NCBI RefSeq assembly: GCF_000150275.1
Contig: NW_002060979.1
Coordinates: forward strand, 280,612 to 344,611
Direction of reading: 5' to 3'
Length of the DNA stretch: 64,000 nucleotides
Origin: Trichoplax adhaerens
Lineage: Eukaryota > Animalia > Placozoa
Position 1 is the first letter of the stretch. Each line of letters starts with the position of its first letter. The translations under genes were made by a program, and so were the position numbers. Positions 1-64,000 of the stretch are shown piece after piece. The notes beneath the pieces were generated by a model that was not told where the DNA came from, ran no database searches, and was given only the letters and a program-made list of their open reading frames with translations.

Positions 1-2083
1 TTAAATGAAAAAATCATCCAATACTAATTATGACCATTTTAATATCAAATAATTATGTTACCATTTAATTTAGCTAAAGAATATGGAATGGATGTGGATT
101 ATGTTTACTTTACAGAGATAATTTAATATTACCCTTATACGTTTCTTTCGCTGTCTATGAACCCGAAGGCGTAGAGATAACTTAATTACATAAACTGATA
201 CGGCGATAGAGTCATGTAATGGTAACATCATTATTCTTTCTCCCATTGTTAGTCTATTTTTAGTAGTTCCAGAAAAGACAATAAATGTTTAGATAGTTGA
301 AGTAGGCAAATTTAATTTGATTTAGTCTAGCTTTGACAATATTATTTCTTAAGGGTCATTTTCTATAATGCAAGCGCTGGCAGACTGCCGAAATTAGTAT
401 CATTGCTATCATAGCTAGTCAAGGTAAATTCTAAAGTCGAAAGCTGGTGCAGCTATGTTTGGTAATATTCTATTTTCTAAATATGAGATATAAAGAATTT
501 ATTATTTTTCTGTATGTAGTTGATAAGAGTTTGGTAGTCTATCCATTAATTAATTATATTATTGATATTATGCATCATTAATGTAAGGGCAATAAATTCC
601 TTCAGTATCAGAAAATTTATTAATTGGAGCTATTTTGCTATAAAATTGTTATAAAGTAGTTTTACTTATTTCCAATTTATGATATATGGTGATAACTGAA
701 ATGTCTTGGTTTCTTGTCAGTCTTAATTTAGAGTCCAAAAACTGCAAAATCTTCCTTATTAAGGAATATCTAAATATGATAGAAATAGCAAACATTAAGC
801 TTGATAAAATTAGAGAACTATAAAAATATATAATTTGATTTATTTATTAACGATAACGGTTTCTTAAACTTAATTGCAAACGTCTTTAGACATCTACTAA
901 TCAATGGATTACGTAGTCATTGATTTTTTACAGAGGAAGATGCTAATATATTAGCAAATTTTGAACATTCTTGCGTGAATTAAGAATATTGCCACATTAG
1001 CTATTAATTAACACGGGTTACGATTACGTCGTAAATAAAAAAATAAACATAATGCAGTTTGATCTCATTTCCATGTTCTAAACTTTTATCAATATATTTT
1101 CCAATACCTATTTTGTCCCGATAATATCTGATTGAGATCGACAGCCTATTTAAAGTACATATTTGTATTATATACAAATTGTAAAGGTATGTTAAGGGCA
1201 TCCTAGGAACTATTTTAATTTCAGACAAAAGTTAGTAATCCAATAGATAGCATTTCGTATAAATAAGCTATTAAGAAAGTTTTGATTTTAAGCGTACTAC
1301 TGTGATATTGAATTTAATTTCTTAATTTTCGTCTGGAACTCTCTGAATTGTTTTATTTAGGGTTAATAGTGCAGATGAGCTACAGAAATTTAATACCGCT
1401 GTATTTATAAGTCCAGAATACTTAATTCTTCATAGATCTTACTTATGAAGTTTTTTCACTTTGCTTTGTAGATTTCAGCAGTAATTTTGATTTAAATCAC
1501 GATGCAATAGCTAGAATCATTTAATCAATCACGATTTGTAATGGAGAAGGTGCTAGCATCTATGCGATTGCTGCGTAATGAAATTTCGTACGGCTTTAAT
1601 AGAAAAAAGCCGGTTGTTGAATCGTGATATGGATGTTTTCTTTAAACGCAGATTTTAGTCTATTCACGTTAAAAGTTTAACATATTTTTAATTTCTAGTA
1701 AAACCGCTCTAACTTTCCTTCAATTCTCTCATGATATTTGAGTACGTCTATTCAACACAATTAGTAACTGTATCTAAACAGTCAGTCTTTATTTAGGGGA
1801 TGCTCTAAGACTGATAACTTGAACAATTAATCTTATAATGTAATTTGAAAGAATTGCCATGAATGTATAATAGCTTTTCATATCTAAAATTTACAGCACA
1901 CACAATATTTACCTCAATTGCTTAATATAATGCACAGGTTTCTCTATTATCATTATAGCTATATGCCATAACAGCTGATATCGATTAAAAGACAGATACG
2001 AAATCAGTTGATAATATAATTTAAAAAAAGTACTAACAAAAGCTATCTTGATAATAGTTTTATTGCATATCATTCTAATTTAG

Positions 2084-3568
2084 GATTTGAACTGAGAACT
2101 AAAGATGATTGTGTCCAAGCTTCGTTAAATTGTAGCATGCATGCATTATGTTATGCCAGCATAAATACTAGCAATATTAACACTACAAGAATGTGCATAT
2201 GCCCTAAAGGATTTACTGGAGATGGAGAAAGCTGCAAAGGTAAAATTAAGCTTGGAATCTAACATCCTTTTATTATTTCTTAAAGAAGTTTTAAATAGCT
2301 GTTGGGATGGAATTACTATACTGCCCTGATTAATTAATTGACAATTTTCGGCTACAATAGATATAAATGAGTGTGCGGCCAATGAGCTTTTATGCTCTCC
2401 TACGACACATGAATGTGTTAATACTAATGGATCATACAGATGTGATTGTAAAAATGGTAATCAGTCTTGCGAAGGTAAAATATTTTACTGTACATTTTGA
2501 ACTTTAGATTACGGATATTATAGTATCTAAATACTACTGAGCTAGTCTAGAATTTCATATTAAGTAAAAATCTAATTAATTATTTCAGTAATTTGCGCAG
2601 AAACATGTAAAAATGATGGAGTCTGTAGATGGACCAATGGTGCTGCAGAGTGCAGGTAATGATTTCGTACTATTTAATATAAAATAAATATCAGAATTCG
2701 GCCATGTAATCATTTCTATGGAGTTATTGGTAACCTTATTACTGGATAAATGCATACTTAGGGTAGTTATATAATTTTAATTAAATTATGACAATCTAGT
2801 GGGATCTTTAAAGTATAATCTAAAAATTGCTCCTGATTATAAATTATAACATCTAGCGTGCGATTTCGTTTTGTTATTAATTGATCTTAATCTATTCGAT
2901 TAAATTGGAGCAGAGATTGTTTTCATTTAACACTTTAAGTGCTCTTTTGAGCCATTAAAATATTGCTCTTATCTTACTCTGATGACTAAGATATAGGCAT
3001 GCTTTAAGAAATTTTTTTCTAATTCTACTAGCTGTACGCATAATTTTCATGGCGAGTTCTGTCAATTTTACAATAATAAAATTCCTACCTTTGGTAAGTA
3101 AATTTTTGCTATTCGAAAATAAATTAAATTTTCGCATAATTTAAGTAGTTACGATTGCCTTTTGCGTGTTAGCTAACAATCCTAATCCATAAATATGCCG
3201 CTAATATGCGTTGCTTTAATTGCAGGAGGATTACCTATTTCAATTATGTTTATGCTTATTGCTGTGTTATTAGTATTAATTGGTATCACCGTTGGTTTAT
3301 GCTACAAATTAAGAAAGCGTCCAAGGTAAGTTGTCATGTTTCGAATATCTGATTTACATGCGATTACAAGCTGCATTTCTCTGGGAAGCCTTTCTAGAGC
3401 TAAATTTATTTTTTATTGGCTAGAAATCATCTTGGCCTACCTGATAAGAGAAAAAATAGGAAGAAATCAAATGGGAATACTATTAGTAACAACAGGAGAA
3501 GCCTTCAAAAACCGCCTATCTTCCGCAGTGATCCAGCGATAAATAATCGCTTAAGCGATATCATATAA
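2084..3568 (+). CDS. Gene 1 (5'-incomplete): type-I membrane protein, EGF-cbEGF-EGF-TM-basic cytoplasmic tail
   Basis: Exons 2084-2239 (TKDDCVQASLNCSMHALC..CICPKGFTGDGESCK), 2361-2474 (DINECAANELLC..VNTNGSYRCDC, cbEGF), 2589-2655 + 3032-3093 (CAETCKNDGVC..AEC|SCTHNFHGEFCQ), 3226-3325 (TM: LPISIMFMLIAVLLVLIGITVGLCY-KLRKRP), 3424-3568 (..RLSDII*). All introns are GT-AG and phases are compatible with no stops. The signal-peptide exon was not resolved. Confidence 0.85.
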
Positions 3569-6500
3569 CTTACATTCAAACTCAAAGTTCAAATTTTATC
3601 TTGACAATCCTTATCTACTTTAAATAAGAAGTCTGCATTTTTGCATTATTAAATAATCCCTTTGATAATTTTTTCTTAATTTTATGGTTATGATTAATTT
3701 ATTAATTTAATTATCAATATTCCTACAAAGGAAATATTATGGTACTATTTATATTTTGGGTCTTATTTTACCTACTATCAATTATGTCTTGCTTCATAGT
3801 TAAATGAAAGTTAGATGCTTGATTCAGGCCAAACCGTTTTACATCCTTTTAAATAATTAGCATAAAAAATCTTTCTGGTTAATTTAGTCTTCCTAACGTA
3901 TGAATTAAGGAGAATTGATACTTTTATAAATTATATCTATTACAATAGGCCTTAATTTAAAATTTGTGAATTTAAATCTTTGCTTTATCCTTTTGTGATT
4001 TTATTTCGTTATCCACTATTCTGCTATAAAATATATAGAAACGATTCTCGCATGAATATTTATGTTAATTTTACCGCATTACAAAATAGCAACATAGAAA
4101 TAAAAAGATTAAATAGAGCAAAAAAATTTGAGCCGTAAATGATTTGGACGACATTTTAATGTTAATTGTTCGATCATGCCATCACGTTAGACAACTGATA
4201 CTGATAAATTTGCTATTGGAATGGCATAGATTATTGCAACGCTTATTATTATTCTAGGCTAAATTTTGGCTAATTTTCAGCACTATCTGGTCAGTGCAAT
4301 CTTGTTATTTTAGCATCTATGCATCAGTAAAACAATAACTTTACATATGTATTTGCTTTCAAAATTAGCTTATAAAGCAGGAAAAAGGAATCTATCGGCA
4401 TTTATTGCGATATTATATCCTGGAAGTCAGATAAAATTATCAACTATTTTCTGTGATGCCTCCCAAAATACGGTTAAATGTTACATAATGACCTGATGAG
4501 TTAAATTAAAATTAATGATAGCGATTGATTTAAAGTTCGTTGGCACGTATTTTAACGAAAGAAAATTTATTGATTTCGAGATTATATTCATACTGTACTT
4601 ATTTATGAATATTGGACGTTTATTCATGGGTCGTGAAACTTTGGCATTTTTGGAGCATAATTGGATAGCTTAATGATTGATTGATAGAGAGGAAAATTAA
4701 TGACTTGTAGTTTATAATATGGTGATATCTACGTGCCAAACAAAATATTGATAGAAATAATTTCCAAGCAATTGAGGATTGCATTATATTTCAACAGACA
4801 AACTTTAGATAAATAACGCGATTGTTGGTCTTGCTGAAGAATGAAATTATGCTGTATAGTACAGGAAATATAACACGATCAGCTGCAGGAAGTTTAGTTA
4901 ATTAATATTTAGCAGGTGAAATAGAACGTGTTATGCCATGACTGATATATTACCACAAGAACCTATCAAAATATTTTTATCGCTATCTATTAATTAAAAG
5001 TTAGGTAAAATAAGACAGGTATTGATTTTATGTATTAAATTCCCTCAGTAGTATTTAATACTAATTCATCGATGATAAACAAATAATATTAACGATCATT
5101 ATAGTTAGATTAAATCTGTCAAACAGTATTTTAGGTAATAAATAATGTATTTATCAATTAATCTGTTCGCACTTGTGATATGAATGGTTAAGACAAAATG
5201 CGGTTAAATGAATCACAATAACATAATTATCTCTGTTCTTACAATAAAGCTAATATAATAGTAATATTTATACAAGGAATTATTAAAGAAGTACTTAGAG
5301 TACTATCTAAGGAAATTGATTAAGGATCGATACTTGGTTTATCGCGATTTATACTCAACTATTTTATGAAAAAAGTGAAATATGGTTAATGAATAGTAGG
5401 TAACTTAAATTTACAAATACTTTTGATCAAAATAGAGCACATCATGACTGAAATAGAGAGATTAAAGAAATTCCGCTTAACCTAGGAGTTAAAGAATATT
5501 GCAGAAATTAATTACGCTTAAATGGTCATTACTGATGAGTCATCTGGTATCAAAGATAAGTAATTAAGTATCATGTGCTGCTTAGCAGAAAATTTACAAT
5601 AAAGAATACTTGATACTGGAGATTTTGTGTATTATAGATCTTACGAAAAAAATAATAAAGCTAAATTACTATAGGATAGATTATATGAATTCACACTTTT
5701 ATTTAATCTTGAAAGAAACTTTCAGTTGTGGCATAGCAGTCAGTAAAACGGTAAGTTAGCATTCATGAAGGTAAATTAGTAAGATAACTGTTTGGAACAT
5801 TGTTCGTTAAAAAATCCTACAGTAATCAAAGACCTGGATAATTGCAACTCAACTTAAATTATCCTACGATAATGCACAAAGGTATTTTATAACACAGACA
5901 ATGTAGTGCAAAAATTGAAGGCATGGTCGATATTTAAAGTAATTCTTCATTATATTTTTTTCTTCAGTATTGTTTGTGCATTTAAATTTAATAGCGTGTC
6001 TTGTAAGCTTTTAACCTAATGGAGAATAAATAACCTACCTCCGGATATGAAGAAAAATTTCTATTCACGCATCCTAATTAAAACTGAATGAAAGCGAACT
6101 TATATGAGAGATGCATCTGGTCAAACGAAATTTTTGATAGGAACGACAGCGGAAGTGAATATTTTTAATTGAGTTTATAACTAGAATGGTTTTCTGTCTA
6201 TAGTACATTTACAAGAATTATTATAGCTGAGATTTTTTATCTTCGAATTTAATGTAAAATGATCTTCATTATTATGCATCCCACAAATAAATCTACAGCT
6301 CATAATTGAATTATGAAATTTCATTTACTGCTTGAATTGAGATAGCTAAATTTGAAAATTATGATTAGCCTATGTACTAACTACAGCAGAATTCATACAA
6401 TCATCACATCACAACCAGAAGCACGTACGACGAAATTTACTACAGTTATACAAATTCTAGCAAAAAATAAAAATTCTATTCCTGAGAAATTATTTCTTTT

Positions 6501-7574
6501 CATTGCTGTCAAGTACCAATTATGTTTTTATTGCTTGCAGACATTTCAAATTTAATAAGCTATAAAGTGAATAAATCATAACTAGATAGTTCTTTTAAAA
6601 TATCTCAAAATATGATCTGGTATAATCTAGTTTCTCATAGCCAATAACTTAAAAAAGATATAAAATATGTTCTACAACGAATATTTCTTGATTTAAAATA
6701 AAGTTAATAGATTTCTCATATTGGATGCGTAGTATTTAGTGTTGCATGACTAACTAGTGTCTTCTGTATTTCGTAATTTTAATAACTATAGCTCTAAAGA
6801 ACTATATATCTTGGTTGAATTTTAATTCAACTAACTCCACGTTTACAGCTTAGTAACATTATAATCAGAAAATGAATGATTGCCTGCTAGTTTAGCACAA
6901 TGACAAAAGCAAGGGAAATTATGATTATGTTATTTTCATGTCCCCTTAGATTACTTATCAGTCAATTATGCAAATTTGCTGGACCGAAAATGGATCATAT
7001 TTATAACAAAAGATTATGCATTATGATATCTGCCAATTGTAATAGCAAAAGACCCACTTTCCGGATATAATATTCAATTGACGATTTGTTTTTAACTGTC
7101 CTCTTAGTTTAGAAATAGTTTCAAAGGATAGGCACTGCATAAAGAGCAGCAATGAATAACATTAGAAAGTACTAAATATTTAAATAATCATTTAGATTTA
7201 AAATCTCTTGTAAACATCAAATGCTTACGAATAAGCTCTTTGTTGGAATAATATTTTATAGCTTCATGAATAAATGTGCTTCGGTATTAAACGGAATAAG
7301 TTTTTAAGAGAAGCATTATACGATAAATTGATGTCTAGAAACTGATTATCTTAATATCAAATACTTACAGACTCGATTCTTGAATATTGCAGAAATTAAA
7401 TCATATTACTTATTATAGTGATATATGATTAATTGACTGTAAGTAAATATGACATGAAAAATAATTTTCTAGCTGTATTGATCAAATACAAAATGATCGC
7501 TGAGGTCTGTGTAGTGGCTTGATAAAGCATTTAAATATGGACATCAACATTAAATTAATAATGCTCTTTACGAT

Positions 7575-8112
7575 TGTAATGTAACTAGTATTGTGATTGT
7601 AGACTGCTAGCCATGTTTAGTATAATGTACGGTAGATATTTATCCTAAGAGATATTTGGTAGCTATAACTATAGACTGTAGAGGTAGAGACTCTATGCTA
7701 GAGTACAGATGACTATATACAGTAAGCTGTTGAGTTACTAATAAGGCTATAGGTAAAAATAAAACTGTAAATCATATATTAGGATATGGTTAATTCATTG
7801 TACTTTGGCTGGTGTGAATAATGTCTACGTAAGTACTGTAGTCGTATCCATATTGGATTAATGATGGTCCGTAGTAGAATAGTCTTACTAAGAATAATTT
7901 AACTATGTGTAAAATAAGGTAAAAGGTTGCTATGCAGATTGTAGCTGCGAGTGCTACAGAAAGTATAAAAGCATACAACTTTAGATTATTCTGTTAGTTC
8001 GTTGTAGAAGTCTTTAGTAGTAGTATTCGGCTAGAGTAGAGCTGTGTGTAGTTAATCTTTGTATAAGATTCAATAAAGCCCTTATTTTTCTAAAATTTGG
8101 AATTTCGTGATT
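7575..8112 (+). mobile_element. Degenerate LTR-like repeat copy
   Basis: 7575-7730 matches the reverse complement of 15460-15617 and 13030-13167. 7980-8112 matches the reverse complement of 11484-11620 (gtattcggctagagtagagctg). Begins TGT; AATAAA at ~8072; no clear TSD. Confidence 0.55.
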
Positions 8113-9193
8113 GGTATATATCAAAACGATATTAAATATATTTTACATAAACAATAATAATCCGTTATCTGCATTTTAACGAAGACAGACAGGAGGGTTT
8201 ATGACATTGAATTAAATATTCCAGCATCAAACTGGAACATTGAATATAAAATTTGAATTGTACCTATGTTTATATTTTAATTATCGCTAGATGAGTATGC
8301 GAGTACTTCAATATTGACAAAATTCTTCACTGTCCTTATTGAATCCTTCTGGAATTAGGCGTAATTTTGATCATTCAAGCTTGCTAATTAAATACACTAG
8401 ATGCGCACTATAGTTTAGCGAATAAATTATCGAAGAAATTAATTATCATCAACTTATATTTACCGTTTTAATCTCAGCCCAGTTGCAGTGCAAGTCTATG
8501 ATAATGTGCTATATTTATTGTAATGATAAATCACAAAGAGTATAAGAATATGACATTCGATTCAAGTAATTATGAATGCCTTGTTTTTCAAAGTCTATAA
8601 TATGCCTGAATACTTATTTAACATTTTATAAATGAAATCATAGCCAGAACAAGTTTTTCAGATAAAGGTAGACATTCATCTATATCCAAATAAAATATCG
8701 ACAAGATTTACTTGCTAGTTGAAATTTGGTGCAAGTAGCATAAATGTGTCATAAACTTAATTTGAAGAATAAGAACTTTGCGGGACAGTAAATAGTATTC
8801 TGGGTTAATTCATCGACTTAGAATTGTACGATAGGGTGCTTCACTTTATTGTTAGATTATAATAGTAGTGTTTAACATCGCTTTATGGTCTGTTTTCTCT
8901 TAAATTGGTACGATATATAGATTCGACTAGTTTATGAATCCTTCAAAAATTTTAGTCTGGCTTGTTTGAGTTGATCTATTTAAAAAATAAGAGAATATGA
9001 CTGAGGTGGACCGTAAATTTTATATCTTCCATCTAAAATTATCTAATTAAATTACAATAAAAAACGTGTATATAGCAAGTACTGAATAATGTATTGAAAG
9101 AATACGCTCGAAATAAATTTTAGCGTATGTCATTATAGAGCTAAACAACTACGCGATAATAAGTAGCCTAGCTTCGTAAGAAATATGTATGAG

Positions 9194-10343
9194 CATTACG
9201 GTGTTACCTTACCGTTAGGATAGTGTAGTACAGTAGTAGCTAATATGGAAAAATACATATTCGTAGTGCTAGGTAAGTGTGACGGAGTACAGACTCCGTC
9301 AATTAATTGTAGCGTTAGTTTTAGTAATTAGTAATTAAGATTTTATTAATTGTTAATAACATTTATTTATTAGGCATTCGATAATTGTAACGTTGTTAGT
9401 AGTCTAGTTATACTTGTTGTAGACTCTGTGCAGAGTAGTGTATTTACAGAGGTGACAACTAATATTCACACATGGTAATTTCTGTTACTTTGTGCCGAGC
9501 CTTCGATTGTTAACTGGCTCTTAATTAGTTTGTAACTCATTAGTGTTGTTTACGCCGTCTGCCATACTAAACCATATAGACAGTCAGCTATACGAAAGCC
9601 ATATATTTTTAGGGTTATTTATCTAAGCTGTGCACCGAGTGCAACCGAGCTAGGGTATATAAAGCCCGGTGCTCATTAGCTGTTGAGTTGACGATTGACC
9701 GTGTAGTGTACGCGTGTAGTTAGAGTAGTCTTGGATGTCAAGACTACCTTGGTTTAATAAACTATTTTAAAAGCCTAAGTCTAGTCTGCCCTTAGCCCGT
9801 TGGGGGCACCTTTGGCTGTTGTAGCCTTAGTATTTATACAAAGACCCAGGTTTCCTTGTCGTGGGTTGAACACGACAGTAAGCTAAGTACATGCCTTAAC
9901 GTGGATATTATTTGTGATAGTTTATTGCATGTTTCATATAGATTTTTATTATGTGTAGATAGTAGTAAGATGATTCAAGTTCCAGCTAAAAATAGTTGAA
10001 TAGGGCAACATTCATGCTTAGATTAAGATTAAGTATGAGTAAGAGATTAAAATATTTACTGATAGAAAAGTTAGGTAGGAACATCTCAGTTCGAGATGTC
10101 TCTCCTAGTGAGTTATAATAATAATACCCCTGTTGTTTACAGATATGATGGTTCCTATATAAACGGTAATATTTGAGTGGGGTTGCATGGTAAAAAGTTG
10201 TAGATGTGTCTATATGCTAATTAAAATTTTATCTTTACGGTGCTTTGTTGTGTGTTTAGCGTTTAGTAACGCAGCGTTTAAGTCAGTAGTTACTTATAGA
10301 CTTTTACAGAACATTTCCTTATCGTCGAGTTTAAATTGTGACG
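9194..10343 (+). mobile_element. Older solo-LTR-like element (family C, ~550 bp) interrupted by a younger LTR
   Basis: Flanked by a 5-bp direct repeat ATGAG (9189-93 / 10344-48). 9194-9277 + 9883-10343 are the reverse complement of the uninterrupted copy at 40632-41184. TATATAAA at 10156. Termini have decayed (CATTAC.../...GTGACG). Confidence 0.8.
9278..9877 (+). mobile_element. Young 600-bp solo LTR (family D)
   Basis: TG...CA termini (TGTGACG...CACGACA) and a perfect 5-bp TSD GTAAG (9273-77 / 9878-82). TATATAAA at 9656 and AATAAA at 9756 give a U3-R-U5-like layout. GC is higher than in the flanks. Confidence 0.88.
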
Positions 10344-11474
10344 ATGAGGATAATATTGTTTGCAATGATTCTGCTGTAGTTCATATCAGTAACTAGTTAT
10401 ACTTTTGTGAAATAACCTATTTTGGGACAAATCCTTTCCTGAATCTGCATGAATTGTTACAGTTACATTAATAAATCTAGCCATTTTCTTTATAATTACT
10501 ACTTAGTTATAGTGATACAGCTTTGACTCGTAAGTTTCTTGGCATGAATGAAAATGTTTAAATGCATGGATTGACAAGTATTTATCTAGAGTAGATTTAT
10601 AAGCATAAATAAATCAATATTCTTTCAAAACTGTATTTTCAAATTTGATAATTTAGAAGTAAAATAAAGTCTTACTTTTTGTAATATATTAATGTTGCTT
10701 TCAGAAAGAAAAAATAGGTGAATTGGGTATATCGTAACCATTCTGCAATTTTGATACAAATAAAATATCGATATATTGCTTCGCTAGTGCTATATTAGTA
10801 ACAAAAAACGACTTTACTTCACAAAACCAACATCTACAATCTTGATTAGTCTTAGATTTAGGGAAATAGCACCTATTATTCAATTCTGGGCAATCCCTCA
10901 ATTATTTTATTAATGATTAGTTAAATATAATACGATGTAGATTAATTGTAATTTCCATTGAAATACTGTTATAACTTTTACAATAAGTGTCAACACTGTC
11001 GCAAATTCAGCTTTTTGATCATCTAAACTTAACTACTAGCTACTTCAGGGCTCCTACTAACTAAGGAGAAATACCGTGAGTTTGACAAACTACAGATTCA
11101 CAAGTACTATGAGTGGCTGGAAGGTTGTTTAGCTTTATGAGTTCTATTCTAAGAGTATCCTAAAAGTATAGACCTTGTCGTACAACAAAAATAATAGCAA
11201 CTGCGCGATGTAGTATCTGCTCGGCCTTATATACGATTGTCACACATAGGTGGTGCAATACAGAGAAACATGTCTAACATTATTTACTTCCATTGGTATG
11301 AGAAACAAGATTGTAATATGACTCAGTGTAGCGTCCGGTTGTAAACAACATTAACTATTCATCACATCTGAAGCTGGAGTAAATAAATAAATAATATTGG
11401 TGTTTGATAAGTTACTTATTATGTTTGATTGAGTCTTTTAGAATTCTTTTCTGAAATACCGTACTAGTATTTGA

Positions 11475-12306
11475 TATAACGGATCACAAAAATTCAAAAT
11501 TTATAAAAGGATTAGAACTTTATTAGATCTTATTCAAAAATAACGTATGCTCAGCTCTACTCTAGCCGAATACAACTACTAAATACTTCTAAAAATAAGT
11601 ACTAGAATAATCTTAATTGCCAGCATATATATATATAAAAGTATACATTGCGTAACATTCGCAGTTATAATCAGTAACATTCTATCATATTTCATTATTA
11701 CAAATCAGCTTTTAATAAGTCGATTCCCTGAACCATGTATCAGGGAATAATGTCTACTCTTTCAGAAATACTTTTTCAAAATTAGTAGACTACAAAAAGA
11801 CTTAGACGCCTCGAATCTTACGTTAAACCGTAATCTTAAGAACTCTCTTTATTATACTATATATCGTATTTTTATACTCTTTTACAATAGCAAAGACATT
11901 CCAGTTAGTAGTACTAAGGTTTAAACCTGGTAATGAATCAAAAGCTATATATATTTGTACCGCTACTTAAAGAAGAAAACAGTATTTACGAACATAGTCA
12001 TCAAATGACTAATACAAAATAGTCAGATTACAATATATCCCATCACAGAACATTTCTACGATCTACCATAAGTAAATCACAATCACAGTGATTTGAATTA
12101 CAAGAAGATTATTATCGCTTCCCTAATTAAACAACCAATTTCAGTGGACTGTATCTACGTACAGCATATCACCATAAAAGCTAGTGCTATATTTAATATC
12201 ACATATCTAAATTATAAACTCTTTAAATAAGGATAAATCAACAAAGTTTTCCTAACATAGATATTTCTACTCTAATCTAGATATCATAGTGTATAACACT
12301 GTAACA
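11475..12306 (-). mobile_element. Diverged/mosaic solo-LTR-like copy related to family B
   Basis: 11720-12306 is similar to 28130-28716 (cagtatttacgaacatag..., ends cactgtaaca). The left part is similar to the 7980-8112 repeat. Possible 4-bp TSD TTGA. Confidence 0.6.
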
Positions 12307-12378
12307 TTGAGATTTATTCATATTATTTTTTCGTGAAAATATTTTACAGCAGACTATCATTAATCCAATATAGAAACT

Positions 12379-12635
12379 TGTCACGTAAGTAATTTTCTTG
12401 ACATGTACTTTATTTCTTTGTTACGTTCTATGTATGTTTACATCTAAGAAATGTTTACGGTCTCCTTAATTGTAACTTTAGTAGTCAACAGTAGATATGT
12501 CAGTAATCCTTAATTTAGTATTAGATAGACTAAGATAATAATTGCCAATTATTTAAACTGGATTGTAGCTATCACTTTCAGGGTTGTTAAAGTTCAAAGT
12601 ATAATTTATAAATTTAGAGGAATGTGATCGTGACA
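12379..12635. mobile_element. ~257-bp TG...CA element with 7-bp terminal inverted repeats; empty-site paralogue of the element split by the 13696-15051 insertion
   Basis: TGTCACG...CGTGACA ends. Its reverse complement matches 13590-13695 joined to 15056-15190 with a single CTAT at the junction. Confidence 0.7.
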
Positions 12636-12636
12636 T

Positions 12637-12908
12637 TGTTATATACTGTATTAGAGTGGAAATGTCTATCTTAGGATAATATACTGACATATACATGTAC
12701 TGAAATTAATCCTAACCGTAACCCTAACCCTAACCCTAACATTAACTCAACTGTTAATTTCAGTATATGTATACATGTCACTGTCATAATTAGCCAGTGC
12801 TATAAAAAATAAGATATCCAAATTAGAAGTTAAATAAATAAGTATAAGCTAACAAAATTATCCGAACATAGATATTTCTATTCTAATACAGTATTTAACT
12901 CTGTTACA
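12637..12908. repeat. Fold-back (head-to-head family-B LTR ends) with an interstitial telomere-like (TAACCC)n spacer
   Basis: Arms 12685-12709 (tgacatatacatgtactgaaattaa) and 12754-12780 (ttaatttcagtatatgtatacatgtca) are near-perfect inverted repeats. Outer arms are 12637-12680 / 12857-12900. The loop contains cctaaccgtaaccctaaccctaaccctaac (12711-12740). Confidence 0.8.
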
Positions 12909-13695
12909 TTGGTAAATAAGGGATAATGAATCCCGAAGACTATAGTAATTTAGAGATTTATTTTACGTTATTTTTGTCACGGCGCTATTTCTTAACAATA
13001 CAGTATAGTAACTAATCATCTGTAAGGTAGCATAGAATCTACCATTACAGTCTATAATTATGGGCTACTAAATATACGTATCATAAGATAAATATAGAAA
13101 CGACGCTACCGTATATCATACTAAAAATGGTTAATAGTCTACAATCACAATACTAAGTTAATTCACAAGGAAATTTCTTAGAAGGATTGTCTTATACTTG
13201 TTTGATAAAATATTATAACGCATTAATTAATTTAATACTGAAGCAGTAAATTTTATAGGATTAGAGTCTGTTTAATCTGTACAGATAGAGGCTCTTTTTA
13301 CGAGCTTAGGCAGATAGGCTTTAACACGCCGAGACTTTCAAAACTCACTAGGAAATCGTAATCTAATTTATTATCCGCAAATCCTCGGCTTATATAAATT
13401 TTGGTAACTAAAAATCATTTAACTACACAAGGCAGCTCGTCTATTAGAAATTAGCCAAAAAATACTCTAAAGAGATTCTATTTGTGCAGATTAGATACAC
13501 TCTAATCATATCAAATTCACTATATCAGTATTAAATTAAAATAATCAATGCTTAATAACAGTTTAACAGATACATATTAAACTATCCTACTAAGATATTT
13601 CCTCTAAACTTAGGAATTGTACTTTAAATCTTAATAGATTTGGAGGTAATAGATGCAATCCAGCTAACTGGTTGGTAATTACTGTTTTAGTCTAT

Positions 13696-15051
13696 TGTAG
13701 TAAAGGACTAAAAGTAGACTCCTTTATAGCTTTTAGTATGTAACTAGTATTATTGTTTTACTATAGAAAGTACCTATAAAGTGTCTTTAAGTTTTACCCT
13801 GCCAAATCATCATGTCACCATCTTTTCTTCTTCATTATTTTACAAGGTATAATATAGATTACTATAGAAGTAGCCCTAGAGCAATTGCCTAATCTAAAGA
13901 AAGGGTGTTAGATAGTCTATTCAAATTGTAAATGAATTTGACATGTAACAAAATCCTATCCATGGAGAAAGGGGATTTATAACATGACAGTAATGTACTG
14001 TAATGTAGTCTATAATCGTACAGTTATCGTACAACTTGACGCTAAAACATTAACCGTCAGTACTAAGCGATACTAATGTCAGAAAAGTAGTCGTAGTAGT
14101 CACATAAAATTTCTTGATAAGCCATTCCTGTGATCTTTATAAAATCCGGATTTTTCGAATTCGGATTCCGGAACCAGTCGAATTTATCTGTTCTAATTTT
14201 TCTGTTTTAATTTTTGGATTTTAGTTTATGTAAAATATCGTAAGAGTTGATTTTTAAAATTTGAACTTTTTGTTATGAATTTGAAACTTTGGAATTTCAT
14301 GACGTGACATGAAAGTCACATTAGGAAAGATTAGTTAGGAAAATAGAAAATAAGATGGAAATTGGCGGAGGTTGTGTTGATTGTTAAGTAGTTAGACAGT
14401 TATTTTTATGACTAAATCGTGATATTTAACAGGTTAATTTTTAGACTTTTATAATGTATTAATGATAGAAATTATATTAGAAGTGAAGTTTGATGTATTT
14501 TATAGTTAACTTGTTGGTTTTATAGTGTTTTGTAAGGGAATCATAGGATAAATTTTGTCTGAGCTTTGAATGATTTTTGCTTTCTTAAATGGTGCAAAAT
14601 AGTTTTGTAAAATGGTTCTTAAGAGCGATTGGTTAGTAAATGTTTAGTTTTAAATATCTCTGACAACTCTACAAAGTCTATAAATGATAGTGCAATTAGA
14701 AAATTTAGAGGGAGAGTAGAAGAAGATTCTGTTGAAGAACTTGTTGAATTTGAAAGGCCTTCGGGGTCGAATTGTCGTAAGTTAAAACATTTTTCTTTTT
14801 GAAAGGTTGTTTAATTGTTGACAGTTTTTAAGTCTGTCACTTATTTTATTTATACTTAAAGCTAAGTATTTGTGAGTTTTTTCGGTTTATACTTCGCTCC
14901 ATTTTTTTTGTGTAATAAATTGTTGTTCGATTATTTCCCCAAATTTTATTTGGTGTCAAAGTTTCGTTAAGTCGACCGGAGTGCAACGAAAGTAGAATCA
15001 TAGTTTATTAAAGTTTTGTAGCTTGATCTCTACACTTTTCATTTCATAACA
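13696..15051. mobile_element. ~1.35-kb solo-LTR-like element (family A, copy 1)
   Basis: TG...CA termini and a 4-bp TSD CTAT (13692-95 / 15052-55). Along its whole length it is the reverse complement of 62454-63780. The empty site is preserved at ~12520. Confidence 0.88.
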
Positions 15052-18000
15052 CTATCTAATCCTAAATTAAGGATATCAGCTGTTAACCACTAAAATTAGA
15101 ATTAAGAACACCGTAAAATATTTATAAGATATAAAGATATATAGAACATAACATAGAAATAAAGTACATGTCAGGAAGATTAATTTTGTAATACTCTGTA
15201 GAATATTAATTTGGTTAATTTCTAATAGACGAGGTGACTTGTATACTTAAACCAGTTTTAGATACCGAAAGCTATATAAGCGGTGGCTTCGCCGACAATA
15301 AATTAGATTGTGAATTTCTAGTAACTTTGAAAGTCTCGGCGTTTTAAATTCTATCTGTCTAGGTATATCAATAGACTGGTATTCCAAATAACAGTAGGTT
15401 AATACGTCAATTACAGTTCTATTTCCACCTCAAACCTTAATAGTGACTCGAAGCCCTACTGTATATAGTTATCTGTGCTCTAGCATAGAATCTTCCACTA
15501 CAGTCTATTTTTATCAACTAGTAAATATATCTTAAGATAATTATAGAAAGTCATGCTACCGTACATCATATTAAATATGGCTAAAAGTCTACAACCATAA
15601 TAGCACGTTAAGTTACATAGCAATAGATTAGTTTAATTTTGTAATCACGATTGTATTAACATATAAATTATAGGTTTTAAGTCATTAATTTAATTTAATT
15701 ATAAAGCTTTCCTTTCTTAGCGAAGCTTAGTTCTAACTAGTGGAATTAATACCAACAATGAAAATATGATGTTGATGTCTTTTTGCGGTTCTTGTGTGTT
15801 GTAATTCTTACTAAAATGAAATTTCAACCGTAACTGTTCAGAGACCGCTAAAAACATTAATGAATTCAATCTAATAATTAAAAATCAGCCCTGGTAATGA
15901 AATTAATACGCTTATTATGAATCGTACTAATATACTGTATGATCATTCTCGAAACAGATATTTCAGTTTACATATTCTGCTCTCTTCCTATGTTAGTAAG
16001 TCTACTATTTCATAAATTTTTGGTCTCATTATGTCTTATCTATAAATAAAATATACTAAAATCACAGATTGAATAAAATTAAATTTACAGCAGCTCGGTG
16101 GGGTTTATTTGAGTAATAACTTAGATTTATGGTACTAAGTTATAGTTCTTCTTGGCCATACGTCAAAATAATTATAATCTGATCTATTGGACTTTGATAA
16201 TAGTAATCACAGCCGTTGAAATTCTATTGTTATAAGATATATAAAGCAAAAAGGTCAATAAAATAGTAATAAAAGAGATATGTTATTGATCTCTGAAGGT
16301 TTCGAACTACTTAAAGGCGGTTCTGGAATGTGACTTTTATTAATGCTTTGATCAAATTATAGATATCGACTCTAACGATATATAAAATAAAAAAGTACAA
16401 TGTTAGCTTAGTATTTTTATTAAACACAGATTTCATTTATAGCTAACAAATAGTGTACGCCTTTATAGACAAAACATGTTTTAATCCCGTTATGAATCAA
16501 TTTCTATTATTAAAATTAGATTTCGGGATAGGTGATGATGCTACTTTTAATTATACTGTCTACTATTATCACAAGGAAAATCTTAAAATCTTTTGTAAAA
16601 TAATGACTAAGTATTATTACAAAGAAGATTAAAGCGAGCTATGAAATCATCATCGTAGTCTATCGTTCTCTCAAAACTTGTATATTATAATATTTGTTTA
16701 CTACCACATTATAATAATTAGAATGTTAAGTGCGGCAGGCTTAAATCATTCATTCAATCCTAAAGCCAAGGTTTCATTAAATATTGTACAAAATTTCAAT
16801 TCTAGTATAACAAGCTAGTGACTGTTGCTGTCTGTATGATTACGTGTGTATGATCATAATACAGATAAAGTTAGAGTTTGCTAACTGAAATCTATGTGAG
16901 TCAATAACTAGCATAGGCAAAGAATTCATCTAATTAGTTGATAAATTATGTGCTGAATATCTTGCGTTGATAATATACTAAAAATATTGATGAAAACACT
17001 ATCAGATCTTCTTGCTTCAATTGTAAATTAAAAAGATGGATAGATGATTAAATATTCTATCAAGAAATATTAGCTAAAACCTATTAGCTAAATCTTCAAG
17101 ACTTAGTGAGTGCCATCTTTCCATTACAAATATTTTTTTTATAACTTCAGGTGTGATTTTACTGTAACTCTTTAATACTATCATCTAACTTGTTATTGTG
17201 AATAAGTTTTCGGATTAGAAATGTAAGTAATATGTGATTTAATATAGGTGTTTTCCATGTTTGCAATACTAATACAGTTAATATTACAGCATTTACTGGT
17301 GCTAATATGATATTTTTAGTGTGAGTTTATAATCTTCGATAAGTATTATTTATAAACATTCTACGATAACAATATGTTCAAAGCTATAATCTGGAATCTT
17401 TTAATTTGTGGTCTATAAGATATTAATAACTAGTGAGAATTCCTGTATTTAAATCTAAGTTTACTGTGTTAGCTTCTTGAACATTAATTAATGATCTCAG
17501 TAATGTATAACCGTTACAATCGCTTGTGTAACATAGAAGCTGCTTCTAATGACAGCCAAGCACAGATACTAGTCTTCCATAAGATCGAATCTAGAACTAC
17601 ATCATCAAAAGAAACTTGCTTTCTAATCTTCTAACTACACTAGTGACCAGCTACAGAGATGATAGGGAGCTTAAGACTGATAAACAACATCAGCTATCGT
17701 ACATATACTATGTCAGTTGTCATATACTCTTAGATCTAAATTAGTGTAACTTTGTGCTCTTAACTAATTACCAGCTATTTACATATATAGGATTACTTAT
17801 CACGATACTCGTGTCTTAATAATAACTTCCGATTCGAAACCGCAATCTAGCACTACTGGTATAATTTACTATAGAGAAATCCTGTATCTCAACTTTGCCT
17901 GTGATAAGCGAAATTATTTTTAAAGCAAGACTTACAAATTCTAATGCGGTCGCAATAGCTCCATTTTAGAGTAATATACGAATATTGATGTAAGAATTTA

Positions 18001-20592
18001 TGTGCTTATGATCAATATACGTAAAATGGCAAAATTTTATTTTTACTCCTGTATGTTCCGATACTATAAGTATAAATTAGCAATACATGAGCCTACTGCT
18101 TTACATCTATTCACTCTTAAAACATTGTGGATGTCTTTACTGTAAGAAATGCTATCTATATTCGTATCAGGAGGCCAGGAAAAATAGAAGTTATTTATTT
18201 CTTTAAATCATGCAAGCCATAATTCTTTTAAAATTTTGCTTAATTGATACTTTATCCACTTGAACCTCTAAATAACCTACTCTTACTAGCATTTTGATTA
18301 TGCTTTTATAAGAAAACTTCAATTGTAGTAGTTAGTACAGTATATAATAGCATGTGGTAAGTAAACGAAAGTCTGTTACTATTTAGTTTAAAATGAATTT
18401 CTTTAAAACAGTCTGATGAAAGCCAGATAGTGGAGTTGAAATGATACAGTAGATCGAAAATGGATTTATCTTATTTGTGTAGGAATATAACCTATGAAGA
18501 TTGTGATAAATTGAATATGAAAAGTGCTTAAAATTTATATTTTTGCAGTACTAATATGGGAAACAGTTAAGCAACTAATATTGCCGCTGACTAGGTTTAC
18601 TATGACAGCTTAATCACTTAAAATATTTATAATGGGAATTAATATGGTTTAGTAAGATAAGTTAAGTATAATATTTTTGTGTTTTAAAAAGAGTTCATCA
18701 GCTGTTATGATTACATTTACTTTTAGCAATGATAGTTCGTATTACCTCTGACTCCGGATAAAGCTTATTCGGAGTAAAAGCTATTAAAATTATCCGTGTA
18801 ACATAGTGTTTCACAGTGTACGATTAATGAATAAAGGTTAGCTTCTAGTTTTAGCTGAGCATAGAGCTATTTCTAAACGGTTTAAACTAAACTAATCCTT
18901 TATCACAATAACTGGTGATTAGGATGTACCGCTCCAGTCCGTATCTTAACTTTATGAAATTCTATTGTTGCGAATAAATTAAGGCGCTCGTAATGAAATT
19001 AGGCCGGACATTACAGTTTAACCATTTCGAGAAATGATTAGCAAACGAATTAATTAATTGAGTCTATCTAATCCTGAAGCTGTCATAAAAAATTTTTGTA
19101 GCCGCAAATGTTCTAAAGATAATATTATTTCTTAGAAGTTATATGCATTTAATTTTTGCTACCTAAAAAGGTAGTGTGATTAAGTATACAATATAACGAC
19201 GATAATGATCAAATTTTTTGATTTTGCACAGAAAAACCAATACATATTTAGCTCATTAAAGAATTAACGCATGATCTTAGGCAATCATTCGTCTAAATAA
19301 GGGTCATAAGATCTGACTAGCATCATCTTACTTCTATATTTTTATTAGCATTTTTAGTGCCTAGCTGAGATCTTGTACGCGTAACTAAGAAAATTGAGAT
19401 TTTAGTGACATTACTATCTTTAACGATTAAAATTGGATCAGTTAGAATGAATGATAACATATTAATTTCAATTGATAATAGCAATCAGATAGCTAGATAC
19501 CTTAGCCTAAAAATTTTTTTATATAAAAATTTAATTATAGGGCTCAAAGTTTGATTTCTACAAATATTGGTGTGCTTCTGAATAAGAATTCCGGTCCCTT
19601 GTTGAATAAGGCAAAAAAAGTAAATTCAGATAAACAGGAGACCTTTCTAAAAATGTTAGAGGAGTTAGGTCACAATTTTTGGCGGTAGGTTTGTGATGCA
19701 TTTCAAGATATTGTGATACTTAAATTTTGTACGGTTGTGAAAATAAACAATATCATTACTTATTTGGTCTATCTGCGATGCTAATTTGAGATTAAAATCA
19801 GAAGATCGACAATTGATCGATAGTAAGGTTTCGCAATTGATAAGTTAAAGTTTTTGCATGTAAATTTGAAATAGATCTTTTAAATTCCTATAATACACGT
19901 ATAAATTTCTCTTGACGTCTATTTACCTATCTGATGACGTTAATATTATTTTAAAAATTCTATCTTTGGGAAGCTATTAAATAAACGCCAGCATTGAATA
20001 AAAGATTTGACAATTGGCTACTATTAACGAAAAATGTAGGTATTGAATTCATTTACACATTTTTATTATCTTGATCAAATGATGGATTTCAACTTTTATC
20101 ACCAGCACCGGAATTGAGACGGTTATGCTGCAGTGCTCTAATGAAATGATAATAATACATTCTACGGAAGTATTCTAACCTATTAATGCATCGAAAATAA
20201 TCTTTTGTCCTTGCAGCATACTGAAAATATATTACTCTATGTGGTATCAATTTCAGGAGTATTCTTTACCTGTTCTACGTTTGGAATATCGTTTATATTA
20301 CGATCATTCAAATTAATTGAGATTCAATCATTATCTCATTTTTCAACCAAATAATTAGTTGATATGATATTAATCAAATATGACATAAACATAATCCTGA
20401 AAGAATGATCGATTATAATATTATAAAAGTGGTTCATATTTTCTTATTAAAAAGAATAGTCTAAGATAAACTGTAAGTCAATAGAGAGCTGGAAGTATAA
20501 AATACTTTAATTTTACTTTAGATACGTTTATTTTCTACGTTTAATTTGGAATTGACTTTGCTGTCTTTCAGTGATTTTCGAAAGGGTCAAAT

Positions 20593-23500
20593 ATGATATT
20601 AAAACATTTAGCTAATAGCAAGATCCTCTATGTAGCTTTGGTAAGTGCCATATTTTCCGTAAAGTAAAGATAATATCATGATTGTGTTTTAAGACTTGGT
20701 ATATTTACTAGCTTGTAGCAATAGTTATCGCGAAACGTTTGGCTGTTATAGTTATATATACCGTTATATAACCAGAATAATGCATTCTATACCTAGATAA
20801 TTTCTATTTAAGTTTAAACTTTTCAGTTATTGCTGTAATAAAAACATGAAATATGGCTTATTTTCATGTCTTCGCCTTATATATTTATTTTCTGTCCGAT
20901 GAAAAAGTCAGAATCTGTATCTTAAGCCCTCTGCAGTACAACTGTAAACTTACATGTTTTTAAGATGTCTTAGTATTTGATGCAGCCTGACAGTTTATAA
21001 GTTAATATCTTCCAGTGTCAATTTTAAACAATTTAACTAGATTTTCTTTACGTAAATGCTTGCAATCTACAATTTTGTAAATTTTCTCTTTCTAGTGGCA
21101 TTCCTATATTCTCGTACGTTTTATTTACATTTCTATCTTAGACCTACCTGAAGCCTTAGTTTTTCACGGAAGAAAATTTCACTACTGTGCTTTATAATCA
21201 TATAGTTATTGCATCACAATTGCTCTTTCAATCGTTTCTTTTTATCGCAGTGCGATTGTGATTATAAATCTTAGTTTCGTAGACAATGATCTTTGATTTA
21301 TTTACCGTTGCAATTTTTATAAAGTAAAATTTAAGTCTTATTACTTAGTTTGTAAATCTTACTTTATGATTAAACTAGATCTGCGGATGTTTCTGTCAGA
21401 CTCAAGCTCAAGAACAATCTATTGGTAAGTTAAATTAATGCAGAATTTTATGTTAGTAGTGAAACCTACACCTAGGCTAATCCATGAACTCTCAGGCATT
21501 GGTTACAGTAATTCTTTAGATATAGCATATTATTACTAATCTTTAGGGTTTATTTCTCACATTTATTTATTCAAGTATATAACTTTAGATAACATATTCT
21601 GTATCAGCATATCTTAAGTTATTTGAAACAATTATTATTAGATATGAATGGCTAGTTATAATACGAATATTATTTCATTTATGATGAACTAATCCGAAAC
21701 TTCTCTAAAATTTATAAAATTCAGAACTGATCATTGAATAGAATCTGAGTGTAGTTATAGAATCAATATGAATCTTTTCATCAGAAGTATCTGTTAAGCT
21801 AGTTTTCATAAGATAAATATTGTACTGTTTATTTGATAGCAATAAATTTCCGTAAGAATTAGCTTGTGCTGCAGTATTCAGAATAGTATATGTTTGTATC
21901 CATTGTTTATGACAAGAAAAAGCTTAGTTTAAGGTATATTATGAAAATGTTTTGCTGAATTTAACTTCAAAAATTTTGCCTAAGTTTTCATCTAACTTTG
22001 CTAGCATATCGAATGTTGTTTAGCATCAAAAGAAGACTGTTTAAAAAATGGCCTAAACTGTAGCTCAGATGCTGTCTGTTCATCCATGACCAACGGCTCT
22101 TATGTTACTTATATATGCTCATGTAAATCAGGATTTAATGGAGATGGATTTAGATGTTACGGTAAGATTATTAAAAAGAAATTTTTTAAACAAATTTATA
22201 AGAGTCTGTTTCTACACTTTATAATACCATTTATTTAACTTAAATTTATGTAAGTATCTCCATTCTTCCATTGATGTTCCATTTTGGGTTCTAAGATATT
22301 CAGCTTTGCTTATATACGGCAACATATTTTAATGATAAAATGGTTGTCTGCGACTTTATGTGAAATTTGCTTATCTTATTATCTTACTAGTCCTGATGAT
22401 AGAACTTCTAAGATTATGTCTTGGCAACTTTAGTTCTAACGGAGAATCAATTTTAAAATGACAAACTACAATATTGAATTTAATCAATTGAAGAGTGAGT
22501 AGTTATTAGAAGCTTATACTTACAGTAATAACGTTATGAACTTTCAAAAATTTTATCAAGAAGTATGATTAGTAATTAGTAATATCGCTCTATCTTTACT
22601 TAAATAAACTAATAATATTAATGAAAAACTTGTCTGAATACTAAGCGTAGGCTAGAATGTAGTGAATAGTATGAGTCAACTTGAGTTGTTGATTTGCTCT
22701 TAGATATCATAACATATACATGGTATGAAGTTCTTTTAACAGTCCACTATCGTCATCAAAATAAACTGAAAAAATATTTACGTGAAAATTTCTTAATTTG
22801 AAGCCCAAAGCTTAAAATTAAAGGAAATGGCTTTCGGAAGTTTTCAATTTTTATATTGAATTTTAGACATTGATGAATGTGCAGCTCAAGGAATTGGTAT
22901 TGGAAGTCCTTGTCCCCTAGAAAAAAATCAAGTTTGTGTTAATTCTATTGGCTCATATCGTTGTGTTTGCGCGAGCTATGCCCGTAATGCGAGCTACTTT
23001 AAAGACTGTAGAAGTAAGTCAGTAATTTTAGAGATAGTTAAATATATGATATTAAAATTGTTAATTTTATAATTTGAGGCATTGAAGAAATATAATCTCG
23101 ACCTTAGAAAGTTTATTGAATTCTTTTGTCTAAAAGAGGAAAATTTAGATTTTATTCTTCAAATGGTTATTTTACTTTTAAATATTTGGAAATTAAGGGT
23201 GCAAGTTAAATTGCGAGAACGGAGGATATTGTCTGGTGAATAACAAGGATTGGGCATATTGCAGGCAAGTATTGAGAAACTAAGATTATTGCAGTGCTAC
23301 ACAATAGATATGCTGCGCTTATCTTCGAATGAGGTGACTACTAAGAAAATAATGTAGGGTTGAAAAACTAAAGAGAAATTGATTCTAGAAACTTTGTAAA
23401 TTATACCTGCAGTATTAGAGAATTTTGAGGTAGCTAACTTAAAAAGTTGACACTAATAATAATTCTAAAAATAATTATACACATATGTCACGAATGACGC

Positions 23501-25476
23501 TGCAATAAGAAAGAACTTATTGTGACTTTGGTATAAAGTAGAAGAATTCTGGCTGAGATTATTCAGCTTTACCTACAAATATCCTTAATTTCATTAACAG
23601 AAAAATTGCCTACCAAAAGAAGCTATTTCAGTTACCAATATTACTAATTTTTTGAAGTTCAAAACACTAGTAAGCATGCAAACAAGTTCTATTGCGATTT
23701 AATAATAAAAGTTTCTACTATCTTGCCATTAATGATTAGGTATTGCAAAATTTAATACTCATTTCGTACTCTAGTTTATGCAAGATATAAATTTAAGCCA
23801 TATTTTGCGAAATTTCGTTCTACAGTCAGTTTAGGCTTAAATAAGAGGACGAATCTAGTTAGAAGATAGAATAAATAGTTTATTAAGATATTCATTTAGA
23901 TATAAATACTCCAGATTGGACGTAACCAATAAAACGGGACCTTGATCGCGCAATTATGAGTACTCCAACAGTGAGTATTTCATAAGTTGCAGACGCAGCA
24001 AGTTATTCACCGCATTGACTTAGTTATTGATTAAGTTTTACTTTATTTTTTACTTATTAACAATGATGTGCATCATTATACTGACATTTAATATTAGTAT
24101 TTACAGCATGATAAATCGAAATTACGTTAATCATAAGATTACTACTTTGTAATACTAACATCATTGTAACAGTGTACTTATTATACCTGTTCTGATGAGG
24201 ATTTACTGTAAAGGCTAGTTAGAAGATAATATTTGTAGCTGAAAATACATCAGTTGAAAGGTCGCTATCAAAATAATCAAGAACTTCGTATAAGCTAGTA
24301 TGAACGTGATTTTGCGGAAAAAATACCGAAGAGATATTATTTCCGAATGTAACATACAGAAATAATATATCATTTAAATTATAGTTGGCAATATAGGAGC
24401 CTTGCTTTTAAATTTACGAGCATTGGTTAACGAAAATTCTTTAGGTTTTTCTGTCTACCATTTAATAGCTCATTAAATTTATTAACCGTACTGTTTTGTT
24501 TCAGATGTGAAGCTAGTTATACTGGCCATCTTTGCGATAAAATTGAACCATTAGCAAGTTAGATTCTGTACCAACCTCTTAGTTAATCTATGAATTACAC
24601 GCGTTTATCTGAGTTAATCGATTTATAAATATTTCCTTACTAGGTTCGACAGTAGCCATTATTGTAGCTATATCTGTATCTGTACCAATTGGAACATTAT
24701 TGGTTGGCTGTTACTTATTTCTTCGTTGGAGGAGTGAACAAGGGTAAATATGCAGATATCTTTTCCTGATACTATAACATTTTAAACATCTTCAATATGA
24801 TTATATGGATTACTTCATATTGATATTGTATAAAAATTAACCTAAAGTTTAAAATAGTGCTATAGAGTACCACTGCAGTATTTTAACCTTATCTAAGTGA
24901 ATTGAATATAATCTAGATAACTAGTGACCTACTTAAACCGTAGTTAATAATAAACTTAGGTATTGTTTAAATGAATAGATCGATATGTCGTTTTCAGTTT
25001 TAAACTGTACAACTTCGCTGCTTTGATTATTTAACATCGAGATAATAAATCTGGTATCGCCATTGCAATTATTTGACAATGTCTTATAAGTGTACGTATT
25101 TACTGATTATTTCTAATATAAATATGGTGAATATTAAAACAAATATAACTTAGATAAGATAACATATTATAAAATACTTCAAAACTAAAAATAATTTGAT
25201 TAGGACAGCTGATGTACCGTATTATATGAAATTCTCATACAGTTTAATTTTGTTTACTGTTAACAATAAGTCTAAAATATGCTTGTAAAAGATCATTTAT
25301 TTCTGACTTCCTCCAATTATTTATGGATTCAATTGAAAAGGGAGAAAAACTATCGCCGCAACAGATTAAATAGGGATCAATCTACAGTCCGCAAGTGTTT
25401 GACCGGAGAAGAAACTGCAATGTGCAAATCGTTGAGTGAATTTGAAATGTCCAGTAAATCAAGTAATTTTGCCTAA
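20593..25476 (+). CDS. Gene 2 (complete, 244 aa): signal peptide-EGF-cbEGF-EGF-TM-tail; paralogue of gene 1
   Basis: Exons 20593-20640, 21379-21424 (MILKHLANSKILYVALICGCFC-QTQAQEQSI signal peptide), 22024-22161 (KEDCLKNGLNCSSDAVC..CSCKSGFNGDGFRC), 22867-23013 (DIDECAAQG..VNSIGSYRCVC), 23198-23264 (GC donor), 24505-24557, 24644-24743 (TM VAIIVAISVSVPIGTLLVGCYLFL-RWR), 25341-25476 (= end of ORF 25279..25476). Total 735 nt, open frame. Confidence 0.85.
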
Positions 25477-28085
25477 AAATATACGGTTACGAGCATTTTG
25501 TGAAAAAAACGAAGTCGAACTGCAACGTCAGAGTAATGGACAATCTGGCAGATTTTTTCACTAGAATTTGATTCTAATATTTTATAAATCATATTTATTA
25601 GTAAATAAGATTATTATTCTCTAATAACAAAAGAAATTAATACTTATTATTGATCTATATTAAAGGTTAACTAAAAATATTGTGCTCTGTCATTGCCTAT
25701 ATAAATTAGACGAAATTACTGCCGTGCCTATAGCCATGCAATAAAAAATTTAATAGTATCCATTCGATTATTATCTTCTGTTCAGTCGGTAGGCGAACTT
25801 AGGAAATCTTAAAAGTATAGAAAGTAATTCTTGAATCCAGAAGCGTATTGTTTCGTTATTGCAATATTAGAAATATTTGATTTGAAAGTTCAAATTTTTA
25901 GATTTTGATCATTTTCAATTTCTTAAATTAATATTTTATCGCTACTTCTAATTATTACGGGTATGCACTAGGCGGGTAAGCATTTTAATGATTTCAAATC
26001 AGTCGGAAATATACCTCTATTTCGTATGATGAAAACTATATTCGTTATGATCAATTTCTTTTTGTTTCTTTATTGTTTTCTGTAATCTGAATAAATAATT
26101 ATTATCTAGTCTTGATGAATTTCCTATCACTATTGGAAATTTGTTTGTCACTTAAATATAACGATTTCTTAATTTTTAATTATGGATAACAATAAATGAT
26201 ATAAATAATAGAATGATTTCCTTGACATTAAGAGAATACTGCGTTCTATAGCTTATATAATGTAAAATAATAATGATTATTGGGCAGATATTTTAGATAC
26301 TAACAAGGCTTTTTGATAATTTATGGTTACATGAAAAAGCATTTGCTTTAATACCGCAATTTAGACACAGTAGCATATAGTATTAGCAATCCCATTATTA
26401 GGAATTTATTTTAAAATTCAGGTAATGTCTATGGTAGATCAAAAGTATTAAAAGATATTTACTGAAAGCAGATTGATATTTTATTCTACTCAGTCCTGGC
26501 CTGTTTGGTTTATAGCTTTGTATAGCCATATATTGTCATTTTGCTTAAGAGACAATTGTAATCTAGATAACTGTTCAGCAATAATGTAAGTTTTGGAAAA
26601 TAAGAGTAACTCTTTAGTATACTACAACACAAGAAATATGCGGATAGTAATTTTTGCGCTCAGTAGATCGAAATAACGAAATAAAAGCTAGATTGGTCTA
26701 AAGAATTAGATAAAGTGATTGTATACATCAATATTTCCAACTTAACTTGTCTATGTGTCAATAATGCACATTTTCTGAATCTAATATTAAAACCGCATAG
26801 TATTACATATGTTTTAAAGCAAGATATAAATAAGCTCAATCTTCTCTTAGTAAATATCCTGTAATGCTAAAAATAGTTCTTGAATGACTTTTACAATGTT
26901 GTGTAATACATTCGAAAGTATTTTAACTAATATCGAATCTCGCTAGATTATATTTTTAAATATTCATATCATTACTTTAAATAATTACCTACAATATTAT
27001 ATTATCTATTTTTGGAATAAAATTTGTTATAATAGAATGAACTTTAATTCTAAAATCACAGCTAATGATCTGCCTTAGAGATTGGAGTTTGTAACAGCTT
27101 AAGAGAAGAAAGCTGTCAGGTTTTACTTTAGAAAGATAGGAACGAGTTCTAAATGAAGGTAGCTGAAATTGGAAGCTATTGCTATATGCTGCTAACCTGA
27201 CTTGTGATAATAGAGTATATTATAAAAAATCTAGTTAATGTAAGGGCTTTAAATTGTTGATTATTTATTTTAAGGGATGATTTACTGAACATATCGAAGT
27301 TATCCGAAATATAAGGTTCTGTTCGACTTGTTCCTAGCAGACCATCACAGTTTCAGCGGCGAAACAGCTGAGACAACAGATTGTAAATGCTTGTTTAGAG
27401 AAATTTAGTGCATTGACAATATATTACGTTATTTATCACGTTATAGAATAAGATAAGATTCATACTATATGTCGATGGAACTTTGAAGAGTATCAAAGAC
27501 TGTAGTAATGCTCAATTAGCATATTATAATCTCTTTTAATAATAGAGTCGGTTAAGAATTGCCATTGACTGATACTTATTTACAAAATATAAAAGATCGC
27601 ATGAGTTTGATTTGCAAATTAGACAATAGCCATTCAGGTGGTAAATTTCTTTTTTTCGATAAAGCTTTAATAGATAGCGATAATTTTATTAAGTAAATAA
27701 TAGAATTTGTGGACATTATAAAATTTCGTTTTTATCAAAGTATAAGGTTTAGTCTATGAGCTAACTCAAAGTTTGTAACAATTAAAAACACAAAGTAAGG
27801 TTAAAACATCTTGCTTATTAGCAAAGCCTCTCACAAGGGTTCACCTGGAGACTTACCAACAATCACTAAATTTTGCATGAAATTTCAAGCTGGCAGTAAT
27901 AGGATAAATAGTTATTGCTATTTGAAGAACGAAAATGAAAATTGCCGTAGCTTTCGCGATTATATGCATGATGGTAATCATATTTAGTTTATCATATAAC
28001 ATTTAAAAATCATTTACCTTATCTAGGGATAATCTTTTAAAACCTACACTTGACTATGTTGACCTATTGATTAAAATTATGGCTT

Positions 28086-28716
28086 TGTCACAAAATAGCT
28101 TTGCAACAAGATAACGCAATATACGATCAATAAGTCAATTCCTTGAATCACGTATCAAGGAACGATATCTGCACTATCACATACACTTTTGCTCTACTAG
28201 CAGACTACACAAAGACTTAAACGCCTCGTATTTTACGTTAAACACTAAGTTGGACAATTCTTCTTTATTTCACGATATACTGCATTTATATGCTATTTCT
28301 CAATAGTTCATGATTCATAGTTAATACAATTAACATTAGAATCATTTACTGAATTAGATATTAATTTTAGCTACTGCTCCCTTAATGCAGACAACAGTAT
28401 TTACGAACATAGACATGTAATGACTAATACAGAATAGTCAGATTACGATATGTCCTATCACGGAACATTTCCATGATAATTTACAGTCTACCATAAGTAA
28501 ATTACAATCACAATGATTGGAACTGTAAGCAGATGATTTGCATTCCCTATTATAACTATTAATTTCAGTATGTGTATAAGTGTCACTGTCATAAAAAGTC
28601 AGTGCTATATTGAAATACAGTATATCCAAATTAGAAGTTAACTAAATAAGGATAGTCTAATAGAATTATCCTAACATGGATATTTCTACTGTAATACAGT
28701 ATATAACACTGTAACA
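28086..28716 (-). mobile_element. 631-bp solo LTR (family B)
   Basis: TG...CA termini; near-identical reverse complement of 38560-39191; 5-bp TSD with one mismatch, GGCTT/GGATT. Confidence 0.88.
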
Positions 28717-29964
28717 GGATTGCATAAAGTTACTAATATCAGGGCTTCCTTCAATGATAATGCTCAAAGTTTAATAGCTTATACTTAAATGTGCGTTCCA
28801 TGTACTCTATATCTTAAAAAACATATTGTACTCATTCGATATTTGGACTAAATTCACACTATCGAACAATTTAAGGCATTTCGAAATGAATATCTAATGA
28901 ATAATTACATTCTGGTAATACGATGTCTTAGGAAATTTATTAGATACTTTTATGTGATTGACTTAGTATCTTAGTAAAATCTGGCATACAGATTTATTGA
29001 TAAAGTGAAATTACTGATTTAGTATCGATTGCTGTAATTAACAAAATAATGTGTTACCTCACTTTTACCTTTTCGAAATTCCTGTTAGATGCGCTGGTCT
29101 AAATAAGATTATTATGGCCAAATCAGCGATTTATTAGCCACATAATACGCGATAGATTAAATCAAATAACTAACTTAGGTTATCTTTATATTGCTTGAGT
29201 CATTTTGTTGAATGCCTTATTTAAGTTTAGAGTAGAGCATCGCAATGATGTTAGTCATCGGCAAGATTCAATTCTTAAAAATGTTTAGGACTTGTAATAG
29301 TATTTTAATATTACGTTAATGCTATTACGCTGATTTAGATCGTGCTTTTACCTCCCAGTGAGGGTATATCCGTTTCTACCTAGAGAAATAAGATGCTAAG
29401 AATTTTTACTTAGTCGATTTAGCCGGACAGACGATAAAATTTTACTAAATGATCTGTAGTGTGAATTATAATTCTATTTACTGTCATGTGCGGTCAACAA
29501 TGCGATTTATGATTAATCTATATGTTTGAGAGAGTATGATAAATCATTCAATTGAGAAATTCAAACATTTTCATCAAAATGTGATTTATGAGTATTTTAC
29601 TTCATCCATACTGTGAGAGATAGGTTCTTTACAAAGTGCTCACTAAAATGCGACCTAAGACAGAAAACGTGTAGGCATGATAAAAAGCAAATTATCATTA
29701 AGTTTTAGTAAGCAATGGTTAGATAAAAGTTCAGAAGTAACTATTGATATCGTAAGAAGTCATCAAAGATATCAGAAAATAATTTAAGTTCATTACTTTG
29801 AGTGTTATTACGGAGTAACCTATTGCACTCCCGAACAACTGTAGCATTTTAATATTTTTATATAATTCGGGGAAACAACTTGCTATATTTAACTAAAGAA
29901 GTTACGAATACTGATAGTGCTTTGTACTTCGATCAACTGATTTTCCTAAACTGTATTTTGATAG

Positions 29965-32900
29965 GTTCTATCGGCTGCTGGAAATACGTGGTGTCTCAGA
30001 AATGATTCCAACGGTAAATTTTAAATAGCATTTTTTTGAAACTATGAAACCATCAGTATCTGTATACATCCTTAACTTTAAAGTAAAGTACAAAAGGTAT
30101 ATATCGAATTCTGTTACGCTTGATTATGTTCTGGTTTGAAGTAGTTTTGATATTTCACCTTAAAAATTTATCCATACCGTTACAATATTTTGTCTATAAT
30201 TAGAAATCGGTTATAATAGATAAAATTTATAGAGGTGACTTGGTAATGGCAGCCAATTCGCGTCTGGATGATAAGACGATCACAAAACAAGTTACATTTT
30301 CCGTAAGTTATAATTTAAAATCTGTATTTTTCCCCTATACTTTAAGCTATCATCGTTACTAATAAAGGTCTAATTTTCTAGGTAGCCAAAGTAATAAATC
30401 AAAGCTTAAAATTGAGAGTATTTCCATTAACTGTTACAGTTGATAAAATTTTGTGAGTGCTTGTGTGATAGAATGGTGTATATTTTTTTACCTAAGTATT
30501 CTTTACATAGTTATTCGTATGTGCTTTATGATAGAAACCTCATCCTTCAGAGTGATTGAATTCGTTGTAGCGAGAATATTATGATATTCAACAATTTATT
30601 TACATTCCAGTTTAACTCAGTATACAGCGGTGTTCTCAAGAGTAGATTTACTATTATTAATATTATTCTACAAAATCATTTAAAATCGATATTGGAAATT
30701 GTAATGACCGAGTAATACTCTTTTACTATTACTGTAGCTTCGCGACCTCTAACTCTTAATCTGAGTTATTCAAGTTAAGCAAATCCTTTCGATATGCAAT
30801 AAACCGTCTCGACCGAGAGAATAGTTTTAAAACTACGTTTATTATTCCGTCTGTCCGCAAGAGCGAATTCAATTTTTACCTCTCATATGATCAGTCGAAA
30901 ACAGCTAAGATAAACCGGATAAACGGACTTAAGATTATTTTTACAAGCAATCATTTCATTACAAAATCATATAGCATAAGCTTACATCCTATAGTAAACG
31001 TATAATCTAATACCGTTAATAAGCAGAAATTGACCCTGGTTAAGATGAAATGGATAACTTTTAACACGTGACTAATAGCTTATCAATATCTATATTAAGA
31101 CGATATGTTATACACATATATATCTAGCTATCATCAAAATAGCATAGATTAACATCATTGAAATCATTACATGGAACAATCTGTTATTTAGAATTAACCC
31201 TTCAAATAATCGCTTTAATAATAACAAGTTTATTATTGAATTATATAGAAAATCAGCAGGTACCGTACGAATTAGATATAGATTATTATTCGTCACCGAA
31301 CAAAACTTATCTATAATTTGGTTGAATTGCGCAGCCAGCTTCATTTCTACGGTCGGCATAAACCTAGTTACTTCAAGTTCTATCACCGGTATTTCATGAT
31401 TTCATGATAGTATAATCCTACTTAAACAATAAAATCGACTATGTATAACGGTAGATTATTCTTATTGTAATTACCAGATTATGATGAATGCATAAGTGGC
31501 AAAACCAATCAATGCCTCAAAGATGAGTTGTGCGTTAATTTACTTGGCACTTATACATGTCGCTGTAAGCCTGGGCTATATCGAAATGCAAGCGGCATTT
31601 GCAACGGTTAAATAAACATTCGAGATATAGTTAATTGTTAAACTTTCTCTCAATTATTATAACATTTCTAGGCTATGACATGTATTATACTGCTTATATT
31701 GTCATCTCTGGCTATTAAATCTGGAAATGAAATAAGTTACTGTACACTATCTGCAATAGAATTATTACTGAAATTCTGCTACTCTAGTTCTCGACATAAT
31801 TTAGTTGATATAGAAAATAACATAAATGCTCTAATACTTTTTAATTTGATTCCTATAAGGTACAACAAAAATGATCGTTATGTTAGTAGAGAAGAGGACC
31901 TAAGATTAAATTTCTTCTGTTTTAGTTTGCCAGTCAGGATACTGCTTAAACGGAGGCACGTGTAAAATTATACAGGAGAGGGCAATTTGCGTGTAAGTTT
32001 TTGCTATGGTTATTAATGTATGATGAAATAATCATCATACTAAAACATCTGTTAATCTGATTTTAATTAATAAAAAATAATCATCTGTACTATACTATAG
32101 ATGTATTACTCCTTACCGTGGGCCAACATGCAATATAGAAGGACTGAGAAGTAAATCCTTATATCTCGTGTTTTGATAATTACTCGCGTATCAGCCTTGC
32201 TGTATGATAATATAAAAGATAAATATCAATTTTTAATAGCCACTATCCTGCTCGTTATTTATTAAACAATGCTACTTGCATGGGATATAAATTTAAATCG
32301 TCATAATGTGTCTCAAAATTGAACTTTTAATTTTATATGCATATCATAATTTAACAGTTTCTACTTCTTTCGGAATTGGAATGATATCAATTAGTGGAGT
32401 ATTATTCCTCTTCTTGATGATCCTTTGTGTTCGAGCTTATATCAAGATATTAAATAGGTATAGCACCTGCCGCTCATGGGCTGCTAGCTAGGACTCTTTT
32501 TAGACTGTCTTTAGGCAATGCTAGATATTATTATGCAATCTTTTAGTCAGCGTTCAAAAAGATTGGAAAACATTGAGATTTTTCTTTATTTGGAGATATT
32601 CCTGTAGTTAATGCTTCAATTTCACATATTGCTAGTAATTGCATGTTAAAGATTTATATTTGATTTAAGGCAAGAGCTTGAAGATGAACAATGTTTTAGT
32701 GAAACCTTAACAATATTAAAATTATAGCGCGGTAGCAATGATAAATAGATATAGCAGCAATACTTGATTTATCGGATCAATAATAGATTGATTAATAGTA
32801 AGTCCTTTTAATACTATATTTATGATAACGAAGCGTATTTTTATCGGTATGCTAGAAGTTAGTTTAAGATTGTAAGACTTTAAATTAATGTAATGAAATA

Positions 32901-33597
32901 TTACTAACGATACTACCTATGATAATATAAATATTAGGAGAGAATTAGAGAAGGATTCAGAAGAGAATCATCACTCAGTAAGGTCGAGAGTTTTTAGCTC
33001 AAGTAAGTTTGCATGAGATAAGAGCCAAGGATTATACTTATGGGGAGCTTCAGCTTCAGTAAATATCTTTACTAATAGTGCGAAATCGTTTTCCTAAATG
33101 GATAAAAATCATAGATATGCTGCCAGGTTACTTTTCTTCCACTTAATAAATATGAGCAATAAGAATAGATAGAGATTTAGAAATATTGGAAGTTTTGTAT
33201 TCATAAATTTTATTCTGTCCAAACTTCTGTAGTCTCATCTACTGTAGCATTCTAATTTAGCGAATAATGTTTATCAAACATGCAAGATGATAATAGACAC
33301 TTTTGATACTATAGGCATCTCGCTCTTTTATTTTTCTCTATCCATATATTAAATCATAATTCATTTTGTGATTACAACTTGATGCTTAGCTCATACCTAC
33401 AATAAAAGAAATAAATTTAATTTCCAATTAACTTCAGTAAAACAGAAGAGTATGGAAAGTTCTGAGCTTAACCTCGAACCCATTAAAGAAATAGCAGGAC
33501 GAAATCAGGTTTGTGAATTTCTGTATTGAAGGATTGTTAAATATGAACTCCATAATAATTATTGCTATTCTAGGACGAAAATCAAGTCAATAAATAG
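29965..33597 (+). CDS. Gene 3 (first exon unresolved): SEA-cbEGF-EGF-TM-tail membrane-mucin-like protein
   Basis: Exons 29965-30013; SEA 30220-30302, 30382-30452 (71 nt, same length as the gene 4 SEA exon) and 31249-31388 (KSAGTVRIRYRLLF..); cbEGF 31478-31606 (DYDECISG..VNLLGTYTCRC); split EGF 31926-31992 + 32101-32150; TM 32358-32457; tail 32938-33002, 33438-33508, 33574-33597. Phases are consistent. Confidence 0.78.
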
Positions 33598-34784
33598 AGA
33601 AATGACGTCGTTGTGACTCGTGAAGAAATAAATTAAAGGATTATATTTGATTAAGCAACTTTAATACTATTAGCTCATATTATTTGCTTAAGTAATAGAT
33701 ATTTCATATTTTAGCTTAATAAATTGCTATCTTAATTGTTGCGGTTAGAGCAGTGCTCGTTATTACAATTACATTAACTCACGATATCGCTAATATTGTA
33801 AGGCTCATGCAAACCTTGCTCTATTGTTGGTATTTTGGAGTAATGATTTACTGTAGTAATAGAGCATTTGGACGTAGTGTTGACAATTTTAAATAATCAT
33901 TGGATTCAGGTGAAGGACTGTTATGTTTATTTAGTTGTGATGTATCTATTTTTTAGAGAGCTAGAGTACCGGCTATGTTTAAATTCCCTAAGTTCAATAA
34001 GATTCTAATTTATTTTGTTCTGAGGTCTTTCTCGGAATTTATTTTATGTGAGACATAAGATTACTTGAAATAAGCTTATACTGACTAAAATAAAAGTGAA
34101 ATTTACGCCTAAAATTGAAATGTCGAACTATCTCAGATTCAGTATATTGCCTAGTGATCGGTTACAACTTATGCATGACTACGAGTATTATATCTCTTTA
34201 GTATTGGATTTACCTCAAAGACTTACCAATATCTGATATTAATACTATGCATTAAAACTTCCGATAAATTTTTGGCATTCTTCTTAAAGCAATGATGTTT
34301 AAATATATTAATTCTCGTTAAATACTGGACTTTTACTGACATTTGCATATTGAGTTATTCGAATTTAACATCTGAATGCAGTAATGTTTGATTGTTTATT
34401 ATTGCCTAGGCCGTTACGATTCGTCATCAGATATTTTACTTACAACAAAATTCTCGAAAGTTAATCTTTAAGTGAACGTGATTTGGCGCCATTTTGGGCT
34501 TTAAACTTGATTTACTTGAGGTTAATTTTACTATGATGAATAATACTATCGATAGAAAATACCATTTTTATCTATTAATATGAATATTAAATTAGCTTTA
34601 ATAGAGGTAGAAGGGAAAGATAGTTTGTTAATGAGCTGATTAATATTAAATTGACATTGCTAACGTTTGCCGAAATTTGCGTACTTTACATGTTGAACTT
34701 TCTCAACGTAAGAGTAATCTTTGCATCAGAATAGAAAAACACTTTCTACAACGTCTTTAATTTAGCCATATCTTGGTTTATTAG

Positions 34785-35292
34785 GATGAAATTATAATTA
34801 TAAGCGTTTGCTGATAGTTGAATCATACCTTAATTTTCAACAGCATTGAAATAGGACGACATAGACAATGTGGTAGTTCTAGCTAAAAAATATTTCTGTA
34901 TATCTTACATCAGAATATAATCCTTATTATGAGAAGAAGCGTTTGCTAATAATTGAATTATATCTGAAGCTTCAATAGAGTTGATACAGAGCTGTATGGA
35001 CAATGCAATGCCAACTAAAAATATTTCTATTTATCTTCATCAAAATAAAACAGCCATTACATGAGTTTTCTTATAGTTGCACTATATCTTAAGTTTTAAT
35101 AGTATAGAAATAGGACTGAGTTGATAATATAATGCTAGCTAAAAAACATTTCTATTTATCTATAATCAGAATGAAATCATCATTGTCAGAGTTTGCTAAT
35201 AATTGCATATCTTAAGTATCAACAGCATTGAAATAAGACTACAAAGACAATGTAATGCTAGATAAAAAAATATTTCTGTTTATCTTCTATCA
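34785..35292. repeat. Degenerate tandem repeat, 4 x ~125-130 bp
   Basis: Recurring gcgtttgct..atagttg..caacagcattgaaatagga..gacaatg..ctagctaaaaaatatttct; anchor motif at ~34886, ~35017, ~35141, ~35266. Confidence 0.75.
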
Positions 35293-35827
35293 ATATGTCA
35301 ATAATAGACTTTCAATAAATAAGTTTTTTGAACAATACTACGCGCCGATTTTATTCAATAACTTGTTATGCGTGGTAATATCTTCAGTTATCACGTGGTA
35401 ATAAGAATCTTTTGCCTAAAGCAGTCTATTAAAGACAGAAGTTTGTATAAATTTGTTATTTAGTATAACTTTAATAGGTAGCTACCGTCATAGGTTAATA
35501 TCTACCGCCTAGAGACCTGTTTAATGATCTCTGAGAAGATAAATTAATGGTCATGGTGATTCAAGGTCGAGCCATGCCTTATGCGATTTTGCTATCAATC
35601 GTGGTAAGAATTAGAATGATATTATTTTAAAAAGCTTTACGGTTTGCACAAAAAAAGGTTTATAGAGAGCGATTAAAGCTGTTAAATTATAAATTAATTA
35701 TATAATGGATAAATTTTATTTGGATTTAATTACTGTATAATGAGATATTTTCACGCGTAGGCAGATGATGGCGCTGCAATAGTGGTTTAATTCAGTCTCT
35801 TTGAGACCATCACAGCTCATCATTTCC

Positions 35828-35852
35828 ATGCTGATTTTATTTACTATTTTAG
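35828..35852 (+). CDS. Candidate signal-peptide exon of gene 4 (MLILFTILG|RASTTAC..)
   Basis: Hydrophobic stretch ending in a phase-1 donor (ttag|gtaata) compatible with exon 39697. An upstream in-frame TAG at ~35780 makes the true start uncertain. Confidence 0.4.
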
Positions 35853-38559
35853 GTAATATTACTATGTTCAACTGTCTACGGAAGCCAAATTCAGCTTAAA
35901 AGTGGTTAGTGAACTAAAATTATTATTGTAACTGTAGAATGTAAAATAAAATTGATTACCAAGTCTAGATGCAATCGGTGCAAGTTTTTCATTCCTAAAG
36001 TATTTGACCAAATAGCTTTGGTACATTAGTCTATAACTCTATCTTCAAACTACTTTGAAACACACTAAGGGATTGAGATTATGACTTTATTACTGTAGTA
36101 GAGGGACACAAGGATTACGTCTATGAACAATGAATTCATTTTTTGCTTTAGTGGATTTCTAAATTCTCCACTATATTAAAATTATTATTTTTTGGGCTAT
36201 ATTAATAAATCGGTTAGAAATAGTGTGCATAAATATGACCATACAGTTATTTGAAATCAAACAATAATTTAAAAAATTTAGATTTGTCATCACATTGGGA
36301 AATAACCTGTTGATCTAACTTGAGGACTTAATTGCTTGGATTAGCTTTTCATAACGTGAACGACTAACGACATTTAGCACTGCCATCAGGATTTGATTCA
36401 ATAAAAAGTGTTCTTTAACCTTATACTAAACGCTGTTGGCACGATATTTAGTATAAATTAAAAATTTTACCGAAATTACTAGCAGCTTAAATATTTTATT
36501 AATTATCGTACTGATGTGAGAAAACTAATTGAAACTGCTAAGACGGTATAATGGTTAATGTTCTTTGATTTTGATTTACGTACATAAGGAAATGAAAAAT
36601 CTTGGGATATTAATTAATACAAAAATTTGACTAGTTTATTATACTAATTGAGAAGTATGGCTCTATTCGTAGTTTCTTGTTTGCTATTGCTGCGATAAAT
36701 CTACCTGTTTCACGTGAAACTAAATTATAATATATATGGCATGGAAGAAATAGAATGCAGCTCCAATTAATAAAGGCACCATCGATGAAATGATCTTATA
36801 GAATTAGTTAGCATGATTTGTTCCATTTACGTTGTTAAGGATCTCAAGAAATGAACTATCTGATTTGGATTAAGATAGATTTGCAATTGAGACATTTGAA
36901 CGTGACGTTACGAACTATTTTGCTATAAATTTATTATTGAATTCATAAGAAGGATAATTAGAAAATTTTTTACTTGAAATTACTCGATGACGTTTTTGTA
37001 GTACTTACATATATTACACTAAAAAATCCTTAAACAGCTATAAATTTTCCAGTAAATGATAAACAGATTGTGTTACAGAAATAATTTAAACCTATTGTTA
37101 AGATTTGATATCGATGATGATAAGTTCCTAAATTATGAGATTTCAGAGTTCAAAGTAGAAAGAAAAATTGCTGGTGAAATTAGGCGATACTTGTAGGATA
37201 ATTTATCGGAGATTACCGTACGACCACTTTTGTGGTACAAAGCTACAATACATTAAGCACGAGCTTTGATTTTGTTTTGCATGCAAAGCCGTACAGAGTT
37301 GCAATAGTTTGTCAGTCCATTTGACACCATTACAGATTACTTGCAGTAATGGCGATAAATGCCTGACCCAGTCAGAGATCTTTAATGAAAAAAATTATGG
37401 TTCTATGGCAATTATTCATTAACAATAATTTCGTGGGCGATAGCCTAAATTGTAATACCTCAAGCAGTCGCGGCGTATTTCATATTAAAATGAATTACTT
37501 GCAATGATATCTAACTTTATTATACTTAAACAAAGTTGAATATCATGGCGAATCTATGTAACAAATCAAGCTTGGTAAACGAAGACCTACTAGGAAATAT
37601 CGTTTGCTAGTTAGATCATCAAAGCTTTATCGCTTTTTATCATTCACTTAATATAGTTTAGAGTGAAACCTGGTCCTTTAAATTACATCTACAACAACGC
37701 AACTTTTGAACAGTAACAGGTAGCTCATTTTCAAAACTAGGACTATATATATGGAGAAAGTGGTTAATAGGCAAATAATCTGTCTTTTATTGGAGACATT
37801 ACAATGCATGAATCATCTCACAGTAGTAGTAGTAGCTCTTTGAATGGAACTATAACGTAATAAATGACGTCGGGAACGAATATATTTATTTCTTGCGGAT
37901 GCATTATCAGTCAGCTAATGCGAACACTGGTAATTTGGACACTCTAATTCCTATTATGTTTCATTATTGCATGTAAGCGAAGCCACTGAAAAGCGGGTAA
38001 CTACTACAGTTGCAATAAATCAAGCTAATATGGACTAGATTGTGCAGAATAGCAATCCAACTACGTTGCAGTGGAGTAAATAGGATAGAATATTCTAAAT
38101 AGATATGGCATTATGTTAGAAGATTTAGACAGTACAGCTAGCAAGTTTAAATTATCGTTCTAGTCAGCAATCTGGAAATATCAATATGACATTTTGTAGA
38201 AATCATAATGAATAGCCACAAGATAGTATTATTTATAAAATATAAGAAGCTGTGGATAAATGGTTAATATAGCATAAATTTCAGGTGTTCAGACGGTAGC
38301 TTAGGTTAGCAAATTGGAAATATCAACAGGATCGGAATTTTGGAGAACTTATATGTAACTAGCACCAAATAGTATCAGTTATAAAATGCTACGAGCTATG
38401 GATATTGGATAGTCAATATCGAATAAATTTCGGATGCTTATACCAACTAAAAAATTACCGCAGATATCAATAAAATACTGCAGGTGCTATCAGGTTTGCT
38501 AATGTAACATCTACGTTATTAAGATTAGAAATATAATTTATAATTATGAAGATAGTACC

Positions 38560-39191
38560 TGTTACAGTGTTAAATACTGTATTACAGTAGAAATAACTAT
38601 GTTAGGATAATTCTATTAGACTATCCTTATTTAGTTAACTTCTAATTTGGATATACTGTGTTTTAATATAGCACTGACTTTTTATGACAGTGACACTTAT
38701 ACACATACTGAAATTAATAGTTATAATAGGGAATGCAAATCATCTACTTACAGTTCGAATCATTGTGATTGCAATTTACTTATGGTAGACTGTAAATTAT
38801 CATGGAAATGTTCCGTGACAGGACATATCGTAATCTGACTATTCTGTATTAGTCATTACATGTCTATGTTCGTAAATACTGTTGTCTGCATTAAGGGAGC
38901 AGTAGCTAAAATTAATATCTAATTCAGTAAATGATTCTAATGTTAATTGTATTAACTATGAATCATGAACTATTGAGGAGTAATATATAAAAATGCAGTA
39001 TATCGTGAAATAAAGTGAATTCTCCAACTTAGTGTTTAACGTAAAATACGAGGCGTTTAAGTCTTTGTGTAGTCTGCTAGTAGAGCAAAAGTGTTTGTGA
39101 TAGTGTAGATATCGTTCCTTGATACGTGGTTCAAGGAATTAACTTATTGGTCGTGCATTACGTTATCTTGCTGCAAAGCTGTTTTGTGACA
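38560..39191 (+). mobile_element. 632-bp solo LTR (family B)
   Basis: TGTTACAG...GTGACA termini, perfect 5-bp TSD GTACC (38555-59 / 39192-96), TATATAAAAA at 38984; near-identical inverted copy at 28086-28716. Confidence 0.9.
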
Positions 39192-39696
39192 GTACCCTAA
39201 GACTGAAGTAGATTATTCTCATTCTTGAATCGCATAAGTAGCAGGTTTTATTATGCTACAAGTACTCCGCCATTTCTTATGAGTCATCGTAGCGCTTTCT
39301 TCTTCATCATTAGCACATTGCTTTTGTTTGACAACAGGATACAATTACTTCCCTAAAGGCGTGGTGCCTTGAAGAAAAGATCGATTACTAGTTGTTGTTT
39401 TCAATTACAGATAGCGTTAATTGACTGTTGAATAGAAATTAAAGTCTATTGTTGATATTATTGAAATTGTCGAATACGTCTGTTAAATATGTTAATGAAG
39501 TTGTTTAAAAAGTAATATATTTCAATAAAATTATTGGCCTGCCTAATCGTCAATAATTTCCGGTTAATACATCATTGTAGCCATAGTAGAAATACTACTA
39601 GATGATCATGACGTCAATGATTTTCGATCCAGCTATTGCATTTCATAATGAAGGGGCAAGGAAATATTCTTAGCTAGGATTAATTCTTATTAATAG

Positions 39697-42600
39697 GTCG
39701 TGCCTCTACCACTGCTTGCGATAGCCAACCTTGCTTCCATGGATATTGTCAAAGCATTAATACTAATGAGTATCGATGCTTATGTTACAATGGTTACCAA
39801 GGACAACTTTGCAATGAAGGTTTGATTCAATGCTTATTATAATATCTTGGAGGATGCAATGTCTGAACTAATAAATTAACTATACTCTCCTTTGTCTGTA
39901 TTAAGCCTATACGTCTTGCTATAGATCTTTTGAATATTAGAAAAAGTGCATCACTTTGTTATATATCAGAGCTATATTATGCTATTGCATGTTACTAATA
40001 ATGTCTAAATTTGAAGTAAAGATCGTAATGCTGTTCACTGATACGAGTGTAAGCATTTTTCATTAGTTAATGCTATATTGTAACGAGCAATTTTAAGGAA
40101 GAATTTTACCGTTTATTGCATGCTAATCTACAGTAATCAAATATTTTCTCAAATCATGTAATATTGCCTGGTATGAAGAAATACCAGACCCTTTGCTATT
40201 AAGAGAAATTAATTTAAAGCCTATAGTGTCGTAGTTGCAGGCTGTATTATGGCAAAATGAATTTGATTCTATTTTTGTTTGATAGCTATAAATGCATCTG
40301 GGTTACCATGCGGCAGTAGCCCCTGTACGGCTGGCAAGTGTGTTAATGTAAGAAATGAAACCGGAATTGCCTACTTATGCCTATGTAATTCCCAAAATTC
40401 AACTTCCTCTTGTGTGCCAGGTATTGTGAAGTCTGTCAATTCTTAATTTACTTAGTGTTATCATATGAGCTGAGGAGTCAAGCTTTAATATTTTAGTTTA
40501 GTCACAAAATATGTACGTTTAATCATGTAATTAATTAAATTTCATTTAAATTTACAAAATATCCGACTAAGTTAATCATAGAAAACCAATGTACAGTAGT
40601 TAATTATGCTAGTAATTTAATTTTATATAATTGTCACACTTTCAATTCTGTGACAAAGAAATGAAAAGTAAAAGTCTATAAGTAACTGCTGACTTAAACC
40701 CCCTTTTAATAAGCGTTAAAAGACACAGGGAAGTACTGTGAAGAGAGAAATTCTATTAGCATAGACGCATTTACAACTTTTCACCAACATAACTCAACTC
40801 AAATGTTCCCATTTATATAGGAACCGTTTAATTTGTAAATAACTACAGTATAATTATGTTATCTTACTAGGAGAATAATCTAGAACTGAGATACTCCTTA
40901 CATAGCTTTTTTTATCAGTAAATATTTTTGATCTCTAAATCATACTAAATTTTCATCTAAGCATGTACTCGTATGTTGTCTGGTTCAACTGTCATTAGCA
41001 AGAACTTGAATCATCTTACTACTATCTATACATTATAATAATCAATATCAAATACGTAATAAACTATCATAAATAATATCCACGTTAAAGCATTGCTTAT
41101 CTAGTACTGCAAATATGGATATTTTTGATATTAGCTACTACCATACTTATTAAAATGTCCTAAGAGTAAGATATCACTGTAACAGTAATCATGCCAATAA
41201 TTTGATTGCGGTTGAAAAACATCGAATTTTATTCTGATTTGATTGTACGTAACTAATGTACTTGATCATTTCGATAAATTAAATTTCACTTAGAATACAG
41301 CCGTTGTCCTTCGCCATGTGCGAGTAATCCATGTTTAAATGGTCAATGCTCCGTAATTAATAGAGGTACTACTTATGCCTGTGGCTGTTGGCCAGGTTAT
41401 ACCGGCAAAAATTGTGAGAGTACAGGTAAATCTGGAGTAGAAATTTTCATGAATCAATTAATGAGTTAACTAAATAATGGATGGTTCTTAATATTAATAA
41501 ATTAAAAATCGAAATCGTTCGTGATTGTTATCTGTATTTGCCAGTTATAGCACAGATATTAATGTTTTGGCATTTTCTTACTGTATTGCTATTTTATGTA
41601 TGCAATCTTCGCTCGTATTGTATCTTGGCACTTTCAATTGGACGGATTCTTTAATATGTAATTAACATGGAAATATTTCTAATTAATTAATTGCGGCCTT
41701 TAAAAATTTGAATTAATGAGATTTTTTCCTCATAACATTTATAGTATGGTTATCAAAACACTCTAGCACACTGGCAAAGCTGCTCCGTGTATAAAGGATC
41801 ATTTTGCGCTGGCCACGTAAATTATTTAGCAACTAAATTGAACGATGCTAACAAGTATGAAAAATCACTGAGTCTTGTCTATTCATTCGCCCAAGCCACA
41901 GGTGGTATGCCGTATGAATGTCTGAGATTTAGTAAACCCTACGTCTGTAGCTCACTTTATCTACAGTGCTACAATGGAACATCATTTAATAGTATGTGTC
42001 AGAGCGACTGCTTAAAATATCAGACTTTCAGAAAGAATTGCTTTTCCGGTATGATTGGCAGCGATAAAGAATTTGGACTTAAGTCATGCTCATCCATTAA
42101 ACAAAATAATCCTCCACAATGCTTTCATATTCAAGGTAAAATTTCGTCTATAGATTAATGTCATACAACTTTTAGCTTTATATTTAAATTCCACTTTTAA
42201 TAATTTTGCTAACATAAGCCGCCTCTCATAAATATGTATAATCCAATTCCGTTCTTTTCAATTTAATATACTTGATTACGGTACCTTACTTAAGTATCAA
42301 CAGGAATAGAGCTACAGGGAGCATGGAATATGAATTGGATAGCAGTTTTCTTGCTTTCATCAATTGCTAATTTAATATTTGCATTCTTCTTTACATAAAT
42401 ATGAATAAATATCATTGGTATTCAGATCCACCAAGGTAAGTTTTGAATTAAACTATGCTGCATATGCCATTATCCGTATCATTTTGAATGTTTCTTTAAT
42501 TAGAAAAATGTCTGCTGACTATTATGGATGTATTAGTAACAAACGAGAATCTTTTCCTGCTAATATTAATCAAACTTTCCCTTTTCTGTTTTATTCTTAG

Positions 42601-45600
42601 CCCTGATGTTATTGATTATAAAGAGTGCTTTGTCTATAGTGGCAATGTCTGCTCTGGATACTTACCTTCTCTTAATGTTACCGTGGCTGGAAATATTGCA
42701 GCGGACTTGGCAGAAAAAGATATCAAAAATAGTATTGATTTACTCAATACAGCAAGCAACTTTTCGCTTACTTGCCGTGAATATATTTCTGCTACCCTCT
42801 GCCATACTACTTTCAAGCAATGCGATGATCATTCTAACCTATGCAAATCGGATTGTTATAGAATGGTTAAATTATTTAAGACGTGTGCTTCTCAAATCCC
42901 CGGCGTTCAACAATCCATTCTTTACCCTTATATCAATTGTGCAAAGTTATCAGATGACGATTGCGTTAGTTATAACGTGCCCTATCCCCAACCAGGTAAT
43001 ACTGATATCATTTAAAAGTGATTCAACTAACGATGGTATCAATTTACGACATGCTATAAAATGTTATTACGAAAATTTGAAAAAATTTCGTGTAAGGGTC
43101 AATGTATGAGTATAATTTTTATATCAAATTTTTCTCCAAAATTCATTCACTAGATACAGTACCGCTCTTTTCTTTATTAGATTTCTGGAACATAATTGAC
43201 TACTTATTATCAATTTTGTGAAAATTGAAATTACGTTCTTCTCTTTTCTATAGTGGATAATAAGATACGATTAGTCAATGGCAATAATTTAACATTGTCG
43301 AGCGGAATTGTTGAAATCATCAAGAACGACACTTGGTATAGATTATGCTATCATCACGGTTGGAATATGGTATCTGCTCAAGTTGCTTGCAAGCAGTTGG
43401 GATATCGTGGTGCCTTATCGACTGGTTGCTGTGGATCATTTCCTACGCAACCCTATGGTGGTAATCCTCAGTTATCCGTTATGGCTAGTATTTATTGTAC
43501 AGGAGAGGAAAAATATATCGGAGCGTGTCAGTTTAAACGTGATCAATCAGCAACATGTGATGTGCGTAATAGCGCTGGAGTCATTTGTTCCAGTAAGTGA
43601 TATTTCAGCCTAAGCAAAAATTTTTCGGATTAAGTGAAAATTTTTAGGACTATCCTATTCATGTTAAGATCCTAAGAGATGATATATTAGAGGTGATTAT
43701 AATAATTCAAATAAGCTCTAGAAGCTAATCCTTTTTACTTTCATAGATTCAGTATGCGTCAGTAAACCTTGCAATTATGGGAGCTGTGTACCTAATAAAC
43801 AAGATAATAATGCCTATACTTGTAAATGTGATCCAGGCTACACCGGACAGAATTGTGATAAAGGTATTAACAATCACATATAGCATGTAAAATGAGACCT
43901 TGTAATTCTTTGACCGCAAAATACGTAATAAATTGAACGCCACTTTATCTTTATAGTACTAGATAATTGCAGAAATAATCCTTGCCCCGTAAACACTACA
44001 TGTGTTAGAGGAATCTTTGGCTACAAATGCGTTTGCAAAAGTGGCGAATCATGTACTGACAGTAAGTAAAAATTTTTAAGCTTGGATATTAATTAAGGAA
44101 ATAAGTTTGTTTTGTGTGCATGGAATTTGCAGTGATTAAAAAATACTTCTTTTCTTTCTTGGAATACTTTAGCTGCCAACTATAATATTACTGCACGTCT
44201 AGTTAATCATTGGGAAGGCAAGCCTTACACGGGGGTACTAGAATTTTATTATAATGGAACATGGGGACCTAGTTGTGAAGTAAACGCTGCCGCATACCAT
44301 ACAGCATGTCGAAGCATTGGCTATAAGCGTGCCTTTGCTACTTCATGTTGCAGTACTGGTCATTATGCCTCATCTATTAGAGCATTAGATTTCATATTAT
44401 GCAATGAAAACGCTCAGAATTTATACGAGTGTTCTTACGGAAACTACATCCATCGAATTTGTGCAAATCACGGAGGCTTCTGGAATACTATTACTTGCAC
44501 AAGTAAGCAAATAATTATAGCGATAATCAAATCACTTAAATTAATATTTATTTTTTAGAATAGTTATGTTTTAATATGCAATTATTTATTTCACTATAAC
44601 TTTTATAAAATAAGTTTTGCTTCTTTATTCAATCCTTTACAGATGATGCCTGCTTAGCTCAGCCGTGCGGTAATCATGGTCAATGTGTTCATAAAGAATT
44701 TAATAACGACTATTACTGCGTTTGTGATAAATATTTCACTGGAAATAATTGTGAACAAGGTAATACTATACATTCTCATAGGGGGTGGGGTAAAATATAA
44801 ATTTTCAAGTCGCTGCAATCACCTAATATCTTGTCTCTAGTTAATTCAATGATTCCGGAATTGACTGTTGCATACTTATTGATTAAATAGATTATATAAT
44901 AATAATTTTTCCAGTAGCCTAAAGTCTTGGTTAATAAATTAGTTTACACATTATTAACTGATAGCATATTTGTCTCCTGCGAATTTGATTAACAGTAAAT
45001 AGCAACTACTTCATGTTTAGCAATATCAAGTTAATTATTTGTGACGTTACAATACAGGCATTTTCTTATTAGTATAACTTGAGTTAGTTTCTAAAGTATT
45101 GCTCAATTTTAAAAATAGCTTTAGCGTGTGCCTCTAGTCCCTGCCAGAATGGTGGAAATTGTACAAACGATTTGACTAGCTACAATTGCTCATGTCCTTC
45201 AAATTATTTTGGCCAGAACTGTGATCAGTGTAAGATATTAATTTACACACTTCTTTATTTAGATTTATAGCCTTGAATTTTAATATGTGCTAAGTTTGGA
45301 TTTTACTTATTTCTTATGTTAAACGCCTTTAACAGTGCCTGCTTGTTCCTCAAATCCTTGCATAACTGGCTTTTGTGTTAATTTTAACAACAATACTTAT
45401 CAATGCCAGTGTAGTTCCAAATTTACTGGCCAACGTTGTGAATCTGGTAAATTTATCCCGTGTAGTATTTGCTTTTGTTTTGCTGTAAATATAAGTTAAA
45501 TAACAGATTCATATAATTAATCATGCTAAAAAATATAGAATTTAAATGGAAGTAACTTTTAACCTCTTAGGCCTTGCTTGCAATTCTAATCCTTGCTTAA

Positions 45601-48600
45601 ATGGTGCTTCCTGCGTGATCAATGATGTTGGTGATTATCAATGCGGATGCATGAACGGTTTCACCGGCAAGAATTGTGAAACACGTAAGTTACCTGAATC
45701 ATGCATTGACCGAAGTAACCCTTTTTGTCAATATACATCTACACGGTTTAAAGTGGATAGGTAGATAACTCTAACTCGGATTGTTTGATGCCACATTTAG
45801 ATCAGTATCTATTTAATGGCAATGTACGTTTGCAAGGTGGATCAACTTCGATGGATGGATATGCTGAAGTCTATTATAATGGTTCGTGGAGAGGAATTTG
45901 CGACGACAATTTCGGTTTAGTTGACGGGCAAGTCATATGCCGCCAGCTCGGATACGTTGGTGCTGCAAATATTAAATGCTGCTCTAACTTTGGCACCTAT
46001 AATGGCAAATACTGGTTAACAAATGTAGATTGCTATGGAGATGAAAGTGAAATTTCAGATTGTAGGCACGATCCTTGGGGAAATGTTAATTGTGCTGCTA
46101 ACGAGGCCATTACAGTAATATGCACCAGTAAGTATCTGATATAGAGATTTCGATCACTTTTGATTGATTCTCGGACTAAATCAGGAATCCAGAATAGAAA
46201 TATTAGTCTATGCAGCTTGTCTATTTAGTTTTTAAATAAATACTTTTCATAATCTAAGATTAAGTTTAAATTAAATTATATGGTTCTGCCTTATATGGCA
46301 ATCATTTTGATGTTTAATAAATTAATAATTATTATTGAAAGACATCACAGTTACTTGTATTATTTAATTTTTAAATCTTAATCACAGCATTTACGATATG
46401 AGCGAGTTAATACAATGATGAATTTGAATATTAGCGGGTCTGCGTATTCTTAGATCTTACTGTGATATTACCAGTCGATGGTACTTACTGCTAAATCATA
46501 ACGTAATGCGAATCTATTTCAAAGCAATTATTTGCAAACTTTGAACTAGATAATCCATGCCTTTCCAACAAGTGCAATCGGAATCCTTGTGAAATTACTA
46601 ATGCGACGGAGCCTGTACAATACAAATGCACATGTACATCTGCTCAAAGTGGCAAAAATTGTCAGCTACGTAAGTTATACATTAAAGAATCTACAGCAAT
46701 TACTGATAAGAAATCGCAATTATATGAATCTATATACAATACATCGATTATAAGATGTGGTTTAAAACTCGTTACGGTTTATGAACATTGGGAATAGACT
46801 TCATATTTTATCGGCAAAATTACAATTTTAGCACCGATTATTTTTTATTTCTATTTATATTTGTAGGTAATATATGCCAGTTTAATCCGTGCAACAGCCC
46901 TCAAAATTGTACTGATGAGAGTTATGGATATTCATGCAGTTGCCCTAATGGATATTACGGAACTTCTTGTACTTCAAGTAAGAAATTATACTATTACTTG
47001 CTGTTCACGATTGATCTTGCCCGAAGTTTTTAAACGCACTTCTGAATTACATCGATAGGAGCTAACGAAGGAGATGTTCGATTAGTTGATAAAACATCCA
47101 ATAGAACCGGGCGTATTCAAATTTATCATAATGGTCAATGGGGCTCATTTTGTGATCATCGTTTTGATGCAGCCGCAGGCAACGTCTTGTGTCGGCAATT
47201 AGGCATTGGAATATTCCATAGTTATAATACTACTGGAAAAACTACTCAAGGCGAAAAAATATGGGTCGATAACTTTAAGTGCAAGGGAAATGAAATAAAT
47301 ATCACACAATGTGATATACGCCATTGGGGAACAATCATTTGCTCTCCCCAAAAGGATGTCCGTTTAACTTGCCAAGGTTAGCTAAATGTAACTATTTACT
47401 GTCTTTTAAAATTATCTATACTTAGTTCTCTTGAAATTAAGCTGTTATTTAATATGTAACTTTTACGTTTAGAACCGCCACCAACAACACCAACACCTGG
47501 AGCGTAAGTTGATATTCTGCATGTCCATGGTTTAAATATATATCGTTGAGACTTTTAAAGCAAATACTATACCTTTCACTCCAATATTTACACTGGAATC
47601 AACTACTTTTCTAACCTTTAATAATTAACTTATAAAATGTTTGTTTTAGTCCGCTATATAGTTATAAAATATTTTGTCTAATTCAAATCTTAAATTAAAT
47701 GTAAAAAAACTCAAAATTAGATGCAATTTGCAGGATCCTTTGGGCATTCAATTGCTATATTGAGTCCAGTACGAGTTAATTAGCCACAGGGGCTTCAAAA
47801 ATACTTCTACCTCGAAATAAATGTTGATTAATTATATGCTTAACAACTCTATATTATGATTCTAATATTTCTGTTGGTTTAGCGGCGTACAGTAGTCGGA
47901 TATGTAAGTGCTATTTCTCACAGTTATTATTTTCCTATCAATAGAACCACACAGCCAGTAACTTGCGCTACTTTCCGTTCATCGACTGGTCACTGCGCTC
48001 AATACTTAAATGGCTCACAAGTGGATCTAACAAATTACCAAAACCTATCATCAACTGAAGCAATGTATGGTTCTATTTTCACGCTCTTACAATCAACTGG
48101 TGTAATGTCTGTCAAATGCGTACTGTCCATGCTGCCAGCACTGTGCAAGACCTCCTATGGCTCCTGTTATCAAAGCCAGGGAGTACAAACTTTATGTCGA
48201 GAAGATTGCGCCCTGTATGAGCAAGTGGCATTTGAATGTACTGCTGCTGTAATCTATCAAGGAGGACTTGGTGGTCAAAATTGCTTCTCACTACCTTCCA
48301 GAAATCCAAATAACAATCAATGCGTTAGGCTAGAGGGATATTTAAACAGTGATATATTAAGTGAGTAAGATACAGTACTATCGTGCTTAAGTTGTCTAAG
48401 GAGAATTTAAATTAATTTCAATTTCTTAAGATTGTCAATATTCTATTCAAAACCTACTTACTGATTTGAAATTTACTACTCATTACGTTACTGAAAAACA
48501 ATCTACCACATTAAAGCAATTAAATGCAATGCAAATTTAACATGATAATTTTTACTTTTAATTTATAATTTCTACTTGTATCCTTGTAACGAAGGCAAGC

Positions 48601-51600
48601 CACAAGCAAATTACACGTTAGTAGAGTCACATTTATTATTACAAGTGATATTTTTTTAATTATAATTTATTTCCATTGACGTTTAATATTTCTCGGTGTA
48701 TTTATTTACACAGTGCACAATGCGAAATGTATCGTGGATCAATGTGCAAAAATTATTTAGCTGGAGCAAAAGTTTATGTTCCAGTAGGATTAACTCAAGA
48801 AAAGATTGAAGCCTATCTACAAGTTACTCAAGCCCAAATCTTGACTTCATCCGCTAATGGCGGTACGGGCAGCTGCTTTAATCAAGTTTGGGAACATATT
48901 TGTTATTCAGCCTTCCCCGTATGCCAGGGCAATGTACTTTATGGAATTTGTCGAGAAGATTGCACAAAATTCCTTGCCTCAAATTGCGTGCGACCCTATA
49001 GTGCTAACGGAATTAACATCCGACCTGATTGTTCTATACTTCCGGGAATAAATGATGTTCAATTCAAATGTTATAGTGCAATTACTGGCTATGGTTTGTA
49101 ATATTCAGTTAAATTTACTTCAATATAATCTATTGCTCACTAAATACTTCCAATTTTGTTTCAATCTGATAAATATTTATTCCCGGATCCCACCTATTTA
49201 GATCATACTATTCCCACCAATCAGCCTACAACTATTCCAGTAACTATTGCTACTACAGGGATAGTGACGACTCCAATGGCCGCAACTACCTCATCTTCTG
49301 GCCAATCTACCAACGGTGCTACTGAAAATGGAACTAGTAGTTCTACTAATACTACTAATGGATCTGCGTCAGGTACAGCAGGTGCTGCAACGACTATGGC
49401 TGCAACTACTATGACCGCAACTACTGCAACTATGTTCCAACCTACTACTCAAAGGTATATCATTTTTGTAGAGATCATAGTATTCGATTGGCTTAGTTAA
49501 CTTTCGTGATTCTATTTGCAGTACTAGCGTAGGCCATCCATTCAATGAGCAATTATTTTGCTACTACGTTCCGGAAGGTATAGCACTCTTCTGATAGATA
49601 GTACGGTATTTTACTTGGATTAGTTTCTTGATCGTAACCCGTATTATCGAAATGTATTTCAAGAGTTCAATTTTAACATAACAGCGAATTATCTTTGACA
49701 ACGTGATCTTCTTTTGACTAAGAATATGCATATACTCGAATATCTAATTAACAGGAGAAAAACTACCATGCGATAGCTCTCCGTGCTCAAATAATGCTGA
49801 ATGTATCAACATGGTCACTGAAAATTTTAGTAGCTATTACTGCAAATGCAAAATTGGCTATTTTAACGGACAAAGATGCGTTGATGGTGCGATATAATAT
49901 TGAATTAATTTAAAATTTATTTTTGAACTTTAATCCATCGATTTCAATATGAAAATTTAGTTCATTGACTGAATTTAATAAAATTTACTTTTTATTAATC
50001 GAATTTATTTGCATTATTATTTTACTGATAGAAATCCCAGTGAAAGATATTTCCATTACTGCAAACTCTTCCATGCCTCTTAGCGGTTCTAATCTTGCAT
50101 TTATATGCGAGGCTTATGGTCGACCGGCGCCCGTCATTACTTGGTATAAAGATGGAACAATCTTTCAAGCTGATAATGGCAATAACGTCATTATTTTGAA
50201 TCAAGTTGTAAGCGATATTCGGGTTAGATCAGTATTAATACTGAGCCCAGTTAAAAATAGTAATGGTGGCAACTATTGGTGTACAGCAACAATTCCGCCA
50301 GAAATCATTCAGAGCAGCAATATTACGATCGGTAAGAGCCATGATAGTACAAAGTTATAAAACTATCTTAGCTATAGCTAGGTAGTTAGGTACCTATAGA
50401 ATATGCCAAGCAGAAAGAAATCGGTATCGCATTTATCCGCTCAACTTAAAATAATAGCTAATGACTTGTCTAAGCCAATTACTTTAAAGATCACATTTTG
50501 ATATTGATTACAGCAAATCAAATTCTAGAATTGTAGTGAAATGATACAACATATGCTAAATTAGAATTGATTATAGCCTTTATTAGAGCATATTTGTCAG
50601 CTCCATACAGTATTGAATTGGGTACTGCGAATCTACTAATTTTGTTGTCAATGATACGCTATTATGTATGTTTTGATTTAATATTTCTACGATTTCGGTA
50701 ATTAGATCCAAATTCATGTTATTCTGCTCCGTGTATGTTTGGGAAATGCTTCGATGAGTATGACGGATTCCAATGTGTCTGTGATCGAGGATATACCGGA
50801 GTTCAGTGTCAATCAGGTGTTAAAGAGATTTCATTAATATTAAATCTTAATTACAATTTATAAACCGAATTCATTTTAATAAATCTTTTTGGTCTCTTTA
50901 GATATCGATGAATGTTTAAACTCACCATGTGTTCAGGGCAACTGCAAAAACTTAGCTGGATCATTTAATTGTTCTTGTAATCCAGGCTGGAAGGGAAGAT
51001 TATGCAATGGTAATTGATAGCTCTAATTCCTTATAAATGTTTGAGGTAACTAATTACTATTTTATTTAAACTCGTTCAGCTTCGGTGCCTTGTTACTCTA
51101 ATCCATGCGCTTATGGTACTTGTAAGAATTTATTAAACGCATATTTATGCGAATGCACACCGGGCTACACTGGTATAAATTGCGCTGAAGGTATACTTAA
51201 TATTATACTTTTTTGACCTTTTTAGCGGCTAATTAATTACGAATGTCAACTATATTTACGATAAAATTATAATTTTATATGGTAATTAATGATACATATC
51301 TGATATACTGTTAGATAATAGCTATAACAACGATGATTTCATGATCATTAGATATCAATGAATGCCTACCAAATCTTTGCGTCCATGGAAGCTGTAACAA
51401 TCTAGTTAACATGTTTAACTGCTCTTGTACAAATGGATGGAAAGGAAGACTTTGCAATAGTTAGTAATTATAGAAATCAATGTTGGTATTTTGAGGCTGA
51501 AACCCTAAATATAGTTTATTAACTAATGCTTTATTGCTATCTACAATGGTTACAGAAATAAACTTTTAACCTTAAAATAACTATATCTTAAAAAAACATT

Positions 51601-54600
51601 TTTATTTCATCATGTGCAATTGAAATCAATCAATTTTTATCTTTCAGATTCCATTGGATGTACATCCAATCCTTGCTTAAATGGACAGTGTACAGATATG
51701 ACAGATGGCTATACATGTAACTGTACAGTTGGTTTCACTGGCATTCAGTGTGAAACCGGTAAATTCTTCTAGATTAGTTATTATAAATTAATCATAGTCA
51801 ATCAAAATTAGTTGCCATAAGACAATTATTCCGATCTATCCATTTCAGATATTAATGAATGTGTAAGTAGTCCGTGTAATCATGGAACTTGTAATAATTT
51901 GGTCAATAAATATAACTGTAGCTGTGAAGATCGATGGAGTGGAGATTCTTGTGATAGTAAGTCAGCAGTTTAATCTAGTTAGCGTGTCGGAACTGAGCAT
52001 TATCAATATCGTGCTTTAATAAAACTAAATTTGATGCTTGAATGTTTTAATCAGTTTCATCGGGATGTGACTCTAACCCATGTATCCGTGGATTTTGCTT
52101 GAACGATAATACCATTGGATATAGGTGTATTTGCCCTTCGGGATATACTGGCAAGCAATGTAATACAGGTATTCCTATGATTCCATGCAAATGGTACCAT
52201 AACTGTAGGGTGTAAAAATAGATTATTTATATTACATTTACGTGCATTTAGCTTTACAAAGATTTAGGATTTATATCTTTCACGCACTATAGCTCTCAAA
52301 ATTAATGAGTTGTTCATTCTTAAATTATCGTATTTATACGTGGCTTAAATTCTCTATAACTAAGAAGGCTTTATCCAAATAAGTTAATGTTAAGTAGTTC
52401 TATCTGTATACTTAGCGGCCAGCATTTAATGGACAATTTGATAACGACTAGTTCTTATAATTTAAAGATATTGATGAATGTCTATCTGGCCCATGTGTCA
52501 ATGGAGTATGTAACAATTTAGTTGGGCAGTATTCATGTACTTGCAATAGCGGATGGACAGGCAATTTATGTGGCACAGGTTAGATACTATGTTCCTATCA
52601 TTGCGTGCTGTTTAATAATAGACGTTAGGTGTTATAGCAATGAGCAACTGATGGCTGATTTTTCTACAGACATTGATGAATGCAAAGTTGGTGGTTTCTG
52701 TTCTCCTGATGCTGTATGTACCAATTTGATGGGCTCTTATTCTTGCACCTGTAAAGATGGCTTTATTGGAAATGGAACATATTGCAGAGGTTTATAAAAT
52801 TTAGTGATATATTACAAACAAAATTTTGCCCTCCTAAATGCTCTAGCCCGATTGATTAAAGCGATTTAATAATAGAAGGAAGAGATTCTCGTAGATAGTA
52901 GTAAAGTTGACCATAATAATAATGTTTAAAGTGACATTTAACGTGATAGCTATATCTTCAAATGACTTTCTACAGCTCCACATTTATATCCACATGGTAT
53001 TAATCTTGGAGATTCGTTCTTTGGCAATTCGGATGATGGAATTTATAAAATGACGCTGCAGACAGATATTTACTATATGCAGGCATTCCATAGGGACTTA
53101 TATGTACGCACTTGCTACATATTCTAATACCTAAAATTATTAAATATCAAAGATACTGTAATATCAGTAAATAGCTAGCGATATTCATTTGATTGCTATA
53201 GCTATAATAACTATTTTTTCTACTAAATACTGATACTAAAAGCAATTTGAATTTTCAGGTTTCAATTAACGGATATGTCAGTATTGGTACCAGATACCAA
53301 ACAGCCTATCCTCGACCTTTCCCCGCACCTACCAACATATCTATTATAGCACCTTTCTTCGCAGATGCCGATGCACGAGGATATACATCATCCGGGATAT
53401 TGATGCATGAATATGATACAAGTGATAATTCTACCACAGCTCAAGGTATATTAAGAAGGGCAAAACTGGATGTAGCCAACTTTCAGAATTACATGCAAAA
53501 TAATCCTAGTGACACTCAGTATGGCGTTTTCAATCAAAGTATAAATGGTTTCGTCCCTACACATGTTATCGTTATTACATGGCAAGATCTCTTACCTTCA
53601 CCTAATTCATACTATGTTAATCTGCGAACGGTAAGCTGATGGTAAACTAAATATACTAAAGTGTTTGTATAGAAAGCTATACATGATGGCTCTTAGTATA
53701 CAGAAATTTAGAATCGAATTGCGGTACACCAGATTGGACTGCTAGAAATTTGAAAGTATAGCATTCTATTGTCTATTGTTTTAATTTTCATTTCGTTAAC
53801 ATTTATACTGTTAAAAGATGTTCTGAATATTTAAAAAGACTACTTATACAGACTTATACCTAATTAAATAACAGATAAATTAAGAATTACCGTCCAAATA
53901 TATATAAATTGAGTCTATTTACTCTACAATATATGATTGTAATTTACTGGTAATGTACGATACCAAAGACTGATGATGATTGTTGATTAAATATAGTATT
54001 ATTCCTTATGAAACTACTACCTTGCTGAAATTATAGCAGTTAATGCAGTATGTACGTATGTAAGAAAATGAACACGAATCAATTGTTTTCATGCTTTTGT
54101 AGACAAATACATTCCAACTCGTCCTAATTTCTAACGGCAAAAACCTCTTTGGATTGTTCTTATACGATATTGGTGGTATGTTGTGGTATAAAGTCAGTAT
54201 ATCTAGGCCTAGAAGTGGCTATTCCTATGGTATAGCACCGTATTTTCATGAAACTTCCTATTCCGGTAGTACTACCATGCTAAGAATTGATCGTTATAAC
54301 GGAAATTATGGTCAACAATCCATATGGGCATATCGATTAGATAACCCTAAAACTCCTGGAATTAATTATGATAATTTGTGTAGAAAATGGTACAATAACG
54401 AGCCCCCAGCTTCTTATTACACTAATTTCCTAGCAAGGCGACCTTGTCCATGTATAGCTGGACAAGCTAGCTTAGACAGGCGATTTGTGTTTAATTTCAC
54501 TTCATTCTGCGCTACATCATTATTTTCGTTTCCACGTGGAAATCTTTACGGAGTGAGTTCAGTAAAATTGGCTCAAAATTTTAATTTTTATTCCACAAGT

Positions 54601-57600
54601 AACTCCGTCTCTAGTTACGTACTTAGTGTAGTTTTATTTTTAAGCTAACCTATTCTTTTTGATCTGATAGGTTAAGCAACGTTGTTGTTACTCAAGGGCA
54701 ATCTTAAGCTTTGGAGCCTTGCTTTTGGGCAATCCAGGTGGTGCTACATTTATCTTTAGAAATGCAACTCAACAAGCGGAATCTGATACTGCCTATCAAT
54801 ATTGCTGTGTTGCGAGTAATTTATGCAATTTATATTATAAGAAAAGGCCAAGTAACAATTGCCAAGGGTATCGACCTCCACGACGAGCCTGGTTTTGGGG
54901 TGATCCTCATGTCAGAACTGTTGATGGCTTAACCTACACCTTCAACGGGCTTGGTGAATATACGCTTTTGCAAACTATCGACAGCAATTACTTTAATTTG
55001 CAGGGTAGAACGATGAAAGCTATCCGCAATGTAACAGAAAAGGCTAGAGCTACGGTTTTTTCGGCATTTGCATTAAGCCAAAACGATTCTAATAAGGTTC
55101 AAGCAACGATGAATTTGGCCGAGAACGATATAGATATATTAGTTAATAGCCGAACATTAATCAAATTGAGAAATTTACCTGTCAATGAATTTCTGCCTTT
55201 TGAAAACGTACAGATATCGAGATCACTCAATGGTACTTTAATTGTTTCATTTTCTTCTGGAATTTCAGCGGAAATTGCTATGCTTAGTCAAATGCTGACA
55301 GTCGCGATGAATTTGCCGAACTGGATCCAAGGCAATACACGCGGTCTCCTCGGTACTTTAAATGGTAATCCCTCGGATGATTATTTGAGACCCAATGGAA
55401 CGTATTTGAGATCGAATGCTACAGAGAGTGAAATTTATTACGGGTTTGGACAGCTATGTAAGTGAATAACCTTATTATTTAAACATCCTTTGTGATATAT
55501 GCCAGTAATATTGGTTTGCAATCGAAGTAGGTGTTAAATTTATGATTTCTATTAATTGAATATCTCTTAATTGTATAGATCAAATTACACCACAGGAATC
55601 ACTGTTTACCTATCCTTCTGGCATAGGAACGGCAAATTATACAGATCCTTCTTTCGTACCTATATTTTCAGAAAATATACAACAGTTATTTGGTACCAAT
55701 CAACAACTTTACCAACAAGCTTTACAAAGTTGCGGTAATGATATATCTTGCCTATACGATGCTGCACTAACCTTAGATTTACAAGCTGCTGTCAGTGGAA
55801 AAGATGTTGCCACTCAGTACCAAGAAACAACTACACAATTAGGTATAATCTAGTGTCTGTCATTTAAGGATGATAATCATTTAATCCAAAAAGCTGACTA
55901 TAAACTCATTGATATATTTTTTTCAAATATCTAATACAGAAAATTTCCCTCCACAAATAACTGGGATCACAATTTACAATGTCACCTTTGGTACTATATT
56001 TACAACATCAATTGAAGTTACCGACCGAAATGAAAATGACACAGTGACAGTATCACTAGTAAATGCACCTTCTGGGGCATCATTTGACAACAAAACCAAT
56101 GTGCTGACTTGGAATGTACAAACCTATCAAAATATTGTCATGGAATTTGTTGCCCTTGATTCTAAAGGCGCTAGAAGTATTTTGAGACCACAGATTATTA
56201 TGTGCTATTGTGCAAATGGTGGAACTTGTGATTATAGGTATAACTTAAGTCAGTAGTAACTGTCATATCTAATGCTCATTTTTCATTTTTTACGCGACTG
56301 TAAAATTAACAAATCAATATTACACGCGTCATAATTATATAACAAAATGATTTAGATCTGGATTAATTGAGGAAGGTTCAGTAAATCGAGTCCAGTGTCA
56401 ATGCAATTCTGCCTATACTGGGATACGTTGTCTGAATGATTTCAATGCATGCTCTAACTTCCCTTGCTACGGACAAACAACTTGCACGGATAAACCAGCT
56501 CCATCATCGGGCTATACCTGCGGTCCTTGTCCATCTAGCCTAACAGGAGATGGCCAAAAATGCTATGGTTAGAATTAGTCGCACTATTCATGCTAATGTA
56601 CTCACTTTATTTACAATATCATTATTTCTCTTGCTGAATGCAGATATTAACATCTGTGGCAGTAATTCTTCGCTTTGCCATCAGCTTTGCTTGAATGGAG
56701 ATGGCGGCTATCGATGCGATTGTGAAATTGGTTATACGTTACAGAAAGATAATCGTACTTGCAAAGGTAGGTTATGCTTTCGAGCATTAATTATTTCGTC
56801 GGCTAGATGTTGTAACCCATGAAAATTTGATAGGACACTTCAATTTTGCTCATGCTTGATAATTTACTCCTATTCCTATCTATGCCCTTGCAGATATTAA
56901 CGAATGCTCTACAGTCAATACTTGTGGCGATGCAGCTCGATGCATTAACACAAATGGATCATACTATTGCCAATGTCGAATCAACTACAATTCTACTACA
57001 ATAACTTTACAAGATACAACTCGTCAAACAGATCAACATTGCAAAGGTTTAAGACTTCCAATAAAAACTCTATACTTTTCTCTAATTTTATTCTAAAGTT
57101 ACGAAGTTTGCAATACTAATGTTAATTATTGCTTGATCCCAACAGTGCAAGCATATAACGGAAGGATGACTATAGATAGGCCCTACAGCAATCAATTGGC
57201 TGATTCTAATGCTCTACAGTACCAAGTTTTGAGCCTAAGCGTTGTGCAGGCAGTAAGTAATTGAACGATTAAAGGACATGAAGTTAGAGTATTGCTATAT
57301 ACCAGTTTTTTCATCTGCTTGTTAATTTGCTTAATGATATGCATATAAAGATGTATCGTAACTAACTAGATGGTATACTTGCACTATTTCTCGTAGTTTT
57401 CCTAGCATTATTCTTCTACTTAAAAGGTTATAATATATAAATACCGAGTCTTTCGACAATTTCTTGAGACAGTCATTATAACATTTATCGAACTAGTGTA
57501 CCAATACTCTAATTAATATTGAATAGTTTGATAATGCAATAATCATTAAAGAAATTCTTTAAATAGTCTTGGCAAGCTGCATCAGATAAGTAATAAAAAA

Positions 57601-59246
57601 TATTTCAATATTACTTTAATAGTTCTTTTATCAATTTTTATATATTTAGTAGTAACCAATGCCCGTATTATTTATTCTTATTAATAAAACTTTTATTGAT
57701 AATTTGCTTGTTGCTTTTAGCTGTCATCGAGTATGAATCAAAATAGTCTTACAAGAGCCAATTATTTAGATTCAGTGGTAGAATCATTCACGTAAGCAGA
57801 TTGGGATAATTTCTTCCTTGGAGCAATGCAAGATTATGTCAATGAAATTTACAATTTAATCCCTCTTTCACTTAAATAACTGAATGTGCGCCCTTTATTA
57901 AAAGAGTAAGCAGCAAAATGTTGTTAATTTTATATTATTAGGCAAACAATCAATGGAATGACTTCTTGCCACTATATTTTAATTTTAAGAGCTACTTCCA
58001 ATATTACTGTAGTGCAGCTAAATACAGTAGCTGGTAGCGTTGTAAGAATTGGAAATTATAATGTTACTCAATCCAGCCTCTCAGGTATGAAAGTAATTTT
58101 CTTTCGTAAATTATTGCAATACTAATTAATTAATGATTAATCTTGGAAAGATTACAATGAATGTGAAAACTTAACTCCCTGTGGGCAAAGTAAAATTTGC
58201 AACAATACCATTGGAAGCTATAAATGTAACTGCATAGCTGGGTATGCTAGAAATTCTTCTAATGGACTCTGCCAAGGTTAGTTTTTATTAAACTATTTCT
58301 TTACAACTTTAATTCATCATTAATTAAATGGAAGACACTAACTGTCCTTTAATTATGGAGGATAAAGGTGATTAGTACCGTTTCATTTTGATTTTACTAA
58401 TTTTCTGTAATTCTTAATTTGCAATACAGCAAATTGCCCTAGAAGTTACTGCTTAAACCAAGGTCAATGCTATTACAATAACGGCAAGATGGCATGCTCG
58501 TAAGTAATAATTTCACATAACAGGATGTTGTATGTTTCGGTCCGAATTTGAAATAGTAGTATAAATGTCATTAAAAAATTGAAATTCTAATTTGCACCGC
58601 ATCCTTTGTAATCTATCAACAGATGTACCGCCAGCTATACCGGTGATAGGTGCCAAAACGTTCGTCTGTCAGGTAAAACTTTTAGATAAAGAATGCACAA
58701 CTACAAGTATAAACATACATCGAAACTAAATTTCAATCTAAATTCATGTCAACATGAACTAATGTCTATATTTTATTGTAGTCGTAGCAATCATCGGAAT
58801 ATCTTTGGGTTCTGTTGTTGGAGTAATTACAATAATTGCCCTAGTTGCATTCGCAATCAAAAAATGTAGATCAGAAAAAACGTAAGTTAGAGTAATGAAC
58901 AAGGGGCTTCAAGTTAATCTATCCTGATACTATTTTGTATTAGCAATAATATTAATACTTTATAATTTACTAGAGCTCACATAACTGATGATCAGGACGG
59001 CAAAAGTACCGAAAATATGTTTATGTCCTCTGTTTTAGTTGGTGAGTCAACATGAATCATAAAACACTAATAGATGTACTAGAACAGCAATGAAATAAAT
59101 TCTTTGCCTACGATATCACACCAAATATCTTTTTTGATAAATTAACGGTAATTATAAATACTTTATAAATAACATGAATAGGAGGTACAATTAATAGAAA
59201 CTATAAGAATGATGATGAAAAGGAAAATGAATATGAAGCCGTGTAA
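39697..59246 (+). CDS. Gene 4: giant MUC4/SUSD2-like transmembrane mucin with Frizzled CRDs, SRCR, Ig, ~27 EGF, NIDO-AMOP-VWD, SEA and TM (~52 exons, ~3,100 aa)
   Basis: Exon-by-exon translation with GT-AG sites and compatible phases from 39697 ([11 protein letters not shown]..) to the stop at 59244-46 (..ENEYEAV*). ORF-track fragments correspond to FZ (41787, 42524, 48021, 48676), SRCR (43253, 45785, 47187), mucin (49156), Ig (49965), NIDO (53247, 54154) and AMOP/VWD (54719, WFWGDPH). Confidence 0.85.
40632..41184 (-). mobile_element. 553-bp solo-LTR-like element (family C) in a gene 4 intron
   Basis: TGTCAC...GTAACA termini; 5-bp TSD with one mismatch, ATAAT/GTAAT; homologous to 9194-10343 minus the nested insert. 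Confidence 0.82.
41767..42995 (+). CDS. Gene 4: Frizzled-like cysteine-rich domains 1 and 2 (ROR/MuSK-type), linked by a 10-nt microexon
   Basis: 10-Cys pattern starting CxxYxGxxC (CSVYKGSFC; CFVYSGNVC) with C-x3-C (CQSDC; CKSDC); exons 41767-42135, 42426-42435, 42601-42995. Confidence 0.85.
43254..47376 (+). CDS. Gene 4: four SRCR domains interleaved with EGF exons
   Basis: SRCR exons 43254-43592, 44173-44502, 45801-46127 and 47059-47376 (RLV/Q.G..G.VEVYYNG.W..ICDD..VICRQLG..), with 2, 4 and 2 single-exon EGFs between them. Confidence 0.88.
47945..49093 (+). CDS. Gene 4: Frizzled-like CRDs 3 and 4
   Basis: [34 protein letters not shown] and [33 protein letters not shown]. Confidence 0.85.
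49202..49454 (+). CDS. Gene 4: Thr/Ser-rich mucin-like (O-glycosylated) stalk
   Basis: [38 protein letters not shown]. Confidence 0.8.
52976..55842 (+). CDS. Gene 4: NIDO-AMOP-VWD core with GDPH autocleavage motif (54899-54910)
   Basis: LYPHG..SDDG; [18 protein letters not shown]; [11 protein letters not shown]; CPC..QA.LD.RF; CCY; YCC..LC.LY...RPS.NC.GY.PP; [24 protein letters not shown]; [15 protein letters not shown]. Confidence 0.92.
57146..59246 (+). CDS. Gene 4: SEA, cbEGF, juxtamembrane EGF, TM and acidic Tyr-containing tail
   Basis: SEA exons 57146-57252, 57721-57791, 57942-58084; cbEGF 58151-58276; split EGF 58430-58499 + 58623-58672; TM 58782-58881; tail 58974-59041, 59182-59246. 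Confidence 0.82.
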
Positions 59247-59883
59247 GTTGACAATGCAATATTGTATTAAAGCTCTACGTAAATCTCAGGCTGATATTGT
59301 TACCTTACTGATCTCGCGGTATCTAAATCAATTAATCACCATTAATCGATATAGTGAACCAATGATTTAACTCCAAGGATTCTAATGAAGATTTTGTATA
59401 AGAAACTCGCTAGAAAACTTCATACTAGGCTATGATAGAAAGAAACTTATAGCAGATGAAATTCAATGAAATAAATCTTTTTATCGTCATTCTATAAATT
59501 AGTGCTAAATTACTTCCTTGTTGCTATAGGATCAATGTAAGCTTTAACTCTTTCATGACGCTAGTTATAGGTAGTTTGTTTATAATTTTTTGGATTGTTC
59601 TACTTCTTCAAGTTCGCTTTTAGTAAGAAAAACTTGTTCGCTAATATTTTCAAAGTACACATTCAGTAATACTAATTTATGCTTGTTAATCGATTCTTTC
59701 ACGATTTGAATAAAAATTAAGACATTTTTTACCTTGCTTACCTGTTTTAAGTTATTTAGTAAGGCATACTCGTACATGTACAGTAATAAACAGCCTCTAG
59801 TTTATATTTTGATAGGATAATGAGGAAAATATATCCGTAAATGGGCTATGAAGTATCACTTTTATCATCTCAATTGAAAGCAG

Positions 59884-59933
59884 NNNNNNNNNNNNNNNNN
59901 NNNNNNNNNNNNNNNNNNNNNNNNNNNNNNNNN
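59884..59933. other. Assembly gap (50 N)
   Basis: Run of N. Confidence 1.
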
Positions 59934-60466
59934 CAATCCTCATGGCTGCATTCTGAAGAAGCATAGACTCCATCCTCGGCAGCTTACATCACTGCTGCAG
60001 GGATTAGCTAGACACTAAATCATGTTCTCTAGCACCTCGTCTAAACACTTCCGCGATCAGTTTCAAATTTGAGCGAAAATATTCGTTTACGCGGATTGTA
60101 TATTTTGTAAAGAATATGGTAAACGCTATATAGAAATCTGTGCGTTCAGTAATAGATATTGAACATTTTTGTGCTAAAAGCCCGGCTACGCAGGATTTCG
60201 TGGTGTCATAAACAAGATTCGTGATAAAGATAACGTAAAGCAAATCTCTAAATTACTTAGTCTCCGAGATTGAGTATCCCTGAACTACCTCAAAAGAATT
60301 TAGACGCTTTTGCTTCTATGTTAAAACATCTATAGAACTCTTCTTTTATTCGGCTAACTGCCTAGCTTGAATACCTTTCGGCAGCAACTATCTTGTATAA
60401 GTCATAATAGTTCATGAAGTTAACTCATATTAGATATCTAAATTAATACAAAAATTATTCATAATC

Positions 60467-60900
60467 TTAGACATGTATTTGATTTCCATAAATATCATAT
60501 ACTTCTTCGAAAGTAAATTTATCGGTGCCTTCGAGGAATGATTTCCCATAATTCATGAGAAATTTTTGGCCTTTAGGAACAGTAACAACTCGGTTGTCTC
60601 TCGCAAAGTACATTAAATCTATTATGTAGTGACTTTCTTCATAGTTTTTAAAAGCATACTCTAACTCACCGTTCTTATTAGTCCTAAAGGTTCTATTATC
60701 TCCATTTGCTGCGAATCCATAATGGCGATAAGCGCATTTATGGAGATAATACGAGACTATTTCTGCTCGAGTAGGATGAATGTTGCGCAAACATTCCGAA
60801 ACGGAATGACTGCAATAGGTTGGATCCTGTTGGCGATAAACCTCTTCACTGCAATTTTTACTGTTGGAAAGTTTTATCTAGTATATGAAACGCACCCATT
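60467..60900 (-). pseudogene. Intronless ORF remnant of unknown (possibly viral/retroelement) origin
   Basis: The 107-aa ORF extends upstream in frame (IKLSNSKNCSEEVYRQQDPTYCSHSVSECLRN..) to a TAG preceded by MKWVRFIY. TATATAAAG on the minus strand at ~61074-82. No recognisable domain. Confidence 0.35.
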
Positions 60901-62453
60901 TCATTTCATCAAGATGTGTGTATCGTAGCGTAGTTTTTACTCGAATGCGTAAACGTATTTCTGCTACATGTAGTTTGTTATGAACTGCTCTGTGACGAGT
61001 AATATGCCTTAACACATAGACTACTATATTCTCGTGTGAAGGCAAGAAACGATTTTTGTAAGTTGTACCTGACTTTATATACCGTATCTCTGTACACCGT
61101 AATGGTGCGATACCCCCTCCGCCACATTGTACTATAATCTATTCCGAAAAGAATGAACACATCACGAACATCACGAAGTTACATTGCAATTACAAGGTGC
61201 GCTGGTACCACAACCATATTGCACGTTACTCTATACATTTTACAACTACAGACGTTACATAGTTAGAATTACTCATGTCTTTACATACAGGCGATGAGTA
61301 GCATGGGGCCTAATATATGATGGCCGAATTTTGTCTATTGATCCTAACTACGTATGTTAAATATATAACTATCATTGTATCAGTTCATACCATAACTAAT
61401 ATTGCAATTTGATAGGCTGGAGCAGTTCACATTTGGCATAATATGCCATTCCAGTATTAAATTTGTTTAGTTTGAAATAAAGCATTGCTTTTGTAATGCA
61501 AGGTTGGATGAGTGAACGGTAGCAAAGTTGGTTGGCATGCAGATAATTACTCCAATAATTTAGTCGAAAAAAAATTTATTGTATACGGTAGTGCCATAAA
61601 TTTAAATTGCGAATTACTACCTTAAACTAATAGATTACTTATTCCTATCTCCATTACACCTGGAGGTATTATTGTGTGGTAGTCCTATACTACTTCCGGT
61701 CACACAGGAATAAGGCTGTTCTAAAAGTTTAGTATAGTTTTTATTAATAGAGTAGCCAAAACGCTATCTAATCACGAATTGAAGAGCTGAGCATTCGCTC
61801 CTTCTTTTATGCCCTACCATCAAACTTGTGGTGCACACATAGTAATTTAGCAACGTAACATTTACTTGATTCGTACTGGAAAACAGCCCTCAATAAATTA
61901 TATAGTTTACCATAGCAATAATAAAAGACTATTACTCTGTCATTACATATAGATACAACTAGCAAACAACTATAATTGGCAATAACTAATACGTAGTCAA
62001 TTAAACAAACGAGGCTCAGAGCATGCTATTCGCACGTTAATAAGGTACATTCTCACAATGAACTTTTGTTAACTTCCGGGGCTCGAGACAGTATTATGTT
62101 ACACTAATGAGTCATTTACCTACCTTCCATACCAGTTACACCCGTTATTATGTTTAATCTTAATGAACTGTGTAGGGAGTCTATTAACGGAATTTAGGAT
62201 TGACTAATTTCACTGCTTGACCATAAATTATATAAGATATAGTGTCTTAAGAGTATTCTTTAATACCTGTAATATTTACTGACGCAAGTGCTGAATTTTA
62301 GGAAATAGGTCAGCTAGATTGTAATCTAGTTGTTTTTAGTGATATTAGAATCATCAGAATGACTATTTGAGTCTATAATGAGATTCAATATACAGTAGGT
62401 ATATAATTAGTTTTTCACGTATTGCCCTTTATCACTTTTTCGTCTCATTCTTT

Positions 62454-63780
62454 TGTAATGAAATAAAAAGTGTAGAGATCAACCTACGAAAGAAACTTTA
62501 ACAAGCTTTGATTCTACTTTCGTTGCACTCCGGTCGACTTAACGAAACTTTGACACCAAATAAAATTTGGGGAAATAACCGAACAGCAATTTATTACAAA
62601 ACAAAAATGGAGAGAAGTACAAACCGAACAACCTTACAAATACTTAGCTTTAAGTATTAATAAAATAAATGACAGACTTAAAAACTGCCAACGACCAAAC
62701 AACCTTTTAAAATGAAGAACGTTTTAACTTACGACAATTCGACCCCGAAGGCCTTTTAAATTCAACAAGTTCTTCAAATAAAATCTTCTACTCTCTCTAA
62801 ATTTTCTAATTGCACTATCATTAATAGGCTTTGTAGAGCCGCCAGAGGTATTTTAAACTAAATGTTTGCTAACCAATCGCTCTTAAGATCCGTTTTAGAA
62901 AACTACTTTGCACCATTTAAGAAAACAAAAATCACTCAAAGTTCAGACACAACTTACCCTATGATTCCATTACAAAACACTATAAACCAACAAGTTAACT
63001 ATGAAAATACATCAAACTTCACTTCTAACTTAATTTCTATCATTAATACACTATAAAAGTCAAAAAATAACAGTCTAACTACTTAATAATCAACACAACC
63101 TCTGCCAATTTCCATCTTATTTTCTATTTTCCTCACTAAACTTTCCTAATGTGACTTTCGCGTCACGTCATAAAATTCCAAAGTTTCAAATTCATAACAA
63201 AAAGTTCAAATTTAAAAAATCAAGTCTTACGATATTATCCATGAACAAAAATCCAAAAATTATAACAGGAAAATTATATCGGACATTAATCCGACCGGTT
63301 CCGGAATCCGAATCCGAAAAATCCGGATTTTATAAAGATCACAATAATCGATTATCAAAAAATTTTATATGACTATTACGACTACTTTTCTGATATTAGT
63401 ATCGCTGAGTATTGACAGTTGATGTTTTAGCGTCAGATTGTACGGTAACTGTACGATTATACACTACATTACAGTACTTTACCGCCATTTTAAAAATCCC
63501 CTTTCCCTAAGGATAGGGTTTTGTTACTAAGTCAAATTCCTTTACAATTTGAATAGATGATCAAACGCCCTTTCTTTAGATTAGGCAATAGCTCTATGGC
63601 TACTACTATAGTAACCTATATAATACCTTGTAAAATAATGAAGAAGAAAAGATGGTGACATTCTGATTTGGCAGGGTAAAACTTAAAGACACTATCACTT
63701 TCTAGGTATTTTCTATAGTAAAATAATACTAGTTACATACTAAACGCTATAAAGGACTCTACTTATAGTCCTTTATAACA
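62454..63780. mobile_element. ~1.33-kb solo-LTR-like element (family A, copy 2; opposite orientation to copy 1)
   Basis: TGTAATGAAA...TTTATAACA termini, 4-bp TSD CTTT (62450-53 / 63781-84); reverse complement of 13696-15051. Confidence 0.88.
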
Positions 63781-64000
63781 CTTTGCCTATAAGTAAATAC
63801 CAATAAAAACGCTGCAGTTTGAGTTTCCGTCATTTGTCATTTAAGAACTTAAAAAAATTTCTATTTCATCATTTGGCGCATATTGATAAGATTTCTGACA
63901 CCGATAGCGATATTTTATAGGGCATCTTTCAGCTCCTTTTTCTGTCAAATACATATTGAATTCAATACAAGTTATACAATACGGTATCGAGCTCACCATC

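What the first reader, a model, noticed from the sequence alone, without database searches (positions are those of the whole stretch)
39697..59246. Giant sheddable mucin-receptor fusing four ROR/MuSK-type Frizzled CRDs and four SRCRs onto a MUC4-like NIDO-AMOP-VWD core
Seen: one continuous spliceable frame giving EGF3-FZ2-SRCR-EGF2-SRCR-EGF4-SRCR-EGF2-SRCR-FZ2-mucin-EGF-Ig-EGF9-NIDO-AMOP-VWD-EGF4-SEA-EGF2-TM. Known: FZ CRDs bind Wnt or lipid moieties, SRCR domains often bind microbes, and NIDO-AMOP-VWD defines MUC4/SUSD2/Mesh-type proteins. I know of no characterised protein combining all of these. Inference: an apical glycocalyx sensor that could couple microbial recognition to Wnt/lipid sequestration and release its ectodomain by autocleavage.
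Basis: partly seen in the sequence, partly recalled or inferred. Interest (0 to 1): 0.85.

Follow-up and report, generated by a model that had tools for sequence, protein, structure and literature searches.

The report
Placozoan mucin-4-like receptor with Frizzled domains
This is a real, expressed Trichoplax gene for a roughly 3,180-residue membrane glycoprotein that adds four ROR/MuSK-type Frizzled domains and four SRCR domains to a mucin-4-like core. The combination is unusual but not unique, since a second Trichoplax gene and several lancelet proteins have it too, and its function is untested.

Summary

- **One transcript.** RNA contigs from three studies splice SRCR4, both downstream Frizzled domains, the Ser/Thr-rich linker, EGF, Ig and the following EGFs together with GT..AG introns. 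This gives one open frame of 858 codons with no stop.
- **Gene model.** My full model has 54 exons, a 9,549-nt coding sequence and 3,182 residues. It fits two abutting contigs of one run that total 9,771 nt.
- **Frizzled type.** The Frizzled domains are ROR/MuSK-type by both profile and fold.
- **Organism and family.** The genome is Trichoplax adhaerens. The gene belongs to a large placozoan family with the layout SRCR-EGF-NIDO-AMOP-VWD-EGF-SEA-TM, named "mucin-like" in public records.
- **Not unique.** Only one other locus in this genome (C1414:10.94-10.96 Mb) also carries Frizzled domains. Lancelet RefSeq predictions (XP_078670161.1, XP_066276376.1) also combine Fz, with or without SRCR, with NIDO-VWD-SEA-TM. 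Their Frizzled domains are of the receptor type, so the two lineages probably acquired them independently.

Wnt or lipid binding is speculative.

Verdict: a new variant of a known kind, of moderate interest.

The parts
38931..38979 (+). Candidate first coding exon: ATG, a hydrophobic N-terminus (MILMLIVLTM...) and a phase-1 GTAATA donor. Unverified.
   Evidence: scan; sequence read. X10 record 1 holds 3,019 nt upstream of 46550, against 2,854 nt in my model. That leaves about 165 nt for a 5'UTR.
39697..41425 (+). Three EGF exons: 39697-39819, 40286-40420 and 41294-41425.
   Evidence: Pfam EGF on two of the three. All are phase 1-1 with AG/GT sites.
41767..42995 (+). Fz CRD 1 (41767-42135) and Fz CRD 2 (42601-42995). 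A 10-nt microexon at 42426-42435 may lie between them. The junctions are predicted only.
   Evidence: Pfam Fz at 26.3 and 32.5 bits. 10 invariant Cys in A1. Splice options; both keep the frame.
43254..43592 (+). SRCR 1
   Evidence: Pfam SRCR 67.2 bits
43747..44061 (+). Two EGF exons
44203..44502 (+). SRCR 2
   Evidence: Pfam SRCR 39.1 bits
44643..45684 (+). Four EGF exons
45801..46127 (+). SRCR 3
   Evidence: Pfam SRCR 92.5 bits. Its 3' end is the loose end that RNA contigs carry before 46550.
46550..46977 (+). Two EGF exons: 46550-46669 and 46867-46977.
   Evidence: GT..AG joints in runs X4, X6 and X10
47059..47376 (+). SRCR 4
   Evidence: Pfam SRCR 84.9 bits; joints
47473..47503 (+). 31-nt microexon encoding a Pro/Thr linker
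   Evidence: Joints 47376>47473 and 47503>47945 in three runs; translated
47945..48360 (+). Fz CRD 3
   Evidence: Pfam Fz is weak at 18.1 bits. It has all 10 Cys of A1. Joints.
48595..48616 (+). 22-nt microexon (linker)
   Evidence: Joints in three runs
48714..49093 (+). Fz CRD 4
   Evidence: Pfam Fz 37.9 bits. AF2 model with pLDDT 74. Best folds are MuSK and ROR2.
49202..49577 (+). Ser/Thr/Pro-rich linker in two exons (49202-49454 and 49522-49577), about 100 aa
   Evidence: Joints. Composition: 50 S/T/P in 120 aa. The only repeat is 15 nt x 2.8 copies.
49755..49886 (+). EGF
   Evidence: Pfam EGF 37.9 bits
50032..50331 (+). Ig domain
   Evidence: Pfam Ig_3 50.8 bits; joints
50706..52789 (+). 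Nine EGF / EGF_CA exons
   Evidence: Joints are shown as far as 52168.
52976..54552 (+). NIDO in three exons (52976-53103, 53259-53630, 54103-54552). The last exon also holds the start of AMOP.
   Evidence: Pfam NIDO 39.6 and 39.4 bits; AMOP 24.2 bits. Exon ends fit the gaps in the alignment to paralogues.
54671..55457 (+). Rest of the AMOP region plus the VWD. The GDPH motif is at 54899-54910.
   Evidence: Pfam VWD 62.2 bits. GDPH located. It is conserved in all paralogues and in vertebrate MUC4.
55579..56237 (+). C8-3_MUC4 (55579-55842) and a He_PIG-like Ig module (55940-56237)
   Evidence: 57-68% identity to paralogues.
56356..57046 (+). EGF block in three exons, about four EGF domains
57146..58084 (+). 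SEA-like module (57146-57256, probably 57758-57791, and 57942-58084). The canonical cleavage position reads NGMTS at 57952-57966.
   Evidence: Exon-wise matches to an HMM of paralogue SEA domains, collinear but weak. The register against P0158 and P0004 was checked by eye. No Pfam hit.
58151..58672 (+). EGF_CA (58151-58276) and a juxtamembrane EGF (58430-58499 plus 58623-58672)
   Evidence: Pfam EGF_CA 39.1 bits; sequence read
58782..58881 (+). Transmembrane helix followed by KKCRSEK
   Evidence: hydrophobic 21-mers at aa 3106-3131
58974..59246 (+). Cytoplasmic tail in two exons (58974-59041 and 59182-59246), with the stop codon at 59244-59246. An ATTAAA signal lies at 59266.
   Evidence: The length of X10 record 2 leaves about 59 nt of 3'UTR.

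Best explanation
This is one 54-exon gene of Trichoplax adhaerens. It encodes a type-I membrane glycoprotein of about 3,180 residues.

**Family.** It is a member of the placozoan-expanded 'mucin-like protein' / SRCR+EGF scavenger-receptor family, whose layout is SRCR-EGF-NIDO-AMOP-VWD-C8-Ig-like-EGF-SEA-EGF-TM. Two pairs of ROR/MuSK-type Frizzled cysteine-rich domains were added to the N-terminal arm of this gene and of one paralogue.

**Shown here.** The domain content, the splicing into one transcript, expression in whole-animal RNA, the ROR/MuSK affinity of the CRDs, and conservation of the GDPH motif.

**Inferred.**
- The protein sits on an epithelial surface with a long EGF-spaced arm that displays SRCR and CRD binding modules.
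- Like MUC4 and SUSD2, it is probably split at GDPH into a large distal subunit and a membrane-anchored VWD-EGF-SEA-TM subunit that stay associated.
- It probably acts as a multi-ligand surface binding or protective (glycocalyx, pattern-recognition or adhesion) molecule rather than as a gel or brush mucin.
- Its SEA module is probably non-cleaving.
- What the CRDs bind is unknown.
For: **Single transcript**
- 15 listed GT..AG joints (table 5), identical in runs of three studies.
- The transcript-supported chain 46550-51459 is one ORF of 858 codons with no stop.
- X10 records of 3,291 and 6,480 nt abut at 47100/47101. Together they equal my coding sequence of 9,549 nt plus short UTRs.

**Domains and motifs**
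- Pfam hits on single exons.
- CRD type by profile against the PDB: ROR2 4e-14, MuSK 7e-11, FZD4 2.5e-3. By fold: MuSK 3hkl and ROR2 9fse rank first.
- GDPH is kept.
- TM helix and tail.

**Family and organism**
- The VWD exon is 53-57% identical to Trichoplax 'mucin-like' proteins such as RDD42220.1 (SRCR x4-NIDO-...-SEA).
- The genome is T. adhaerens, because TRIADDRAFT_62718 matches it at 100%.
- A paralogue with (Fz-Fz-SRCR)x3-Ig-NIDO-AMOP-VWD lies at C1414:10944206-10957537.

**Literature**
- Kamm 2019 lists 45 SRCR membrane proteins in Trichoplax sp. H2, 18 of them in an 'SRCR+EGF' class (PMC6321704).
Against: - No functional data exist.
- The 5' third (38931-46127) and the 3' part (52168-59246) rest on predicted splice sites and contig lengths, not on laid joints.
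- The start codon is a guess.
- AMOP is just under Pfam's cut-off and SEA has no Pfam hit.
- It is not known which paralogue the published 'mucin 4-like' gene is.
- No public protein model of this locus was retrieved, so I could not compare my model with an annotation.
- Contigs cannot show transcript ends or isoforms.
Confidence: 0.62

Rival explanations
1. The Frizzled domains make the protein a membrane-tethered Wnt (or lipid) binder. It would act as a sink or co-receptor that shapes Wnt signalling at the epithelial surface. This is the core of the reader's idea.
For: - There are four CRDs with an intact 10-Cys scaffold.
- ROR CRDs take part in WNT5A signalling (PMC11219042).
- The genome has three Wnt genes.
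- The CRD pairs are kept in a paralogue, which suggests selection.
Against: - The CRDs are ROR/MuSK-type, and the human ROR2 CRD lacks the lipid-binding pocket of Frizzled CRDs (abstract of PMC11219042).
- Many non-Frizzled CRD proteins have no shown Wnt role (abstract of PMC6747125).
Confidence: 0.12
2. It is a cell-cell or cell-matrix junction or adhesion component, as Mesh (NIDO-AMOP-VWD) is in insect smooth septate junctions, rather than an apical sensor.
For: It has the same NIDO-AMOP-VWD core plus an Ig-like module. Mesh is described as a septate-junction protein in PMC4964579 (abstract). The tail ends in E-A-V, a possible PDZ ligand (this is my own inference).
Against: Mesh lacks SRCR, Fz, long EGF arrays and SEA. 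The only published note on this placozoan family suggests a glycocalyx role (PMC12013895). No localisation data exist for this gene.
Confidence: 0.15
3. There are two adjacent genes, an SRCR/Fz gene and an EGF-NIDO gene, or the contigs are chimeric across EGF repeats.
For: Contigs alone cannot prove one molecule. One X4 contig has a loose end at 51665 that comes from EGF exons near 45431 and 45572, which shows that repeat-driven misjoins occur.
Against: - Every consecutive exon from 46550 to 52168 is joined by GT..AG joints in three studies.
- There is no stop, start or signal-peptide exon in between, and the phase is kept.
- The paralogue has the same order.
- The contig lengths fit one mRNA of 9.77 kb.
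Confidence: 0.03

Closest known systems
Trichoplax 'mucin-like proteins' / SRCR+EGF scavenger receptors (e.g. RDD42220.1 of Trichoplax sp. H2, TRIADDRAFT_54443, TRIADDRAFT_62718)
   Same: They share the SRCR x n, EGF arrays, NIDO-AMOP-VWD with GDPH, C8-3, the Ig-like module, EGF, SEA, EGF and TM. The VWD exon is 53-57% identical.
   Different: None of these paralogues carries Fz domains (Pfam; HMM). Most keep the SEA G-S-[IV] site, which this gene lacks.
Second Fz-bearing locus of the same genome, C1414:10944206-10957537
   Same: It has ROR/MuSK-type CRDs in A/B pairs, SRCR, Ig, NIDO-AMOP-VWD (GDPH), C8 and the Ig-like module.
   Different: It has six CRDs and three SRCRs as (Fz-Fz-SRCR)x3, with few EGFs between them and a long single 3' exon. 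Its 3' end was not worked out.
Lancelet predictions XP_078670161.1 (6,305 aa), XP_066276376.1 (3,573 aa) and Bbelb_226600
   Same: They show Fz repeats, with or without SRCR, upstream of NIDO-AMOP-VWD(GDPH)-C8-Ig-like-EGF-SEA-TM. The VWD is 42-43% identical to this gene.
   Different: Their CRDs are of the Frizzled-receptor/sFRP type (best PDB hits FZD4 and FZD7 at 1e-15) and there are many more of them (8-15). They also have extra SEA and thyroglobulin modules. All are uncharacterised.
Vertebrate MUC4 (also SUSD2 and insect Mesh)
   Same: NIDO-AMOP-VWD core with GDPH, C8-3_MUC4, membrane-proximal EGFs and a single TM.
   Different: MUC4 has a huge tandem-repeat mucin domain and no SRCR, Fz or Ig. 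Here the Ser/Thr/Pro-rich stretch is about 100 aa.
ROR1/2 and MuSK receptor tyrosine kinases; corin
   Same: The CRD subtype is closest to ROR2 and MuSK. An Ig domain is in the same protein. From my own knowledge, corin shows that Fz and SRCR can coexist in one membrane protein; lancelet 'CORIN'-named relatives appear.
   Different: This protein has no Kringle, kinase or protease domain. In this genome no Fz hit lies near a Kringle hit.

Membership tests
MUC4 / SUSD2 / Mesh-type NIDO-AMOP-VWD proteins | NIDO domain | tested here: met
   PF06119 at 39.6 and 39.4 bits on two exons that together cover profile positions 3-186.
MUC4 / SUSD2 / Mesh-type NIDO-AMOP-VWD proteins | AMOP domain between NIDO and VWD | tested here: inconclusive
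   PF03782 reaches 24.2 bits against a cut-off of 25, over positions 3-42 only. The next exon's first 80 aa give no hit on their own. The region is 47-52% identical to paralogues. The domain is split by an intron and the joined sequence was not searched.
MUC4 / SUSD2 / Mesh-type NIDO-AMOP-VWD proteins | VWD with GDPH motif, followed by C8-3_MUC4 | tested here: met
   PF00094 62.2 bits and PF23263 33.2 bits. GDPH lies at 54899-54910 and is conserved in the family and in bird and hare MUC4. Cleavage itself is not testable here.
Membrane mucins (MUC4 as a mucin) | Long tandem-repeat Pro/Thr/Ser domain | tested here: not met
   There are about 100-120 aa at 42-50% S/T/P. TRF finds only a 15-nt unit x 2.8 copies.
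Frizzled-type CRD, ROR/MuSK subtype | Ten-cysteine Fz fold | tested here: met
   10 invariant or near-invariant Cys in 10 modules. Pfam Fz is above the cut-off for 2 of 4 modules. The AF2 model of CRD4 matches the MuSK, ROR2 and FZD4 CRDs.
Frizzled-type CRD, ROR/MuSK subtype | Closer to ROR/MuSK than to Frizzled/sFRP CRDs | tested here: met
   Profile A1 against the PDB: ROR2 55.7 bits, MuSK 42-45 bits, Nrk 41.6 bits, against FZD4 20.7 bits. Foldseek gives the same order.
ROR / MuSK receptor tyrosine kinases | Kringle and/or an intracellular kinase domain | tested here: not met
   The cytoplasmic tail is about 50 aa with no kinase. There is no Kringle in the gene or near any Fz hit of the genome.
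Frizzled-type CRD | Binds Wnt or a lipid | not testable with these tools
The ROR2 CRD lacks the lipid pocket (PMC11219042).
SRCR superfamily | SRCR domain | tested here: met
   PF00530 at 67.2, 39.1, 92.5 and 84.9 bits against a cut-off of 26.1.
SEA-domain membrane proteins with autoproteolysis | SEA fold | tested here: inconclusive
   No Pfam hit on the single exons. There are weak collinear matches to the SEA HMM of paralogues (best i-E 9e-4), and the register is convincing by eye. The paralogues' SEA domains are Pfam-positive.
SEA-domain membrane proteins with autoproteolysis | G|S[VI]VV cleavage motif between strands 2 and 3 | tested here: not met
   The aligned position reads N-G-M-T-S (57952-57966). 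The GSVV further on aligns with the last strand.

The most novel reading that the evidence does not exclude
The paired ROR/MuSK-type CRDs are working Wnt (or lipid) binding sites on a surface mucin-4-like protein. If so, placozoans tether or sequester Wnt at an epithelial surface through a scavenger-receptor scaffold, and lancelets reached the same design independently with Frizzled-type CRDs. That would be a recurrent, undescribed class of 'CRD-mucin' Wnt modulators.
Probability: 0.1. Interest if true: 0.72.

Novelty: new variant of a known kind. Interest (0 to 1): 0.42.

Why it matters
It gives a transcript-backed gene model for a very large placozoan surface protein, for which I could retrieve no public protein model.

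ROR/MuSK-type Frizzled domains here occur outside receptor kinases, on a mucin-4-like scaffold, in an animal with three Wnt genes and no evident Fz-Kringle (ROR-like) locus.

Fz plus NIDO-VWD-SEA-TM (with SRCR in XP_078670161.1, and Fz+SRCR+NIDO in Bbelb_226600) recurs in lancelets with a different CRD subtype. This looks like repeated evolution of one architecture, which hints at a function worth testing, either binding of Wnts or of other ligands at epithelial surfaces.

On present evidence, though, it is one more product of the domain shuffling already documented for placozoan scavenger receptors.

Tried and rejected
**Looking for a public protein model of this locus**
- I searched the VWD exon against 1.84 billion representatives.
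- I ran two word-index searches with paralogues as carriers, covering lengths of 510-4,550 aa.
- I ran tblastn of all 257 proteins fetched up to that point against the window.
- Nothing at 85% identity or more was found.

**SEA**
- I first took the GSVV at model residue 3007 for the SEA cleavage site. I rejected that after aligning with the paralogues, because it sits in the last strand.
- I looked for SEA with Pfam on single exons and found nothing.

**Start codon**
- An ATG at 39279 (MSHRSAFFFIISTLLLF) looked like a signal peptide. It has no donor in a phase that fits the 39697 acceptor.

**CRD pairs**
- A tree of the 10 CRDs splits first-of-pair from second-of-pair modules, but with weak support (62/61). 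I treat this as suggestive only.

**Other searches**
- The ESM Atlas search only re-found 'Fz'.
- Paper searches for Fz+SRCR+NIDO/AMOP found nothing. The Kamm 2019 supplements do not mention Frizzled or NIDO.

**Limits**
Exons were joined only inside scripts to check the frame and count residues.

Full report
**What is there**

The window is AT-rich (about 30% G+C). Between 39.7 and 59.2 kb on the + strand it holds a dense series of short open stretches rich in cysteine. I ran Pfam exon by exon, by reference.
- Four SRCR domains score 39-92 bits.
- Four Fz domains score 37.9, 32.5, 26.3 and 18.1 bits against a cut-off of 32.1.
- There is an Ig domain, NIDO on two exons, the start of AMOP (24.2 bits against 25), VWD (62.2 bits), C8-3_MUC4 and a He_PIG-like Ig module.
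- 18 of 20 EGF exons tested, and four more 3' of the VWD, hit EGF families.

**One transcript**

Runs that hold about 40% of the words of 44000-53900 behave as spliced RNA. I laid four of them on 46400-52390. Three runs from three studies (X4, a declared RNA-Seq library, plus X6 and X10) show the same GT..AG joints between every consecutive exon from 46550 to 52168. Two of these exons are microexons of 31 and 22 nt that precede the third and fourth Fz domains. X5 lies unspliced at low depth and is probably DNA.

The transcript-supported exons 46550-51459 form one frame of 858 codons without a stop. Most of their junctions are phase 1. The SRCR/Fz half and the EGF-Ig half are therefore one reading frame, and the joints continue to 52168. 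The link onward to NIDO rests on the predicted exon chain and on the length of X10 record 2.

The loose end before 46550 is the end of the SRCR3 exon.

In run X10 a contig of 3,291 nt ends at 47100, a polymorphic site, and one of 6,480 nt starts at 47101.

**Gene model**

Using AG/GT sites, phase rules and alignment gaps to paralogues, I built a model of 54 exons. It has a coding sequence of 9,549 nt and 3,182 residues, with a single stop at 59244-59246. The median intron is 140 nt.

The model places 2,854 nt upstream of 46550 and 4,556 nt downstream of 50331. The X10 contigs hold 3,019 and 4,615 nt there. That leaves about 165 nt of 5'UTR and 59 nt of 3'UTR, and an ATTAAA signal lies at 59266. 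The fit supports the model's overall length but not each junction.

Still unverified are the start codon (candidate ATG at 38931), the junctions before Fz1 and Fz2 and the small SEA exon.

The joined protein was used only inside scripts for frame checks.

**Domain-level tests**

*Frizzled domains.* The four Fz modules, aligned with six from a paralogous locus, share ten cysteines (A1). The A1 profile finds the ROR2 CRD (4e-14), MuSK (7e-11 to 7e-10) and Drosophila Ror2/Nrk (9e-10) far ahead of FZD4 (2.5e-3). An AlphaFold model of CRD4 (pLDDT 74) matches the MuSK and ROR2 CRDs first and FZD4 next.

*Cleavage motifs.* The VWD exon carries W-F-W-G-D-P-H (54899-54910). This motif is conserved in every placozoan paralogue and in bird and hare MUC4.

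*SEA.* The SEA module is recognisable only by weak, collinear matches to the Pfam-positive SEA domains of paralogues. At the canonical cleavage position 8 of 9 paralogues have G-S-[IV], while this gene reads N-G-M-T-S. The GSVV further on aligns with the last strand. SEA autocleavage is therefore not supported.

*Mucin stretch.* The Ser/Thr/Pro-rich stretch is about 100-120 residues, and its only repeat is 15 nt x 2.8 copies. 'Mucin' overstates it.

*Membrane anchor.* A 26-residue hydrophobic helix is followed by a tail of about 50 residues ending in EYEAV.

**Organism and family**

The genome has 105.6 Mb in 1,414 contigs. It holds TRIADDRAFT_62718 at 100% identity, so it is Trichoplax adhaerens.

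The VWD exon is 53-57% identical to several Trichoplax 'mucin-like' proteins. RDD42220.1 of Trichoplax sp. H2, for example, reads EGF-SRCR x4-NIDO-...-EGF-SEA-EGF. At least 15 loci of this VWD family exist in the genome.

Kamm et al. 2019 list 45 SRCR membrane proteins in H2, 18 of them in an 'SRCR+EGF' class, and stress that most domain combinations are phylum-specific (PMC6321704). Mayorova et al. [quoted passage not shown] Neither paper names Fz domains, and I cannot tell which paralogue they mean.

**How rare is the Fz addition?**

A Pfam Fz scan of the genome gives 17 hits. Outside this gene, the only cluster next to a family VWD is C1414:10944206-10957537. It reads Fz-Fz-SRCR three times, then Ig-NIDO-AMOP-VWD(GDPH)-C8-Ig-like-EGF.

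None of the placozoan paralogues I fetched has Fz.

Outside Placozoa the picture changed when I searched all fetched relatives with Fz profiles.
- Lancelet XP_066276376.1 has Fz x8 (433 bits), SEA x4, thyroglobulin, NIDO, VWD and C8-3.
- XP_078670161.1 (6,305 aa) has five SRCR and 15 Fz modules, then NIDO-AMOP-VWD(GDPH)-C8-Ig-like, SEA and a TM.
- Bbelb_226600 lists Fz, SRCR and NIDO.

The combination is therefore not unique. The lancelet CRDs, however, are of the Frizzled/sFRP type (FZD4 and FZD7 at 1e-15). They barely match the placozoan profile. Independent recruitment is the simpler reading, though a proper tree is needed.

**Mechanism**

The best-supported reading is a surface glycoprotein of the placozoan scavenger-receptor / mucin-4-like family.
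- It would carry a long EGF-spaced arm that displays SRCR and CRD binding modules.
- It is probably processed at GDPH, as MUC4 and SUSD2 are.
- It is anchored by a non-cleaving SEA-EGF-TM stalk.

The domain content, the splicing of 46550-52168, expression and the motifs are shown. Surface location, processing and ligand binding are inferred.

Wnt or lipid binding by the CRDs is possible, since the genome has three Wnt genes. It is weakened because the nearest solved relative, the human ROR2 CRD, lacks the lipid pocket (PMC11219042). A junctional, Mesh-like role is a second rival. The two-gene reading is essentially excluded.

**Verdict**

This is a new variant of a known kind. The architecture is real and transcript-backed, I found it described in no paper of the searched library, and it is shared by one paralogue and mirrored in lancelets. 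Interest is moderate (0.42). The scan had noted this same stretch before (s1-790366).

Noticed in passing
window 47473-47503 and 48595-48616: Two microexons of 31 and 22 nt, seen in three RNA runs, each encode a short linker just before a Frizzled-domain exon and shift the phase from 1 to 2. A 10-nt candidate with very strong splice sites lies at 42426-42435, before CRD2.
   Followed up: partly
window 51665 (loose end) versus 45431 and 45572: One X4 RNA contig continues upstream of 51665 with sequence from the junction of two EGF exons 6 kb away. This is either a repeat-driven assembly chimera or a rare exon-skipping isoform.
   Followed up: no
G000:C1413:5199435-5199776 (L010): Another CRD locus scores 60.8 bits with the placozoan ROR/MuSK-type profile, although it was not used to build that profile. 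It could be a third family member or the nearest thing to a ROR/MuSK gene.
   Followed up: no
whole genome G000: None of the 17 Fz hits lies near any of the 35 Kringle hits, so no Fz-Kringle (ROR-like) locus is evident in Trichoplax by this rough test.
   Followed up: partly
window 1-39700: The 39.7 kb upstream of the gene has only two ORFs of 90 aa or more on either strand. It is either a long gene-poor stretch or holds only small exons.
   Followed up: no
window 59884-59933: A run of 50 N (an assembly gap) lies about 640 nt downstream of the stop codon.
   Followed up: no
The tail ends in N-E-Y-E-A-V, a possible PDZ-binding end with two Tyr residues nearby.
   Followed up: no
G000:C1412:3.92-3.99 Mb; C1414:1.23-1.32 Mb; C1413:7.33-7.40 Mb: The VWD 'mucin-like' family sits in several tandem clusters in the genome, with at least 15 loci in all.
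   Followed up: no
window 46859-52285 (table 3): Many single-base differences separate the RNA runs from the assembly. One is 47100 A>G, where the X10 contigs break. These are strain or allele polymorphisms, and no DNA run of the same animals was available.
   Followed up: no
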